64,000 nucleotides of DNA from NCBI RefSeq assembly GCF_036588685.1, contig NC_086373.1, positions 4,340,001 through 4,404,000 of the forward strand. The letters are read 5' to 3'. Numbering within the stretch: position 1 is the first letter of the stretch; every line of letters begins with the position of its first letter. Shown here piece after piece: positions 1-64,000 of this stretch. This DNA comes from Mytilus trossulus. Its lineage: Eukaryota. The position numbers were made by a program, and so were the translations under genes. A model generated the notes under the pieces. The model made no database searches. It saw only the letters and a list, made by a program, of their open reading frames with translations, and was not told the origin of the DNA.

Positions 1-308
1 CAAAATCTAGTTTCTAGAAAGGAAACTTTGTTAATATTTGGTACCTATGTATCTGTATTTTATTATAAATGGACTTAGTTTTTCTTCCAGTTAACATTAC
101 ATACAGTCTGCAGTTAAAGTTTTTAAAACATTTATTGGATTCATAAACTATCCTGAAATTTTTACCAAACTTGGACAGAAGCTTTTTACAATCAAAAGAT
201 AGTATCAAGAGGAATATTTTTATTGATTGTTTTCCTCTTCTTTGTTGAGCCTGGGAGTTACAGCAAAAGTAGGCGAGACACTGGGTTCCGCGGAACCCGT
301 ACAAATTT
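1..308 (+). mobile_element. 3' end of a non-autonomous Helentron-associated (HINE-like) element
   Basis: Near-identical to the 3' end of the element at 51541-52587 (gagcct...aggcgagacactgggttccgcggaaccc hairpin followed by a T-rich end). Confidence 0.7.
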
Positions 309-734
309 TTCTTCAAGTCAACTTTACGAAACAAAAAAATTTCAATGTATTCCTTTCAAAATTGGAAATTTTTGTATAACCTACATGTAGGCATGTAGCT
401 TGGAAAAAAGCTTTGTGATTTATTCTTTTTTGAAAGATTTGGTCATAAACTACATTTTGGCGAGGTTAAACAAATGTTTTTGTTTTTTTGTATTAAATAG
501 ACCCCGAACCCCTCCATCTACAGTTAGGGAGGGCTTAATTTAGACATCCTTATCCACAGAGTGTGTCTCTGAAAAGTTCAGATTACTATTTACTAAAAGG
601 TTTCGAGAATTTAAATCTTTCAGTTTTTGTAAGAAATAGTATTTTACTTGATGTAATAAAAATAATGATAACATTTTAGAGAACAGCATTTACATGCTTA
701 TCAACTTGTATGCCATTTATGGTCTGCATGTAAT

Positions 735-783
735 TGAGGTGGACAAGTTTTGTATACAATGTATACAAAACTTGTCCACCTCA
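735..783. repeat. Perfect 49-bp palindrome (24-bp arms, 1-nt spacer)
   Basis: tgaggtggacaagttttgtataca-a-tgtatacaaaacttgtccacctca; the arms are exact reverse complements. Confidence 0.9.
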
Positions 784-2258
784 TATTTACATCACATCTC
801 CTATTTTTAGTAGTTTAAACATTGTGCCAATTTGTCATTAGTGTGACGTACAGTAATCCAATACTGAAGTCCCAGCAACCAACAAATCGTTCCCCAACAG
901 TACCCAATATAGGTACAGTGTAAATAGATCAATGTGTAATGAACTGAGCTTTACTACTGAACAGGAGTATTGATCAGCACTGAGGGATGTATTTAATTAT
1001 ATGATCATCCTCTAGTGAAGTCAAAGGTACATGTCATTTGTATACAGATAGGATACTACACTAGTATTTTCAATAGAAGCACTAGTTCTGCACTGGTAAT
1101 GCACATCTAAACATCCATTTCTAAAGTAGATGTTATTAAATTAACTGTTTGGTTATAGATCACATGTTGTTCAATTTTGTATATTCCTGCAGATGGCGCT
1201 ATCAAATTGACATTTAAAAAAACTTAAGGACTGCTGGTTCATTTTGCTGTTCCAACACAATTATAAAATTTTAAAAATGGAAATGGGGAATGTGTCAAAG
1301 AGACAACAACAGGACCAAACAGCAACACAGTGAGAAAATCCCATAGACAGAGGTGTGCTTTAACTGGCCCTGAATTACCAAAAACTGTACTAGTCAGAAT
1401 ATAATATCATGCCATTGGTTTAGATATCCATTCTTTAGGACTTTGTTAAACATGTTTAAACAATCGAAATGTTTTGCATTTTGAATATATTGGAAGTAAA
1501 TTTATGATTGCTGGTGTTTAACACCACTTACAATGTACAGCACTATTGGGTATATCATGTCATCTAGCATTAAATGGTGGAGGACCAGAAAAGTCTTTTA
1601 AATTTTGGAAATAAAGCAATAACAGGCATGATAGAGGAATGAAAGAAGGAGGAACAGGTGAAAGCAAAAAAAAAATACCCTTATTTATTACTTTGGGTTT
1701 AATACAAAATGTAACACAATAACTTCCTAAAAATATATTTACATCTATATATTTTCAAAGCTGTGGGTTGACTTTTATCTGTTTTAGCTCTTAGCGTAAT
1801 GTATCTCAAATCTATATCTGAGTTCTGATCAGATATTTGTGTCTTTACTCTGTCAGTTTGGTGTTCATTTCACTTTGCAAAATCCATGTTTACATGTGTT
1901 ATAAAAAAAATTAATACATGTAACCCCACTTTAAGGTAACCTTGGAATATGGATTTTCAACTGATAGATATTGATAGTTTTGACAATAATTTTCCAATTA
2001 ATTTCTTTTTTATCAGATCCATCTCAGAATTCTGAAGAAAAAAAATGATTTAATCACCTAAATATTAATGGAAAAGTTCGAGTATTTAATAAGGACCTTA
2101 GAACAAGGGTATAAAATGAGGTTTATGCTTGGCAGTTCTTAGACTTAAAGCCAATTACAGAAACATTAAGATTAAAACACGGACTGTTTTTGATGTTGCC
2201 AAATATTATGTCATAAAGTCTAATTTTCAGTTCTTATCTACAAAGTGTCTAAACCTAC

Positions 2259-2531
2259 TTGTCTCTTTGCTATACATCTCCTTTGCCATTTGATGTGGTC
2301 CAATGTTGTTAACATTTTCCCCTGTCCATTGTTATATAAATAGTCCACAACTTCAGTTTTGATTATTTTTTCAACTGCAAAAACACCACCATTTTTGTAT
2401 GCATCTATTAGACGGCCACCACCACTAAAGTTAACAAATTTGTAAATGGGATTTCTCGCCATTTCTTTGTTTTGTTGCCGCCATGCTGAATCTGGATCCT
2501 CATTATTCTTACGAAAACAGAGATTTCCCAT
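2259..2531 (-). CDS. First coding exon of a TRPV-family cation channel (Nanchung/OCR-2-like N-terminus); gene continues beyond the left edge
   Basis: MGNLC...PIYKFVNFSGGGRLID...IKTEVVDYLYNNGQGK resembles the recalled Nanchung N-terminus (LYKFVNLKGGGLLV...KVEPFLYNKGAG). Phase-0 donor GTAGGT at 2258. An alternative in-frame ATG lies at 2537, and an upstream polypyrimidine/AG acceptor at about 2728. Confidence 0.8.
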
Positions 2532-5165
2532 TTTCATTTGGAGAAACTTTTTTTCTTCTCAGTTTTTAAGGAATAAATGCATATGTAAGATACAGATGTG
2601 ATAATATATGACAGAAAGTAAATCCTTCTATACTATTTAATGTTTTTAAAGTTATGATGATATCCATTGTTGCTCAGCATTGAAATCACATGTTCTTGTC
2701 CTCCTCACTCCATGTCTTATTTTATATCTAAAAAAATAAAATCAGAAAATTAATTATATAATCAATAACAATCTGGTTATACATTTGTATGTGAGTCCAC
2801 TTCAGCTAATGTTTGAAAACATATTGAGCTACTACAGTCAAAACAAACGCTGAACATTAAATATGTGCAGTTAAACTCAGTTTACTTGGAGCATGGTACA
2901 AATGTAATTCATTGTCCAACATTTTGCCTTGTACCTAACATTTCAAATAGGTTTTATTTTAAATAAGGATAAGTTGCTTGCAGTGTAGATGATAGAACTT
3001 ATATCTATACCATTTGATTTTTCTTGCTTTAAGTATGGATAATAATACATTACAATAATTAAATTATTATCCTTTTTCCTCTACATGTATGTATTACATG
3101 TACAATATTTTACGAAAGTACCTGATGAAGTCGAATAACAGAAATTTAATTCACGTTCAACAAATCTTAGTGTGCTTTTTTCAAAACAATACACATTTCT
3201 ATTATCCTTAGCACCCACACTTGAGAATTAAATAAGTATACAACAAATGTCTATACCAAAGACAACAACTGTGGTATATCAAGCACAATGCTTGTAAATT
3301 CAATTATATTTCAAGTGTTATTTCCTTTTAATTCAAGGAGTTGCAAGCATACTTGATTGATGGTAAAGTATTAATGGCTTTATAAGTCGAAGGCCAAATA
3401 AAAACAATGTTATCAGAAGGTCTTCTAGTATAAAGCACTTTTTTATTTTGATACTTTAAAATTTGTTTACATTTAATTTATTACCTTTCTAATTCTTTAA
3501 CAATGTTGATTTCACTATGTACAAACATTATATATATGTAATCTCTGGGTCTGTATGCGATATGTCATTAAATTCACCTTAACTGTTTAATCCTTGACGG
3601 TAAATCCACAATGAAATTGTTTGAAGTATACATGGATCATATAAGAAAACCTAAACACAAAAGCCCACATGCCTGAAACTCTATACCAAGTTAGAAAATA
3701 GGAAAGAAATGGAGATGATAACAATTTCAGAACAGAAATTGATTCAGATTTATTAATATATTCCAAACAGGAATCTTCACATTAAATTATTCAATAAGAC
3801 CATCTTATACATTGTATATATATATATATATATATGAACACGACTTAGGCCATTTTTCTGAATAAAGAAAATGTTTGATCTTCACATCAAATTTTATAAT
3901 CATGTACAAATGTACATTAGTTCACTGTCAAATACAAACCTCATACTGTATTTACATGGTATCACACACTTTTTGCCATCTGACAGCCTGTTATTGCTGT
4001 CTAAATTCTTTTATGATAATCATGTTTATTTGACTGTTTTGAAGGTATTTTATCAGTTTTATCAATAATTCAATTTGAAATATATGGTTTGATGGGCTTG
4101 TGGCATTTGACGACAAATCTATCAGAATGAACAAAATTAAGTGTGCCACTGCTACAAAATTTTTCATCTATATCATTGAGAAAAGATAACTTCAGTGCTG
4201 GACTGACAACCTATAGCTAACTTTCCTGATTTATCATGTTAATAGAAGATTTCGAAAACAAGTAGTTTTGACTTGACATTTGTACATTGTACATCCCTAT
4301 CATATAAGTTCAACACATAGAAACAGACACACAAAGGTGTTAAAATACATTTAATCTCTTATAAACTTATTTAAAACCATATATTATTAGAGTAAATACA
4401 CTTATGACATCTATTTCTATAAGAGATGCATTTAATAGGACTTCGCTGACTAAAATGCCCCCATGGAGATTTTGAGAAGTTGACATGTATGCATGTCTGA
4501 CAAGTATCATGACATTATGAGATATGAGACTGTTGTATTATTGAACAGATTGATAAAAGTATTCGTTACAAATTAATGTCTATAAAAAAATTGACACCAT
4601 TTCAAAAAGGTTCAAGTGTGCATTTTTAAATGCTCTTTATTCAATTAAATATCCATATATCACCAAGAAAATTGATGTCAGTTTTTGGTTTTACAAGGTA
4701 TTTAGAAGTTAACAAAGTACTAATAGCAATGTTTTTAAAATTCAATACTATAAATTATATTGTTTGCTACCAGTTCCAAGCCAGATCTATAGTGGATCAT
4801 ATCAGTAGACAAAAGTATAGTGAATAAATCTTCAATACTTTACAAAAGTCTAATTTCAGATCTTGCCTCGAGCTGTTATAAAAATTGTGTCTTTGAGTTA
4901 ATTATTTTTGTAAAATTAGAGTGTTTACAAGGTTAACCATATACAGATCTTAAGAGGATCAGATCAGTAGACAAAAGTATAATAAAATTGAGAATGGAAA
5001 TGGGGAATTTGTCAAAGAGACAACAACCCGACCATAGAAAAAAACAACAGCAGAAGGTCACCAACTGGTCTTCAATGTAGCAAGAAATTCCCGCACCAGG
5101 AGGCGTCCTTTACATAATGAATTTATTGTAAACAGGACTTTAATTGATAAGTTTTGTATAAAAAT

Positions 5166-6259
5166 AAACAAGAGTGCACACACTGAAATGTCTCACCTTC
5201 TTTACTAATCATTGATATTATGATGATCGTCCTAAATATAAAGCTTTAGTACTACTGTTACATAAACTCAACATTAACCAAGAAAAACATTGATCAATGA
5301 ACCATGAAAATGATGTCAAGGTCAGATGAACCATGCCAGGCAGACATGTACAGCTAACAATTCTTCCATACAACAAATATAGTTGACATATTGCTTATAA
5401 ATTAAGAAAAAGACCAAAACATAAAAAAACTTTACAATTAGCAATAAATAGTGAAAATGAGGTCAAGGTCAAATAAAACCCTGCATGACAGACATATAGA
5501 TCATAAAATATTTCCATACACCAAATGTAGTTGACCTATTATTGCAATTAGTATTAGAAAAAAAGACCAAAACTCAAAAACTTAATTTTGACTACTGAAC
5601 CATGAAAATGAGGTCAAAGTCAGATGACACCTGTCAGCTAGACATGTACACCTTACAATTATTCCATACACCAAATATAGTAGACCTATTGCATATACAT
5701 TGTATATAGTTTAAGAAAAACAGAGCAAAACACAAAAACTTAACTATAACCGATGAACCATGAATATGAGGTCAAGGTCAGATGACACCTGCCAGTTGGA
5801 CATGTACACCTTACAGTCCTTCCATACACCAAATATACTAGAACTATTGCTTATAGACTTATTCATGTAGTATCTGAGATATGGACTTGACCACCAAAAC
5901 TTAACCTAGTTCCCTGATCCATGAAATGAGGTTAAGGTCAGGTGAAACTGTCTGACAGGCATAAAGAACTTTCAAGGTATGCACAAACCAAGTCATACCA
6001 AGTATAGTTATCGTAATACTTATAATAAGAGAGAATTTAACATTACAAAAAATCTTAGCTTTTTTTTCAAGTAGTCACTGAACTATGAAAATGAGGTCAA
6101 GGACATTGGACATGTGACTGACTGAAATTTCATAACATGAGGCAATTATATACAAAGTGTGAAGCATCCAGTTCTTCCACCTTCTAAAATGTTATAGCTA
6201 ATACCGTCGCCAGATTATTGTCAAGTTTTCTGCAACAAAAGTTGCAGGCTCGACAAAAA
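5166..6259 (-). mobile_element. HINE-like element with about 6 internal 150-165-bp tandem repeats
   Basis: On the - strand it starts tttttgtcgagcctgcaacttttgttgcag (same 5' signature as 51541) and ends gtgtgcactcttgtt. The unit marker catgaaaatgaggtcaaggtca recurs at about 5302, 5451, 5600, 5758, 5919 and 6083. Confidence 0.7.
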
Positions 6260-8534
6260 TGAATACAATATTTATAACATTAGGGGGTGGGACAGGGAGG
6301 TCTCAAATTCCTCACACTTCACTCCCCCTCAACCCAGCTGCCTCAACCCCTATAAAATATAATTTTTGGCATACAGTGTAAATGTCTTTAACTACGTGCT
6401 AAGCTGACAGAAAAAAAATGGTCCTGAACACATCAAATTTTCACAAAATTCATCACTCTAATTACATGTAGTAAATGTAGGTTTAAAATTTGTATTTTTC
6501 ATAAAGTTTCATTAAGTAAAATTTCTTACATCTGCTGCAAATCATTAGATCAAGAAAACACCTAAATTATTTTACAAAACATACATTATGTGGTATGGGC
6601 TTTCCTCATTGTTGAAGGCTGTACGCCGAACAGTGACCTATAGTTGTTAATGTTTGTGTCATTTTGGTCTTTTGTGGATAGTTGTCTAATTGGCAATCAT
6701 ACCACATCTTCTTTTTTATATTTTTCAATCGATAGATTTTCACATTCAAAAACTTTTAAACTCTCTAAAAATAATCCAGCAGGTCACGAATGGAATCAAC
6801 AGTATTTCTTATATAATAGCTTGGTTCATGTAAGAAAATAAATGTATACCTTTATTCAAAGATTAGGGCTAAGGCATACTAGACTTTTAATGGAGAATGA
6901 AAGGTTACATTACATGCAATATATACTCTGTGGAAAATACAGTATTTGAGGAGTTACAAATTGTTGAAAAACACTATATCATATAAATATATTTACAAAA
7001 TAAGTAGAAAAGTTTGTACCAAGGAACTATTTGGTTCAGATCAAGTGAAAAAATGGACAATTCAATTTGAAGGACAAGACCCTGAAATGGGCTGTGCAAG
7101 TAAAAATCTATGTGTTGTTATGCTATTGCACCAATTAGCATATCATTTGTACAACAAACCATATTTCATTTGTGCTAAAATTATACATTTCATTTAATTT
7201 GCACCAATAAAACATAGGTATGATAGTACATGTAGTAAAATGAATATAATTTATGTATTAAATGGAAATAGCTGTGTTGTCTTCATTTTGACTAAGCAAT
7301 TTCTCAGACAATCTTTTGGATGATTATCTAGTTAACTGATAGTCAAATTACTGTTTTTTAAATCTTCAATACTTTACAAAAGTTTAATTTCAGATCTTGC
7401 CTCGAGCTGTTATAAAAATTGTGTCTTTGTGTTTATTAGTTTTGTAAAATTAGAGTGTTTTCAAGGTTAACCATATACAATGACGTAATCAAAATACAAG
7501 ATAATTGATCTGACAAATTAATTAGCAATACAATCTTCTTTATGCATGTAAATTTATTAATGATATTTTCAATTGAATATATATCTAGAGTACAGCACCG
7601 AGCATAAAGTACAACAGGTTTTAAATGAAGTTGTTACAATATGTACATGTAGTTATACATGAGGAATATTCAGTCAACATTATATATAGATGATTTTTTT
7701 TTTTTAATTCTGTACATTTTTTGTATGTTATACATGTAACTTTAGCCTTTTTGAGATATTTTTATTTAGCCCTAAAGGAATATAATTTTCAGTGTAATAA
7801 ATGTTCAAGAGAATTTACATATATAGTAAAAAAAAATTAAAAGTGCATTATGGCATTTGTTAATGCCAATATTTTATAAGAAAATTCAGAAAGCTACATG
7901 TACTTTCCCTGATACTAACTTGATCCCTTGAATACCATTGAATACAATCCTATATTCACAGCATTTGTCATCTAAAAGTTGTTGCCCTTATTAGTTTTAA
8001 GGAATGTGCAATATTTTCTCCTGAATTGAAAACAAAATTTGTTTGCACAGTAAAATGATATTCATATTAATAATAAACAATTTGGGAGATATTGGACCTA
8101 TTCAAACTCATGTCTGACAGATAAATTAAGGGCTAAACCAAAAAAAAAAATAAACTGTAATATTTAATGTAACCTGATTATTTGGGGCACAGAAATACTC
8201 AAGAGTCAGAATCTAAAGTAATTGGCTGTCAATTACAAATGAATTACATGACTACACATTAAAGAAAACATACAGTGTTTACATGAGGGGATGGGGACCT
8301 TTATCAGGGACTCCATAATCTGGTGTTTTTCAGCTCTGGATTTCAGGATTGATCCTTTTTGGCTACTTTGAGATCGTCGGAAGTTACATTCATTTAAATT
8401 GGGACCTCAGGGTTTCATATTTTTAAGCCTGGGATTTCGGGATCAGAACTCCCTTCGTACATGTACTTGTAAATTTGATATTCTTTGTTTTCGAAAAAAA
8501 ATTGAGGGGTGGTTCAGTTTGCGAAATTAATCTG

Positions 8535-9641
8535 GATATCAGGTCCATTTGCGCCCAATACAATTTCGCACCCTACATGTTCCCACCTAGCACGATCACA
8601 CTCTACACGTTCGCACACAATTTTAATTCAAATTCCAGTTGAATAATTGGAAAATCATGATTGTTGTTTTAAATTGCAATGGTGTAAATATGGAATGTAT
8701 TTATAGCTTGGTATGAGTTAAACATTGAAGATTTTACATGATAAAATTTATTCAACACACAAAAAAAAATGTAGTCAGATTCTCATTTTATTTTGAAACA
8801 AGTCAGTGAAACAAAGTTATAGCAATACACTAACCAAAACATGATTAAGAGTTATTCAACACAAAAAAAAAACTTTGACAGAATCCCACTCACGACTTTA
8901 TTTGGAAAGGATTATTATTTTTTTTAACAATAAACTCTCCAAAACATGATTAATATTTATTCAACACAAAAAAAAAATGCTGTCTCACTTTATTTAGAGA
9001 CAATGACAATGATTAATATTTTTCAATTTTTCAATTACAGTAGAAAAATCAATAAAAAAATCAGGAAAATTTCCCGAATTTTCATTCTACTAATGAACTC
9101 AAAATCGTTAACTTTTTTTTCAGATCTACCTCCTGTTCCTGTTTTCCCCGCATTTGCGCAGATATCTGTCATGTATGCATGAGACTTTGAAAAACAATTA
9201 TATTTATCAGTCTAGTGAACATGGTGAACTATTAAATTGGATCTCAATACAAATTCAATTTTAATATTTTTTTTATATGAAAAAACGTTACCTGATTAAA
9301 GCGTTTCTTTTGTTTACATCGAATATGACATCATAACTAAAAGAACGTCACAGCTCAATCCCTTACAACAGAACCAAAATCGGGAACGTTACATACGGTA
9401 TTTCGGTTTCTTTTATTAACATGTTTGAATTAAACAAAATAATACATACAGACTTCGTCCCCATTCACAGGTTATGCCTGCCTCATATTATTTATAAAAA
9501 TACACTTGCCAAAACTTGATTACAAGTTATTAAACAAAAAAAACAATTAAAATTGAGCGCGAACATGACTTTAAGTGCGAAAGTGAAAGGGGGTGAATAT
9601 GAGTGGGTGCGATTGGGAAGGGTGCGAATGGACCTGGATTC
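8535..9641. mobile_element. Non-autonomous TIR element, Mutator (MULE)-like
   Basis: Imperfect TIRs (gatatcaggtccatttgcgccc / gggtgcgaatggacctggattc), subterminal ttcgcac-type repeats, and a 9-bp TSD with one mismatch (attaatctg / ataaatctg). Confidence 0.7.
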
Positions 9642-10207
9642 ATAAATCTGTGGCAGTTTTTGTTGTGCTGGTAAATTTCTCCATTTACTTCGGAGCACTC
9701 TGTCGTATACAGGTACAATGTATAAGGTTACCAATTGAAAAGTGATGGTGTTAGGAAAAAAAATAAAAAATATATCACTAAAAGTTCCTTTTTTACATAA
9801 TCAGTTTATTCACTTTATTGTGTGTAAAAGTCTTATTAGGATTTTACACATATAGTTTGATGATTGTGGTCATTATAAGATGAACGCAGATCTAGAAGAA
9901 GAAATAATAACCTACATTTTTGTATAGCCATTTAGGGGACAACTTGACCAGATTATGGCAGATATTCTAAAACCTACAATCTGGTCAATCAAAAATTTAT
10001 CATTTAAAATATTTGAAAATCACAAAATGTTCATTCCAATGAACTGTCACTTTGTTTACTTTTTTTGTTTTAAAAAAACGAGGGATTTATGCGTTTCCAT
10101 GACATTTTGTAAACAGTTTTTCTATTTTTAACCGACTGTCGATTTCTACATTGGAAGCACGTTCTTCAGAACGACAGATTTATTATGATATGTAAAACAT
10201 GGCTTAC

Positions 10208-11222
10208 CTATGACAATAGAAGAAGTTATTTAATGCACACTTTACACTTAACAAAAGTGTTTTTCACTTGTCAATAAATTATTTTGCTCCATTTTATGTC
10301 AACACCACGTGATCATTTACGTAACAGGAAATGAACGTAATTTTGATTAAAAGCTACTTTCGGTATGCAAAACCCGAGACCAATCTCAAAGTGATTTGAT
10401 TGTCCAAATTTTCTATACAAAAATATAATTTTTAGGAATAAAATAGAAATTTGATTGAGTATGAAAAGGCGTTTTTGATTTATTGTTTGTTATTCTTTAA
10501 AGACTTTCTGTAAAGTGTATTTCTCCAAAAAGTGGGTCTCACTAATAAGCAACAAGAAGCGTCAAGAAGCGACAAGAAGAATAAGTTTAGCGACAAGAAC
10601 CGTCAAGAAGACATCTACATCTACATCTATACTTGAAAAGGGTACTTTGACCCGTCACTCAAGTATAGTTTAACTTTTTACGTCCTCCAACATGACAATA
10701 AACTTTCTATATTTACAACCAATGGTTCCAAAACTATGCTAAAAATTCATATACAGGTGCAGGTTAAAACATTTCTACCAGTATCTAGACTATTTATCAA
10801 CAAGAAATCATTCTGTTTTAGAATAGAGAAATATTTACTTAATTTTATTTGTAATAAACGGGCAGAAATAAATATTTTTTTATAATATTAATCAAGGATT
10901 TGTATAGTTTGTATTTAAAGATGAAGAAATTAAACATTTGTGAGGAAAAAAAGGACTGGTTGGGTAAGCAAGATGACATTTTTGCAATTACAAAAGATGA
11001 AAGATCACCTATTGTTCTACGAAGGGTAAAAAAATGTAAACTTCCAAAATTGATCAACTCAATAAATTAAAAGTACACACAATGTTAACTGAACATCAAA
11101 TGTCTTCTTGTCGCTTCTCGACGCTTTTTGTCGCCTTTTGTCGCTAATTAGTGAGACCGCAAAAAGTTATCCACAGCCCGTATTTGTGTAAAATTACAAT
11201 CATTTTAAATTTCCGGTCCACC
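10208..11222. promoter_or_regulatory. Putative bidirectional promoter between the TRPV 5' non-coding exon (-) and CDPF1 (+)
   Basis: Strong - strand donor AG|GTAAGC at 10207, E-box ccacgtga at about 10305, ETS-like caggaaat/ttccgg motifs, CDPF1 ATG at 11223. Transcription start positions are inferred. Confidence 0.4.
10534..11159. mobile_element. MITE with 8-bp TSD (hAT/Merlin/P-type; superfamily unresolved)
   Basis: TIR ggtctcactaat / attagtgagacc, subterminal gcgacaagaa repeats in inverted orientation, exact TSD caaaaagt at 10526-10533 and 11160-11167. Confidence 0.85.
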
Positions 11223-11317
11223 ATGGAAGAAAACAAGCGATTTTTGTGTCATGCTTGTAAATTTTCAAGCACTTATCAATATTTTGGGACAAATCCAAAT
11301 TTTGCAAAGAATATCAT
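11223..11317 (+). CDS. CDPF1: Cysteine-rich DPF motif domain-containing protein 1, exon 1 of 4
   Basis: MEENKRFLCHACKFSSTYQYFGTNPNFAKNI; CxxC..Y.Y.G..P pattern of CDPF1; phase-2 donor GTAAG at 11318. Confidence 0.9.
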
Positions 11318-11458
11318 GTAAGAAGTCTAAATCATTATCTAAACTTTTATCTAGGTTTTTGTATGAAACTGGCTATAAGATAAGCCTGAAGAGTGAAGTT
11401 TATAATTTTGGCCCCATCAAAAAATTATGAGAACCATTATAAATTTACAGAGAACAAA

Positions 11459-12664
11459 TGTGAGCCAAAATTTGTTCCTGTGAAAAAAGTTCCGGTGGAA
11501 CATATTTCATATGAAATAAGTCCCGGGAGAACTTTTTTTCCTGTGAAAAAAGTTCCGGTGGAACATATTTCATATGATGTCCTGGGAGAACTTTTTTCAC
11601 AGACAATTTCTATATAATTTGTTCCATCTCTATGAAATAAGTTCCGGGTTGGTGAAATTTGTTGCTTACCTAGTGAAATAAGTTCCATGTTTGTGATATT
11701 TGTTCCTTAACTGGTAAAATAAGTTCTGGATTTATGAGAATTGTTCCTCACCTGGTGAAATAAGTTCCATGTCTGTGAAATATGTTCCACTGGTTGAACA
11801 AGTTATCTTACATACTGAGCACTTGTCATCAGTGAGTTTAAAGTCATTAAAAAAAAATCATGTATTATATTGAAAATGGGATTAATAAAAAATGTGTTAA
11901 CATCCAATTTGGATCATGTGGAGTAAAACAAAAGTTTAATAACTTACTCAATTTATAATACTAAAAATGACACTTATGAACCAGGAAAGAGCAGAATAAA
12001 AAAATAATAATAAAAGTCATTCCCAAAAAAAGTATAATAGTTAAAGATGAACATTTGTACTTTTTTTTGAAAAGGACTAAGTGACTGATCAATTATATTA
12101 AAAGACATAAAGAAACAAAATACACACTCTTTTAAAACTGTGCAATGACCATAGCTAAAAACATGTATGATTAGAACACCCATGACAGATCAACAGGCAA
12201 CAAGGAGATCAAATACCACATAAATGATAAAACATACATTTTAGATATAAATTATGATACATGATCATCCCTTTTATTTCTTATCTTCATCCTACAGTCA
12301 TGCCTTTAATTACAAATGTACCCCATGCTAGCACTGTACTTATTTTCTCAGTGTGAAATAGGTTGGAGCAGAACATTTTCTGAAAAATGATTGATTTCTA
12401 TATATTTAATACCTTCGTTCAAAACTAATATCACAGGAACTTATTTCACTTATTTTTTAAAATTTTAATATTGGAACAAAACTCATGGTGCTGTGATTTT
12501 TGTTCCTGGAACTTATTTCGTACTTGGTTGAAAAATTAGTTCCGGAACAAATTTTTTAGTGCTGGAAAATATTTTCTGTGACATAAGTTCCGGTGGAACA
12601 TATTTCATATGAAATTTGTTCCGGCGGAACAAATATCACGCCGGAACAAATATTTTGTTACACA
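11459..12664. mobile_element. Degenerate non-autonomous TIR element in CDPF1 intron 1
   Basis: Imperfect TGT...ACA termini (tgtgagccaaaatttgttcc / ggaacaaatattttgttacaca) and many aagttcc/ggaac subterminal repeats at both ends; no clear TSD. Confidence 0.55.
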
Positions 12665-12702
12665 AACTCCACCCCTGATGTGTAGATTGTGTTTTTGTCT
12701 GG

Positions 12703-13473
12703 TTTTTAACCGGATTTTTGTGACAAAAATGTAGGTTATTGATTTGGGGATGCTCGGCGGGCGGGCGGTCGGCCGGGCGGCAATCAAATATTGTCTGTGC
12801 ATTAACTCATGAACCGTTCAACCAAAGCTTTTAAAATTTTAATATGTTGTTACTTACAACTAAATGAAGGTCAAGTTCAATAATGGAGATTTTGACTTTT
12901 ACCGTTCAGGAGTTATGGTTCTTGAAAGATTGAAAAATGGTGTTTCCAGTAGTGTCCGTGCATTTACGCATGAACCGTTCTACCAAAGCTTCCCAAATTT
13001 TAACATGTTGTTACGATGACAAAATAGAGGTCAAGTTCAATAATGATGATTTGGACTTTTACCGTTCAGGAGTTATGGTTCTTGAAAGATCGTAAAATGG
13101 CGTTTCCAGTTGTGTCCGTGCATTTACCCATGAACTGTTCTACCAAAGCTTCCCAAATTTTGATATATTGTTACTGATGACTAAATGGAGGTCAAGTTCA
13201 ATAATGACGATTTTGACCTTTACCGTTCAGGAGTTATGGTTCTTGAAAGATCGTAAAATGGTGTTTCCATTCACTTTGTTGCATTTACTCACGAACCATT
13301 CAATCTAAGCTTTTCAAATTTTAATATGTTGATACTGATGATAAAATAGAGGTCAAATTTGATATTGACTATTTTCACTTTCAACAATCATCAGTAATGG
13401 TTCTTGTGATATTGCCAGGACACAAATAAATGCTAATTAATCTGGTTTGCTGTCGTTGTGACAGCCTCTTGTT
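12703..13473 (+). mobile_element. HINE-like element with about 4 copies of a ~160-bp internal repeat
   Basis: T-run start, subterminal inverted repeat (aaccggattt / aatctggttt), (GGCG)n tract, unit marker gtcaagttcaataat at 12870, 13030 and 13191, 3' hairpin gctgtcgttgtgacagc followed by cttgtt. Confidence 0.75.
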
Positions 13474-14812
13474 TTTTCTTTCTTATTTTTATTTTTGAAA
13501 AAAGAACTGCCATACTTACTTAGTTTTCTCGTTTGAATTGTTTTACATTGTCTTATCGGGACCTTTTTCGATGTAAGGCGTCAAAGAAAAAATTATAATA
13601 GCCTTTCAAGACGTCATAATTATTTGGACTATCAAACCACATTCTTTTTCATATTACCAAAATGTTCTGGGTTACTCTGTTTTTGATTGTAATACAAGGC
13701 ATGCATTACCTTAGTCCAAATAATTATGACGTCTGGCAAGGCTATTTTAATTTTTTTCTGGGACGCCTTCCTAGGACGTCACAGAAAAATAATAAAATGG
13801 CCGTCCAAGACGTCATAATTATTTGGACTAGCATTACCTGTGAACAGGTGAAAGGGGATGAATTCTGTATGCATATTTGTTTTTAACTCAAACATATTTT
13901 AACTTCAAAATTGTTAAAAAAAGACACGGAAATGACTTAACGATCCAAATTGTGTTCTGTGAATAGTGAATTTAGTTGTGAGTTATTTATGTTATGATGA
14001 TTCATATTCAATGCATGTAAACAAAGAAGGGAAATGTTTTTTTTATATCTTCTTCTTCTTATGGTATCCAGTTATCCATCAGATTTTTGATGATTACTAA
14101 CTGCTGCGCATGCGTAGGATCATAATAAATAAATATTTACAAAATAAAAGTGCCAAAAAATAAACAAATACTTACATGACATGTGGTTAAAACTATTTAC
14201 ATAACTACTAGGTTTACTGTTCTATATTGTAGAGAACAGTAGGTGTTAACTGTTCTCTAAAAATATTTAAAGTGGGAGAAAGTACTACCTTTATACCTCT
14301 AGCCAATGCAGAAAAGCAAACTCATAACAATTTGCACATTAACATTCAGTTCTTGAAAGAGAAGTCCAAGTCTGATGTCAGAAGATGTAACCAAAGAAAA
14401 AAAAGAAAATGACATTATACATAAATAACATCATCAGACTACTGCAGTGAACTGACATTCCAGCTCCAGACTGTAATTAAACTGATTGAAAGATTATGTC
14501 TTCATCATATAAATATCAAACTACCTTTTTGATACACAAAATATAGTGCATTGATCATAATATTCTATACATCCTATGCATGAACATTTCCAGAAATTTA
14601 TGAAATGTAATATATGCTCAGATATTCAAGTCACAAAACAAAGAAAGTTATCTTTAAAAATTGGAGTTATCTCCCATTGTCCAGAATTGTCATGATTGTA
14701 GTTGAATCAATTTATTGACAATGCAATATTTAATTTGACTTCTTCCTCATAAATTAACACACAATCTTTACCCTTATGTGCTTACAAGCTTTATTTTCTT
14801 TTTGTACTCTAG

Positions 14813-14921
14813 TTTAATGGAAGACTCATATTTGTGCAAGGATCCGTTCAGTGCTGAAGGAGGCTTTATTACTCTTGGTTCACACTGTTCCATGTGTCAG
14901 ATGTCCGTCTGCTGTTCTACG
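14813..14921 (+). CDS. CDPF1: CDPF1 exon 2 (contains the DPF motif)
   Basis: LMEDSYLCKDPFSAEGGFITLGSHCSMCQMSVCCST; AG/GT boundaries in phase with exons 1 and 3. Confidence 0.92.
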
Positions 14922-15850
14922 GTAACATCATTACTATGCTAGCTGTTTGTTATGGAATGTAGTGTGAAATTATTTTAAAGTATGACTTTCATTTCTCCTG
15001 TCCATGGAGATATAACATAAAAATATGTGGTTCACACTGAATAAGGAGTATAGCAGGTACATGTAGTTAAAAAGTCAGTGCACCACATTTTTGAGGTTAT
15101 TTCAAATAGACAGAAAAATAGTAGTCATTCCTAATAATTTAAATTTATATTTTTTTTTAAAGTAGTAAATCATGAAAAGATTTTGATGACGTCAGAGTTT
15201 CATAACAAATTATGTAAATCTGCTTATAGACAAAAAACTATCATCTAATGACAAGATTTGGTAATACGTTTTGGTTATAGGAAAACATAATAGAAGATAA
15301 TAAAACTTTTTCAAGGAGAACTTTGAACGAGTGAAAAAGGACTGAAATAAGTTTTTTTTATTGAAAATACAAATTTCATACTCTGGAAATAAAATTAAGA
15401 ATGGAAATGGGGAATGTGTCAAAAAGACAACCGGACCATAGAAAAAACAACACCAATAGGTCTTCAATGAAGCAAGAAAGTTCTGCACCCAGAGGCGTCC
15501 TTCAGCTGGCCCCTAAACAAATATATACTAGTTGAGTGATAATGAACATCATACTAATTTCCAAATTGTACACAAGAAACTAGAATTAAAATAATACAAG
15601 ACTAACAAAGGGTAAACTAAGAGGCTCCTGACTTGTTAGTATTTCTCAATTACTGTGTTTTTAACTAAATTATTTATAACCTTTGATTTATTCAAAATTT
15701 GCAAAAATACCATCGCCAAGTAGCTGAAAGTATAAAATTAAAGAAATGTGCTTCATTTTGATGAACTGTAAAGAAAAATAAAAAAAAATAGTTCTGTATC
15801 TTTGACATTGTTTGACAGACAGTTGAAATATTAAATTTTATGTTTTACAG

Positions 15851-15934
15851 GATTGCAGCTTGTTTTATACTAAGAGATTTTGTATAGATTGTGTTAAATC
15901 AAAGATTGGACAGTTTCCTCAAGAAATTCAACAG
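15851..15934 (+). CDS. CDPF1: CDPF1 exon 3
   Basis: DCSLFYTKRFCIDCVKSKIGQFPQEIQQ matches the CSLFYxKRFCxxC...FPQEI signature. Confidence 0.92.
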
Positions 15935-16657
15935 GTTAGAACTACATGGTTATTCATTAGTATTATTAACTTTTAACTATATGACACTTTCAATGCATAT
16001 TTTTGGTAGATACATGCATGACCGTTGGTTTTCCCGTTTGAATGGTTTTACACTAGTAATTTTGGGGCCCTTTATAGCTTGTTTTTCGATGTGAGCCAAG
16101 GCTCCGTGTTGAAGGCCGTACTTAAACCTATAATGGTTTACTTTTTAAATTGTTACTTGGATGGAGAGTTGTCTCATTGGCACTCACACCACATCTTCCT
16201 ATATCTATGGTCTAGACTAGCAGCTGCATGTACATTGTACTAGTCATAGCTACTTTCCAGATACTTAGCAATGTAAATTCGTATTCAGTTGCAGCTTAGA
16301 TATACTGGCTGAATGATATGACTTAAAGACAGTCCCTGTACCTCCTCACAGGCTTTTTATTGCTAATTAAAAATCAAGTTTAAAAAGTTACCAAACATTC
16401 ATGCAACTTAGCAGAAGGATTTGACCAATTCTCAGATGCCTAAAATTTTAATTGTCTTTTTTTTTCTTTTTTTTTTAAAGTATTTTTTTTCAAGCTCTCA
16501 TGTTTCCATGACTTTGATTAGATTTTCATGCACATGTTGTGTTTGCAATACAGACACTTTCAACATGTAATCAATTAATATTGAATAGTGATGAATCCAG
16601 TAATTATTTAGATAATATTCTGATCAGAACTAATGAAATATTTTGTTTTATCTTCAG

Positions 16658-16678
16658 GAAATTTCACGTAAAACTTGA
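16658..16678 (+). CDS. CDPF1: CDPF1 terminal coding exon 4
   Basis: Acceptor ttttatcttcag then EISRKT*; gives a 102-aa protein; AATAAA signals downstream at about 16940-17030. Confidence 0.75.
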   Translation, partial: EISRKT

Positions 16679-18100
16679 CAGAAATAAGAACAATTTAATC
16701 ATGGATGTCAAAAGCCATCACAGAACTTGCGACTCAGAGCTTTTTATGTTCCAGTAAAAATCAACTTAGATCCAAAGACAGTCGTTAGATTGATACAAAT
16801 TCCAGAAGAATATGCAGAGATGATAAAATCAAAGAAATCATATCAATGTTATAAAAAATATGATGTTCAAATCTTTCTAAAATTGAATTGGACTATAAAT
16901 ATTTGGAATAGAAAAGACAATTTATTACTTTTCATCCCAAATAAATTGCCATTATATACCAGTACATTAATATTTTATTTCTTCTCCAAACACCATGAAG
17001 CAAATAAAATTTGAGATTGTGTAATAAAATAAAATGACCATAAGGTTTTTAATTTTTTATTTATTTAAGGTGGATCATCAGTTTATTATATCACCTCAGA
17101 TTATGCTTTGACAAAAGAAATATTTTAACATGGTTTTTTTCAAAAATACAATAAAAAGTATGTGTCAATGTGCTATTTTCAAGCTACAAATCATGCAAAA
17201 TTGCCAAAATCTGCATAGGTATTTCATGAAAAAACACATTCATGTGAATAAAAAGAAATCTACAAGGTAGAAATGAGAAGAAAGAAAAAGAAAAAAATAC
17301 CTCTGAACTTGTTTTTTTTTACTGCAAATAATAAATTAAAATTTCCTTATCATACCGGTTTTAAAAAATATACATTAAAGTTGTCTCCCCTTAGATGGAT
17401 AGGGTTAAAAATTGAATATGAAAAAAATATATCTGGTATTTGTTTAAACATTTTAGATACTGTTAGAAATCACTTTTTTTCCCAAAAAAAGTCTTGACAC
17501 TTACTGGTAGATTGTAGATGTGTCATAATTTGCAGTCTGAGGCAATACAAGACCAATTGTGTATTGCTATTGTACAATCAAAGATGGTGGTATACAGTGA
17601 ATTTGGGTTTTAATACTCTTATTGTTCATGTCTAAATATTTGTTTTTTGTTCACTGTTTCTATTCAGGTAAATAGATAAATGGCAATTTAAACCTTTACA
17701 TTTGTATTTGTTGAAGTCCATATCATATCCACTTGAGTTCTAAGATGTCCCCTGATGTGATTCGTGATAACAAATTTTCAAGGTGTCCATTCATTCATGT
17801 TTCTGTCAGATGTCTGCCTGTCTAGGTTAACTATTGTGCTGCTTGCCATATATTTTTTATTGAAAATTAGTGCTAATCAATTTTTTTTGAGAGAGTTATG
17901 CACCTTAGAAATTTCAAATTTATTTTTTTTAAAAATGCATTCTAATAAGCCCTCTCAAGCCTACATTTTTCATAAGAATATTATGAAATCTATACTGTAA
18001 TGAATATTATTCAGTTACCTTAATTATGTTATTAGGAAGTTCTAAGTTTATCTGTTAGGAAGTAGGCAAATGTTTAAATCCTTTCACTTTCGTTTCTTAA

Positions 18101-18900
18101 AGTCATAAGAAACCTCAAATCAAAAAAAAATAATGCATATGTTTTTTATAACTCAATCGATAGTTTTCATTGTAAAACTTATGTACATATACTTTTTTCT
18201 GAAGAAAATTCTTTAATTTATTCATATTTAGAAGAAGTTTACTTTATTTGAATTGCTTCCTTCCAGCAAGCAATTCCCGGGATATATTTTCCGTATGCAA
18301 GGTGACCTCAGTGTGACCCATCTCGTAAAAATCCGGTGACCACAATACGCATGGATGTCCTTAAAATAAACTATTATCTGAATTTACATGTTAAACACGT
18401 GCTCAATTTCCATGCTTTTTTGTTTATTTTTCGTCAATTGTTGACAAACAGGTGACAATCGTAATTGAGGAAACGATGATAGTCCGTTGGACGGGGACGA
18501 TAAATGGCTGGCCCGTGTTAAGAGAGAGCCACATCTCTTGCACGTTAAAGACACCCTTGTAGATTTCGAAAAAGAGTAGGCTAATGCCGCTACAAGGCAG
18601 CACTCGCACCCGCAAAGTGGAAAGGGATTAATATAAGTTGCAAAACTTGTTTCCCAATGCACTATAAATAAATATGTTTAAATTAATCGTTAAACTTTGG
18701 CTTTAAAACACGAACTTTAATTACCTGCCATATTTTCACAACAACACTGACCGATTGAAAAAAAAATTGACGATTATACGAACTTTACACGAAAAAAATG
18801 ATCAATTCGAGCACAGAAGACTAAGTTTATGATGTTTGTATGCATTGGTTTAAAAATTGGAAGAACATTATTGTTCACCGGTCACTCGTTTCTTATGACT
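18101..18900. mobile_element. TTAA-specific MITE (Kolobok-like) inserted in the 5' LTR
   Basis: Perfect 13-bp TIR AGTCATAAGAAAC / GTTTCTTATGACT, TTAA TSD on both sides, absent from the 3' LTR. RR termini fit Kolobok rather than piggyBac (YY). Confidence 0.85.
18465..18682 (+). mobile_element. 5'-truncated Deu/Nin-domain SINE nested in the MITE
   Basis: Highly similar to 63102-63320; contains ggggacgataaa...tgcacgttaaagacaccc, the Nin/Deu core signature. Confidence 0.75.
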
Positions 18901-19696
18901 TTAATGAAGTACCTTGATATCGGTTGTAATACAGAAAATGATTTCCGAAGTTTTGGTACTGGTTCCAATCCTATCTATTTGAAAAGTAAGTGCTTGATAT
19001 TAAATTACTTTAGGTGTTATATTAAAACGTAACAGTGATACGGAATATATTTATTTCTGTTAAGAGATTATATGCATTTTGGTTAGAGATAATTCTAGAA
19101 TATTAGTAGAGTTTCTCACAATGTTAATCAGTTCGGTCCTCAGAGCTCCTAGAGTAAAGACTAAAGAAAAGGTAATTATAACTATTTCTGAAAAAGAAGT
19201 AGCTTTCCAAGGACCTTTGGTTAAACTTTTATAAGCAAGAGCCAATTGTTCTATCTGAATAAGGTGGTGACATATTGTCCTGTGGTATATAATTAAGGTG
19301 ACAAAGTGGTACTGTCCCTTTGGACCAGTGACACCTTGGCCCTGAATAAGGACCAGAGGCGCACTGGAAACCATAATTCCATATTACCTTTGAATCAAAG
19401 AGCTTAAGTACTGTAAGGCAAATAGGTTTATAGTCATATATCATATACTATTGAAGTAAGGTTAAGTCATAGTTAGGTTAAGGGTTTCATTTTGTATAAT
19501 TACCGGAAGTAATATTTTGTTAAATGTTATTAGGCTTTTATATCTAAGGTTGAATTAGTTCTTGAAACACGTTACCATTTGTAAGGGTTAGCGAACGATA
19601 CACAACAAATCCAGGGAAGTAAACCTGGTACGGATCTACGGGTACATAAAGTACTATCTGGCGTGTAGGACCCCCTCTGCACGTTACGAAATTTGA

Positions 19697-19712
19697 TGGC
19701 AGCGGTGGGATT
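19697..19712 (+). promoter_or_regulatory. Primer-binding site complementary to the tRNA-Leu 3' end
   Basis: tggcagcggtgggatt is the reverse complement of aatcccaccgctgcca; it lies 8 nt after the 5' LTR. Confidence 0.85.
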
Positions 19713-19899
19713 TGTTCGCTGTATAGTTGGTTAGTTGGATATATCAGTCAGTATAGTCGGACATCCATTTGTTTTATAAATATGGATAAAATTGAAAATT
19801 TATCTGCCCAATTGTAACCTCATGATATTCAAATTGTTAAGAAAAACCCCGTCAACTTGTCCAATAAGAAATCACCAGGGAAAGCCACAGGGACAAGCA

Positions 19900-22800
19900 T
19901 GAGTAGCGTAGAGATATTAAGGTTGAAACGTACGATAAGTCAGGTGATTGGAATGACTACCGGCCACATTTTGAGTCTTGTTCCTCTATTAACGGTTGGG
20001 ATAAGCTCGAGAAAGGGTTGTACTTAGCGGCTTCCCTTGGAGATCAAGCTCAAGGTGTTCTTGGGGATTTATCAGATGACAAGAAAAGTCATTTTGAACA
20101 GTTGGTGCGATCACTAGAAGAGAGGTTTGCTCCCCCAAATTAGTCAGAGTTGTACCAGAAACAATTGAAAGAAAGGAAGCAGAGGGCTTCAGAGACGCTT
20201 CCTGAGGTAGGACAAACGATGCGCCGGCTGGTGAATAAAGCGTACCCCACTGCTCCAGGAGAAGTCAAAGAAACATTGGCTAAAGAATACTTTTTGGATG
20301 CATTGATTAATACGGAAATGCGTATAAAAATCTAACAATCCCGTCCCCCTGACCTTAATTTTGCTATATGTTTAGCTGTAGAGTTAGAAACATTTTACAA
20401 GGCAGAAAAGCAATTTGAAGTAGGGAAAGCCCATTTATGAGCTGTAGACAATGATGAACAGGTGGTTAGAGTCTGAGTATTATGATAGGTTGTCGGATAA
20501 AATAGAGGGCCTGTTAGCAGCATTTAATGATCAATTGGCAAATATGCGTAAAGAGTTAGATGAATTTAAGAATAAATCCAACATGTCTGGACCAGTTGAT
20601 AGGTCAAATTTCTTTGCTATAATTGTGGTAAAACCGGCCACATGGCTAGAAATTGTAATGCTCCTAGAAATAGGAGCCAGAACAACCAAGGATCACCAGG
20701 ACCTTCGGTTAGGCGTACGAACAACCGTAGTAGTACACGGAAACGTAAATCTTTGTACCTCTGCTCTAATACTCTTAATAATGAGGCAGGGCTCTATGTA
20801 GAGTTATTTATAAATGGAATTCATGCCAAGTTTCTTATTGATACAGGGGCTACAGTTAGTTTGGTGTCGGATACTCTATTTGAGAAATTAAAATCCAGTG
20901 ATAGGCCAGGGGTAAGGCAGGTCACCCAGGAAATAATAGCAGCTAATGGTGAGTCTTTAAAAACAGTAAGGCACTGTTTTTTTAAGCGTGGTAGTTTTCA
21001 CACTGTCATTGAAGGTGTAATAGCAGGTTTGTCAGTGGAAGGTATTCTTGGGCTATATTTTCTGCAGACAAACGGTCGAAAGTTGATTTAGGCAATAAAG
21101 TACTAGTAATGGAAAGGGATAATCAACACATACCTTTGTTACTGCAGGGAAAGTTAGGCGTTTTTCGGGTGGCAGTCAAAGATAAAGTTAGCATAGCCCC
21201 AAGGTCAGAGGTAGTAATCCAGGGTGAAGTACTGAACTATGATTCAGCTGTTCAGGTGACTGGCATTATTGAACCCAGTGAAGAATTCCTTGATAGAGGA
21301 TAGGCTCTTGTAGGGAAGTCTGTTCTTATGTCTGATAAATCAGTTCCTGTTAGGCTATTAAATCTAAGTGACAGTGTCCAAGTATTAAATGTCGGTACTG
21401 TGGTCGGAAATCTTAGTGGAGCGGAAGTGGTTAGTCAGGTGGACAATCACAAGGATTATGCCCTTACTAATGAAATGGAAAAATTATTAGATAGGTCTAG
21501 TGAGAATCTTGGACATGGACAAAAAGACAAGGTCACAGAGTTGTTATTGGAATTCAAGCATCTTTTTGCCGCTTCACATTCGGATCTGGGACAAACAAAT
21601 ATTGTGAAACACAGGATTGGCACTGATGCTGCAAGGCCAATAAAGCAGCCACCACGGCGCACCCCAATAGGTCTTAGGGAAGAGGTAGATCAACATATTA
21701 ACGATATGTTGGAGAGAAACATTATTGAGCCCTCGGAAGGACCATGGTCCTCCGGAATATTGAGAAAGAAAGATGGGACCACTATGTTTTGCGTAGACTA
21801 TAGACAGTTAAACACATGTACTATCAAAGACGCGTATCCTTTGCCCCGAATTGATTATTCGCTTGAGCAGTTGTCAGGAAACGAGTGGTTTTCAACTTTG
21901 GATTTATGTTCTGGATATTGGCAGGTAGAAGTAGAGCCATCAGATCGTCATAAAACAACCTTTGCCTCCCGGAAGGGTCTTTATCAGTTTCGCTGTATGC
22001 CATTTGGTCTGGTAAACGCCCCTGCCACCTTTGAGCTTCTTATGGAGAATGTTATGGCAGGGCTCCTAAGGGACATTTGTCTCATATTTCTAGATGATAT
22101 CATAGTTATGGCTAAGAATTTTGATGAAATGATACATAATTTACGCCAGGTTTTTGTAAAGTAAGAAGGGGCAGGGCTTAAACTCAAACCCAAAAAAAGT
22201 GTCATTTGTTTGCTTAAAAGGTAACTTTTCTCGAACATGTTGTTTCTGAATCGGGTGTTGCTACCGACCCCGATAAAACTAAGTGTATAAGGGAATGGCC
22301 TGTTCCCCAGAACGTGACAGAGCTCAGACCCTTCTTGGGTTTGTGTGGTTATTATAGCCGGTACATAATACATTTTTCAGATACGGCTAAGAACTTACAC
22401 CAAATGACCGAAAATGGTCGCGAATTTCTGTGGAACAATGATAGTCAGGAGGCCTTTGAAAAGCTGAAAGGCAAATTAATCAGTGCCACAGTCCTCAGTC
22501 ATCCCAACTTCTCCCAAACATTTATTTTTGATGCGGATGCAAGTAACAGAGCGATAGGTGGTGTTTTATCACAGGTTATTGATGGCGAGGAACATGTTAT
22601 TGCATATGAGAGTAGGACCCTTTCAAAAACAGAGCGCCGTTATTGTATTACAAGGCAGGAACTGCTAGCCGTGGTCCATTTTGTTAAACATTTTCGGAAA
22701 TGGAAACACGGGAATATCTATTGGGAGATATATACTCCGTTAGCAGGTGCTGCTGGAATGTTGCTACTTCACAATTGAAAAGCTGAAATCATCTCTTTTG

Positions 22801-23588
22801 TCGTAAAGTTTTGTTTTCGATCGACCCTCATTGTCAATTTCTAGATGTAAGTCAATATATGAAGCCGACTTGACTGTATCTGTAGTATTCTTTATCTTTT
22901 ACTAAGTGGACAGAGAGTCATCCCATGCCCAACATTGAGGTAACTACAGTTGCAAATATTCTTATGACTGAGGTTATTTCTAGGTTTGGGGTACCAACTA
23001 TTATCCATTCCGATCAAGGTAGTCAATTCGAGAGCCACCTGTTTAAGGAGATGTGCAAGTTGCTTCAGATAGAAAAGACCCGGACGACTCCTCATCAACG
23101 AAATCTGACGGGATGGTTGAACGATTAAATAAAACTCTTGCTACCATGCTCACGGGGTATGTAAATGAATATCACTCCAATTGGGACGTATTACTACCTT
23201 ATGTCATGATCGCTTATCGGTCCTCTCAACATGAGACCACTGGTTACACCCCCAATAGATTAATGTTGGGAAGAGAACTGTCTACCCCCATGATCCATAT
23301 AAGGTGATTAAGATAAACTCAAGTGTCACATACACCGTCAATTGTGGGCGTAAGGGAGCGGGTCAAGTAATACATGTTGATAGGATGCGACCTTGTCCCC
23401 AACAAATACTAAGGGGAGAACTTGTTGACGAACAAAGTCCTGAGAAAACAGGAGAGCTAGAAACAGAGATTCATGACAAAGAAGTTATCATTGACTCTTT
23501 GCCCTTATTAGATCTAGATGATCATGAGGATGTAAACAATGATAGACCAAGGAGGTTTATAAAACCTCCATCGTGGATGAAGGACTAG
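19900..23588 (+). pseudogene. Disrupted gag-pol (gag with CCHC knuckle, aspartic protease, RT, RNase H, partial integrase)
   Basis: CYNCGKTGHMARNC (about 20615), FLIDTGATVS, FCVDYRQLN...DAYPLPRID...LDLCSGYWQ...MPFGLVNAPATF...FLDD, DADASNRAIGG, IHSDQGSQFES...GMVERLNKTL. There are multiple stops and frameshifts, and the RH/INT junction is deleted. Confidence 0.93.
22695..22865 (-). mobile_element. Penelope-like RT fragment inserted antisense in Gypsy pol
   Basis: The - strand reads SYIDLHLEIDNEGRSKTKLYDKRDDFSF; it overlaps in sequence with 43660-43729 (gcaggtgctgctggaatg). Confidence 0.7.
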
Positions 23589-23690
23589 ACTACGAACGGT
23601 AAATTATGTGTTTTGAGATGTAAATAGATAATGTAAATATGTATTTTTGATATTAAATATGTTTTATTATTTTAGATCTAAATTTGAAAT

Positions 23691-25157
23691 ATGATAAACA
23701 CAAAGACAACGCATAAGCTTACTAAATATTACTAGTATTTTATATACATATACATTTTCATGTATCTACAATCTGTCGATACCTGTAACATGTTTTTCTC
23801 TGGCTGTTTATGACGTCTTTACACTAAATCCATTGTATGTTGGATGTGTACGGATTGATTGTGTAGTCTTAGAGGCATGATTTTTTTATTAGTTGTAAGT
23901 GGCTTTGAACTAGCTGTCAGATAACTGCGAGTACTCTCAGATTTGTTCATTGTGTCTTTTTGTGTCGGGATGTATAAGTACCCGGCCACGTCCACTTGTA
24001 CTTTTTGTCTATCTGATGAGTTAAGCCTTTTTCAACTGATTTTTACAGTTCGTTCTTATGTTGTACTGTTATACCACTGTCCCAGGTTAGGGGAGGGTTG
24101 GGATCCCGCTAACATGTTTAACCCCATCACATTATTTATGTATGTGTCTGTCCCAAGTCAGGAGTCTGTAATCCATTGGTTGTCGTTTGTTTATGTGTTA
24201 CATATTTGTTTTTCGTTCATTTTTTTAAATAACTAAGCTCGTTAGTTTTCTCGTTTTAAATGTTTTCCATTGTCTTATCGGGGCCTTTTATAGCTGACTA
24301 TGCGTAATGGGCTTTGCTCATTGTTGAAGGCCGTACGGTGACCTATAGTTGTTAATGTTTGTGTCATTTTGGTCTTTTTATGGGTAGTTGTCTCATCGGC
24401 AATCATACTACATCTTCTTTTTTTTATATAAACACAAAGACAACGCCAGGAAAATCCTCACAGGAAATTTACAGATGTCCTGTCTGTGGTGAAAGGTTCC
24501 TCACCGCAAAAGAGTGGAGTGATCATATAATTACATGTTGTGAGAAAAAGCGGGTATCAACATCTTTCATCTGCAAAGAACCGGCGTGCACCTATGCAGC
24601 CCTCTTGGAAAGAGATCTTATGAGTCACAGCAAGAGAAAACACCAGAAATCTGCAGTAGCTGAAAGTGATACTGATTCCGAAGAAATTCCATTTAGCCAG
24701 AGACCGACTGGGTCATTTTGCGTTGATATAACGTCGGTCACTCCAGAGGTCGCAACAAGTCCGGAGATGGCACCAGTGAGGAAGGCAACTAAACCTCTGC
24801 CAGTGTTTGGCTCGACCAAGAAGAGACAGCTGATGGAACACCTGGCTGATAGTGTGGTTCCGGTTAACGTTCCAAGGACTTCTGCAACCGCAGTCAGAAG
24901 TAATTTGTTAGTGGCTTCTTCAATAACCTCACCGGTATTATTCACAAATCCAGTGGCACAAACACGTGTAACTTCGTCGCTTGGAGGTGGCGTGTTTCTT
25001 CAGCCGACATGTGGTCAGGTTGTTCCTGCCAAGAGGATGATTGAAACCCAAACCCCCTAGGATGATCGCTCATCACCATCTTAAAGGGACCGTTAGAACC
25101 TGGTATGAGGAAGGAATAAAGGTGGAGGAGACCACTGAAGAAACTTGGGACGATTGA
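23691..25157 (+). pseudogene. Gypsy accessory ORF3: two-zinc-finger protein, interrupted by a 715-bp insertion and one frameshift
   Basis: ATG at 23691 (MINTKTTP) rejoins 24447 after removing the insert and one TSD copy. YRCPVCGERF...HIITC and FICKEPACTY...HSKRKH fingers. A +1 shift near 25057 extends it to RTWYEEGIKVEETTEETWDD*. It lies between integrase and the 3' LTR. Confidence 0.75.
23713..24427 (+). mobile_element. Unclassified abundant retroposon-like repeat with a 19-bp TSD
   Basis: ataaacacaaagacaacgc duplicated at 23694-23712 and 24428-24446. Its 3' part (ggcaatcatac.acatcttctttttt) recurs at about 6590-6720, 16030-16205 and 38490-38600. Confidence 0.8.
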
Positions 25158-25734
25158 GTAATCATTATACAATGTGTGAGCATATATTCTACATGGAAGC
25201 CAATGAGGCTGGATATCGTTACCTCGTTCCAGAGCATGTGGACGAATAGAGGCAACAGTGGTATACCGCTGTTCAAAACTCACAAATCCATGGACAAAAA
25301 ACAAAATCGGGGTAACAAACTAAAACCGAAGGAAGCGCATTAAATATAAGAGGAGAACAACGACACAACACCGAAACGGACCAGGCATCAGACAAAACAC
25401 CACGAGAATAACAAATATAACATGAAAACCATATACATGAATTTGGGATAGACAAGTACCGTGCCACGTCTTATCTAAAAAATAAGAGAAAACACAAACG
25501 ACTCAAAGTTAAAATGCAACACACACAGAAACGAACAATAATATAACAATGGCCATCTTCCTGACTTGGTACAGGACACTTTTAAAGGGGAATAAAAGTC
25601 AGTTATAAGTTTAGAACGTTTGCAGTCTTAGTTATCAGACTGTGAGAGGACACATTATTTGATTTTGAGTGTACTATATGGTAAAAGATACCCGATATTA
25701 TTATTGTGTTTTTGTTTTCATTTTATAGTATGAC

Positions 25735-25860
25735 CGTCTGGTCGGAGTGGGGACGTTAAATCCGATGCCCCGTGTTCAGGAAATGACACGTCATGTGCAC
25801 GTTAAATATCCCTTTGTAGAGTTCGTTTAGAGTAGGCTCCTAGGGGCCGCTACATAAGCT
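25735..25860 (+). ncRNA. Deu/Nin-domain-like structured RNA module in the Gypsy 3' non-coding region
   Basis: gtcggagtggggacgttaaat...cccgtgtt...tgcacgttaaatatccctttgtaga...agagtaggct...gccgctaca is collinear with the SINE core at 18481-18600 and 63119-63240, with compensatory stem changes. Confidence 0.6.
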
Positions 25861-26252
25861 AACTTTTGCAACCTGGATTATTTCGGAAGATAAAGTTTCC
25901 AGTGACATTTTAAATTGATACATGCTTTTGGTATTTAAATTTCATATAGTAAGGGTATTGCGTTCAGTAGTTTTGTTTGGAATCCATTACCCCTTGGTAG
26001 TAGTATTGGTAGGTGCTGGTTGAAATCTGAGCATATGGTAGATGTATTGCGTACGAGCTGATAAGGGGAACATTATTTTGTTCTATTTATTTTGTCTAGT
26101 ACCATGGAGAGTACTTTGCATTTTGAGAACATGCTCAGTAGTTACTTTCGAATAGATAGTTGATAGAGTTTGGGTCTGAAAAAGGGCCAGAGGTCGATGA
26201 TTTAGCTCGAGTATTGTAAATGCGGGGCGCATTTCTGTTGAAGCGTGGGTAA

Positions 26253-27256
26253 TGTGACGAATATCATTCAGTTACCTTAATTATGTTATTAGGAAGTTCT
26301 AAGTTTATCTGTTAAGAAGTCGGCAAATGTTTCAATCCTTTCACTTTCGTTTGTAATTTACCTCTTATTTCACATGTCAATGTGACTGAGTGTTTTTAAA
26401 ATAAAGCATATTGTATTGTATTGTATTGTATTGTTTCTTAATGCAGTACGTTGATAACGGTTGTAATACGGAAAACGATTTCCGAATTTTTTGTACTGGT
26501 TCCAATCCCATCTAGTTGAAAAGAAAGGAATACATTTATTTCTGCTTAGGGATTATATGCATTTTGGTTCGAGATTATTCTAGTATATAAGTAGAGTTTC
26601 TCACAACGTTTATCAGACCGACCGTGCAAGCGCTGTATAGCCAGTCAAGGTTGTTAAAAACTTGTTGTCTTAATCAGTTCGGTCGTCAGAGTTCCTAGAG
26701 TAAAGACTAAAGAAAAGGTAATTATAACTATTTCTGAATAAGAAGTAGCTTACCAAGGACCTTTGGTTTAACTTTTATAAGCAAGAGCCAATTGTTCTAT
26801 CTGAATAAGGTGGTGACATATTGTCCTGTGGTATATAATTAAGGTGACAACGTAATACTGTCCCTTTGGACCAGTGACACCTTGGTCCTGAATAAGGACC
26901 AGGGGCGCACTGGAAACCATAACTCTATATTACCTTTGAATCAAAGAACTAAAGTACTGTAAGGCAAATAGGTTTATAGTCATATATCATATACTTTTGA
27001 TTTAAGGTTAAGTCATAGCTCCAATAAAGCGTCCCTTGTGTTATGTTAAGGGTTTCATTTTGTATACTTACCAAAAGTAATATTTTGTTAATTGCTATTA
27101 GGCTTTTATACCTAAGGTTGAATTAGTTCAGGAAATACGTTACTATTTGTAAGGGTTAGCGAACGGTACACAACAAATCCAGGGAAGTAACCCTGGTACA
27201 GATCTACGGGTACTTAAAGTACTATCTGGCGTGTAGGACACCCCCTGCAAGTTACA
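26253..27256 (+). repeat. 3' LTR
   Basis: tgtgacgaatatcattcagttacc...gcaagttaca; preceded by gaagcgtgggtaa (PPT-like); carries small insertions not present in the 5' LTR. Confidence 0.92.
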
Positions 27257-28704
27257 ATACGAATGGTTTATATCAGTAATGTCTTACGCTCTTTTAAAGA
27301 TATTAACCTATATTATAGTTAACATTGTAAGCAGTGTATCCTTTAAATGGAAAATAGTGGATATGTTGTATTTTTTTATGGCATAGAATAACTAAATCCA
27401 CTTGGCATACTCAAATTAAAAGAAACAGAATCTTTGATGTAGGACTTCATCTCAAAAGCTCAGTGGGTTTCTGCCCTCAGCAGAACAATTGGTTGCTCCT
27501 GACTGCATACCCATGACAGCTGTTGGAACCTATTCCGGCTGTTCTACCTCTGTCTGTTGAGTCAAGGGCATATAGGAATTATCATGTCTGCCCTATCACA
27601 CTGTAGGTTTCTAGAGAACTTCTTTTCGAAATTAATTGATTTTTTAATAGAATGTTGGACCATTGGAGATACCTTTTTGGAAACTGATTGAACTTTTAAA
27701 GAAATGTTAAATACCATTTAAGACGGGTTTAGTTTGAGATTTTTCCTCATTTTTCACCTCTTCTGTTCCAGAGTAAAGGTACTTAATTGTTGAAAAATAC
27801 CAAATTTTGTAGTTTCTGAATTATAAATGGAGAAAACCTTTGTGAAATAGATTGAAATTGAATGTATTGGACTACTGAAGACAGTTTAATTTGATTTTCA
27901 TCATTTTAACTTTGACCATTCCAGAGTTATGGTACTCGATTGTTGGAAAAATTCAAAATTGTGCTGTTTCTGTTTGATGAATAGATATGACTTATTTGAA
28001 ATAGCTTGATTTCAATTGAATGTTATGAATAAAAAAAAGACAGGATATATTTGATTTTCTTTATATATATTCAATTCCAAAGTTATGGTACTTGTTTTTT
28101 TGGAAAACTTTAAATTTAGTGGTTTCTGTATAACTTTAATAAAGAATTTCTTTCTGAAACTTGTTGAAATTATTATTAAATGGATTGTACCATTTATCAA
28201 ATGCAAAGTTTTGATTTGCATTGTTTTCACTTACGTATATGTCGAAGTGTTTTTGGTAATTGGTAGCTGGATTTTTTCAAAAACCTTTTTTTATAAAAGG
28301 AGATGTGGTAGGTTTTCCAATAAGACAACTATCCACCAAAGTTCAAAGTTTGCTTCAGAATAATAAATAGATACGCCCTTTTTCATTGTGGCATCATTTA
28401 CTAAATCTCGATTGTCACTGGCATGATAGCTAAATTTCCAGGCTATACTGACGGTCATCTGTACCTTGAGAAGGCAAGTGTTCAACATCACATGTAATTC
28501 ATATAAACAGGGGGATTCAACCATATTTCCTCATATAAAAGCATGAGTTGTCAAATAAAAAAGAGGACAAAAAACCCTAGAACCGCCACCACGTCATTTT
28601 GTTTTTCCGAATAGCTTTAACATTTGGCACAACTTTTTGGAATTTTGGATCCTCAATGCTCTTCAACTTTGTATTTGTTTGGCTTTATAACTATTTTGAT
28701 ATGA

Positions 28705-28748
28705 GCGTCACTGATGAGTCTTATGTTGACGAAACGCGCGTCAAGCGT
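28705..28748 (+). ncRNA. Minimal type I hammerhead ribozyme (Penelope/retrozyme-type), stem I damaged
   Basis: gcgtca CTGATGA gtc-ttatgtt-gac GAAA c-gcgc-g TC aagcgt: intact core, stem II, palindromic stem III and GUC cleavage triplet. Confidence 0.8.
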
Positions 28749-29929
28749 ACTAAATTATAATCCTGGTACCTGTGATAACTATTTAACTACAGTTATTGAG
28801 AAAGGAAGATAATTCAAATTAAAAAATATTGTCTATATGTGTTTCTCACTAAATACGTTACAATTTTAATCTTTCACCTCAAAATGAAATCAATCTTTAT
28901 AGCACATTTGAACTCTATAAATCTTCAAAATAAGATCAACAAAGGTGCACGAAAATATTGACAGATGCAAGTTAAAAAACAGTTTACTTGCATTATTAAA
29001 GGATACTAAAGTTCTTTATCTTAACTCCTATACATTTCTAGGAATTTGATTGATTGGTTAAAAGCGTCTGCGTGGAGACTGTGTATATTTCATATTAGGT
29101 TGGTATACAGGCGGGGCTTATTTCATACACGGTTAGTAGTGGTGTTACGTCCCTTTACATTCCATATTAGGTAAGAAGGGAGGCGGGGCTTATTCCATAC
29201 ACGGTTATTAGTGGTGGTATGTCCCTTCATAAAAAGGGTAATTTAAGATAATTAAGATGGAAATAAATTCATAAAACACATTTTTAAAAACCTAACAAGA
29301 TGTTATTGTTGGCATCTGTTTTTGTAGGATCAATGAAAGTAGTTTCTTAATGCTAACGGTATTGAAGACTTGCTCATTTTGATAGGTCACCAGTCTAAAT
29401 TTCACACGTTAAGATAGTCGGTAAGATAAATCCGTTACATAGTGTGCTAGTGACGTAATACAGTATATAGGAATGTTTGTATGTTGACGGATGTTATGGT
29501 ACAAGTATCATGTTGTGTCTTCTTTAATAAACATGTAGTACTAGTATGCAGCACTTATGTTGGTTTTGCTGCAAGGCAATGTTTTATTCTGAACATCTTT
29601 GCTTTACATCTGACTCCTCTTGGCTACAGCTTGGTACTGTAGAATTTGTAGCATTTTTGAAGTTTTAACTTACTTTTATTGGTACCGATTCAATATCTCC
29701 TTAATTTTATCATGCCCATTTTATATAAATTTTATTGTTTTATCAATGCTATATTTTTCAAATCTTTTTGTTTTAAAAGTTTTAAACGTGGGCTTTTATA
29801 TTTTATTGTTAATACTTATATATGTATATGGAAATATATTGTAAAGCGCTTAGGGTAATTTTAATATTATATAATGCGCTGTTATAAATACTGTATAATA
29901 AATAATAAAATAATAAATAATAGCATTGA

Positions 29930-32750
29930 TGTTACACTTCTGGTTTCTTGGTAGTGGTTAATTAAAAACCGGGCTGATCTTCTCTCTAGTTTCTGTATAT
30001 TAAGGTTGTAAACGGGTTCATAACTAAGAATGCATACTCAAGCAATGTTTAACTAGAGTTGTGAAGTATACAACTTTTGTTAGTTGTTGACTGTGATGCA
30101 GGTTTCCGAGTTTGGATTAAGGCTATAGTTAAATGTTTGTATTTTTAGATATATGCTTTCTCTGAGTGTTCGAATAATTGGTTCTAGACATTGTTACACT
30201 GCTGAATCAGCCATTCAATTCTAAATAATGTTCCTGGATATTATAACTTGTAGGGTGCAGTTTACGCATTTTGGTTACGCATAGAAGTTGGCTATGTTGA
30301 AATCCAATTTGACAATCATATTCCAATCTTATCAAGATGTTCTAGTCTTCTTGTGTTATTTTTCAAGTTATCCGTCTGAACAGAACACAGCCATCTGCAA
30401 ATAAATGAACTGTTAATGAATGTACATAGACAAGTATGTCGTTGGTAAAAAGTAGGAGCAGAATAATCCAAGAACGCTGCCCTATGGTTCTCCTGATTGG
30501 ACAGATGCAGTGTAAGATTTTTTCATATTATTATTCATTTATAGTACAGGCCTCGCAAGGGAGTATTAATTTATCCTACTGTTGTATGTTCGTGTCGATT
30601 TGAGAACAACAAATGTGGGAATCATAGTGAACCAGTGCTTCTTTCAAATAACGTCAAAACAAGTTTGAACAGCTATTGATGATGTATCACACCCTTTTAA
30701 ATGATTCAATGGTTGTTCAGCTTACTAGTCATGCTAATTGTTTGGACAGTGATTTCCAGAATCTGATAGTGTCTAGGAAAAAGAAGTATCGATATACTTT
30801 AGTGCTAGCATAAGGACTGAGAAATCGTGTTTTGTGTTCTCTTACTGATTGTCAATTTGTAGATGATAAGGCAATCTGTTTGTGTACTATATAAAACATG
30901 ATTACTTCACATTGAGCTCTCCATATCTTCCAATTTAGTGTCTGTAGCATAGTTAGTTTTTCTACATTCATTTGATACAAATGGTGCGCAACAGCGGTGT
31001 GTAGCTTCTAATTTGTTTATGTTGTCCTTAGTAATCGGATTCAATATGGTGCTAGAGTATTCCATAAGGCATAGTTATACATGTTATACTCGGACAGTTT
31101 GTTGTGGTTCTTTGAAGATAAGCTCCGGTGGAGTTGCTTTCTTTGCAATGTTATCAATGTATTCGTTCTAATTTAATGTTTTGTTTATGGAAACACAAAG
31201 ATATTTCGCCGAGACAACCTCCTCTATGATATAGCCATGGATGTTGTAGTTAACCTATGTTGAACTGAACTATGAGGAAAATTCAAAACGGTAATTCCCA
31301 AATCTAATGGCAAAATCAAATAGTGAAACACATCAAACGAATGGGCAACTACTGTCATATTCCTGACTTGGTACAGGAATTTTAAAATGATGAAAATGTT
31401 GGATTGAACCTGGTTTTTAGCACTAAACCACACAACTATCTATAGTGTAGAGAAGCGTGTTTGACGTCAGAATGTAAACGTCACACAGGAAAAGATATAG
31501 AATAATTTTGACGTTCAAAGTATTTTTAAAATTCTAATTTGACATGGGGAATGGTGGTAAACAGGGTTGAAAAAGTTTTGAAAGAACTAATTTCAGAAAA
31601 AGATCGAGATTTAAAATTATTCAGACGTTCTCTAGAATGCAGTCGTCTACGAAAAGTCTAACGTTTGATGATGACACATACTCTGGGAGGTCGCTAATAA
31701 AAACAAGAAACGTCAGCGAAAAAAGCTCTCTACCTTGTGGGACTAAATACTGTGCTGTCGAGATTTCTGATGATTTTCCTTCCAGGAGTACACATTGCTG
31801 TCTCGGCTATCCAAAAAATATTTCTGCCATTTAATTGTTGGCTCTCTAATGCCATAATGGTCAGCTTTATACAATAGTCCACATGCACTAGACGTTCTGT
31901 CAATAGTATAAAAAATATTGGAAATGGGAAGAAAATAGTGTCCACAGGCACTAGACATTCTATCAATAGTTTTATAATACTATTGACACAACGTCTAGTG
32001 CCTGTGAATAGTCGCTCTTGCTGGACTTTGTGAAAAGCCTTTGGAAAGTCTGTTTGCTCTTTATCGTCTATGTTTTGAACTAGGTCATGAATTGTGAGAA
32101 TTTGTAAGAATTCACAAGATTGTTCTTTCCTAAAACCATGGTAAGCATTAGTCTCGATGGAGTGACTTTCTATGTGTTTTCATCTTCGCTAGCCAAGGGT
32201 TACGATCCCGGGCACTCCCGCGGGAGTGGATCGTAACCCTTGGCTAGCGAAGTTGTGATGTGAGAGAGAGAGAGAGAGAGTGAATCGTAACCCTTGGATA
32301 GCGAAGATGATGTGTTTTATGATATTGGTAAAGATGATATCTTCAAGTACTTTATCTAATATAACAATTTTTGAAGTAGTTTGTTTTATGCCTGGCTACG
32401 ACCCCCGTTCTTGAGTATTTGAACTTCATATGCACTTTTCCTATCAAATGGTATAAATGTACTTGTAAATGGTCGACGGATTTTTGAAAATTGGTGCAAG
32501 TATGTATTTAAGGATTTTTTTTATTACAATAATTTTGTAGAGATTTTCATCTGGTCTTGTTGCTTTATGTCTATTAAGATTGACAGCAGTTTGTGTATTC
32601 CGTTTTCCAATGTTACGATGAAGTGTTTTTTCATATGTTGGTATGTATCTGATTTCTTTTCTATGCGATAGTCTCTTCTTTTTGCTGTTAAATTCTGAGG
32701 AAAACGAAGTATGTTTGCCTTCATTTTATAATCCGAAAATGTGCGGCAAA
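29930..32750 (-). mobile_element. Highly decayed CR1/L2-group LINE RT fragments (at least two pieces, interrupted by other repeats)
   Basis: - strand remnants: HGFRKEQSCE...DFPKAFHKV (about 32030-32150), KYLCVSINKTL and MEYSSTILNP (about 31040-31210), SGEP*GSVLG and HLFAD (about 30390-30500). Confidence 0.65.
32181..32309. mobile_element. Tiny foldback MITE with a duplicated right end and (GA)n
   Basis: catcttcgctagccaagggttacgatcc ... ggatcgtaacccttggctagcgaag, then (GA)n and a second atcgtaacccttggatagcgaagatg. Confidence 0.7.
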
Positions 32751-33099
32751 TACGTCATAGGCAAACAATTCTTTTATCAAATATAGTTCATGTCAACACT
32801 TTACTCGGGGATAAAATTCCGCTAGCATTATTATACACAGTGGTTGGTTCTAGATTCAGTATATGTTCACTATAAAGTAAACTAAATAGATACAGTACTT
32901 GCATGCGTTTCTATAAATATTACATAATGAGAGTTGGACACGACAACCTTTATTAAATGAAATGTGCTTTTCGAGTTGACGACTGTGAAGAGACCAGAGG
33001 CGACCTGGAGAGACCGACGACAGCCAGGAGACAATGGTACTTGCGGTATAAGTCTTTGCAGCCCAAATTGCATCTCCTGTGAAGGGGAATTCACATTAC

Positions 33100-35660
33100 A
33101 CGCAATAAACCGATATATATCAAGACACATTCGAGGCTCTGCGAGTGCGAGGAAGAATGAACAGCCTATAGGACAGACTCAGGAAACGAATAAAGAACGG
33201 GAAAGGACAACGAGCACGGACATGGATGTACGTGTTTTATGGGAAAGTCTGCCAGAATGCTAGAGGTTTGAATATCCATCAATGTATAATAGCATGTGTG
33301 CCAACCCATTCTGGCAATCAACGCACAGAGAGAGGACGGAGGAGGAGACCATCCAGGAAGCAAAACAGTGATGATTACCTCCATATGAGACAGGTTGAGG
33401 ATGAACACATAGAGCAGCTTGAAGAGATAAAACAACGTACATAAGGAGAATAGCTAAATATGATAGAACCAACAGTCAGAAGAGAAATATTAATGCCAAG
33501 GAAGGAAAGCATCAAGTGGCCAACAAGTGAAGGCAAACCAGTTGGAAAGCTTTCGGTGAAGATCTCGAAAATCAAACACTAGCAGGAAATATAGAAAGAT
33601 AAGAGCAATGACGTCCATCACTTACAGTGTAGAAAAGGGCATATGTGGGTTGATTTCATCTAGAAAAAGAGAGAGAACACAAGGTCAGAGTAACCGCAGA
33701 CAGGGGAAGATCAAGGAACTGACGTCCCCTCTGAATGTTGAAGAAGAGGTATATAGATGCTATGGTGGAGAAAAGTTTCCTCTACAACAGTTCTTAAAGA
33801 AGAAAAAAACATGGGGAAAATTAAAAACACTTACAAGAGCATAAACACATAGAAGAGACCGAAGGAAAAGGACAAAGGAAAGAGTTCAAGTCACAGTACA
33901 CCCTTGACAGTATATGAAGAAATTATTTGGAGCAAGAGGATCTGGTAAATTAAAAAACTCAAAAGGAAGAAATGCAAGACCATCTCAGAAAGAGTCATGG
34001 TGATGAAAGGCGAGAGAAAATGTGATCACCAGCCCAGTAGTCAGCACTTTTTGTGAGAGATGAAACATTCGAACTAGCAGGGAAAAGATACAAACAGTTG
34101 GTGATAAACCTGTGAAATGTTGGGGAATATTTTGACGCTACACTAGCAGACAGTTAAAACACCAATATGCACACGCAGTTAGTAGATTGGCTATCGAACA
34201 TAGGCAAGAATGGCATGCCAGGAAGATACATAGCTTGGCTGTATCAACATAGAGTCTTGTCAAGGAAGCATGGACGTTATGGGTACTCGAGTTTCCAGTG
34301 TCCAAAGTCGAGGTTTTAGAAAGTAAGATCGGTGCTTGTCTCAGACGTTGGCTTGGCGTACCAAGAAGTTTCAGCAGCGTAAGCTTACATAGTACTGGGA
34401 CTAAATTGCAATTGTCACTCAAGGCGTTGACTGACGAGGTTAAAGTAACAAAAAAATAACAGGTCATGATGAAAGATGCCAAGGGTAGAGGAGTTAAACT
34501 GGCGATCTGGACAGGGAGAAAGTGGAAAGCAGAAGAATCAGTGAAAGAAGCAGAGACAATACTTTGACACAGTGTCATTGTCGGTGTCACAGCAGTAGGG
34601 ATACAAGGGTTTGGTATGACAACTAAACCAAGATCGGATACAGCAGATGAGAAGGGTTAGAGAGATTTGGTACAGCAGGAAGTACGACAGATAGCAGAAG
34701 AGAGCAGGAACATCAAGGCGGTAGACATGAAGCAGCAAGGTAGCTAGTTAAATTTGCAAGGTGCTAAAAGCAGGGCTTTAACCTGGAATGAAATATGGAG
34801 TTTGAGTATTGTTTAAGCTTCCTATTGAGATCCAGTGTACGATGTACTACCACGTCTATCAATTTTCTATACATGGGGGTTGGTAGAAGATCCAATGTCA
34901 TCTCTAAAACATATTGTCATCAAGTCAAGTGGAACTTAAAGAAAGTATGTACACATAGAGACCTGAAAGCGTACTGAAAACAATAGCAGCGAGTTTGGAC
35001 ATCATCGGGAGGAAGAAGAAAAAGAAAAAAAAACATCACATCCGTTAACTTTGTGAAGTATGTATAGAGCAAGAACAGCACACTTGAAGGCATTGGGATC
35101 CTTGCAACAGCAACAGACTGGCAATGTACTGCATATATATTCAGCAACGTATGAGCTTCCTTGCAGGAAAAGCACCAACATCGCCACGACCAGATTTGGT
35201 TCTATGGTCGCAGGTGACTAGAAACACAATATTGCTAGAACTGACAGTCCCTTTGGAAGAAAGGATGGATAAGGCACATGAAAGGAAGATGGCAAAATAT
35301 CAACAGCTTGTAGAAGATTTGGAACAGAGAGGTTTGAGGACTTGGTGCTTTGCTATAGAAATAAGGTGCAGGGACTTTTCGGGACATACGGTTTGGTAAG
35401 CTCTAGGGACCTTCTGAGTGATTGGAGCTGAGAGGAGTAAGCTAATTTCCGAAGTGTGTATACAAGCAGAAGTGTCATCAAAATGGATATGGAGGGAGAG
35501 AGGTGAGATTTGGAAAAGTGGCAATAAGAGAAATGTGAAAAATGACATTGTGTGTAAATAATGGACTTATGAAAGAAGAGACTGTTTTAAAACAGCTCAG
35601 ATGAAAACACCAATCAGTGCAGCAGTTACATCAGCTGATATATCGGGAGAAATGTAACCC
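33100..35660 (+). mobile_element. Decayed, internally deleted RLE-type non-LTR retrotransposon (HERO-like)
   Basis: N-terminal zinc-finger remnant GKVCQNARGLNIHQ (about 33240). C-terminal restriction-like endonuclease RPDLVLWS...LLELTVP.EE....AHERK..KY (35124-35399). Post-RT LRRWLGVPRSFSS..L motif (about 34340). The RT core is missing and the boundaries are approximate. Confidence 0.8.
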
Positions 35661-35942
35661 ACCCGTTATAGGTTCAGACTGTTCACCAGAGCCGGCACAT
35701 CTGAAGGTTGCTGTTGAATAGCGACGAAACAGCCGAAGAAGGAGGACTCCATTTGAATGGTTATTGAACTGGATCAGAATTATTACGATGTTCAAAAGTA
35801 ATGTAAATGATACAGAAGGCCCGAACAGCATGATTTATTTCAAGGACAGATACAATATGTAAAAATGTATAAGTGTAAGTTACTATAATTTTTATCCTCA
35901 ATATATTTATTGACATTTCGATGACCCTATATGTATATAGTA

Positions 35943-36284
35943 TTAGTAAGTTTTTCTGCCACTGCGGCAATTTTCACTATACTCATTATATTCATGTCTC
36001 TGTTTACATTCGGTTACCATCGGCGTCAAAGGAATAGCACCTAACTGCAGTGCTGTTGCATCATGTGTATCAACCTCTCTAGAGGAACAATTAAATCTTC
36101 CAAACGTCTTACAGATGATACTGGATTTTTTAATGTAATATATTAAACGAGTCAGCGTGTTTCCTCTTAACAAAAGATACACCCATGGGTCAAGAACTTG
36201 ATTCCAGCTGGCAAGAACAAGTGATAGAATGTCAGCTTTTTCATTTCTTGGGAAACTATGGCTTTGGTTGATGATTATCCTGGT
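35943..36284 (-). CDS. Prostanoid (prostaglandin E2 EP-like) receptor, coding exon 2 (end of TM6, TM7, C-tail)
   Basis: Acceptor tttttatttcag at 36285; TRIIINQ...LASWNQVLDPWVYLLLR, the DPWxY TM7 motif of prostanoid receptors; stop at 35943-35945. Confidence 0.9.
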   Translation of the reverse strand, partial: TRIIINQSHSFPRNEKADILSLVLASWNQVLDPWVYLLLRGNTLTRLIYYIKKSSIICKTFGRFNCSSREVDTHDATALQLGAIPLTPMVTECKQRHEYNEYSENCRSGRKTY

Positions 36285-37468
36285 CTGAAATAAAAACAGA
36301 TTTTTGCTATTCATTTATTTGTTATTTCATGTTGTTTGTAGGGACTTCATCATCGTACCTGCAGAACCGTTTAGCACCATTGTATCATGTCTAAATAATT
36401 CCTTTTGTTTTAAATATGATATAGTTCTACACAAGAGATGATAAATTAAGAGACTGTGAGACTTCTTGTCACTTTTTGTCTGGCCTTGTTAAAGGTTTTT
36501 TTCAAAGTTATAGAAGAATATGTCACTGTTGACAGCTATTGGAAATTAAGTACTGTTTGCTCGGACGTGTCATGCTATTTCATTTTGGACTCCCTTTGAT
36601 AGGGTTGTTACAGTTTTCGTGACCCTTACTATTTCAAATTTGAATAGGGAATAACCGATATGATTTAAACTTTATATCAATTTTCTTTTCACTCGGTCTT
36701 TTCACCTTTGCTACCGGTGACAAAAGTTATATCCTTTTTCTCAAAATCATATATATTGTGCACTTCTATAAGTGCCCAATCTTTAACCAGGACATGAACT
36801 TAATAGCTTCCTGTTCTTCCTTGGTGACATACTAATTATAATATCTTAACAATATAATTTTAGGAAGCTTCTACTTGAGTATTGTAAGGTTCGTCAATCA
36901 AAAATGTCAACTATTTTGTAAAAAATGTTGAAGTAAACTATTATTTTTTGTGATTATGGTGTAAATGAAATAGTAAAATACTGATTAAAACAAATATGAC
37001 ACTTTAAAATCATCTGGTAAAACCCAAATAAGACAAAAACCAAACAACAAATCCACCAAAGTAGTTTTCTACAAGTCACCAACCAACATACCCAGCACAC
37101 CTTTACCCATCCGAACCACAGGCACTTGTTATATCAATTAAGGTATAAGAGAAAAAAATCTGAGACAAGTGCCTGTGATCCGATCACCTTGATTGACTTT
37201 TATTTTCTTGTGGAGAGATCTAGTCATGGTGTTAATTTTTTTTCTATATAAAGGCTTTTTCCGTTATTTGCTGCGAAACTATGATAATTTCGATTTATAG
37301 ATCCCGTTCCGCAAATGATCAAATAAGTATCGTAAGGACCTTAGGATGTACGGTTCCGCAGATAATCTTTTGTCGACCGTTCAAAGGCTGTATAGCCAGT
37401 AAGGTAGTTAAACATTTCCATCAACAAACTTTACCCCTTCAATGTATCATGAATACAACATTACTTAC

Positions 37469-38326
37469 CATAAATGGCGCCCAGCAGACGGTAAACACAA
37501 TAACTATCATAATGAGAAATATTGCAATAGAAATGTCTTTCTTTGATCTTGCTTTCCTGTTTGTTCTGTTCGATATACTTTCACGTCTGACATCACTCTT
37601 ACTTTCGGAAATAAGCCTTGCAATCACACGCAGGTTCAATATTATCGTTAAACAAATACTCCCTAACCCAAGGAGGGAATAAATGAATCCATATATTTTA
37701 TCCTCAGTTTTGTCGCCAAAGTAATTAAAAAAGCACCATGAAAAAGGGTAGTGTGCTACATTTTCACCCAAACCGATTATGGGCAGAATAGCAAATAATA
37801 AAGAAAAAACCCATACTCCAATTATCAAACTGTTCGCTAAAGTTCGTGTACCAATCGCATAATATGTCAATGGAAGAAGAATAGCTAAAGCCCTATCCAC
37901 AGCCATCGCACTGACCAAAAGCACGGTCGCTAATCCTGCAAATATCATCATTACTGCCATGTAATGACATAGCAATACATTTTCTGACAAGTTAACTTTT
38001 CTGGCAAAAACTGCAAAAACGACTGGTGAAGTTGTTATAATCCCGAACAGGTCGGTCAAAGCTAAAGCTATTACAAATCTAGAAAATATGCCCCATTTAT
38101 GCTTTTTCTTGAAACGGACAAGAACTATAATTGCCAGCATGTTTCCAAGTACTCCAAGTGTGAATGATAACACGGATGTAATCGGAACCGTTGCTTCTTG
38201 GTTTGTGGTAGTGTTCACAGTAGGCCAGGTTATGTTCTCTGCTTTTGTTAGTCCGTCCATAATATTCGAAAAGGAATGAAAGTCAGGAAAAATTGCAGTA
38301 GTCAAGGTAGTATTTGTTATTTCCAT
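37469..38326 (-). CDS. Prostanoid (prostaglandin E2 EP-like) receptor, coding exon 1 (TM1-TM6)
   Basis: GVLGNMLA, LALTDLFG, MAVDRALAI, YPFSWCFF (ECL2 PxxWCF motif), CWAPFM followed by a phase-0 donor GTAAGT; the intron sits at the conserved end-of-TM6 position; 399 aa in total. Confidence 0.92.
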
Positions 38327-39628
38327 AACTCTGAAGTTCGTCCCAAAATACCGAATGTCTTCAATTCCTCATCCCTTTTGGTGACTAGCCTCTATACATG
38401 TGCCTGTCATTAAACTTCCTTTTATAAACTCACGTGACATTATTTTACGTTTAATTTTTTTTAAGTATGCATACTAAGTTATTAATTTCAGTGTCATTTG
38501 GTCTCTTGTTGATTGTTGTCTCATTAATTAATTATTTTTTTATAATGGTATATTTATGACGAATAAATATAATTGGCAATAATACCACATCTTCCTTTTT
38601 TATATATGAATTTATGCAATTATATTTCCCTTCAATTTTGTTTTAGTTCTGTATCTTAACCGTCTGGGGACCACCCATTATATACGCTGTCGTTCACACG
38701 CATGACCACTCTTTTCCATCCCGACAGTATTTTACGAAGTTGCATCAACAGAAAATAACAAATATTTTTTATAATTGATCCTGCGTAAGTTTTCATATTT
38801 CATAAGAATGAACTACGCTTTATCCAGGGGAGAAAAATAATCAGTGAGAAGCCTTGTTTTTGCTGGCGAATCAGTGATATGCCCAGAATCCCAAAGTGGT
38901 TTACATCTTACATTAAATAGATTACAAAAATATTGCATCGAAAATCAGATTTCCTGTGAATACTAATATAATATCAAAGTATTTTTTCATGGAAACAATA
39001 AATGACATGCAATATGAAAATAAGGAGATCAGGTATGATTGCCAATGAGACGAGACAACACTCCATAGAGACCGTCTAACGTAGAAGGTTAGCAAAAAAA
39101 AACATTACTTAAATGACTTCTGCTTTAAAAGAATAATAAAAGGGGATTGGAAAAAGGTTACAGGTGTTGAGTAACCGTCGTAGGTTAATCAATTATACTA
39201 TTCATTTTCAGCCTTCTTGTAATATTGAGATATCTGAAAATTTCATTTTGGACTTTCATGGAATAAACTCTTTTCTAATGTTGATGACTATTACGAAATG
39301 CATGATCAGAATAATAACACCAAACTGAATACATGAATGGAAGCTCAACAAAGTAACGATACACCTAGGTTGGTCCCCTCCGTAAAACATTCAGTATGCC
39401 TTCGGAATATACAAATATTATCAAGAATTTCAATAACGGCCGGGAAACAGACTACGATACACCTTAGTGTGATCAACTGAGTCTGGCAATTCGAAGGAGG
39501 GATCGACTGCGAAAATATGCAATGCAATCTACATCTAAATAGTAAATATAAAACACGGTATGATTGTCGATGAGACAACAAACACTCTATCGAGACCCAA
39601 TAATAAAAACAACGGTACCAATTTTGTT

Positions 39629-39672
39629 GCACCAGATGCGACTTTCGACAATACATGTTTCTTCAGTGATGC
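39629..39672 (-). ncRNA. Minimal type I hammerhead ribozyme (Penelope/retrozyme-type), probably degenerate
   Basis: - strand gcatca CTGAAGA aaca-tgtat-tgtc GAAA gtcgc ATC tggtgc; stem I is intact, with mismatches in stems II and III. Confidence 0.7.
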
Positions 39673-41080
39673 TCATGGCCAAAATATTTGAAATCCAAAG
39701 CATATATAAAAGATGAAGAGCTATAATCCAAAAGGTCCAAAAAGTATAGCCAAATTCGTGTAAGGAATCAGAGCTTTGCATGAGGGAGATACATTCCTTA
39801 ATTTAGAATAACGTAGAATGTCAGCAAAAAGATGATTATAGTTTTAAAAGAATAATGAATGGGATTGGAATAAAGTTAGAGGTGTCGATCAACCGTCGTA
39901 TTTTAATCAATCTCCACCAGCAGTGGTATCAACCCAGTGGTTGTAAATAAACTCATCAGAGACACCAGTATTCAAACGGGAAAAACAACGGTATAATATA
40001 CATAAAAAGTAGAAACGAGAAACACTTATGAACTCTATCAAAAGACGACAACCACTGAACATCAGGTTTCTGACTTAGGATAAGTGCAAACAAATGCAGC
40101 GGGTTTAAACGTTTTAATAGGTACCAACCTTAACCTTTACCTGAAACAATAGTTTACTGAACATAACAACATAGAAAGGCACACCGTATAACCCCAATAA
40201 CTTTTTACTTTTTTTTTTAATAGCTTTATCAAATAACTATTGCGAATTTATCAAAAGGTCGTCGGATGTCTGTTCGGTAAAAACCACGTGAAAAGAAAAG
40301 TAAACATTTGATTTATTGTTTTAAGTAGGACTTTTTTGGAATTTATTTTACCTTTTTCTGTTAAATTCAAAGTCAGTAAAGTAAGTTACATACACTCATT
40401 TAAACATATTTTATTTGGTATTACATATATAACAAAAAAGACCAGACACAACTTATCACAACTTGGATAGTCTGGCCTCCTACATGTAATAAGTAACTAC
40501 AATGGAGTATAATATATATTCATATAAAGATATGCAACAGCAACATTCGATAATTATAGATTTATACAATAGTTTTATAAAAATAAAAAGGACGAAAGTT
40601 CACAATTTCACAAAAAGGATAGTCAGCGGCGTTTTACGTTTCCGCAAATTGGCATAACTTTTCCGGGGGGGAAAAGATGACATTTCTGAAAAAAAGGGCT
40701 TACGTTTCCGAGAAAATACTAAAGATTCCTGAAACAAAAATTTGTTGCTTTTTCGAGAAAATAATTAAGGAGTACTTTGAACTTTGTTCTATATGAAACA
40801 TGCAACGACATGACATTTTTGTAACAGTAGTATGTATGGCATCTTCAAAGTCAATATGATCTATCTCGGGCAAGAGCGTGAGTCTTCGGGTAATGCAAAC
40901 CGAATCAAATACAAAGTAGATCCTACATTTTGATCAAAAGTGGAAGTATCACAAACGCAAGAGAAATGTATTTACCATGTTACACCCATGTATCGAATAA
41001 TTAATTGTGCCATTTATGAAAATATCAGTTTAATATATATCATTACATAAATGGTCATTGACATTTCAAGTTGGGGAAAC

Positions 41081-41116
41081 CAGAGACATATAATACAATT
41101 GTATTATATGTCTCTG
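41081..41116. repeat. 36-bp perfect palindrome with 7-bp TSD (P-element-like footprint)
   Basis: gggaaac|cagagacatataatacaattgtattatatgtctctg|gggaaac. Confidence 0.8.
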
Positions 41117-42228
41117 GGGAAACATATAAAATATAACGAAGAATTGGAACTTTGAAAAATTATCGGAAATGCAATACGCCCATAGTCAGAGATACAATCT
41201 GTCTAACAATTAGTGTCTTCGTATTGACACAGGTTATATCATATTTTCAGGTAACGACAGTTTTTTTTTTATTTTGCCTCAAATGTTTATTTTTAATTTT
41301 TTAACTGTAAGCTTTTTCGAACTGAAATTGGTTTCAAACGTTTAAATTATTTATAACTCTGAACATTAAATTCTGTCTGTAAAATTATCAGGAATTTATT
41401 CATTTTTTTTATTTCTAAGTAGTGACTAAAAGTTAAATCAATAAATATTTGCTACTTAAAACTTGGCAGAGGATTCAAGAAAATGTTTAACGAAAAAAAA
41501 TTCACAAAAATGTCTAGAAATTCGTGCGACGTCAAATTTGAGCAATGTTTGATTGTCTGAGAAAAGACAGGTATTGATGTTTCTATTCAAAAAGGAGTAT
41601 TGTGATGCAATAAAATGGATATAAGACATGACTTGCTGAAAAAATAAATAAACCAAATTTGTGATGCGTTTTAAAAATCCGTCAGTATATTTGCATGTTT
41701 AAAAGTGTGTTTAATTTCTAAACACATATCTAAGTAAACATATTAAATGTACCCATATTTGGATTTTAACACTTTTAAATGTGTTTTAGCATTAAAGTGA
41801 ATACGTAATTAAATCCTAAGATGAACACAATTATTATTAGGTATTGTCAACCTAAACATGTTTATTTAGATTTGAGACATGTTTAGACCAAAACGTGTAA
41901 AAAAGTGCACAACATATGTGTTTAGAATTGTGTATAGTCTGTATACGATCTAACAAAAAACATTTTGACAGTGTTTTTTTGTTATTTTTTGTTATTTTTA
42001 GATTATACTTACAGCTGTTATTGAAATAAGTATATAAATCGTTACAGGTTTGATTGTAAAATTTGTTATTTTGTGTAATGAGTCGACAACATTGTCAAAT
42101 CTCGTAATTATTCCCTGAATTAATATTAAAGTTAGCTCTGATTTCAAGCCACACAATTATGAAACAATTATTGTTACACAATCATGAATACTATTTTGTT
42201 CACTTCACTGTGTAAATTACAATATTTA

Positions 42229-42362
42229 TCAATATTTCGGTTCTACTTGTGAATCATTCCCGCCACTGGAAAATATTGCCTGTTCATATGATGGTGGTTG
42301 CACTGGAGTTGGAAATACAGTAAACGGAACAGCCAACTGGTCACAGATTCCACTAGAGTTTT
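42229..42362 (-). CDS. Shisa-like/CYYR1-type membrane protein, exon 4 (PPxY tail)
   Basis: ENSSGICDQLAVPFTVFPTPVQPPSYEQAIFSSGGNDSQVEPKY*; the acceptor after a T-run (ttgaag) was chosen to keep phase 1. Confidence 0.7.
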
Positions 42363-42760
42363 CTTCAATTATAAAAAAAAAAGTAGTTTTAGTTTTAACC
42401 GTTATATTTGTAATGTTATACTAATCATTTTAGATAAATGTGAAGTTTGAAAAACTCTTCAAAATATAATCAAAAATACTTTCGTTGCAAATATCTGCAT
42501 TACATGATATTGTGTGTCAGTTATTTTATTTGTCGATCTAATTTCAGTGGACTGAATGTTTAGCTTTGGTCTCAACTCTTAACCAATTAACCAAATGAAG
42601 GAGTACTTGAAATTACTTTGATTGTAATTCCGAAAAAAATAATTTAAAAAAGACAAAACAGAAAACTGGTAAACGTTAATATCTTTAATTTTTAAAGAGA
42701 TTCACAATAAAGGCGAATCTTGAAAACTACTGTAAATTATTTTAAGCATTGTTTATCTAC

Positions 42761-42915
42761 CTGTGCTTATAATAGGAATCCTATCATGTCTGACCACCCT
42801 TCCAGCTGTTCTGTGACTGCGTGTACACCGACAACATACACCAACCACGATAGCTATAAACACGGTTGAGCCAATTATTACTGTTATCACTATTGCAGCC
42901 AGGGACGAATCTGAC
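42761..42915 (-). CDS. Shisa-like/CYYR1-type membrane protein, exon 3 (TM helix)
   Basis: SDSSLAAIVITVIIGSTVFIAIVVGVCCRCTRSHRTAGRVV; hydrophobic helix followed by a Cys/basic cluster; AG/GT boundaries in phase. Confidence 0.82.
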
Positions 42916-43180
42916 CTAAAAAGCATACAATTATGATAAAAATAATTTTATTTGCAAAATATACCCATATGGGTCATGCAAACACAAATACAAATATATA
43001 TCTAATACAGATAGCGAAGAACTACAAATATAAACATAGTCATAAATAGTAATGTAACTTTTAATGGACATGGACCTCATTTTCGCAATTCTAAATACTA
43101 GTATTGTTTTATCAAGTCACTAACTTCTCTGAAATGCTCAGATTCAGGATTTAAAAGTTGTTTTAGCTTCAAATTAGTTG

Positions 43181-43729
43181 AAAAGAGGGACGAAATATAC
43201 CAAAGGGACAGTCAAACTCATAAATCTAAAACAAAACGACAACGCCATGGCTAAAAATGAAAAAGACAAACAGAAAAAACAATAGTACACATGACACAAC
43301 ATAGAAAACTAAAGAATAAACAACACGAACCCCAACAAAAACTAGGGGTGATCTTAGGTGCTCCGGAAGGGTAAGCAGATCCTGCTCCACATGCGGCACC
43401 CGTCGTGTTGCTTATGTGATTACAAATCCGGTAAATAGTCTAATTCGGTATGTCAAATTCATGAATGGGAAGGGGATTGTAGTTACGACGTAAGGAACAT
43501 ATCCGATATCATTTGTGAAACGGTTATTCCATAACGGTCAACCAATTCGTGATGGCGTCCGTAAAATTTACGAAGGGATGATTTCAACTTCACCATTTGG
43601 AACTCTTGGTTACATAGCTTCCTTGTGATCAGTAACCCTCTATCAAGAAAATCATGATAGGAAATGCAAGCACGGGAATATCGTATCAATTGGGAGACAT
43701 ATATCCCGTATGCAGGTGCTGCTGGAATG
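43181..43729 (-). mobile_element. 3' fragment of a Penelope-like retroelement (RT thumb plus 3' UTR)
   Basis: IRYSRACISYHDFLDRGLL.TRKL.NQ.F...KLKSSLRKFYGRHHELVDRY; the 3' UTR is shared with 52901-53222. Confidence 0.7.
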
Positions 43730-45023
43730 AACAGGGTTTATATTACTAATCTTTTAAAATCAGCAATTTCTTAAAATTGAGGTCAGTTTGCAAATCCTTG
43801 GCAATACTAGTATAGAAAAAATGGTATTTATCATCAAGTTTATTACAAAGTTTATGAACGATTTCAAATTGGATATTACTATTTAACATGTAGCTTTCTT
43901 ATGCACGTCAACTGATCTCAACTGTTCCCCTACCAATGCTGGTCCATTGGTTATTTATGTGCATCTTTAGAACATACTGGATCTATTAAGGAATCGTTTG
44001 TTATTGTCTTCGAATATTATAATCTATTCAAGTGAAGACTATTTTGTTTTAAACAAATCCCATTATACTCTGCATTATATTTTACATTCAATAACATTTA
44101 TAAGTATAATGTATACAAGTTGAAGGCCCGCCTATATATTACAGTGCTTGAGCAAACATTTAGTCAAGACAACACAACCTTAAGTTTTACACTACAAGAA
44201 ATATGTAAATAGCTGTAATTGTATCAATTTATTATATTGTATCATTTGTATTATATGATCTTATATTTTTTCAATGTATAAGATTGTATCTAATTCTTGT
44301 GCTTTACATTGTATCGTGTAGATTTTAATGTATTAACGCATTATGTAGCATCATATGCCGGCCAATACTGTGTCATATGCCTTACTATGCATCCGATACA
44401 ATCTAATTTTAATATTGCCATAATTTTATTAGATTGCATCCGATAAGTATTCTATTGTAAAATTGAGAAAGGAAATGGGGAATGTGTCAAACCGACCATA
44501 GAAAAAAACAACAGCAGAAGGTCACCGCGAGGTTTTCAATGTAGCGAGAAATTCCCGCACATTCTATTGTAACATTATGTATATCATTGTACAATCAAGC
44601 TGAATCATACTAAGGTTTTATATTGCATCATGTGCATTATAGTATAACATGTGTATTAAAATGTATGATATTGTATCAGACGTGTAATTAATCATATCAT
44701 AAGTTAAAGAATGATACCAAAGATGTAATTCCAGAGGAAGTATAAACGTGCGATCACAACCGATGCTAAAAGAATTGCAATACTTTTTTCATTCAGTTTG
44801 AAGAAAACGAATTTGATGTGGGATCCGGATTGAATTTTAAATCATGAAATTCTGCAGCACGATATGTCTTGCATCAAAAATGAAATATCCAACCATCACT
44901 GCATAAGGGACCTTGACAACGATTTTATGAAAAATAAAAGATGTGAGACGCATTCCTTGATCCCTCCACATCATAAAAACTAAAAACGTATACCGTACAC
45001 CCGTGCCAACAGCGCACACTTAC

Positions 45024-45129
45024 CAATAACCATCACAGCACGAATCGTCACAACATCCAGAAGAACAATCAAACGTTGTTATTTCATCTAATATGTCATC
45101 ATAATATGTACATACTTCAGCACCTACAT
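45024..45129 (-). CDS. Shisa-like/CYYR1-type membrane protein, exon 2 (6-Cys ectodomain)
   Basis: DVGAEVCTYYDDILDEITTFDCSSGCCDDSCCDGYW: C-C-CC-CC pattern; donor GTAAGT. Confidence 0.82.
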
Positions 45130-45992
45130 CTAAAGAGTGAAAAGATTGTGTAGTATTTTTGTTAATCATGTTCCAAAGAGGGAAAATGTGGTAAGTTGGT
45201 ATAAATCCTACAGTTTGTACATTTGTTATCATAAGAACACAAATTTTCTATACTATTTTTAGTCTTCTATTTATTTTCGTTGATACCAATTTTAGTGGAT
45301 TGAGGAAAACAAGCATTTTTGAGGATATTTGATTTCGTTGTATGGCCAAAATCTGCATACACCCTTATACAACTTTAAAATTCATGGTGGACCTGTAACC
45401 AAGAAATAAAAGAAAATGGGCAGATTCATAGCAAGTAAGCTTACAGAGATACCGGCCGAAAACGCCTTATCCGGCAAAAAATGTCTTTTCTCATCTATTT
45501 TTAATTCAGAACATTACCCTGGCCTTGGACTTTTTGACCTGACATGTAAATCGTCTGGTCACTCGTTATAAGTGACTATATATGTCAGTTTGATTTCGAT
45601 TTCTAAAAACCATCGAACAATTCTCCAGAAATCCCTTTCTTTGCTGTTTTAGTCTTTTTGTATTTATTACCTTGACCTTCTGCGAGTAGACCTCACATTG
45701 AAATAGATTGTTCTCGCATTATAGGGGACCACATTAGCCTCAGTAACGTTACCCGGTTATTATTATTAACAATCTTAATATCTTGAAATAAACATTAAGT
45801 GTCGGACGGATCATTGAATAACGCGGGGTGTAAACATATAAATCCTTCCGTAGGAACTACGAAAGGTATAGATTAAATATTCATAAACGTTACAAATACA
45901 ACTTATAAAAAAATCTGTCTCTAAGTTGAGGATATTTGGTATTAATGAAGGGAAAATTGAAGGATAGAGGAAGCGCTATAATTAAGTTTTAC

Positions 45993-46053
45993 CTGATAGT
46001 AAATTTAAAACTAATAATACTACATAAATAAAATATCTCTTCAAATAAGCCAT
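45993..46053 (-). CDS. Shisa-like/CYYR1-type membrane protein, exon 1 (signal peptide)
   Basis: MAYLKRYFIYVVLLVLNLLS; good start context (aagATGG); phase-1 donor CAG|GTAAAA. Confidence 0.78.
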
Positions 46054-46465
46054 CTTTGTTATGATACTTATCTAGAATTACAACAAATGTATAGGAGATA
46101 AAGTATCAACTAATTTAAAATGAGATAATATTGATAATAATAAATTTTACTGTGATGGGGATCGATAGGCTATTTTTCCTTTGTTAAAATGAAAACAAAA
46201 CTATCGACATCCTGCACTATCTATAACATTTGAAACACTAAATATGTAATTACTGCAGATAAAGTAAATTTAAATTTGTTTTATGCTCTCTCTCTATATA
46301 TATGGCTAGGAAGTCTAATGTTAGCTTAATGAAACCTATCCAATTTTTGATTCATTTGATTAATAACAACTGCATGTGTCGATAGCACTTTTGACTCATT
46401 GTTTGACCACAAGTGTGTCATCCTCTAGTAATCAGTGCGTCATTGATGATACCACTATTGACTTA

Positions 46466-46890
46466 CTGTGAAAGTACATTAATTCGTGGGTATCAATTTT
46501 CGTGGTTTGAGCAATATTTACATGTTCATGGGTTTTTAAATTCGTGGATTTTAAATTTCTAAAAACATATCTAAAAATTCAAGCCCTTAGAAACGAAGGT
46601 TACACATAGTCTGGATTGAAGGAAATTGCTAAGTAAGCATTGACTCCTGGAAATCGTAGTGATAACACTTGTTAACTCATCATAAAGTAATCAACAGATT
46701 AAAGACCATCAAAGGTGTTAATTAGGCCATAAACATGTCACCTAAAGAGTAAAACCTACCGATGTGGATCTTTCCATGTCTTGATTTGGACAATTGTTTT
46801 TTTTATTTCGTTGGACACTTAAATTCGTGGATCCAGTCATCCAAGAAAACCACGAAAATTGGTACCCCACGAATAAAAGTACTTTCACAG
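46466..46890. mobile_element. TA-flanked MITE (Tc1/mariner-type target)
   Basis: TIR ctgtgaaagtac...ttcgtggg / cccacgaa...gtactttcacag with TA on both sides; it splits one minisatellite unit. Confidence 0.8.
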
Positions 46891-47560
46891 TATTGTTTAA
46901 CCACAAGGGTTTCATCCTCTAGTTACCAGTGCGTCAGTGATGATACCACTATTGACTTGTTGTTTGACCACAAGGGTTTCATCAAACAGCAATCAGTGTG
47001 TCAGTGATGATATCACTATTGACTGTCTGTTTGACCACAAGGACTTCATACTTCAGTAATCAGTGCGTCAGCAATGATACCACTGTTAATTGAATGTTTT
47101 GCCACAAGGGTTTCATCCTTCATTTATCAGTGCGTCAGAAATTATACCACTGTTGACTGAATGTTTTACCACAAGGATTTCCTCCTTCCGTAATCAGTGC
47201 GTCAGAAATTACACCACTGTTGACTGACTGTTTAACCACAAGGATTTCATACTCCATTAATTAGTGCGTCAGTAATGATACCACTGTTCACTGACTGTTT
47301 TACCACAAGGGTTTCATCCTTCAGTAATCAGTGCGTCGGTGATCATACCACTGTTCACTGACTGTTATACCACAAGGGTTGCATACTTCATTAATCAATG
47401 CGTCAGTAATGATACCACTGTTGACTGGCGGTTTTACCACAAGGGTTTCGTCAAACAGCAATCAGTGTGTCTGTAATGATATCACTATTGACTGACGGTT
47501 TTACCACAAGGGTTTTATACTTCATTAATCAGTGCGTCAGTAATCATACGACTGTTGACT

Positions 47561-48482
47561 AAAATTAAAATTGAGAATGGAAATGGGGAATGTGTCAAAA
47601 AGACAACAACCCGACCAAATAAAAAAACAACAGCAGAAGGTCACCAACAGGTCTTCAATGTAGCGAGAAATTCCCGCACCCTGAGGCGTCCTTCAGCTGG
47701 CCCCTAAAAAATATATATACTAGTTCAGTGATAATGAACTCCATACTAATTCCCAAATTGTACACAAGAAACTAAAATTAAAATTATACAAGACTAACAA
47801 AGGCCAGAGGCTCCTGACTTGGGACAGGCGCAAAAATGCGGCGGGGTTAAACGTTGTTTGTGAGATCTCAACCCTCCCCCTATACCTCTAACCAATGTAG
47901 AAAAGTAAACGCATAACAATACGCACATTAAAATTCAGTTCAAGAGAAGTCCGAGTTTGATGTCAGAAGATATAACCAAAGAAAATAAACAAAATGACAA
48001 TAATACATAAATAACAACAGACTACTAGCAGTTAACTGACATGCCAGCTCCAGACTTCAATTAAACTGACTGAAAGATTATGATTTCATCATATGAACAT
48101 CAGGCACAATCCTTCCCGTTAGGGGTTTAGTATCATACCATCATAACATATATGAGAAGAACATACCCCGTGTCATGCCAACAACTGTTTTTAGAATAAA
48201 TGTGTTTAGTTCAGACGCAAAGACCTTATCAGTGACTCAATATTAACGCCAAAATATGCAATCTTAAATGACTTGACAACAGTATCGTAATTATATCCCT
48301 TCTTAATAAGTCTATTCAAAGGTTTTGTAAGTTTCTGAGGTGAATACTGACACCTTTGTGCTTTATAAAGAATATTTCCATAAAAAATTGGATGTGAAAT
48401 ACCTGAACGTATAAGAAGTCTGAATGTTGAGCTATATTTACGAATGATGCCCTTATACCGATGATAAAATTTAGTAAATGTT
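47561..48482 (-). mobile_element. 3' fragment of a second Penelope-like family (RT C-terminus plus 3' UTR)
   Basis: TFTKFYHRY...GISHPIFYGNILYKA...LIKKGYNYD. The terminus aaaattgagaatggaaatggggaatgtgtcaaa recurs at about 1270, 4985, 15392 and 44460. Confidence 0.65.
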
Positions 48483-48550
48483 TTGACTGACTGTTTTACC
48501 ACAAGGGTCTCATACTTCAGTAAATGATGAACATCATGATTGGTTACATG

Positions 48551-48900
48551 TTTATGCCCCATCTACGAGAGAATAGGTGCATCATGTTTTCTAGTATGTG
48601 CTGTCCGTTCGTCTATGCATCAGTCCGTTCGTTCGTCCGTCCTTTCGTTCGTTCGTTCGTCCTTTCGTTCGTTCGTTCGTTCGTCCTTTCGTTTGCTCGT
48701 TCGTTTGTCCCGCTCCAGCCTAAAGTTTTTGGTCTTGGAAGTTTTTAATGAAGTTGGAGTCCAATCATCTTGAAACTAAGTAAACATGTTCCCTATGCTA
48801 TGATCTTTCTAATTCATTTGCCAAAATAGAGTTTGGACCCTAATTTCACGGTCCACTGGACATATAAATGATAGTGCGAGTAGGGCATTCGTGTCTTGTT
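48551..48900 (+). mobile_element. Short HINE-like element with (TTCG)n microsatellite
   Basis: tttatgcccc start with the inverted gggcat near the end, (GTTC/GTCC)n tract at 48603-48710, cttgtt end. Confidence 0.65.
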
Positions 48901-49656
48901 AGTATACAAACATTCAAAGTATTGCAAACACGTTTTAGTTTATCTCAACTTTTTTAGTCTTTAGCTCTATTTATATTTTAGTTTACTAGCTCTCACTCTT
49001 CTAGCCGTTTATCTCGATCAGGAACATATATATTGATATACTGTTCCCAGACTCTATGTATTTTACATCAGTTTTACGTTTTCAAAGTTCTGAGTTATGG
49101 ATAATCCAGAAAGCTGTTCTAAACGAATCAAAGTCGGAGGGTAACTTTCTTTTTTTGATTTTATTTAACGACCATTTTTTAATAATTTAATTCTGGATAT
49201 AACACGGTCTTCTGATTGGTTGAAGTCGTTTTGTTTATCAGCTCATAAACATAATTTTGTCATGTGACCGTGACGTCATCAACGTTTTTTTTTCATGATT
49301 TACTCCGGTATAAAATGGAATTAAGAATCAAATTTTAAGAAATGACTGTAATATTTGTTCTGTCTAGTCGAAATAACATGAAAAATGTGGTGCACACTTT
49401 TTAATAACCCGCTACGCTATTGCTATTTTAAAATTATTTGGGGATTTTTTTGGTTGCATTGATTCAATATACGAATAAGGAAATAATTAAATCTAATCTT
49501 AAGTCGGAAGTAAAATTTGGATAAAATTTGGATAACATATAGAAATCGATTTGACAACGTTTTACTTTGATATTCTTTTAAATTGTTCTATTACACAACA
49601 AGCGATTTCAAGTCTTTAGATAAAATAAGAAAAAAGAAGAAGATACTAGAGTGCAC

Positions 49657-49850
49657 AGATACGGCTACCTATTACCCAACCAGTATAGTCATTTGAGTCT
49701 ATAAAACTACAAGATACGGCTACCTATTACCCAACCAGTAAAGTCATTTGGGTCGTTAAAACTACAAGATACGGCTACCTATTACCCAACCAGTACATAA
49801 GAGATACGGCTACCTATTACCCAATCAGTATAGCAATTTGGGTCTATAAA
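49657..49850 (+). repeat. Short tandem array (4 copies of agatacggctacctattacccaaccagta)
   Basis: Copies start at about 49657, 49712, 49767 and 49802. Confidence 0.8.
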
Positions 49851-51207
49851 ACAACTATAAGACTGTTAATTTAAGCCCTAAGCTAAAATATATCATCCCC
49901 ACTGAACACAGGTACTTGTCTCAGAAAAAAATTCCTATATACCTTAATATATGAAGTCTATGTTTCTGTATCTGTCTGTCTGTTTTGTTTGGTTTTTTTT
50001 TTACTTCAAACGTATTTTTTTTTCTGAATACTCCGCCAAACCTCTTTTATAAATTTCACTTTCGATCTGTTTGTAATTAACCCATGCAAGTTTGAACAGT
50101 ACTGAATTTACTATAAAAACAATTATATGTGGAACTATACTTACGATTTGAAAAATTTGAAAATGAATTGATATTTTCTAATTCAGAATTTTTATATTAT
50201 TCCCGCATAATATATTAATTGTTTTAAAATGTTTTCTTTACACATACTATGTGTATATACACCTGTGTTATCCTCTTTCCTAGTATAAAGGACTGGGATT
50301 TGCATGAACAGAAAGGTTAGTTCTGTCTTCATATTTCAATTGTTTCAACTACTGACCATATTGATCATGCATATATGGTGCATAGATTTAAATAATAGAT
50401 ATTTATAGATATTATTCTTTTTATTTTCAGTATTCTTATTATATATAAATGTGAGCATGAACAATCCTTAAACCCATTATATTGTGGGTTAATTTCTCCA
50501 CAGGCTTCAGCTATCATTCTCATGACCCGTGACACGGTGCCCTATCTATAGAAGGTTTTTTTTTAGTGTGGTGTCATTTTTGTTTACTTTTGTCTTTAAT
50601 GTCTCTGATTTTGTCGAGAATGTATATAATCAAGGATTTGTATAACCAGAAACATATATATACACATATATGTATATCTGGTATAATATAGAAGAACACA
50701 GGAACTGTTATCTCGGATTGGGTTTTTTAATTTATTAACCTTAGTATATCCAACATATTTAGATATTTTTTCTCTGATACATTTGGCTGTTGTTGTTTAT
50801 TATGTGTGCGTCCATCCCTTATTCTGTGACGCGAGTTTTTTTGGTTTATCCCATGGTAGGAGCAGGGACGTATATATAAGTCCTTGGTAGGAGGAAGCGA
50901 GGGTGGAAGACTTTTTTCCTTGGTTGTTTCAAAGGATCTATAATTATCGGTATTGACTGGGAAAAAAAGTCATCTGATTTCTGAGAAATGCTTCTATTTG
51001 TATTGCCATGGAAGAATGATATTGATTATTCCATAAAACTACATAGATGTGACTGATTGATTTTCTGCACATTTTGAAATACATTTTTAAATGTAAGAAA
51101 TACTTCGGGAACGAATCGTGTCCTTTCCGTAATCCTTGATGACATTGCCTCTATATTTACCGTTTAAAACAAGGGAAAAGCCCGAGAACGTTGTTTGACG
51201 ATTAATT

Positions 51208-51275
51208 ATGGCGAATTTTCAGCCAGGGACAGCTGCGGTTCCTTCAACTCAAGTTGAAATCAGTGTATCCTGTCG
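51208..51275 (+). CDS. Copine (CPNE8/CPNE5-like), coding exon 1
   Basis: MANFQPGTAAVPSTQVEISVSCR resembles the copine C2A start (PATKVEITVSCR); phase-2 donor. Confidence 0.85.
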
Positions 51276-51540
51276 GTTTGTATTCTTTTATGGTAGACAT
51301 ACTAGACTTTAGTGTTGAAATACATTTGAACTTAATTATTCGAAATGTCATTACTTCGCTGATCTCGTACTATAAAAATATATAGAGTTGAGAAAGTGAC
51401 AAGATAAAGAGTACAGATACAGGAAGGCGTAGTTCAGATGTGAACAACCCTATATGGCACGCCGTATTTATATTTATTCAAATTTGAAGATATCTTATTT
51501 ATTTAACAAGATATCTTATTAAGTATTAAGATATCTTTAA

Positions 51541-52587
51541 TTTTTGTCGAGCCTTCGACTTTAGTCGAAAAAGCGAGACATAGCGATCCTACATTCCGTC
51601 GGCGTCGGCGTCGTCGGCGGCGTCAACAAATATTCACTCTGTGGTTAAAGTTTTTGAAATTTTAATAACTTTCTTAAACTAAACTGGATTGCTACCAAAC
51701 TTGGACAGAAGCTTGTTTATGTTCATAAGATAGTATGCAGAAGTAAATTTTGTAAAAAATAAAATTCCATTTTTTCCGGATTTTACTTATAAATGGACTT
51801 AGTTTTTCTGCCAGGAAACATAACATTCACTCTGTGGTTAAAGTTTTTGAAATTTTAATAACTTTCTTAAACTATACTGTATTTGTATCAAACTTATACA
51901 GAAGCTTGTTTCTGATCATAAGATAGTATCCAGAAGGAAATTTTGGAAAAATAAAATTCAATTTTTTCCACATTTTACTTAAAAATGGACTTAGTTTTTC
52001 TGCCAGGAAACATAACATTCACTCTGTGGTTAAAGTTTTTGAAATTTTAATAACTTTCTTAAACTATCCTGGGTTTGTACCAAACTTAGACAATAGCTTG
52101 TTTATGATCATAACATGGTATCCAGAAGTAAATTTTGTTAACAAATAAATCCATTTTTTTTCTGCATTTTACTTTTAAATGGACTTAGATTTTCTGCCAG
52201 GAAACAACGCATGCACTCTGTGGTTAAAGTTTTTAAAATTCTAATAACTTTCTTATACTATTTTGGACCTGTACCAAACTTGGACAGAAGCTTGTTTATG
52301 ATCAAAAGCTAGTATCAATAAGAAAATTTTGTTAAAATTTTGTACCTGTGTATCTGTATTTTACTTATAAATGGTTATAAATCTTCCAGTTTACATTACA
52401 GACAGTGCAGTTAAAGTTTTTAAAACATACTGTATTTTTACCAAACTTGGACAGAAGCTTCTTAGAATCATAAGATAGTATCAAGAGGAATATTTTTATT
52501 GATTTTTTTCCTCAGTTTTGTTGAGCCTGCGATTAAGAGCATAAGTAGGCGAGACACTGGGTTCCGCGGAACCCTTAAGAATTTTTA
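51541..52587 (+). mobile_element. Complete HINE-like element with ~192-bp internal tandem repeats
   Basis: tttttgtcgagccttcgactttagtcgaa 5' hairpin, (GGCGTC)n tract, unit marker cactctgtggttaaagttttt at about 51635, 51828, 52020 and 52214, 3' hairpin gggttccgcggaaccc; inserted in a T-run. Confidence 0.8.
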
Positions 52588-52900
52588 TAAGATATCTTAT
52601 TTAATTTGAAAGTAAATACGATATCTCTAATAATAGTTTATAAGATATCTCTATTAGTTTATAAGATATCTCTATAAGTTAATAAGATATCTTTATTAAT
52701 TAATAAGATATCTTATACAGTATATAAGATATCTTACTTTCTTTTAAATACATACTTTATAAGATATCTGATTAATTAATAGAGATATCTTATAAACTAA
52801 TAGAGATATCTTATTAACTTATGGAGATATCTTATATATTAAATAAGATATCTTTATAACCAATTATATAAGATATCTCTATAAGTTAATAAGATTATAA

Positions 52901-53222
52901 GATATGTTCCTTACGTCGTAACTACAATCCCCTTCCCTTTCATGAATTTGACCTACCGAATTATACTATTTACCGGATTTGTAATCACATAAGCAACACG
53001 ACGGGTGCCGCATGTGGAGCAGGATCTGCTTACCCTTCCGGAGCACCTGAGATCACCCCTAGTTTTTGTTGGGGTTTGTGTTGTTTATTCTTTAGTTTTC
53101 TATGTTGTATCATGTGTACTATTGTTTTTCTGTTTGTCTTTTTCATTTTTAGCCATGGCGTTGTCAGTTTGTTTTAGATTTATGAGTTTGACTGTCCCTT
53201 TGGTATCTTTCGTCCCTCTTTT
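52901..53222 (+). mobile_element. Penelope-like 3' UTR fragment
   Basis: Reverse complement of 43181-43505 with few differences. Confidence 0.75.
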
Positions 53223-54648
53223 ATATCTCTATTAGGTTATAAGATATCTCTATAAGTTAATAAGATATCTCTTTAAGTTAATAAGATATCTCTATAAGTT
53301 AATAACATATCTCTAAAAGTTAATAAGATATCTCTATTAGTTTATAAAATATATCTATTAGTTTATAAGATATCTCTATAAGTTAATAAGATATCTCTAA
53401 AAGTTTATAAGATATCTCTATTAGGTTATAAGATATCTCTATAAGTTAATAAGATATCTCTAAAAGAAAAAAAGATATCTCTATTAGTTTATAAGATATC
53501 TCTATTAGTTTATAAGATATCTCTATAAGTTATTAAGATATCTCTATTAATTAATAAGATATTGTATAAAGTATATAAGATATCTTACATCTTTATAAAG
53601 ATATCTTTTAAATACATATGTTATAAGATATCTTATTAATTAATAGAGATATTTTATAAACTAATAGAGATATCTTATTAACTTATGGAGATATCTTATA
53701 TGTTAAATAAGATATCTTTATAACCAATTAGATAAGATATCTATATAAGTTAATAAGATATCTCTAAAAGTTTATAAGATATCTCTATTAGGTTATAAGA
53801 TATATCTATAAGTTAATAAGATATCTCTTTAAGTTAATAAGATATCTCTAAAAGTTTATAAGATATCTCTATTAGTTTATAAGATATCTCTATAAGTTAA
53901 TAAGATATCTCTTTTAATTAATAAGATATCTTATAAAGTATATAAGATATCTGACTTCTTTATAAAGATATCTTATTAATTAATAGAGATATCTTATAGA
54001 CTAATAGAGATATCTTATTAATTAATAGATATATCTTATAAACTAATAGAGATATCTTATTAACCTATGGAGATATCTTATTAAGTAAATAAGATATCTC
54101 TATTATTAACTATATAAAAGATATCTTATATAGTTAATAAGATATCTTATAAATGGATAGAGATATATTATATTTTAAATAAGATATCTTATATATTTAA
54201 TAAGATATATTTATAAACATTTTAATAAGATATCTTATTTAATAAATCAGATATCTCAATTAATATATAAGATATCTCAATTAGTTTATAAGATATCTTA
54301 TTTAACTAAATAAGATATCTCGAAATTGAATAAATATAATAACAGCGTGCCATAACCCTAACACTTTCTTATTCAATTTTAAATGTTTTCACTGATATGA
54401 TAATTTTTATGTTTTTGAATGGCATATTAATAGTAAAAAAAAAGAAAGTAGCAAAATAAGTACAAAGAAAACATCAGAAATAAATAGAAATAGAAAATAA
54501 TGCCCCTGTGGTCATATTTTATATAGGACTAGAGACTAGAAAGGTGAAAAAAATGTATTCAACACAATTTGTCATAGCATGCAATTTTTAAAAGGTATAC
54601 ACAAACATAAAGTATTTGTCTACATTTTTTGTTCTTTTTAATTTTTAG

Positions 54649-54736
54649 AAATCTACAAGACAGAGATGCATTTTCAAAGTCAGATCCAATTTGTGTTCTA
54701 TCTAACAAAGATGTTCGTACAAATACTTGGTATGAG
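54649..54736 (+). CDS. Copine exon 2 (C2A)
   Basis: NLQDRDAFSKSDPICVLSNKDVRTNTWYE; DxDxxSKSDP motif. Confidence 0.92.
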
Positions 54737-54916
54737 GTAAGTTAAAGTATCAGCTGTACATGCCAGTAAACAGTTAGAAGGTAAAATTGAAGGAGTAAGG
54801 GGTTAATGACATGTACAAACTGTATGTTTGAAGGGGTTCAATTGATTTGAATATGCAACAAATGACAGCAAGTTAAACACACATTATTATGAACATTTGA
54901 AGCTGACTAAAACAGT

Positions 54917-55108
54917 CAGCTGAGAGAGTCATCTCCCTGTAGTGTTATCAGCTTAGAGAGTCATCTCCCTGTAGTGTTATCAGCTGAGAGAGTCATCTCC
55001 CTGTAGTGTTATCAGCTGAGAGAGTCATCTCCCTGTAGTGTTATCAGCTGAGAGAGTCATCTCCCTGTAGTGTTATCAGCTGAGAGAGTCATCTCCCTGT
55101 AGTGTTAT
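54917..55108 (+). repeat. 32-bp minisatellite, 6 near-identical copies
   Basis: cagctgagagagtcatctccctgtagtgttat x6. Confidence 0.92.
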
Positions 55109-55503
55109 GTACCACCTTAATTACCATGTTATTTTCTGTATTTAAACAAATTAAATTCTAACTCCTGTAATTAAATCTTCTAAACTTGAGTTATTCAGTT
55201 GGAAAGAAGCAACAATAATAAATTAAATAATAGAATAAATAACTGGTTGTGGCATAACATGTATCTTTCTGACAGCTATATGAAAATAAGGAGACGTGTC
55301 ATGGTTGCAAATGAGACAACAATCCACCATAGTTCAAATAAAGTGAATGTAAGCAATTTTACTTCAACACTGCATTTTACTAGATCTTTTGTTTGGATAC
55401 TTTAAACTTTACATATGCATGCCACATTAATATTTGGGGATCATTGTCCTTGTCTAGTTATTTTTTTTTAACAAATTACAATTAACAATATAATTTGTTT
55501 CAG

Positions 55504-55607
55504 TTTGGAAGAACAGAAATGATTAAAGACAGCTTAAATCCAGAATTTGTCAAGAAATTTATGATGAATTTCATGTTTGAAGAATCACAGAAATTGAAAT
55601 TTGAAAT
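55504..55607 (+). CDS. Copine exon 3 (C2A)
   Basis: FGRTEMIKDSLNPEFVKKFMMNFMFEESQKLKFE. Confidence 0.93.
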
Positions 55608-56224
55608 GTAAGTAAACTTTTATACACATGAAACATGAGGAATAATTGTCCGTGTTTGACATTGATGGATGTCTGGTTACAAGTTATTATTTGTATATGA
55701 ATACTGTACAGGATAAACAAGTCCATGAAGTCCTTACAAATTAAACAACAAAAATAAACACAGACAACTATAAAATTATATGTAAAACCATAAGAATTTT
55801 GCTTCGAGTTTGCTGTAAGGTTGCTGGTGAGCTGGTCTGGTTCAAGTAGCCTGGTAACTTAATTTACTTTACCAAATGCCAGGAACCTCTTCCAGATGCA
55901 TTCAATATGTAATGCCCTCCATCCTTGTCAACTCACTTTGTAGTACCAACATAGACAATTATTTATTGTTTGATTTTTTTTTTTAATCTAGATATCAATG
56001 AAATGCATCTGCCTGTTGCCGTTTAGCTCTGACATACTAATTATGAATATTAAAACAAAAAAAACAAGCACCTATCAAAAAAGAATAGACATAAAGTTTG
56101 TGTTGATAGCTTCTTGTTAACATTGATACTACTGTCTGTATCATATTCTATTTTCAGTATGATTTATTAATGTTTTGGTCCAAATGTAAATATTTTGTTT
56201 TAATAATTGCATTCTCTGTTACAG

Positions 56225-56264
56225 TTATGATGTTGATTCTCCAAGCTCTAGACTTGAAGCTCAG
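56225..56264 (+). CDS. Copine exon 4
   Basis: YDVDSPSSRLEAQ; phases match the neighbouring exons. Confidence 0.9.
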
Positions 56265-57157
56265 GTGAGATAAAAAAAAAACAACACCAAAACAACCTAT
56301 CATTGTACATTGTATGCAAGTGTTCTAGGTCTTATGATAACAGATAAATGCACATTTTCACATTTATATTTGTCCCATGTTACAAGTGGGTCCTCTATGC
56401 ACTGAGAAAAAATCCTGTACCTGGAGGTGAGCTTCAGCTGGGCCTTGAAGAATGATTAATATTAGTTCAGTGATATAGATGCCAAACTATCAGAGAATTA
56501 CAGCCAAATAACAAAATAAAATCATCGACTAAACAAATAAAGATGCTGTGATATGATATATTTACCACAATTTTAGATATTGTTGTGAATAAAGGATAAA
56601 AAATATACATACACTAATACAGATAAGAGAAATTTAAAATTTCTTTAGTACAGCATTTGATTAATACCTTGATATAAATATTTTTTCTGTAATAAAGGCA
56701 GAATGTGCCAACTTTTGTTGCAGAGTTGATGAGTGAGAACATGGTCATTATTCATTTACATCAATATCTTTATAATAAAGAGTACAATAAACAACTTTTA
56801 TTAAAAACAAAATAGAAATGTGTAATTATACCTCTTTGAATAGATACATAATACGTAATTGTAATTACAAAATGATGTACCAGTACTTCCTTTCATGTTT
56901 CCTGACAGTACATATGTACAAAAATGTACTAGGTAGATCAAAACAAGTTAAATTTTGTTGTTAAATGAGGTTTGCATTGATTGTTAGTAAGCCAATTTAT
57001 GTGAGTCAAACAAATTTTAAACGACTTAGTTTTCCATATTAATTATTTTACATTACTAATTTTCTGACAGGATATAAAACATTTAAAATGTGACGTGCTG
57101 TATGATATAAAATTGAATTTCTTTAAAACTTTATTTTATATTATCTTTTTATTTTAG

Positions 57158-57231
57158 GACTTTTTAGGAAGACTTGAGTGCACACTTGGGGAAATTGTGG
57201 GGCTTGGTGGAAAGATTGAAAAAAAGTTGGA
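57158..57231 (+). CDS. Copine exon 5
   Basis: DFLGRLECTLGEIVGLGGKIEKKL. Confidence 0.92.
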
Positions 57232-57618
57232 GTAAGTTGACATTTTACAAGAATTAAAATCATCACTCTGCATGTATTTGTGCCTAGTATACAGTTTATA
57301 GTTAAAGGTTTTTAAAAAACAGGGAAAAGGAATATATAATTTTTTCAAAGAGACAACAAGAGAATTGTTTACATAATGAAAAGACTTGGACTTCTTTGAA
57401 AACTTATAAACCTTAGACTAGTTTTCCTTGTAAGTCAAAATATAATTATAGATTCATTTTAACTGGAAATTTATTTCTTAAAGTGTAGGCAGTTTTATAG
57501 TAAATGAGGGTTGATTTAAGTGCACAGTTTACAGTTCATATTTGTTCTGTCAATTTTCTATGTAAATTTAAGCGTAATCTTATTTAGGTGCATCACATGT
57601 CTCACCTTCTTATTTCAG

Positions 57619-57647
57619 AGGTATTAAAGGATTGGGACAAATTACAG
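57619..57647 (+). CDS. Copine exon 6 (29-nt micro-exon)
   Basis: ttatttcag|A GGT ATT AAA GGA TTG GGA CAA ATT ACA G|gtaag = GIKGLGQIT. Confidence 0.82.
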
Positions 57648-58309
57648 GTAAGACATGTATGTAACTGGAGAGGCCTTAGACTTTGGGTAGAGAGATGTTT
57701 TAAACACTTTTAGGCCTGTGTTAATGAAGATGTATTTAACAGTTTTAACAATGCTTTTTAAGCATTCATGTGATAAGAAATTAAAAAAATGATAATTGTT
57801 ACTAAGTTGATTAGAATATATTTAATGCATAACTTAAATTATCAACAGAAATAGTATTTCTTCTGAAAAAAACTTATTAATTTTTGAAAATAACAATTGA
57901 TTACATGTTGCTTAACATCCAGTCGCAAATATTTCATGTATTTGAAAGATGTAAACAATTATAACTGTGTATAACAACATTCGATCAGTGCAAAGCTTTC
58001 ATGGGTTGTCAAGTTCCTTAAACCCCCCTAGAGGTAGTAGTAGAAGTGTATAAGATTTATAAAAAATGATGGATTTTTGTCACACTTTTGACTGAACTGG
58101 AAAATTAGAAAGTGTGTAACTTCAGTAAAGTCAAGTTTTGTAGTCTGGACCATTTGAATTAAGGCTTTTCTTTTTAAAAGATTACACAAATAAGAAAGAG
58201 GTCTTCAGGACTAATTGAAATCCAAACACTTACGAAATTCCTAACAGAATTTTTTAAGTTGATCCTGACAATTTCATAAGAGCACATTTATTTCACAACC
58301 CGTGAATGC

Positions 58310-58730
58310 TTGATTGATTGTTGGTTGCTGAACGTCCAGTGGCAAATATTTCATGCATATTCAGGACGAGAACAAGTTAATAAAATACAATTTGTAGGTT
58401 GTGTCATAATAGATGTCATTTGTGATGATGGTCTGGGAAAATTGGACTGCCACTGGAAAATGAGGGTACATGTATATTGGATAGGGACAAAAATTTTGCC
58501 TTACAACAGGCCACCTACAGGCCCCCAAAGAGTTGTTGCAATGGTTCTTAACGTACAAAGGGCGTTGCACTCTCTTTACACGAGACAACGTCCCCAATCT
58601 GAACGGACATGGCTGTGAACTTAATTCATCCCGCACAGCCAAATGGACACCCACTTCGGCAAGCGTTTTACTGCCAGTCAGAAGAAGACCAAGTGACCAT
58701 ATTTTATTCTCTAGTCACCCTTGGGGGACA
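58310..58730 (-). mobile_element. Second Deu/Nin-domain SINE family with a (CAAT)n tail
   Basis: - strand tccgttcagattggggacgtt...cgtgt...tgtacgttaagaacc core, ending in caaccaacaatcaatcaa. Confidence 0.65.
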
Positions 58731-58874
58731 ACCTTTGAATGTATTGAGAACATAGTTTCAGCATTGAACAGTATACTCTATAATATGTTCAAGCACTAGA
58801 TTTGAAAATCCCTCAGTAATCACACATGATTAATCAGCTGTGCACTCATAATATGATTTATATTCTACTTTCAG

Positions 58875-58903
58875 TTAGAGCAGAAGAGGTCAGCTCCTGC
58901 AAG
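58875..58903 (+). CDS. Copine exon 7 (29-nt micro-exon)
   Basis: VRAEEVSSCK; AEE motif at the C2A/C2B junction; phases match. Confidence 0.87.
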
Positions 58904-59360
58904 GTAAGCTATTTTGAGGGTATCTAATATGTCATAATAGAAAAACAAATGATATGGAGTATTCAGTAATGACACAAAATCAGAGGGGGTTAGGATAAAG
59001 AACTTGTTCAAAGTTACAAATTTAACAGAAATTATGAATCTTTCATATGTCCATCTCTAAGATTAAAATACTAATTTTTCTTAAATGATTTAAATAGAAT
59101 AATAATAACTCACTTGCACCTTCTGTTGATAAATTTATAATTATTCCAAAATGTACAGAGTTTGTCTGGTGGTCTTATTTATTATTATACTTTCTATATT
59201 TATTACATACTGAGGATTACTTCTTCAGCTTTTATATTCAAATCAATGTTCAGATTTTTTTTTTCAGAAATGTTCTAGTTTTGAAGTCACTTTAACAGTT
59301 AAAAATTGAGAAGATTTGAATGTGTAAGATATATTGAATATTTTGTTTTGTTATTAATAG

Positions 59361-59464
59361 GAGTCAGCAACGTTACATTTTAATGCTACTAAATTGGACA
59401 AGAAAGATTTTCTGGGCAAGTCGGATCCCTTCCTGATTTTTTACAAGGCAAATGAAGATACCAG
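59361..59464 (+). CDS. Copine exon 8 (C2B start); gene continues beyond the window
   Basis: [33 protein letters not shown]. Confidence 0.93.
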
Positions 59465-60025
59465 GTAAATAGTAACATCACACCTGAAGGTTATGAACTA
59501 TCTTGGATTTTATCTATTAACATTGAATTCTTTCAGCAAGATTATACTTCAAATATTTTACATTTATTTCAAGAAAAATAGACAATAAAAAATAAGCATT
59601 TAAAAAGAAACCTATTCCTTCCTACCAAAAATAACAATACCACATGTGACTTACATTTATATATAACAAAACGTTTGACAGTGCTTGGATTTTGTCAACA
59701 TCTTTTATAAAATATTTTTTTTTTTACTGTTTTTCTATTAAAGCAATTTATGTGTGACAAGTCATTTATGCAACTGTAGATTTTGAGTACTGTTATCTTT
59801 TTTTAACTATAGATTGCATTTTTTTTTAAAGATTCTAGGAACAAATAAGTTTCTAAAAATCTCAATCCTTCAATATCAGATATAAATATGCACCTTTAAA
59901 TTTTATAAGAAATTGTTATCTAAATACATATACAACCAGATGTTTGAGACAGCAACCTATTTAATCAAACATGATATCTAGAGGTCACTTTCAATATTTA
60001 AAAAAACATAAAAACATAACGGAAA

Positions 60026-63000
60026 GATAAACTCTGATAGGGATTCTGACTAACACCTAGATAAACTCTGACAAAGATTCTGACTAACATTCAGATAAAC
60101 TCTGACAGGGATTCTGACTAACATTCAGATAAACTCTGACAGGGATTCTGACTAACACCCAGATAAACTCTGACAAAGATTCTGACTAACACCTAGATAA
60201 ACTCTGACAAAGATTCTGACTAACATTCAGATAAACTCTGACAGGGATTCTGACTAACACCTAGAAAAACTCTGACAAAGATTCTGACTAACATTCAGAT
60301 AAACTCTGATAGGGATTCTGACTAACACCCAGATAAACTCTGACAAAGATTCTGACTAACATTCAGATAAACTCTGACAGGGATTCTGACTAACATTCAG
60401 ATAAACTCTGACAGGGATTCTGACTAACATTCAGATAAACTCTGACAGGGATTCTGACTAACACCTAGATAAACTCTGACAAAGATTCTGACTAACATTC
60501 AGATAAACTCTGACAGGGATTCTGACTAACACCTAGATAAACTCTGACAAAGATTCTGACTAACACCTAGAAAAACTCTGACAAAGATTCTGACTAACAC
60601 CTAGAAAAACTCTGACAAAGATTCTGACTAACATTCAGATAAACTCTGACAGGGATTCTGACTAACACCTAGAAAAACTCTGACAAAGATTCTGACTAAC
60701 ATTCAGATAAACTCTGACAGGGATTCTGACTAACACCTAGATAAACTCTGACAAAGATTCTGACTAACATTCAGATAAACTCTGACAGGGATTCTGACTA
60801 ACACCTAGATAAACTCTGACAGGGATTCTGACTAACACCTAGATAAACTCTGACAGGGATTCTGACTAACACCTAGATAAACTCTGACAAAGATTCTGAC
60901 TAACATTCAGATAAACTCTGACAGGGATTCTGACTAACATTCAGATAAACTCTGATAGGGATTCTGACTAACACCTAGAAAAACTCTGACAAAGATTCTG
61001 ACTAACATTCAGATAAACTCTGATAGGGATTCTGACTAACACCCAGATAAACTCTGACAAAGATTCTGACTAACATTCAGATAAACTCTGACAGGGATTC
61101 TGACTAACACCCAGATAAACTCTGACAAAGATTCTGACTAACATTCAGATAAACTCTGACAGGGATTCTGACTAACATTCAGATAAACTCTGACAGGGAT
61201 TCTGACTAACACCTAGATTAAGTCTGACAGGGATTATGACTTACACCCAGATAAACACTGACAGGGATTCTGATTAACACCTAGATACACTTTGACAGGG
61301 ATTCTGACTAACACCTAGATTAACTCTGACAGGGATTCTGACTAACACCTAGATAAACTCTGACAAAGATTCTGACTAACATTCAGATAAACTCTGACAG
61401 GGATTCTGACTAACATTCAGATAAACTCTGATAGGGATTCTGACTAACACCTAGAAAAACTCTGACAAAGATTCTGACTAACATTCAGATAAACTCTGAT
61501 AGGGATTCTGACTAACACCCAGATAAACTCTGACAAAGATTCTGACTAACATTCAGATAAACTCTGACAGGGATTCTGACTAACACCCAGATAAACTCTG
61601 ACAAAGATTCTGACTAACATTCAGATAAACTCTGACAGGGATTCTGACTAACATTCAGATAAACTCTGACAGGGATTCTGACTAACACCTAGATTAAGTC
61701 TGACAGGGATTATGACTTACACCCAGATAAACACTGACAGGGATTCTGATTAACACCTAGATACACTCTGACAGGGATTCTGACTAACACCTAGATTAAC
61801 TCTGACAGGGATTCTGACTAACACCCAGATAAACACTGACAGGGATTCTGATTAACACCTAGATACACTCTGACAGGGAATCTGACTAACACCCAGATAA
61901 ACACTGACAGGGATTCTGACTAACACCTAGATAAACTCTGACAGGGATTCTGACTAACACCTAGATAAACTCTGACAGGGATTCTGACTAACACCTAGAT
62001 AAACTCTGACAAAGATTCTGACTAACATTCAGATAAACTCTGACAGGGATTCTGACTAACACCTAGATAAACTCTGACAAAGATTCTGACTAACACCTAG
62101 ATAAACTCTGACAGGGAATCTGACTAACACCTAGATAAACTCTGACAAAGATTCTGACTAACATTCAGATAAACTCTGACAGGGATTCTGACTAACACCT
62201 AGATAAACTCTGACAAAGATTCTGACTAACACCTAGATAAACTCTGACAGGGAATCTGACTAACACCTAGATAAACTCTGATAGGGATTCTGACTAACAC
62301 CTAGATAAACTCTGACAGGGATTCTGACTAACATTCAGATAAACTCTGACAGGGATTCTGACTAACATTCAGATAAACTCTGACAGGGATTCTGACTAAC
62401 ACCCAGATAAACACTGACAGGGATTCTGATTAACACCTAGATACACTCTGACAGGGAATCTGACTAACACCTAGATAAACTCTGACAGGGATTCTGACTA
62501 ACACCTAGATAAACTCTGACAGGGATTCTGACTAACACCTAGATAAACTCTGACAGGGATTCTGACTAACACCTAGATAAACTCTGACAAAGATTCTGAC
62601 TAACATTCAGATAAACTCTGATAGGGATTCTGACTAACACCTAGATAAACTCTGACAAAGATTCTGACTAACATTCAGATAAACTCTGACAGGGATTCTG
62701 ACTAACATTCAGATAAACTCTGACAGGGATTCTGACTAACACCTAGATAAACTCTGACAGGGATTCTGACTAACACCTAGATAAACTCTGACAAAGATTC
62801 TGACTAACATTCAGATAAACTCTGACAGGGATTCTGACTAACACCTAGATAAACTCTGACAGGGATTCTGACTAACACCTAGATAAACTCTGACAGGGAT
62901 TCTGACTAACACCTAGATAAACTCTGACAGGAATTCTGACTATAACCTAGATAAACACTGACAAGGCTATTGACTTTCATCCAGATAAACATTGACAAAG

Positions 63001-63880
63001 GGACTACTAACACAAAGGTTCCTGGTTCGATTCCAGTTAGGGATGAAACTTTCAGGAACTCAATTTTCGGCTCTCCCTCGACACCATTTGCGAGTATTGT
63101 CTTGAGGAAACAATGATAGTCCGTCGGAAGGGGAAGATAAATGGCTGACCCGTGTTAAGAGAGAGCCATATCTCTTGCACGTTAAATACACCCTTGTAGA
63201 TTTTGAAAAAGAGTAGGCTAATGCCGCTACAAGGCAGCACTCGGACCGGCAAAGTGGAAAGGGATTAATATAAGTTGAAAAACTTGTTTCCCAATCCACT
63301 ATAAATATATATGTTTAAACTATTGACAGGGTTTCTAACTTACACCTAGATAAATAATGTAAAAGCTTCTCTGATTTACACATAGATAAAAACTGAAAAG
63401 GCTTCTAACTTACACCTGAAATAATGCTTCTGACATACACCTAGATAAACACTGACAAGCCTTCTCTGACTTACACCTGAAATAATTCTTCTGATATACA
63501 CCTAGATAAACACTGACAGGCCTTCTCTAACTTACACCTGGAATAATGCTTCTGTCATACACCCAGATAAACACTGACAAGCCTTCTCTGACTTACACAT
63601 AGATAAACACTGGAAAGGCTTCTAACCTAAACCTAAAATAAGGCTTCTGATTTACACCTAGATAAAGACTGACAATGCTTCTGACTAAGGCCTGAATAAA
63701 CACTGACAAAACTATTGACTTACACCTAGATAACCACTGACAAGGTTTCTGACTTATACCTATATAACACTGACTGGGCTTTCGACTTACACCTAGATAA
63801 ACACTGACAAGGCTTCTGACTTATACCTAGATAAACACTGACAGGGCTTCCGACTAACACCTAGATAAACACTGACAAGG
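60026..63880 (+). repeat. 34-bp intronic minisatellite (homogeneous to about 62950, degenerate beyond), interrupted by a SINE
   Basis: Unit gataaactctgac(aggg/aaag)attctgactaaca(ccta/ttca/ccca); period 34 (60026, 60060...). Confidence 0.95.
63005..63320 (+). mobile_element. tRNA-derived Deu/Nin-domain SINE (A box truncated)
   Basis: Pol III B box ggttcgattcc at 63024-63034, Nin/Deu core, AT-rich tail; same family as 18465-18682. Confidence 0.8.
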
Positions 63881-64000
63881 CGTCTTAAACTGGACCCCTG
63901 TTGTGTTCACTTATCGCTACACTGACAACAGGTATGGCCTAAAACCTGTGGTCAGAATTTTGACCACGGGATTTAATAATTCGACAAGACTAGCACATCA

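What the first reader, a model, noticed from the sequence alone, without database searches (positions are those of the whole stretch)
23661..25157. Gypsy element carries a third ORF in the env position: a zinc-finger protein behind its own splice acceptor
Seen: after the integrase stop (23588) there is a polypyrimidine/AG acceptor (ttttattattttag, 23675) and an ATG 16 nt later. Removing a later 715-bp insertion (19-bp TSD) and one +1 frameshift restores a ~245-aa ORF. It has a short MINTKTTP start, a C2HC finger, a C2H2 finger, an acidic patch, a P/S/T-rich linker, an ETQTP motif and an ordered-looking C-terminus (RTWYEEGIKVEETTEETWDD). There is no signal peptide or TM helix, so it is not env. 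Known: errantiviruses express env from a spliced subgenomic RNA at this position, and TQT is the LC8/DYNLL1 binding core. Inference: an element-encoded nucleic-acid-binding accessory factor (transactivator, anti-silencing or trafficking adaptor), analogous to complex-retrovirus accessory genes.
Basis: partly seen in the sequence, partly recalled or inferred. Interest (0 to 1): 0.8.

Follow-up and report, generated by a model that had tools for sequence, protein, structure and literature searches.

The report
Histone-mimic zinc-finger gene in bivalve retrotransposons
A family of retrovirus-like jumping genes in mussels and other bivalves carries, where a virus would have its envelope gene, an extra gene for a zinc-finger protein whose front end resembles the tail of histone H3, which suggests that these elements regulate their own chromatin.

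Summary
The window copy is a decayed Gypsy element, but young copies elsewhere in the genome carry the same third ORF open (243 aa). So do three further families with 99.6-100% identical LTRs and nine elements in metagenome contigs. dN/dS is 0.09-0.48. One assembled contig joins an LTR donor to the predicted acceptor. A profile that left out the N-terminus and the fingers found 111 protein clusters; all 13 clusters with a named host (of 30 looked up) are bivalves.

New here: the N-terminus sits in register with histone H3 residues 1-9 (K4 and T6 in 32 of 34 unfiltered hits; T3 27, K9 24, R8 21; R2 in none). The LC8-type QT motif is conserved before a C-terminal hairpin (48 of 57). The protein is not Env, is not a formal H3TM, and lacks the NuRD motif. 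ORF3 is dispensable in cis.

Best reading: a dimerising nuclear zinc-finger adaptor that acts on its own family's chromatin. Binding, target and sign are untested. Thirteen of 20 more distant Gypsy elements in this genome carry other zinc-finger third ORFs.

The parts
17996..19687 (+). 5' LTR, interrupted by an insertion of about 800 bp (18096-18900); 4-bp target-site duplication at 17992-17995 / 27257-27260
19169..19177 (+). splice donor in the LTR (exon ends at 19171); the matching site of family A is the one joined to the acceptor
19694..19712 (+). primer-binding site complementary to tRNA-Leu(AAG)
19809..23588 (+). broken gag-pol (CCHC knuckle, protease, RT, RNase H, integrase); one frame of 1651 codons in a family A copy
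23661..23675 (+). polypyrimidine/AG splice acceptor
23691..23712 (+). ORF3 start; first codons of the H3-like N-terminal motif
23713..24427 (.). 715-bp secondary insertion (dispersed repeat), bounded by a 19-nt direct repeat
24476..24538 (+). finger 1, C-x2-C-x12-H-x3-C
24572..24643 (+). finger 2, C2H2
24662..24685 (+). acidic patch (most homologues carry an acidic W-x(2,3)-DPG motif here; family A does not clearly)
24779..24826 (+). conserved R-K-x-T-x-P-x-P-V motif followed by a basic cluster (possible NLS)
25040..25057 (+). LC8-type QT motif; a stop follows in this copy
25080..25157 (+). C-terminal beta-hairpin segment, out of frame in this copy
25247..25595 (.). second secondary insertion (dispersed repeat)
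25735..25815 (+). conserved non-coding core, shared by mussel families A-E and kept in ORF-less derivatives
26253..27256 (+). 3' LTR, about 90% identical to the 5' LTR

Best explanation
ORF3 is an element-encoded accessory gene of one bivalve Gypsy clade. Shown: it is kept under purifying selection, sits behind an acceptor, and can be joined to a short LTR exon that has no ATG in family A, so its own Met is the first start. Inferred: after Met removal the protein begins with a free H3-like tail (small-x-T-K-x-T-x-R-K). It enters the nucleus through the basic cluster, dimerises through LC8 and the C-terminal hairpin, and binds DNA with finger 2, probably repeated motifs in its own LTR. It then offers the H3-like tail and the acidic aromatic motif to H3K4 readers, writers or erasers. 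Most likely effect: it keeps its own family's LTR transcribed (transactivator or anti-silencer) and can work in trans.
For: Open ORF3 in young elements of four families. dN/dS 0.09-0.48, like gag-pol at 0.32-0.60. Junction contig. Donor-like site 73-85 nt after TATA in 4 of 4 families. In 34 hits found without using the N-terminus and not filtered by motif: small first residue 32, T3 27, K4 32, T6 32, R8 21, K9 24; H3 1-10 from this genome scores highest of 5575 background windows, 4.32 against 3.18 for the next. K stays at residue 5 in 16 of 17 while the first Cys lies at 12-32, so the motif is tied to the N-terminus and not to the finger. Finger 2 has K/R at -1, N/Y/D at 3 and R at 6, the base-contact pattern of DNA-binding fingers (general knowledge). 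QT motif 48 of 57. Some members carry other C-termini, including an Ikaros/hunchback-like finger pair (name recalled). LTRs of families A-D hold family-specific repeated motifs.
Against: No binding, localisation or effect was measured. R2, central to most H3 readers, is absent (0 of 34), and positions 2, 5 and 7 are conserved towards non-H3 residues (N/K, I/T/V, P/K). T-P-x-K/R, a CDK-type site, explains part of the motif in 16 of 34. A profile of the first 20 residues did not list H3 among 29 PDB matches (dominated by the Cys pair). The splice rests on one contig with 17 LTR letters, from a run only guessed to be RNA; another contig runs unspliced through the acceptor. An ORF3-less family also has a 7-of-9 donor-like site. 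ORF3-less lineages with long open pol exist and outnumber their ORF3-bearing sibling 5 to 1. Nothing fixes the sign of the effect. No LTR motif was matched to a finger.
Confidence: 0.45

Rival explanations
1. Self-repressor. Same anatomy, opposite sign: the H3-like tail hooks a repressive enzyme, as SNAG domains hook LSD1, and limits the family's own copy number.
For: An N-terminal H3 mimic plus C2H2 fingers is the SNAG layout (PMC5066116, passages). Derivatives that lack ORF3 have spread: two family A copies share one deletion junction, and five ORF3-less siblings stand against one ORF3-bearing copy. ORF3-bearing families are low in copy number (7 DNA matches for family A, a lower bound).
Against: The SNAG residues R, S, F after the first Pro are not present. 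The internal NuRD motif is not met. The acidic W motif looks more like an activation motif (inference). Loss is also expected if the protein is supplied in trans.
Confidence: 0.2
2. Particle or integration adaptor. The protein rides with the cDNA complex, uses LC8/dynein for transport and tethers the complex to chromatin (analogy to MLV p12, recalled).
For: Conserved LC8-type motif, basic cluster and chromatin-like tail.
Against: LC8 more often acts as a dimerisation hub independent of dynein (PMC7861614, passages). Other C-termini stand in place of the QT motif and hairpin in some members. Elements without ORF3 still insert.
Confidence: 0.13
3. Rev/CERV-like export factor for the unspliced genomic RNA, acting on the conserved core 3' of ORF3.
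For: Same position and spliced expression as CERV (PMC10309623, passages). A structured core is kept in families A-E and even in minimal non-coding derivatives, and is absent from the ORF3-less autonomous families.
Against: The core is absent from 7 of 7 metagenome ORF3 elements whose 3' interval was read, and from L183. No CERV-like domains. An H3-like tail and DNA-type recognition residues are not needed for export.
Confidence: 0.1
4. The N-terminal motif is not an H3 mimic but a CDK-regulated basic arm or an unrelated N-terminal binding motif on an otherwise ordinary element-encoded transcription factor.
For: P at position 7 in 19 of 34 and T-P-x-K/R in 16 of 34; R2 never present.
Against: T-K-x-T is present in 27 of 34, including members with K, A or V at position 7; the register is fixed to the N-terminus; one member (P0081) begins with the first four H3 residues unchanged.
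Confidence: 0.1
5. Passenger: a captured host gene fragment without a role for the element.
For: Dispensable in cis. RefSeq lists such proteins as ordinary genes.
Against: Purifying selection, 111 clusters at under 50% identity sharing five motifs, and confinement to one integrase branch.
Confidence: 0.02

Closest known systems
CERV of Cer1 (C. elegans Gypsy/Ty3), PMC10309623 (passages)
   Same: Non-Env ORF in the env position, spliced mRNA, nuclear, predicted to multimerise.
   Different: No shared domains (CERV has H, M and G domains and shares its first half with Gag). CERV's shown role is RNA export. It has no C2H2 pair or H3-like tail.
SNAG-domain zinc-finger factors (SNAI1, GFI1, INSM1), PMC5066116 (passages)
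   Same: N-terminal H3-tail mimic followed by C2H2 fingers.
   Different: Host genes with a different motif; ORF3 keeps H3 T3, K4, T6, R8, K9 and lacks R2.
H3 N-terminal mimicry proteins (H3TM), PMC8166343 (passages)
   Same: Met-cleavable first residue and K4 at the true N-terminus.
   Different: The definition requires R2; ORF3 has N, K or L there.
VANC anti-silencing proteins of VANDAL transposons, PMC6719617 (passages)
   Same: Accessory, family-specific transposon protein acting through short repeated motifs in the element (proposed, not shown, for ORF3).
   Different: Plant DNA transposons; no homology was seen or tested.
Non-envelope ORF3s of bdelloid LTR retrotransposons, PMC5408684 (abstract and passages)
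   Same: Family-specific third ORFs after pol, gained and lost, typically spliced.
   Different: GDSL, DEDDy, coiled-coil and TM types; the word 'zinc' does not occur in the main text.
ZNF512/ZNF512B, PMC11602157 (passages)
   Same: C2HC finger followed by a C2H2 finger; among ESM neighbours at 0.93.
   Different: Four pairs against one; its NuRD motif needs K/R where ORF3 mostly has P; homology not shown.

Membership tests
Gypsy/Ty3 LTR retrotransposon | LTR pair, PBS, target-site duplication | tested here: met
Gypsy/Ty3 LTR retrotransposon | order gag-PR-RT-RNase H-IN | tested here: met
Named mollusc Gypsy clade (C-clade, MolGy1-18) | placement in an RT/RNase H tree with reference elements | not testable with these tools
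   no reference sequences on hand; own integrase tree only
Errantivirus-type env | signal peptide, TM anchor, fusogen homology | tested here: not met
   highest hydropathy 1.38 in 17 proteins; no Env family among the 25 of 34 Pfam families shown; models show two fingers and a hairpin
Errantivirus-type env | expression from a spliced subgenomic RNA using an LTR donor | tested here: inconclusive
   1 contig in 1 of 3 presumed RNA runs, 17 letters on the LTR side, none in the fourth run laid as a DNA control
H3TM | Met-cleavable small residue at position 1 | tested here: met
   32 of 34
H3TM | R at position 2 | tested here: not met
   0 of 34; present in P0081, which lies outside that set
H3TM | K at position 4 | tested here: met
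   32 of 34
H3TM | binding to H3 reader domains | not testable with these tools
   bench test
SNAG domain | P, R, S, F and R, K residues needed for LSD1 binding | tested here: not met
   position counts
Internal NuRD interaction motif | RK(x)xxPx[K/R] | tested here: not met
   the conserved motif has P at the last place in 54 of 66; the pattern occurs somewhere in 13 of 92
LC8-binding protein | QT-anchored eight-residue motif in a disordered region | tested here: met
   48 of 57 against shuffle mean 12.6, max 23; low pLDDT around it; absent at that place in mussel families B, C, D
LC8-binding protein | physical binding to LC8 | not tested
ZNF512-type finger pair | homology of the C2HC/C2H2 pair | tested here: inconclusive
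   ESM score 0.93 with 125-139 shared features; fold searches give only generic two-finger hits, best Z 4.6, rmsd 5.0, 59 aligned
CERV/Rev-like export factor | a cis RNA element that travels with the gene | tested here: inconclusive
   core present in mussel families A-E and L177, absent in 7 metagenome ORF3 elements and L183; another element could serve there

The most novel reading that the evidence does not exclude
An animal LTR retrotransposon clade has, across bivalves, kept a true histone H3-tail mimic fused to family-specific zinc fingers, and uses it to redirect H3K4 machinery to or away from its own copies. This is one case of a wider, overlooked layer: many Gypsy lineages in the same genome carry their own zinc-finger regulator (with BTB, coiled-coil, LC8 or TatD modules) in the env position, now annotated as host transcription factors.
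Probability: 0.4. Interest if true: 0.92.

Novelty: new variant of a known kind. Interest (0 to 1): 0.8.

Why it matters
A 2019 review notes how few transposon-encoded anti-silencing systems are known and gives VANC in plants as the most convincing case (PMC6719617, passages). An animal retrotransposon protein with an H3-like tail, DNA-type fingers and a dimerisation motif gives a direct handle on whether retrotransposons regulate their own chromatin as complex retroviruses do. Natural sister lineages with and without the gene exist in one genome. It also bears on annotation: copies are listed in RefSeq as uncharacterised, 'REST-like' or 'HIVEP3-like' host genes, which can inflate zinc-finger gene counts in bivalves.

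Tried and rejected
Viral contig scan with the integrase alignment: 56 pattern matches, none confirmed. Rfam on two loci: no credible match. PDB sequence search with the N-terminal profile: H3 not listed. Foldseek and VIA searches: generic zinc fingers only; the hairpin was not searched alone. No run was on record as RNA; lack of cover over gag-pol in the presumed RNA runs is not used as evidence. The third word-based protein search was saturated (7999 candidates) and added no new genus. A full-length profile for the large library was rejected because a seven-finger host protein scored 45 bits on it. Complex prediction of LC8 with the C-terminal part was not available. My first guess that the core 3' of ORF3 is a SINE Deu-type domain (recalled) was dropped: the 4 other copies I read lie in non-coding LTR derivatives. 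NuRD-motif reading rejected. A 2-bit match of the hairpin to a CTCF stretch was treated as chance. The careful tree did not finish; a quick tree was used. Literature: six searches on accessory ORFs, histone mimicry, LC8 and anti-silencing in retrotransposons listed no paper describing this gene, and word finds in three mollusc/annelid LTR surveys gave 0 for 'ORF' and 'zinc'. Repbase entries, subscription journals and supplements were not seen and may annotate such ORFs.

Full report
1. Observation. The coordinates are right. The acceptor ends at 23675, the ATG is at 23691, and an exact 19-nt repeat bounds a 715-bp insertion. The host element runs from 17996 to 27256, with LTRs about 90% identical, a 4-bp target-site duplication, a tRNA-Leu(AAG) primer site and broken gag-pol. 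This copy is dead. I worked with natural copies from the same genome.

2. The gene belongs to the element. A DNA search gave 7 matches including the window. Two of the 6 others have ORF3 open at 243 aa; one of these has LTRs 99.9% identical and a single 1651-codon gag-pol frame. Protein searches found further families. B: 5 of 7 fetched copies open, LTRs 99.6-100%, RT about 60% identical to A. C and D: 2 of 2 open each, LTRs 99.8-100%. E and L177 are broken. The identical database protein is a RefSeq model of Mytilus trossulus, and homologues occur in three more Mytilus species. An integrase scan of metagenomes gave 75 loci, 40 with at least 600 bp downstream; 9 of those 40 carry a clear homologue directly after integrase and one a remnant. 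For 7 of them I printed the 3' interval; it leads within a few hundred bases to a purine tract and an LTR-like start (by eye). Their hosts are not given. In a quick integrase tree of 56 rows, all 14 ORF3-bearing rows fall inside one branch of 25 rows (SH-aLRT 92, no bootstrap), mixed with rows that lack it. That fits one gain and several losses but does not prove it.

3. Selection and expression. Pairwise dN/dS for ORF3 is 0.09-0.48 in 18 of 20 pairs (2 saturated); gag-pol gives 0.32-0.60 in 9 pairs. The pairs are not independent, and poorly aligned codons were dropped, which lowers dN. A pyrimidine tract with AG lies 0-15 nt before the ATG in 12 of 13 elements read (by eye), and a donor-like site lies 73-85 nt after TATA in families A-D. 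Of three presumed RNA runs and one DNA-sized control, one contig (run X4, depth 4.8) starts with 15 letters found only in the LTR, directly before that donor, and continues at the acceptor. The LTR exon of family A has no ATG. Limits: one contig, RNA status is a guess, another run has an unspliced contig across the acceptor, and an ORF3-less family scores 7 of 9 for a donor too.

4. Breadth. A profile of only the part after the fingers (11 sequences) found 111 clusters at E <= 0.001 among 1.84 billion representatives. Thirty were looked up; 13 name a host, all bivalves: Argopecten, Mizuhopecten, Pinctada, Saccostrea, Magallana, Ostrea, Mactra. I did not see the genomic context of these named proteins; several occur as near-identical copies on different chromosomes.

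5. Anatomy. AlphaFold gives two confident fingers, a C-terminal beta-hairpin and a disordered middle (pTM 0.25 and 0.36); fold searches return only generic two-finger proteins. Of the 101 new hits, 9 close to the training set were dropped, leaving 92.
(a) N-terminus: 43 of 46 hits with finger 1 have M-x-x-[TIL]-K-x-T upstream (shuffle mean 0.37, max 4). In the 34 whose source-called start lies 11-25 residues before the finger, with no motif filter: small first residue 32, T3 27, K4 32, T6 32, R8 21, K9 24. These five positions match histone H3 read from this genome; H3 1-10 is the best of 5575 background windows, and H2A, H2B and H4 do not fit. The motif keeps its distance to the Met while the distance to the finger varies. 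Against simple mimicry: R2 is absent (0 of 34), positions 2, 5 and 7 prefer non-H3 residues, 16 of 34 also fit a CDK-type site, and a PDB profile search did not list H3.
(b) Finger 2 has K/R at -1 (50 of 53), N/Y/D at 3 (51) and R at 6 (47).
(c) An acidic W-x(2,3)-DPG-type motif occurs in 50 of 92.
(d) R-K-x-T-x-P occurs in 66 of 92, followed by basic residues; it fails the internal NuRD consensus of PMC11602157 (passages).
(e) A QT-type motif lies within 45 residues before the hairpin in 48 of 57 (shuffle mean 12.6, max 23); LC8 binds such motifs and dimerises its partners (PMC7861614, passages). Mussel families B, C and D lack it at that place, and a few members carry other C-termini.

6. 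Dispensability. Of 19 further in-clade integrase loci, 2 have ORF3. Two family A copies share one deletion junction, two family C copies lack ORF3 similarly, and two lineages have long open pol and no ORF3; in one, five ORF3-less copies stand against one ORF3-bearing sibling. So ORF3 is not needed in cis. It may be supplied in trans, help only in some cells, or restrain the element.

7. Mechanism. Shown: an element-encoded, selected, non-Env two-finger protein with five conserved short motifs, probably spliced. Inferred: Met removal, nuclear import, LC8-aided dimerisation, binding to its own LTR, and use of the H3-like tail as hook or decoy for H3K4 machinery. I put 0.45 on a pro-element chromatin role, 0.2 on self-repression in the SNAG manner, 0.13 on a transport or tethering role, 0.1 on CERV-like export, 0.1 on a non-H3 meaning of the tail, and 0.02 on a passenger. 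The export reading gains from a conserved non-coding core 3' of ORF3 in mussel families, which even non-coding derivatives keep. It loses because 7 metagenome ORF3 elements and L183 lack that core.

8. Comparison and novelty. It works like a complex-retrovirus accessory gene, sits like CERV (PMC10309623, passages) and is built like a SNAG factor (PMC5066116, passages), but is a member of none: not Env, not H3TM by the R2 rule (PMC8166343, passages), not SNAG, not NuRD-motif. Non-Env third ORFs are known in rotifers (PMC5408684, abstract and passages), without zinc fingers. An eLife survey of env-carrying Gypsy elements has no occurrence of 'zinc' (PMC13524379, passages). Six searches and word finds in three LTR surveys (PMC6238403, PMC9679248, PMC8556966) turned up no description. 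PMC8220671, PMC13228809 and PMC13269885 (passages) did not bear on it. Repbase, closed journals and supplements were not seen. Two earlier notes of this scan describe different third ORFs in other genomes (unchecked).

9. Wider pattern. Thirteen of 20 more distant Gypsy elements in the same genome carry other finger ORFs after pol; 10 of 12 re-fetched are bounded by near-identical LTRs; three end in BTB/POZ and one in TatD. The finding thus looks like one case of a general, unannotated class of retrotransposon-borne zinc-finger regulators.

10. Verdict. Real, element-encoded and bivalve-wide; a new variant of a known kind. Interest 0.8. The function is inferred from anatomy alone.

Noticed in passing
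L191, L193-L196, L200, L203-L208, L210 (10-kb versions L224-L235): 13 of 20 more distant Gypsy elements in this genome (integrase 36-47% identical) carry other Cys/His-finger ORFs right after pol, most behind a pyrimidine/AG tract. 10 of 12 re-fetched lie between LTRs that are 98.6-100% identical. Three end in a BTB/POZ domain and one in a TatD nuclease domain, over Pfam cut-offs; others end in coiled-coil-like or TQ motifs.
   Followed up: partly
L118, L121, L128, L131, L163 (metagenome contigs): Finger ORFs after integrase here too; L118, L128 and L131 group with L195, L205 and L208 in the integrase tree; L163 has several finger ORFs in a row.
   Followed up: partly
window 25735-25815; L244-L247: A conserved core of about 80 nt with predicted stems (3 of 22 pairs with changes on both sides) and a possible pseudoknot (by eye). 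It is kept in non-coding LTR derivatives that have only LTR, PBS, core and 3' region, which suggests a cis signal for replication or packaging. No Rfam match.
   Followed up: partly
L104:5433-5957, P0095, P0113, P0134: An Ikaros/hunchback-like finger pair (name recalled) stands at the C-terminus in place of the QT motif and hairpin; L098, L099, P0062, P0120 and P0123 have a third, beta-rich C-terminus.
   Followed up: no
L172, L188, L174, L185, L190, L175-L184: ORF3-deleted derivatives with shared junctions, and two ORF3-less lineages with long open pol, inside the ORF3 clade.
   Followed up: partly
LTRs of L008, L033, L072, L073: The promoter lies about 270-340 nt into the LTR, followed by 600-850 nt with family-specific repeated 7-10-mers.
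   Followed up: no
L169 (G000:C2): Tandem arrays of tRNA-Leu(AAG) genes at 1.29-kb spacing, 239 pattern matches; ARAGORN also calls a tRNA-SeC between them.
   Followed up: no
L211-L215 (G000:C8): Five full-length LC8/DYNLL matches without coding introns in two clusters.
   Followed up: no
L199:2803 (oriented), L109:1085-2782: An SGNH/GDSL-like ORF (by eye) 2 kb after one integrase, and a 566-aa ORF of unknown type after another.
   Followed up: no
window 59889-63100 and 53200-54300: A 34-bp tandem array (87 overlapping copies) and a 21-bp array with inverted halves.
   Followed up: no
window 31571-32179: Fragments that look like a non-LTR reverse transcriptase on both strands (by eye).
   Followed up: no

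What the first reader, a model, noticed from the sequence alone, without database searches (positions are those of the whole stretch)
25735..25860. A SINE 'Deu/Nin' core inside an LTR retrotransposon, with co-varying stems across three repeat families in this window
Seen: the Gypsy 3' non-coding region holds a ~125-nt block collinear with the central domain of the SINEs at 18481-18600 and 63119-63240 (+) and 58498-58610 (-), but with no tRNA head or SINE tail. Sequence differs while pairing is kept. P1: gtcc/ggac vs cgtct/ggacg. Outer stem: cgtgt/gcacg, enclosing aagaga/tctctt (SINE1), atgac/gtcat (Gypsy) or aaagag/cccttt (SINE2). Next stem: ccttgtag/ctacaagg vs tgtag/ctaca vs ttgcaaca/tgttgtaa, each enclosing a ggc...gcc hairpin. 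The single-stranded gttaaa linkers are conserved. Known: the Deu/Nin domain is shared by SINEs of many metazoans and its function is unresolved. Inference: it is a portable, selected RNA structure (stability, export, packaging or catalysis) also used by autonomous LTR elements. It follows a second strong acceptor (ttttgttttcattttatag, 25728), so it could be spliced into the 3' UTR of the ORF3 mRNA.
Basis: partly seen in the sequence, partly recalled or inferred. Interest (0 to 1): 0.8.

Follow-up and report, generated by a model that had tools for sequence, protein, structure and literature searches.

The report
SINE core retained in Gypsy retrotransposons
A 130-base RNA module known from short animal retroposons (SINEs), whose job is unknown, also sits near the 3' end of a group of LTR retrotransposons in this genome, where it keeps its folded shape and changes more slowly than its surroundings, which suggests it does real work for mobile RNAs.

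Summary
The block is real and is the Nin (short Deu) SINE domain, without head or tail. It is not a private insertion. 8 of 10 sister loci carry it whole. It also sits 0.2-0.6 kb before the 3' LTR in five other families of the same Gypsy clade, and in tiny non-coding derivatives. It is absent from 54 of 54 sampled out-of-clade Gypsy loci. Between families it is 82-98% identical while integrase third positions are 37-47% identical and most flanks do not align. In two families it varies about three times less than the rest of the 3' UTR. Two long helices covary, and G-U but not A-C changes are tolerated, which points to sense-strand RNA. Corrections: the splice acceptor and the 'atgac/gtcat' stem are private mutations of this dead copy, and P1 does not covary in this genome. 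The module is not obligatory: one in-clade family and two outside relatives lack it. Best reading: captured from SINEs at least twice, swapped between families, and kept as a cis-acting RNA element, most likely for export or cytoplasmic delivery. Function is untested and only one genome shows it.

The parts
25735..25866 (+). Nin/Deu module in the 3' UTR of the Gypsy element (whole)
   Evidence: ends match the published Lottia Nin domain by eye
25735..25755 (+). P1 hairpin, 25735-39 with 25751-55
   Evidence: predicted by RNAalifold; 92.7% paired, no change on both sides in this genome; changed on both sides in published Nin and BivaMD SINEs, read by eye
25741..25766 (+). Candidate H-type pseudoknot helix, 25741-46 (P1 loop) with 25761-66, bridged by the A-rich TTAAA linker
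   Evidence: complementary in all LTR families; SINE2 has an A-C mismatch in 89 of the first 100 of 800 matches; no compensation seen; hypothesis only
25771..25801 (+). P2, an 11-bp hairpin (one pair broken in this copy at 25793)
   Evidence: 5 of 11 pairs change on both sides, 93% paired
25811..25858 (+). Three-way junction: basal helix P4 (25811-19 with 25850-58), hairpins P4a (25821-33) and P4b (25835-48)
   Evidence: P4: 5 of 9 pairs change on both sides, 91% paired; predicted by single-sequence folds of L033, L101 and L047; not recovered by RNAalifold on the MAFFT alignment
25867..25916 (+). About 45-nt extension shared with the SINE2 body
   Evidence: nhmmer of the SINE2 profile reaches position 294 of 429 in family A
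25710..25728 (+).
   Evidence: 0 of 8 sisters have AG
17996..19688 (+). 5' LTR, interrupted at about 18101-18900 by later insertions; target-site duplication ATAC at 17992-95
19694..19711 (+). Primer-binding site
   Evidence: same motif after the 5' LTR in sisters and other families
19907..23588 (+). gag-pol in broken pieces: zf-CCHC, protease, RT, RNase H, integrase, p58 C-terminal domain
24356..25060 (+). ORF3, a C2H2 zinc-finger protein with no envelope family match
26219..26252 (+). Clade-wide hairpin (26219-33) followed by the polypurine tract
26253..27256 (+). 3' LTR, about 90% identical to the 5' LTR over its longest aligned part; ATAC duplication at 27257-60
18465..18685 (+). SINE1 copy a, 5'-truncated; full-length copies have a tRNA-type head
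63102..63322 (+). SINE1 copy b (part that aligns with copy a)
58310..58720 (-). SINE2 copy: Nin body, no tRNA B box, resembles the published LINE-promoter SINEs with a partial Nin domain

Best explanation
The Nin/Deu domain is a folded sense-strand RNA element: P1 (possibly a pseudoknot), a long hairpin and a three-way junction. A sub-lineage of one Gypsy clade picked it up from SINE RNAs, at least twice or once plus a later half-swap, probably by template switching during reverse transcription. It has since moved between families as a cassette and been kept by selection. Most likely it binds a host factor that helps an RNA lacking normal mRNA processing (a SINE transcript or an unspliced LTR genome) reach and persist in the cytoplasm where it is packaged or copied. 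It would then work like a CTE/MTE-type transport element. Shown: homology, position, restriction to one clade, constraint, covariation, mosaic ancestry. Inferred: direction SINE to LTR, template switching, host-factor binding. Export is the leading guess (about 0.3 absolute), ahead of packaging or ribosome docking (about 0.15) and stability (about 0.1).
For: Sisters: 8 of 10 carry it whole. Context: 27 of 34 fetched 10-kb loci have an LTR pair around it, 2 are tandem arrays, 4 are fragments of the same families and 1 is a decayed SINE2. Between families it is the only alignable island in +-900 nt apart from a short patch near the PPT, with 82-98% identity against 37-47% at integrase third positions. 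Diversity, module against rest of UTR: family B 0.028 vs 0.092 (Fisher p 6.5e-8), family E 0.024 vs 0.062 (p 0.001). Pairing: 92.1% of cells paired, 10 of 32 pairs changed on both sides, covariation score 0.272 against 0.05-0.13 for slid controls; one-sided changes are almost all G-U. Non-coding derivatives keep it: L102 has a 680-nt interior, and 3' homology to the parent resumes 8-25 nt before the TCGGA motif in most B- and E-derived elements. Family C holds a B-type module (96%) between an unrelated gag and an E-like 3' end. LTR modules are not one clade against SINE modules (AU p 0.002 for the 3' half, 0.047 for the 5' half), and both 3' types occur in published gastropod SINEs (by eye). 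Transport elements of musD and SERV-K/MER11 are precedents.
Against: Not obligatory: in-clade family G (4 loci, long open frames) and the two outside relatives with complete 3' UTRs (L186, L192) lack it, and sister L018 has it deleted. No excess conservation in families A (0.052 vs 0.047) or C (p 0.43). Folding z-scores are weak, -2.1 to +0.5 in six other copies. The alignment was fitted to the model, the changes reduce to a handful of independent events in about seven lineages, and the 'pairs with a change on both sides' measure was not significant (62 of 500 shuffles). High identity between B, C and F partly reflects recent exchange rather than selection. No functional data.
Confidence: 0.55

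Rival explanations
1. Template-switch hotspot. The structure stalls reverse transcriptase and its conserved blocks give homology, so it spreads and is homogenised as a cassette without benefit to expression.
For: Junctions of chimeras and deletions cluster at its edges. The 5' and 3' halves have discordant trees. A clade of families A+B+F, which share the 3' type, is rejected on the integrase tree (p 0.008). Module exchange is among the roles proposed for conserved SINE domains (passage).
Against: Lower diversity inside families B and E and compensated helices need selection on the fold. Deletions stop before the module rather than inside it.
Confidence: 0.2
2. DNA-level element (enhancer, insulator or factor-binding site) kept by selection, with the stems inherited from the SINE.
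For: Some SINEs with conserved domains have been exapted as enhancers (passage). Several blocks are invariant in sequence.
Against: Changes on both sides and the G-U over A-C bias point to single-stranded sense RNA. The module lies outside the LTR promoter.
Confidence: 0.1
3. Passive hitchhiker: one old SINE insertion in an ancestor, without function (as for the V domain in MER6).
For: Family G and outside relatives do without it. No constraint is seen in family A.
Against: Head and tail are gone and flanks do not align, while the module keeps 82-86% identity across saturated third positions. Two different SINE-type 3' halves are present.
Confidence: 0.08
4. Reverse direction: SINE1 and SINE2 took their Nin cores from this LTR clade, which would make LTR 3' UTRs a source of SINE bodies.
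For: In both half-trees each SINE sits among LTR families.
Against: Nin is widespread in animal SINEs, and both 3' types occur in gastropod SINEs. The clade's outside relatives lack it. The trees have no true root.
Confidence: 0.08
5. Self-cleaving ribozyme, or an exon spliced into the ORF3 mRNA.
For: Compact multi-helix fold with A-rich linkers; a pyrimidine tract lies upstream.
Against: No Rfam family matches the module; the only overlap is a chance-level hit (E 4.7). The acceptor AG is in 0 of 8 sisters. Internal cleavage would break the template (inference).
Confidence: 0.04

Closest known systems
Nin domain of Nin-DC / DeuSINEs (Lottia Nin, Lsa_Nin, Nla_Nin, BivaMD-SINE1; PMC4758252 and PMC4824008, supplements and passages read)
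   Same: Same approximate length (120 nt), same start and end motifs, same order of conserved blocks (by eye).
   Different: Here it sits in an LTR retrotransposon 3' UTR with no Pol III head or LINE tail. The passages read give no structure or pseudoknot for it.
V domain inside the MER6 MITE (PMC6887750, passages read)
   Same: A conserved SINE domain carried by another kind of mobile element.
   Different: MER6 holds a nearly full SINE, is a DNA element and is inactive, and that paper saw no sign of selection. Here only the core is kept, in young RNA-intermediate elements, with constraint and repeated exchange.
musD MTE and the SERV-K/MER11 CTE (PMC5767303 passages; PMC11379458 abstract)
   Same: Structured cis-acting RNA of an LTR element. 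The MTE has a pseudoknot; the SERV-K element lies before the 3' LTR and was gained by recombination.
   Different: No sequence relation was tested or is expected. Export activity is not shown here. The donor here is a SINE.
LP-SINEs with a partial Nin-DC domain (PMC4758252, section 10 read)
   Same: SINE2 has a non-tRNA head and a Nin body.
   Different: Head homology was not aligned, so the assignment is a resemblance.

Membership tests
Nin/Deu domain | About 120-nt sequence collinear with the published Nin domain from end to end | tested here: met
   By eye against the supplements; E 1e-12 to SINE1. No computed alignment to the published sequences.
SINE (Nin-DC/DeuSINE) as an element | Pol III tRNA-derived head with A and B boxes | tested here: not met
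   No B box within 260 nt upstream in A, B, C, D, E; found in the SINE1 control; one 1-mismatch hit lies in the LTR of small E derivatives. No head match.
SINE (Nin-DC/DeuSINE) as an element | LINE-type 3' tail ending in a short repeat | tested here: not met
   Profile matches stop at 265 of 355 (SINE1) and 296 of 429 (SINE2).
SINE (Nin-DC/DeuSINE) as an element | Own target-site duplication | not tested
   Flanks are too diverged; not searched formally.
Ty3/Gypsy LTR retrotransposon (host element) | PR-RT-RH-IN order; TG...CA LTRs, PBS, PPT, short target duplication | tested here: met
Named mollusc Gypsy clade (C-clade, MolGy) | RT/RNase H placement against reference elements | not testable with these tools
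   No reference sequences held; PMC6238403 passages read.
CTE/MTE-type RNA transport element | Position in the unspliced RNA near the 3' LTR | tested here: met
   About 220-240 nt before the LTR in family C, about 510-680 nt in the others.
CTE/MTE-type RNA transport element | Tertiary contacts (pseudoknot or kissing loop) | tested here: inconclusive
   Candidate helix is complementary but not compensated; a competing GGGG/YCCC helix is 98% paired with one-sided changes only.
CTE/MTE-type RNA transport element | Export activity in a reporter | not testable with these tools
   Needs an experiment.
Known ribozymes and other Rfam families | Match to a curated covariance model | tested here: not met

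The most novel reading that the evidence does not exclude
The Nin/Deu domain is a general retroelement RNA device: a pseudoknot-hairpin-junction fold that recruits a conserved host factor for export or cytoplasmic delivery. SINE and Gypsy RNAs trade it back and forth when they meet during reverse transcription, and this explains why SINE cores have been conserved across animal phyla.
Probability: 0.3. Interest if true: 0.85.

Novelty: new variant of a known kind. Interest (0 to 1): 0.62.

Why it matters
The function of the conserved SINE central domains is a long-standing open question (stated in PMC4824008 and PMC11481361). Finding the Nin core under constraint in elements that use neither Pol III nor a LINE partner argues against explanations tied only to SINE transcription or tail recognition, and points to a general RNA-level role. 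It also gives a concrete structure model, natural variants with and without the module (family G), and two interchangeable 3' halves for direct tests.

Tried and rejected
Pattern scans of viral contigs and metagenome contigs found 0 matches. Integrase relatives in viral contigs: none. Rfam: nothing on the module. A genome-wide scan with the RNA model was not available, so copy counts are lower bounds from DNA and pattern searches. Expression: no RNA holder listed; contigs of four guessed-RNA runs cover parts of ORF3 and the UTR without strand, and the one nearby joint has no splice-type ends on the element's strand, so this is no evidence either way. ARAGORN found no tRNA in SINE loci. An ORF3/module pair like Rev/RRE was rejected: L176 and L186 have ORF3 without the module, and L031, L008 and L009 have the module without ORF3. 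A third high-copy SINE as donor of the 82% hits was rejected: all 11 fetched of the 21 module-only rows lie in LTR elements. TCAGA/TCTGA as pseudoknot compensation in SINE2 was rejected: 9 of 100, best explained by CpG decay. A recalled likeness of P4b to telomerase P6.1 was dropped because it does not hold in SINE1, D or E. Earlier findings of the scan: nothing.

Full report
Observation. The block at 25735-25866 aligns with the two SINE1 copies at about 70% identity (E 1e-12 and 8e-12) and more weakly with SINE2 (nhmmer E 0.002). It lies in a dead Gypsy copy at 17996-27256, with an ATAC target duplication, LTRs about 90% alike, gag-pol in pieces in PR-RT-RH-IN order, and a C2H2 zinc-finger ORF3. 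The host is probably a bivalve (inference from the SINE resemblances). The module starts and ends with the same motifs as the published Lottia Nin domain and follows its blocks in order; this was read by eye from two supplements, not computed. It is therefore the Nin (short Deu) domain. Profiles of SINE1 and SINE2 copies match no head or tail, but about 45 nt past the Nin end are shared with the SINE2 body.

The acceptor AG is found in 0 of 8 sisters. 'atgac/gtcat' would close a 2-nt loop and is due to private substitutions; intact sisters have CAGGA/TCCTG. P1 never changes on both sides in 30 copies. SINE1 has a tRNA-type head. SINE2 has no B box and resembles LINE-promoter SINEs.

Distribution. 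The UTR search scored 40 of 286 candidates. Of 10 sister loci that reach the UTR, 8 carry the module whole, L010 carries it split and L018 has it deleted. A pattern for the 5' part gave 78 exact matches in the genome and 0 for the control. Of 34 loci fetched at 10 kb (chosen), 27 have an LTR pair around the module, 2 are tandem arrays, 4 are fragments of the same families and 1 is a decayed SINE2. Carriers are full families A, B, D, E and F, gag-protease-only elements including family C, and small non-coding elements; L102 has only 680 nt between its LTRs. As a denominator I chose 60 of 150 listed integrase hits (638 candidates) and scanned 3.5 kb downstream of each. The model hit 2 of 60, both family F. 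On the integrase tree (59 of the 60 placed, L172 too short) all carriers fall in one clade (SH-aLRT 100), and 0 of 54 other loci carry the module. Inside the clade, family G (4 loci; 3' UTR about 110-130 nt in the three printed; long open frames) lacks it. So do L186 and L192, the two metagenome relatives with complete UTRs; three others are cut short. Monophyly of the carriers is not rejected (p 0.15).

Constraint. Between A and B or C the module is the only alignable stretch in +-900 nt apart from a patch near the PPT, at 82-86% identity. Integrase third positions are 37-47% identical between families. Within families, module against rest of UTR: B 0.028 vs 0.092 (11 copies, p 6.5e-8), E 0.024 vs 0.062 (8 copies, p 0.001), C 0.023 vs 0.043 (5 copies, p 0.43), A 0.052 vs 0.047 (7 copies, p 1). 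A first run with unfiltered copies gave larger flank values and was replaced by this one. In small B- and E-derived elements, 3' homology to the parent resumes 8-25 nt before the TCGGA motif (68 nt in one comparison). Local alignment ends need not be the true breakpoints, but in L102 the break lies between -24 and -10.

Structure. On 30 model-aligned copies, 92.1% of cells pair, 83 cells change on both sides (shuffled mean 35; 0 of 500 shuffles as high), and the covariation score is 0.272 against 0.05-0.13 for slid controls. The count of pairs changed on both sides (10 of 32) is not significant (62 of 500). The signal lies in P2 (5 of 11 pairs) and P4 (5 of 9). One-sided changes are nearly all G-U, and one U-G pair is invariant, which fits sense-strand RNA. 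Caveats: the alignment is fitted to the model, the sequences are related, and there are only about seven lineages. RNAalifold on the unfitted alignment recovers P1 and P2 but not P4. Folding z-scores are weak: +1.3 for the window copy, -2.1 to +0.5 for six others. By eye, published Nin and BivaMD SINEs change P1 on both sides and add further P4 variants. The P1 loop can pair with the bases after the TTAAA linker, in the loop geometry typical of H-type pseudoknots (from established knowledge). It is intact in the LTR families, but SINE2 has an A-C mismatch in 89 of the first 100 of 800 matches, and a competing GGGG/YCCC helix is also kept. The pseudoknot stays a hypothesis.

History. The 3' half comes in two types: A, B, C, F with SINE1, and D, E with SINE2 (80-84% to SINE2). 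LTR modules are rejected as one clade (AU p 0.002 for the 3' half, 0.047 for the 5' half; about 60 columns, no true root). A and D are sisters by integrase yet differ in type, and A+B+F is rejected (p 0.008). Family C carries a B-type module between an unrelated gag and an E-like 3' end. Both types occur in gastropod SINEs. The simplest history is capture from SINEs followed by cassette exchange; template switching is inferred.

Mechanism. I favour a cis-acting RNA element that recruits a host factor (0.55), with export or cytoplasmic delivery as the leading role, by analogy with musD MTE and the recombination-acquired CTE of SERV-K/MER11. It is an advantage rather than a requirement, given family G. 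Rivals: template-switch hotspot (0.2), DNA-level element (0.1), hitchhiker (0.08), LTR-to-SINE origin (0.08), ribozyme or exon (0.04).

Literature. Nine answered searches and passages of PMC4824008, PMC4758252, PMC5786205, PMC6887750, PMC10294476, PMC11481361, PMC11121367 and PMC6238403 showed no report of Nin/Deu in LTR elements and no structure model for it. Seen: PMC4824008 parts 1-2 of 6, passages and supplement parts 1-2 of 4; PMC4758252 abstract, sections 10 and 12 and supplement passages; PMC11379458 abstract only; PMC5767303 and the others as passages. Not seen: figures, Piskurek and Jackson 2011, Nishihara 2006, Repbase reports and most subscription journals, where such a note could exist. 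The closest precedent is the V domain in MER6.

Verdict.

Noticed in passing
window 26219-26233; also L033, L032, L100, L102, L156, L164, L176, L186: All clade families, with or without the module, share a 6-7-bp hairpin just upstream of the polypurine tract, with an A-T/C-G swap at its base.
   Followed up: partly
window 24356-25060; L100:6188-7009, L033:6171-7049, L186:3419-4258: The clade's third ORF encodes a C2H2 zinc-finger protein rather than an envelope; its role is unknown and it is often deleted.
   Followed up: partly
L032:4800-7058, L103:4583-7102, L038, L040, L104: Young elements (LTRs over 99% alike in L032, L040, L103, L104; L038 is a tandem array) with one 700-870-aa gag-protease frame and no RT; in L103 the frame runs on into a zinc finger.
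   Followed up: partly
L102, L110, L036, L039, L041, L114-L116: Non-coding LTR elements of 2.9-3.4 kb with near-identical LTRs; some form tandem arrays (L107).
   Followed up: partly
L036 and L102, 200-350 nt downstream of the module: B and E UTRs share a second short motif followed by hairpin-rich sequence, and diversity dips there in B.
   Followed up: no
window 23713-24430, 25247-25595, about 18101-18900: Later insertions into this copy that the sisters lack.
   Followed up: no
window 59889-about 63000 and 52600-54300: A 34-nt tandem array of about 87 registers next to SINE1b, and a 21-nt-period array in both orientations.
   Followed up: no
G000:C4:62641952-62670617: SINE2 core repeated about every 2 kb in a tandem array.
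   Followed up: no
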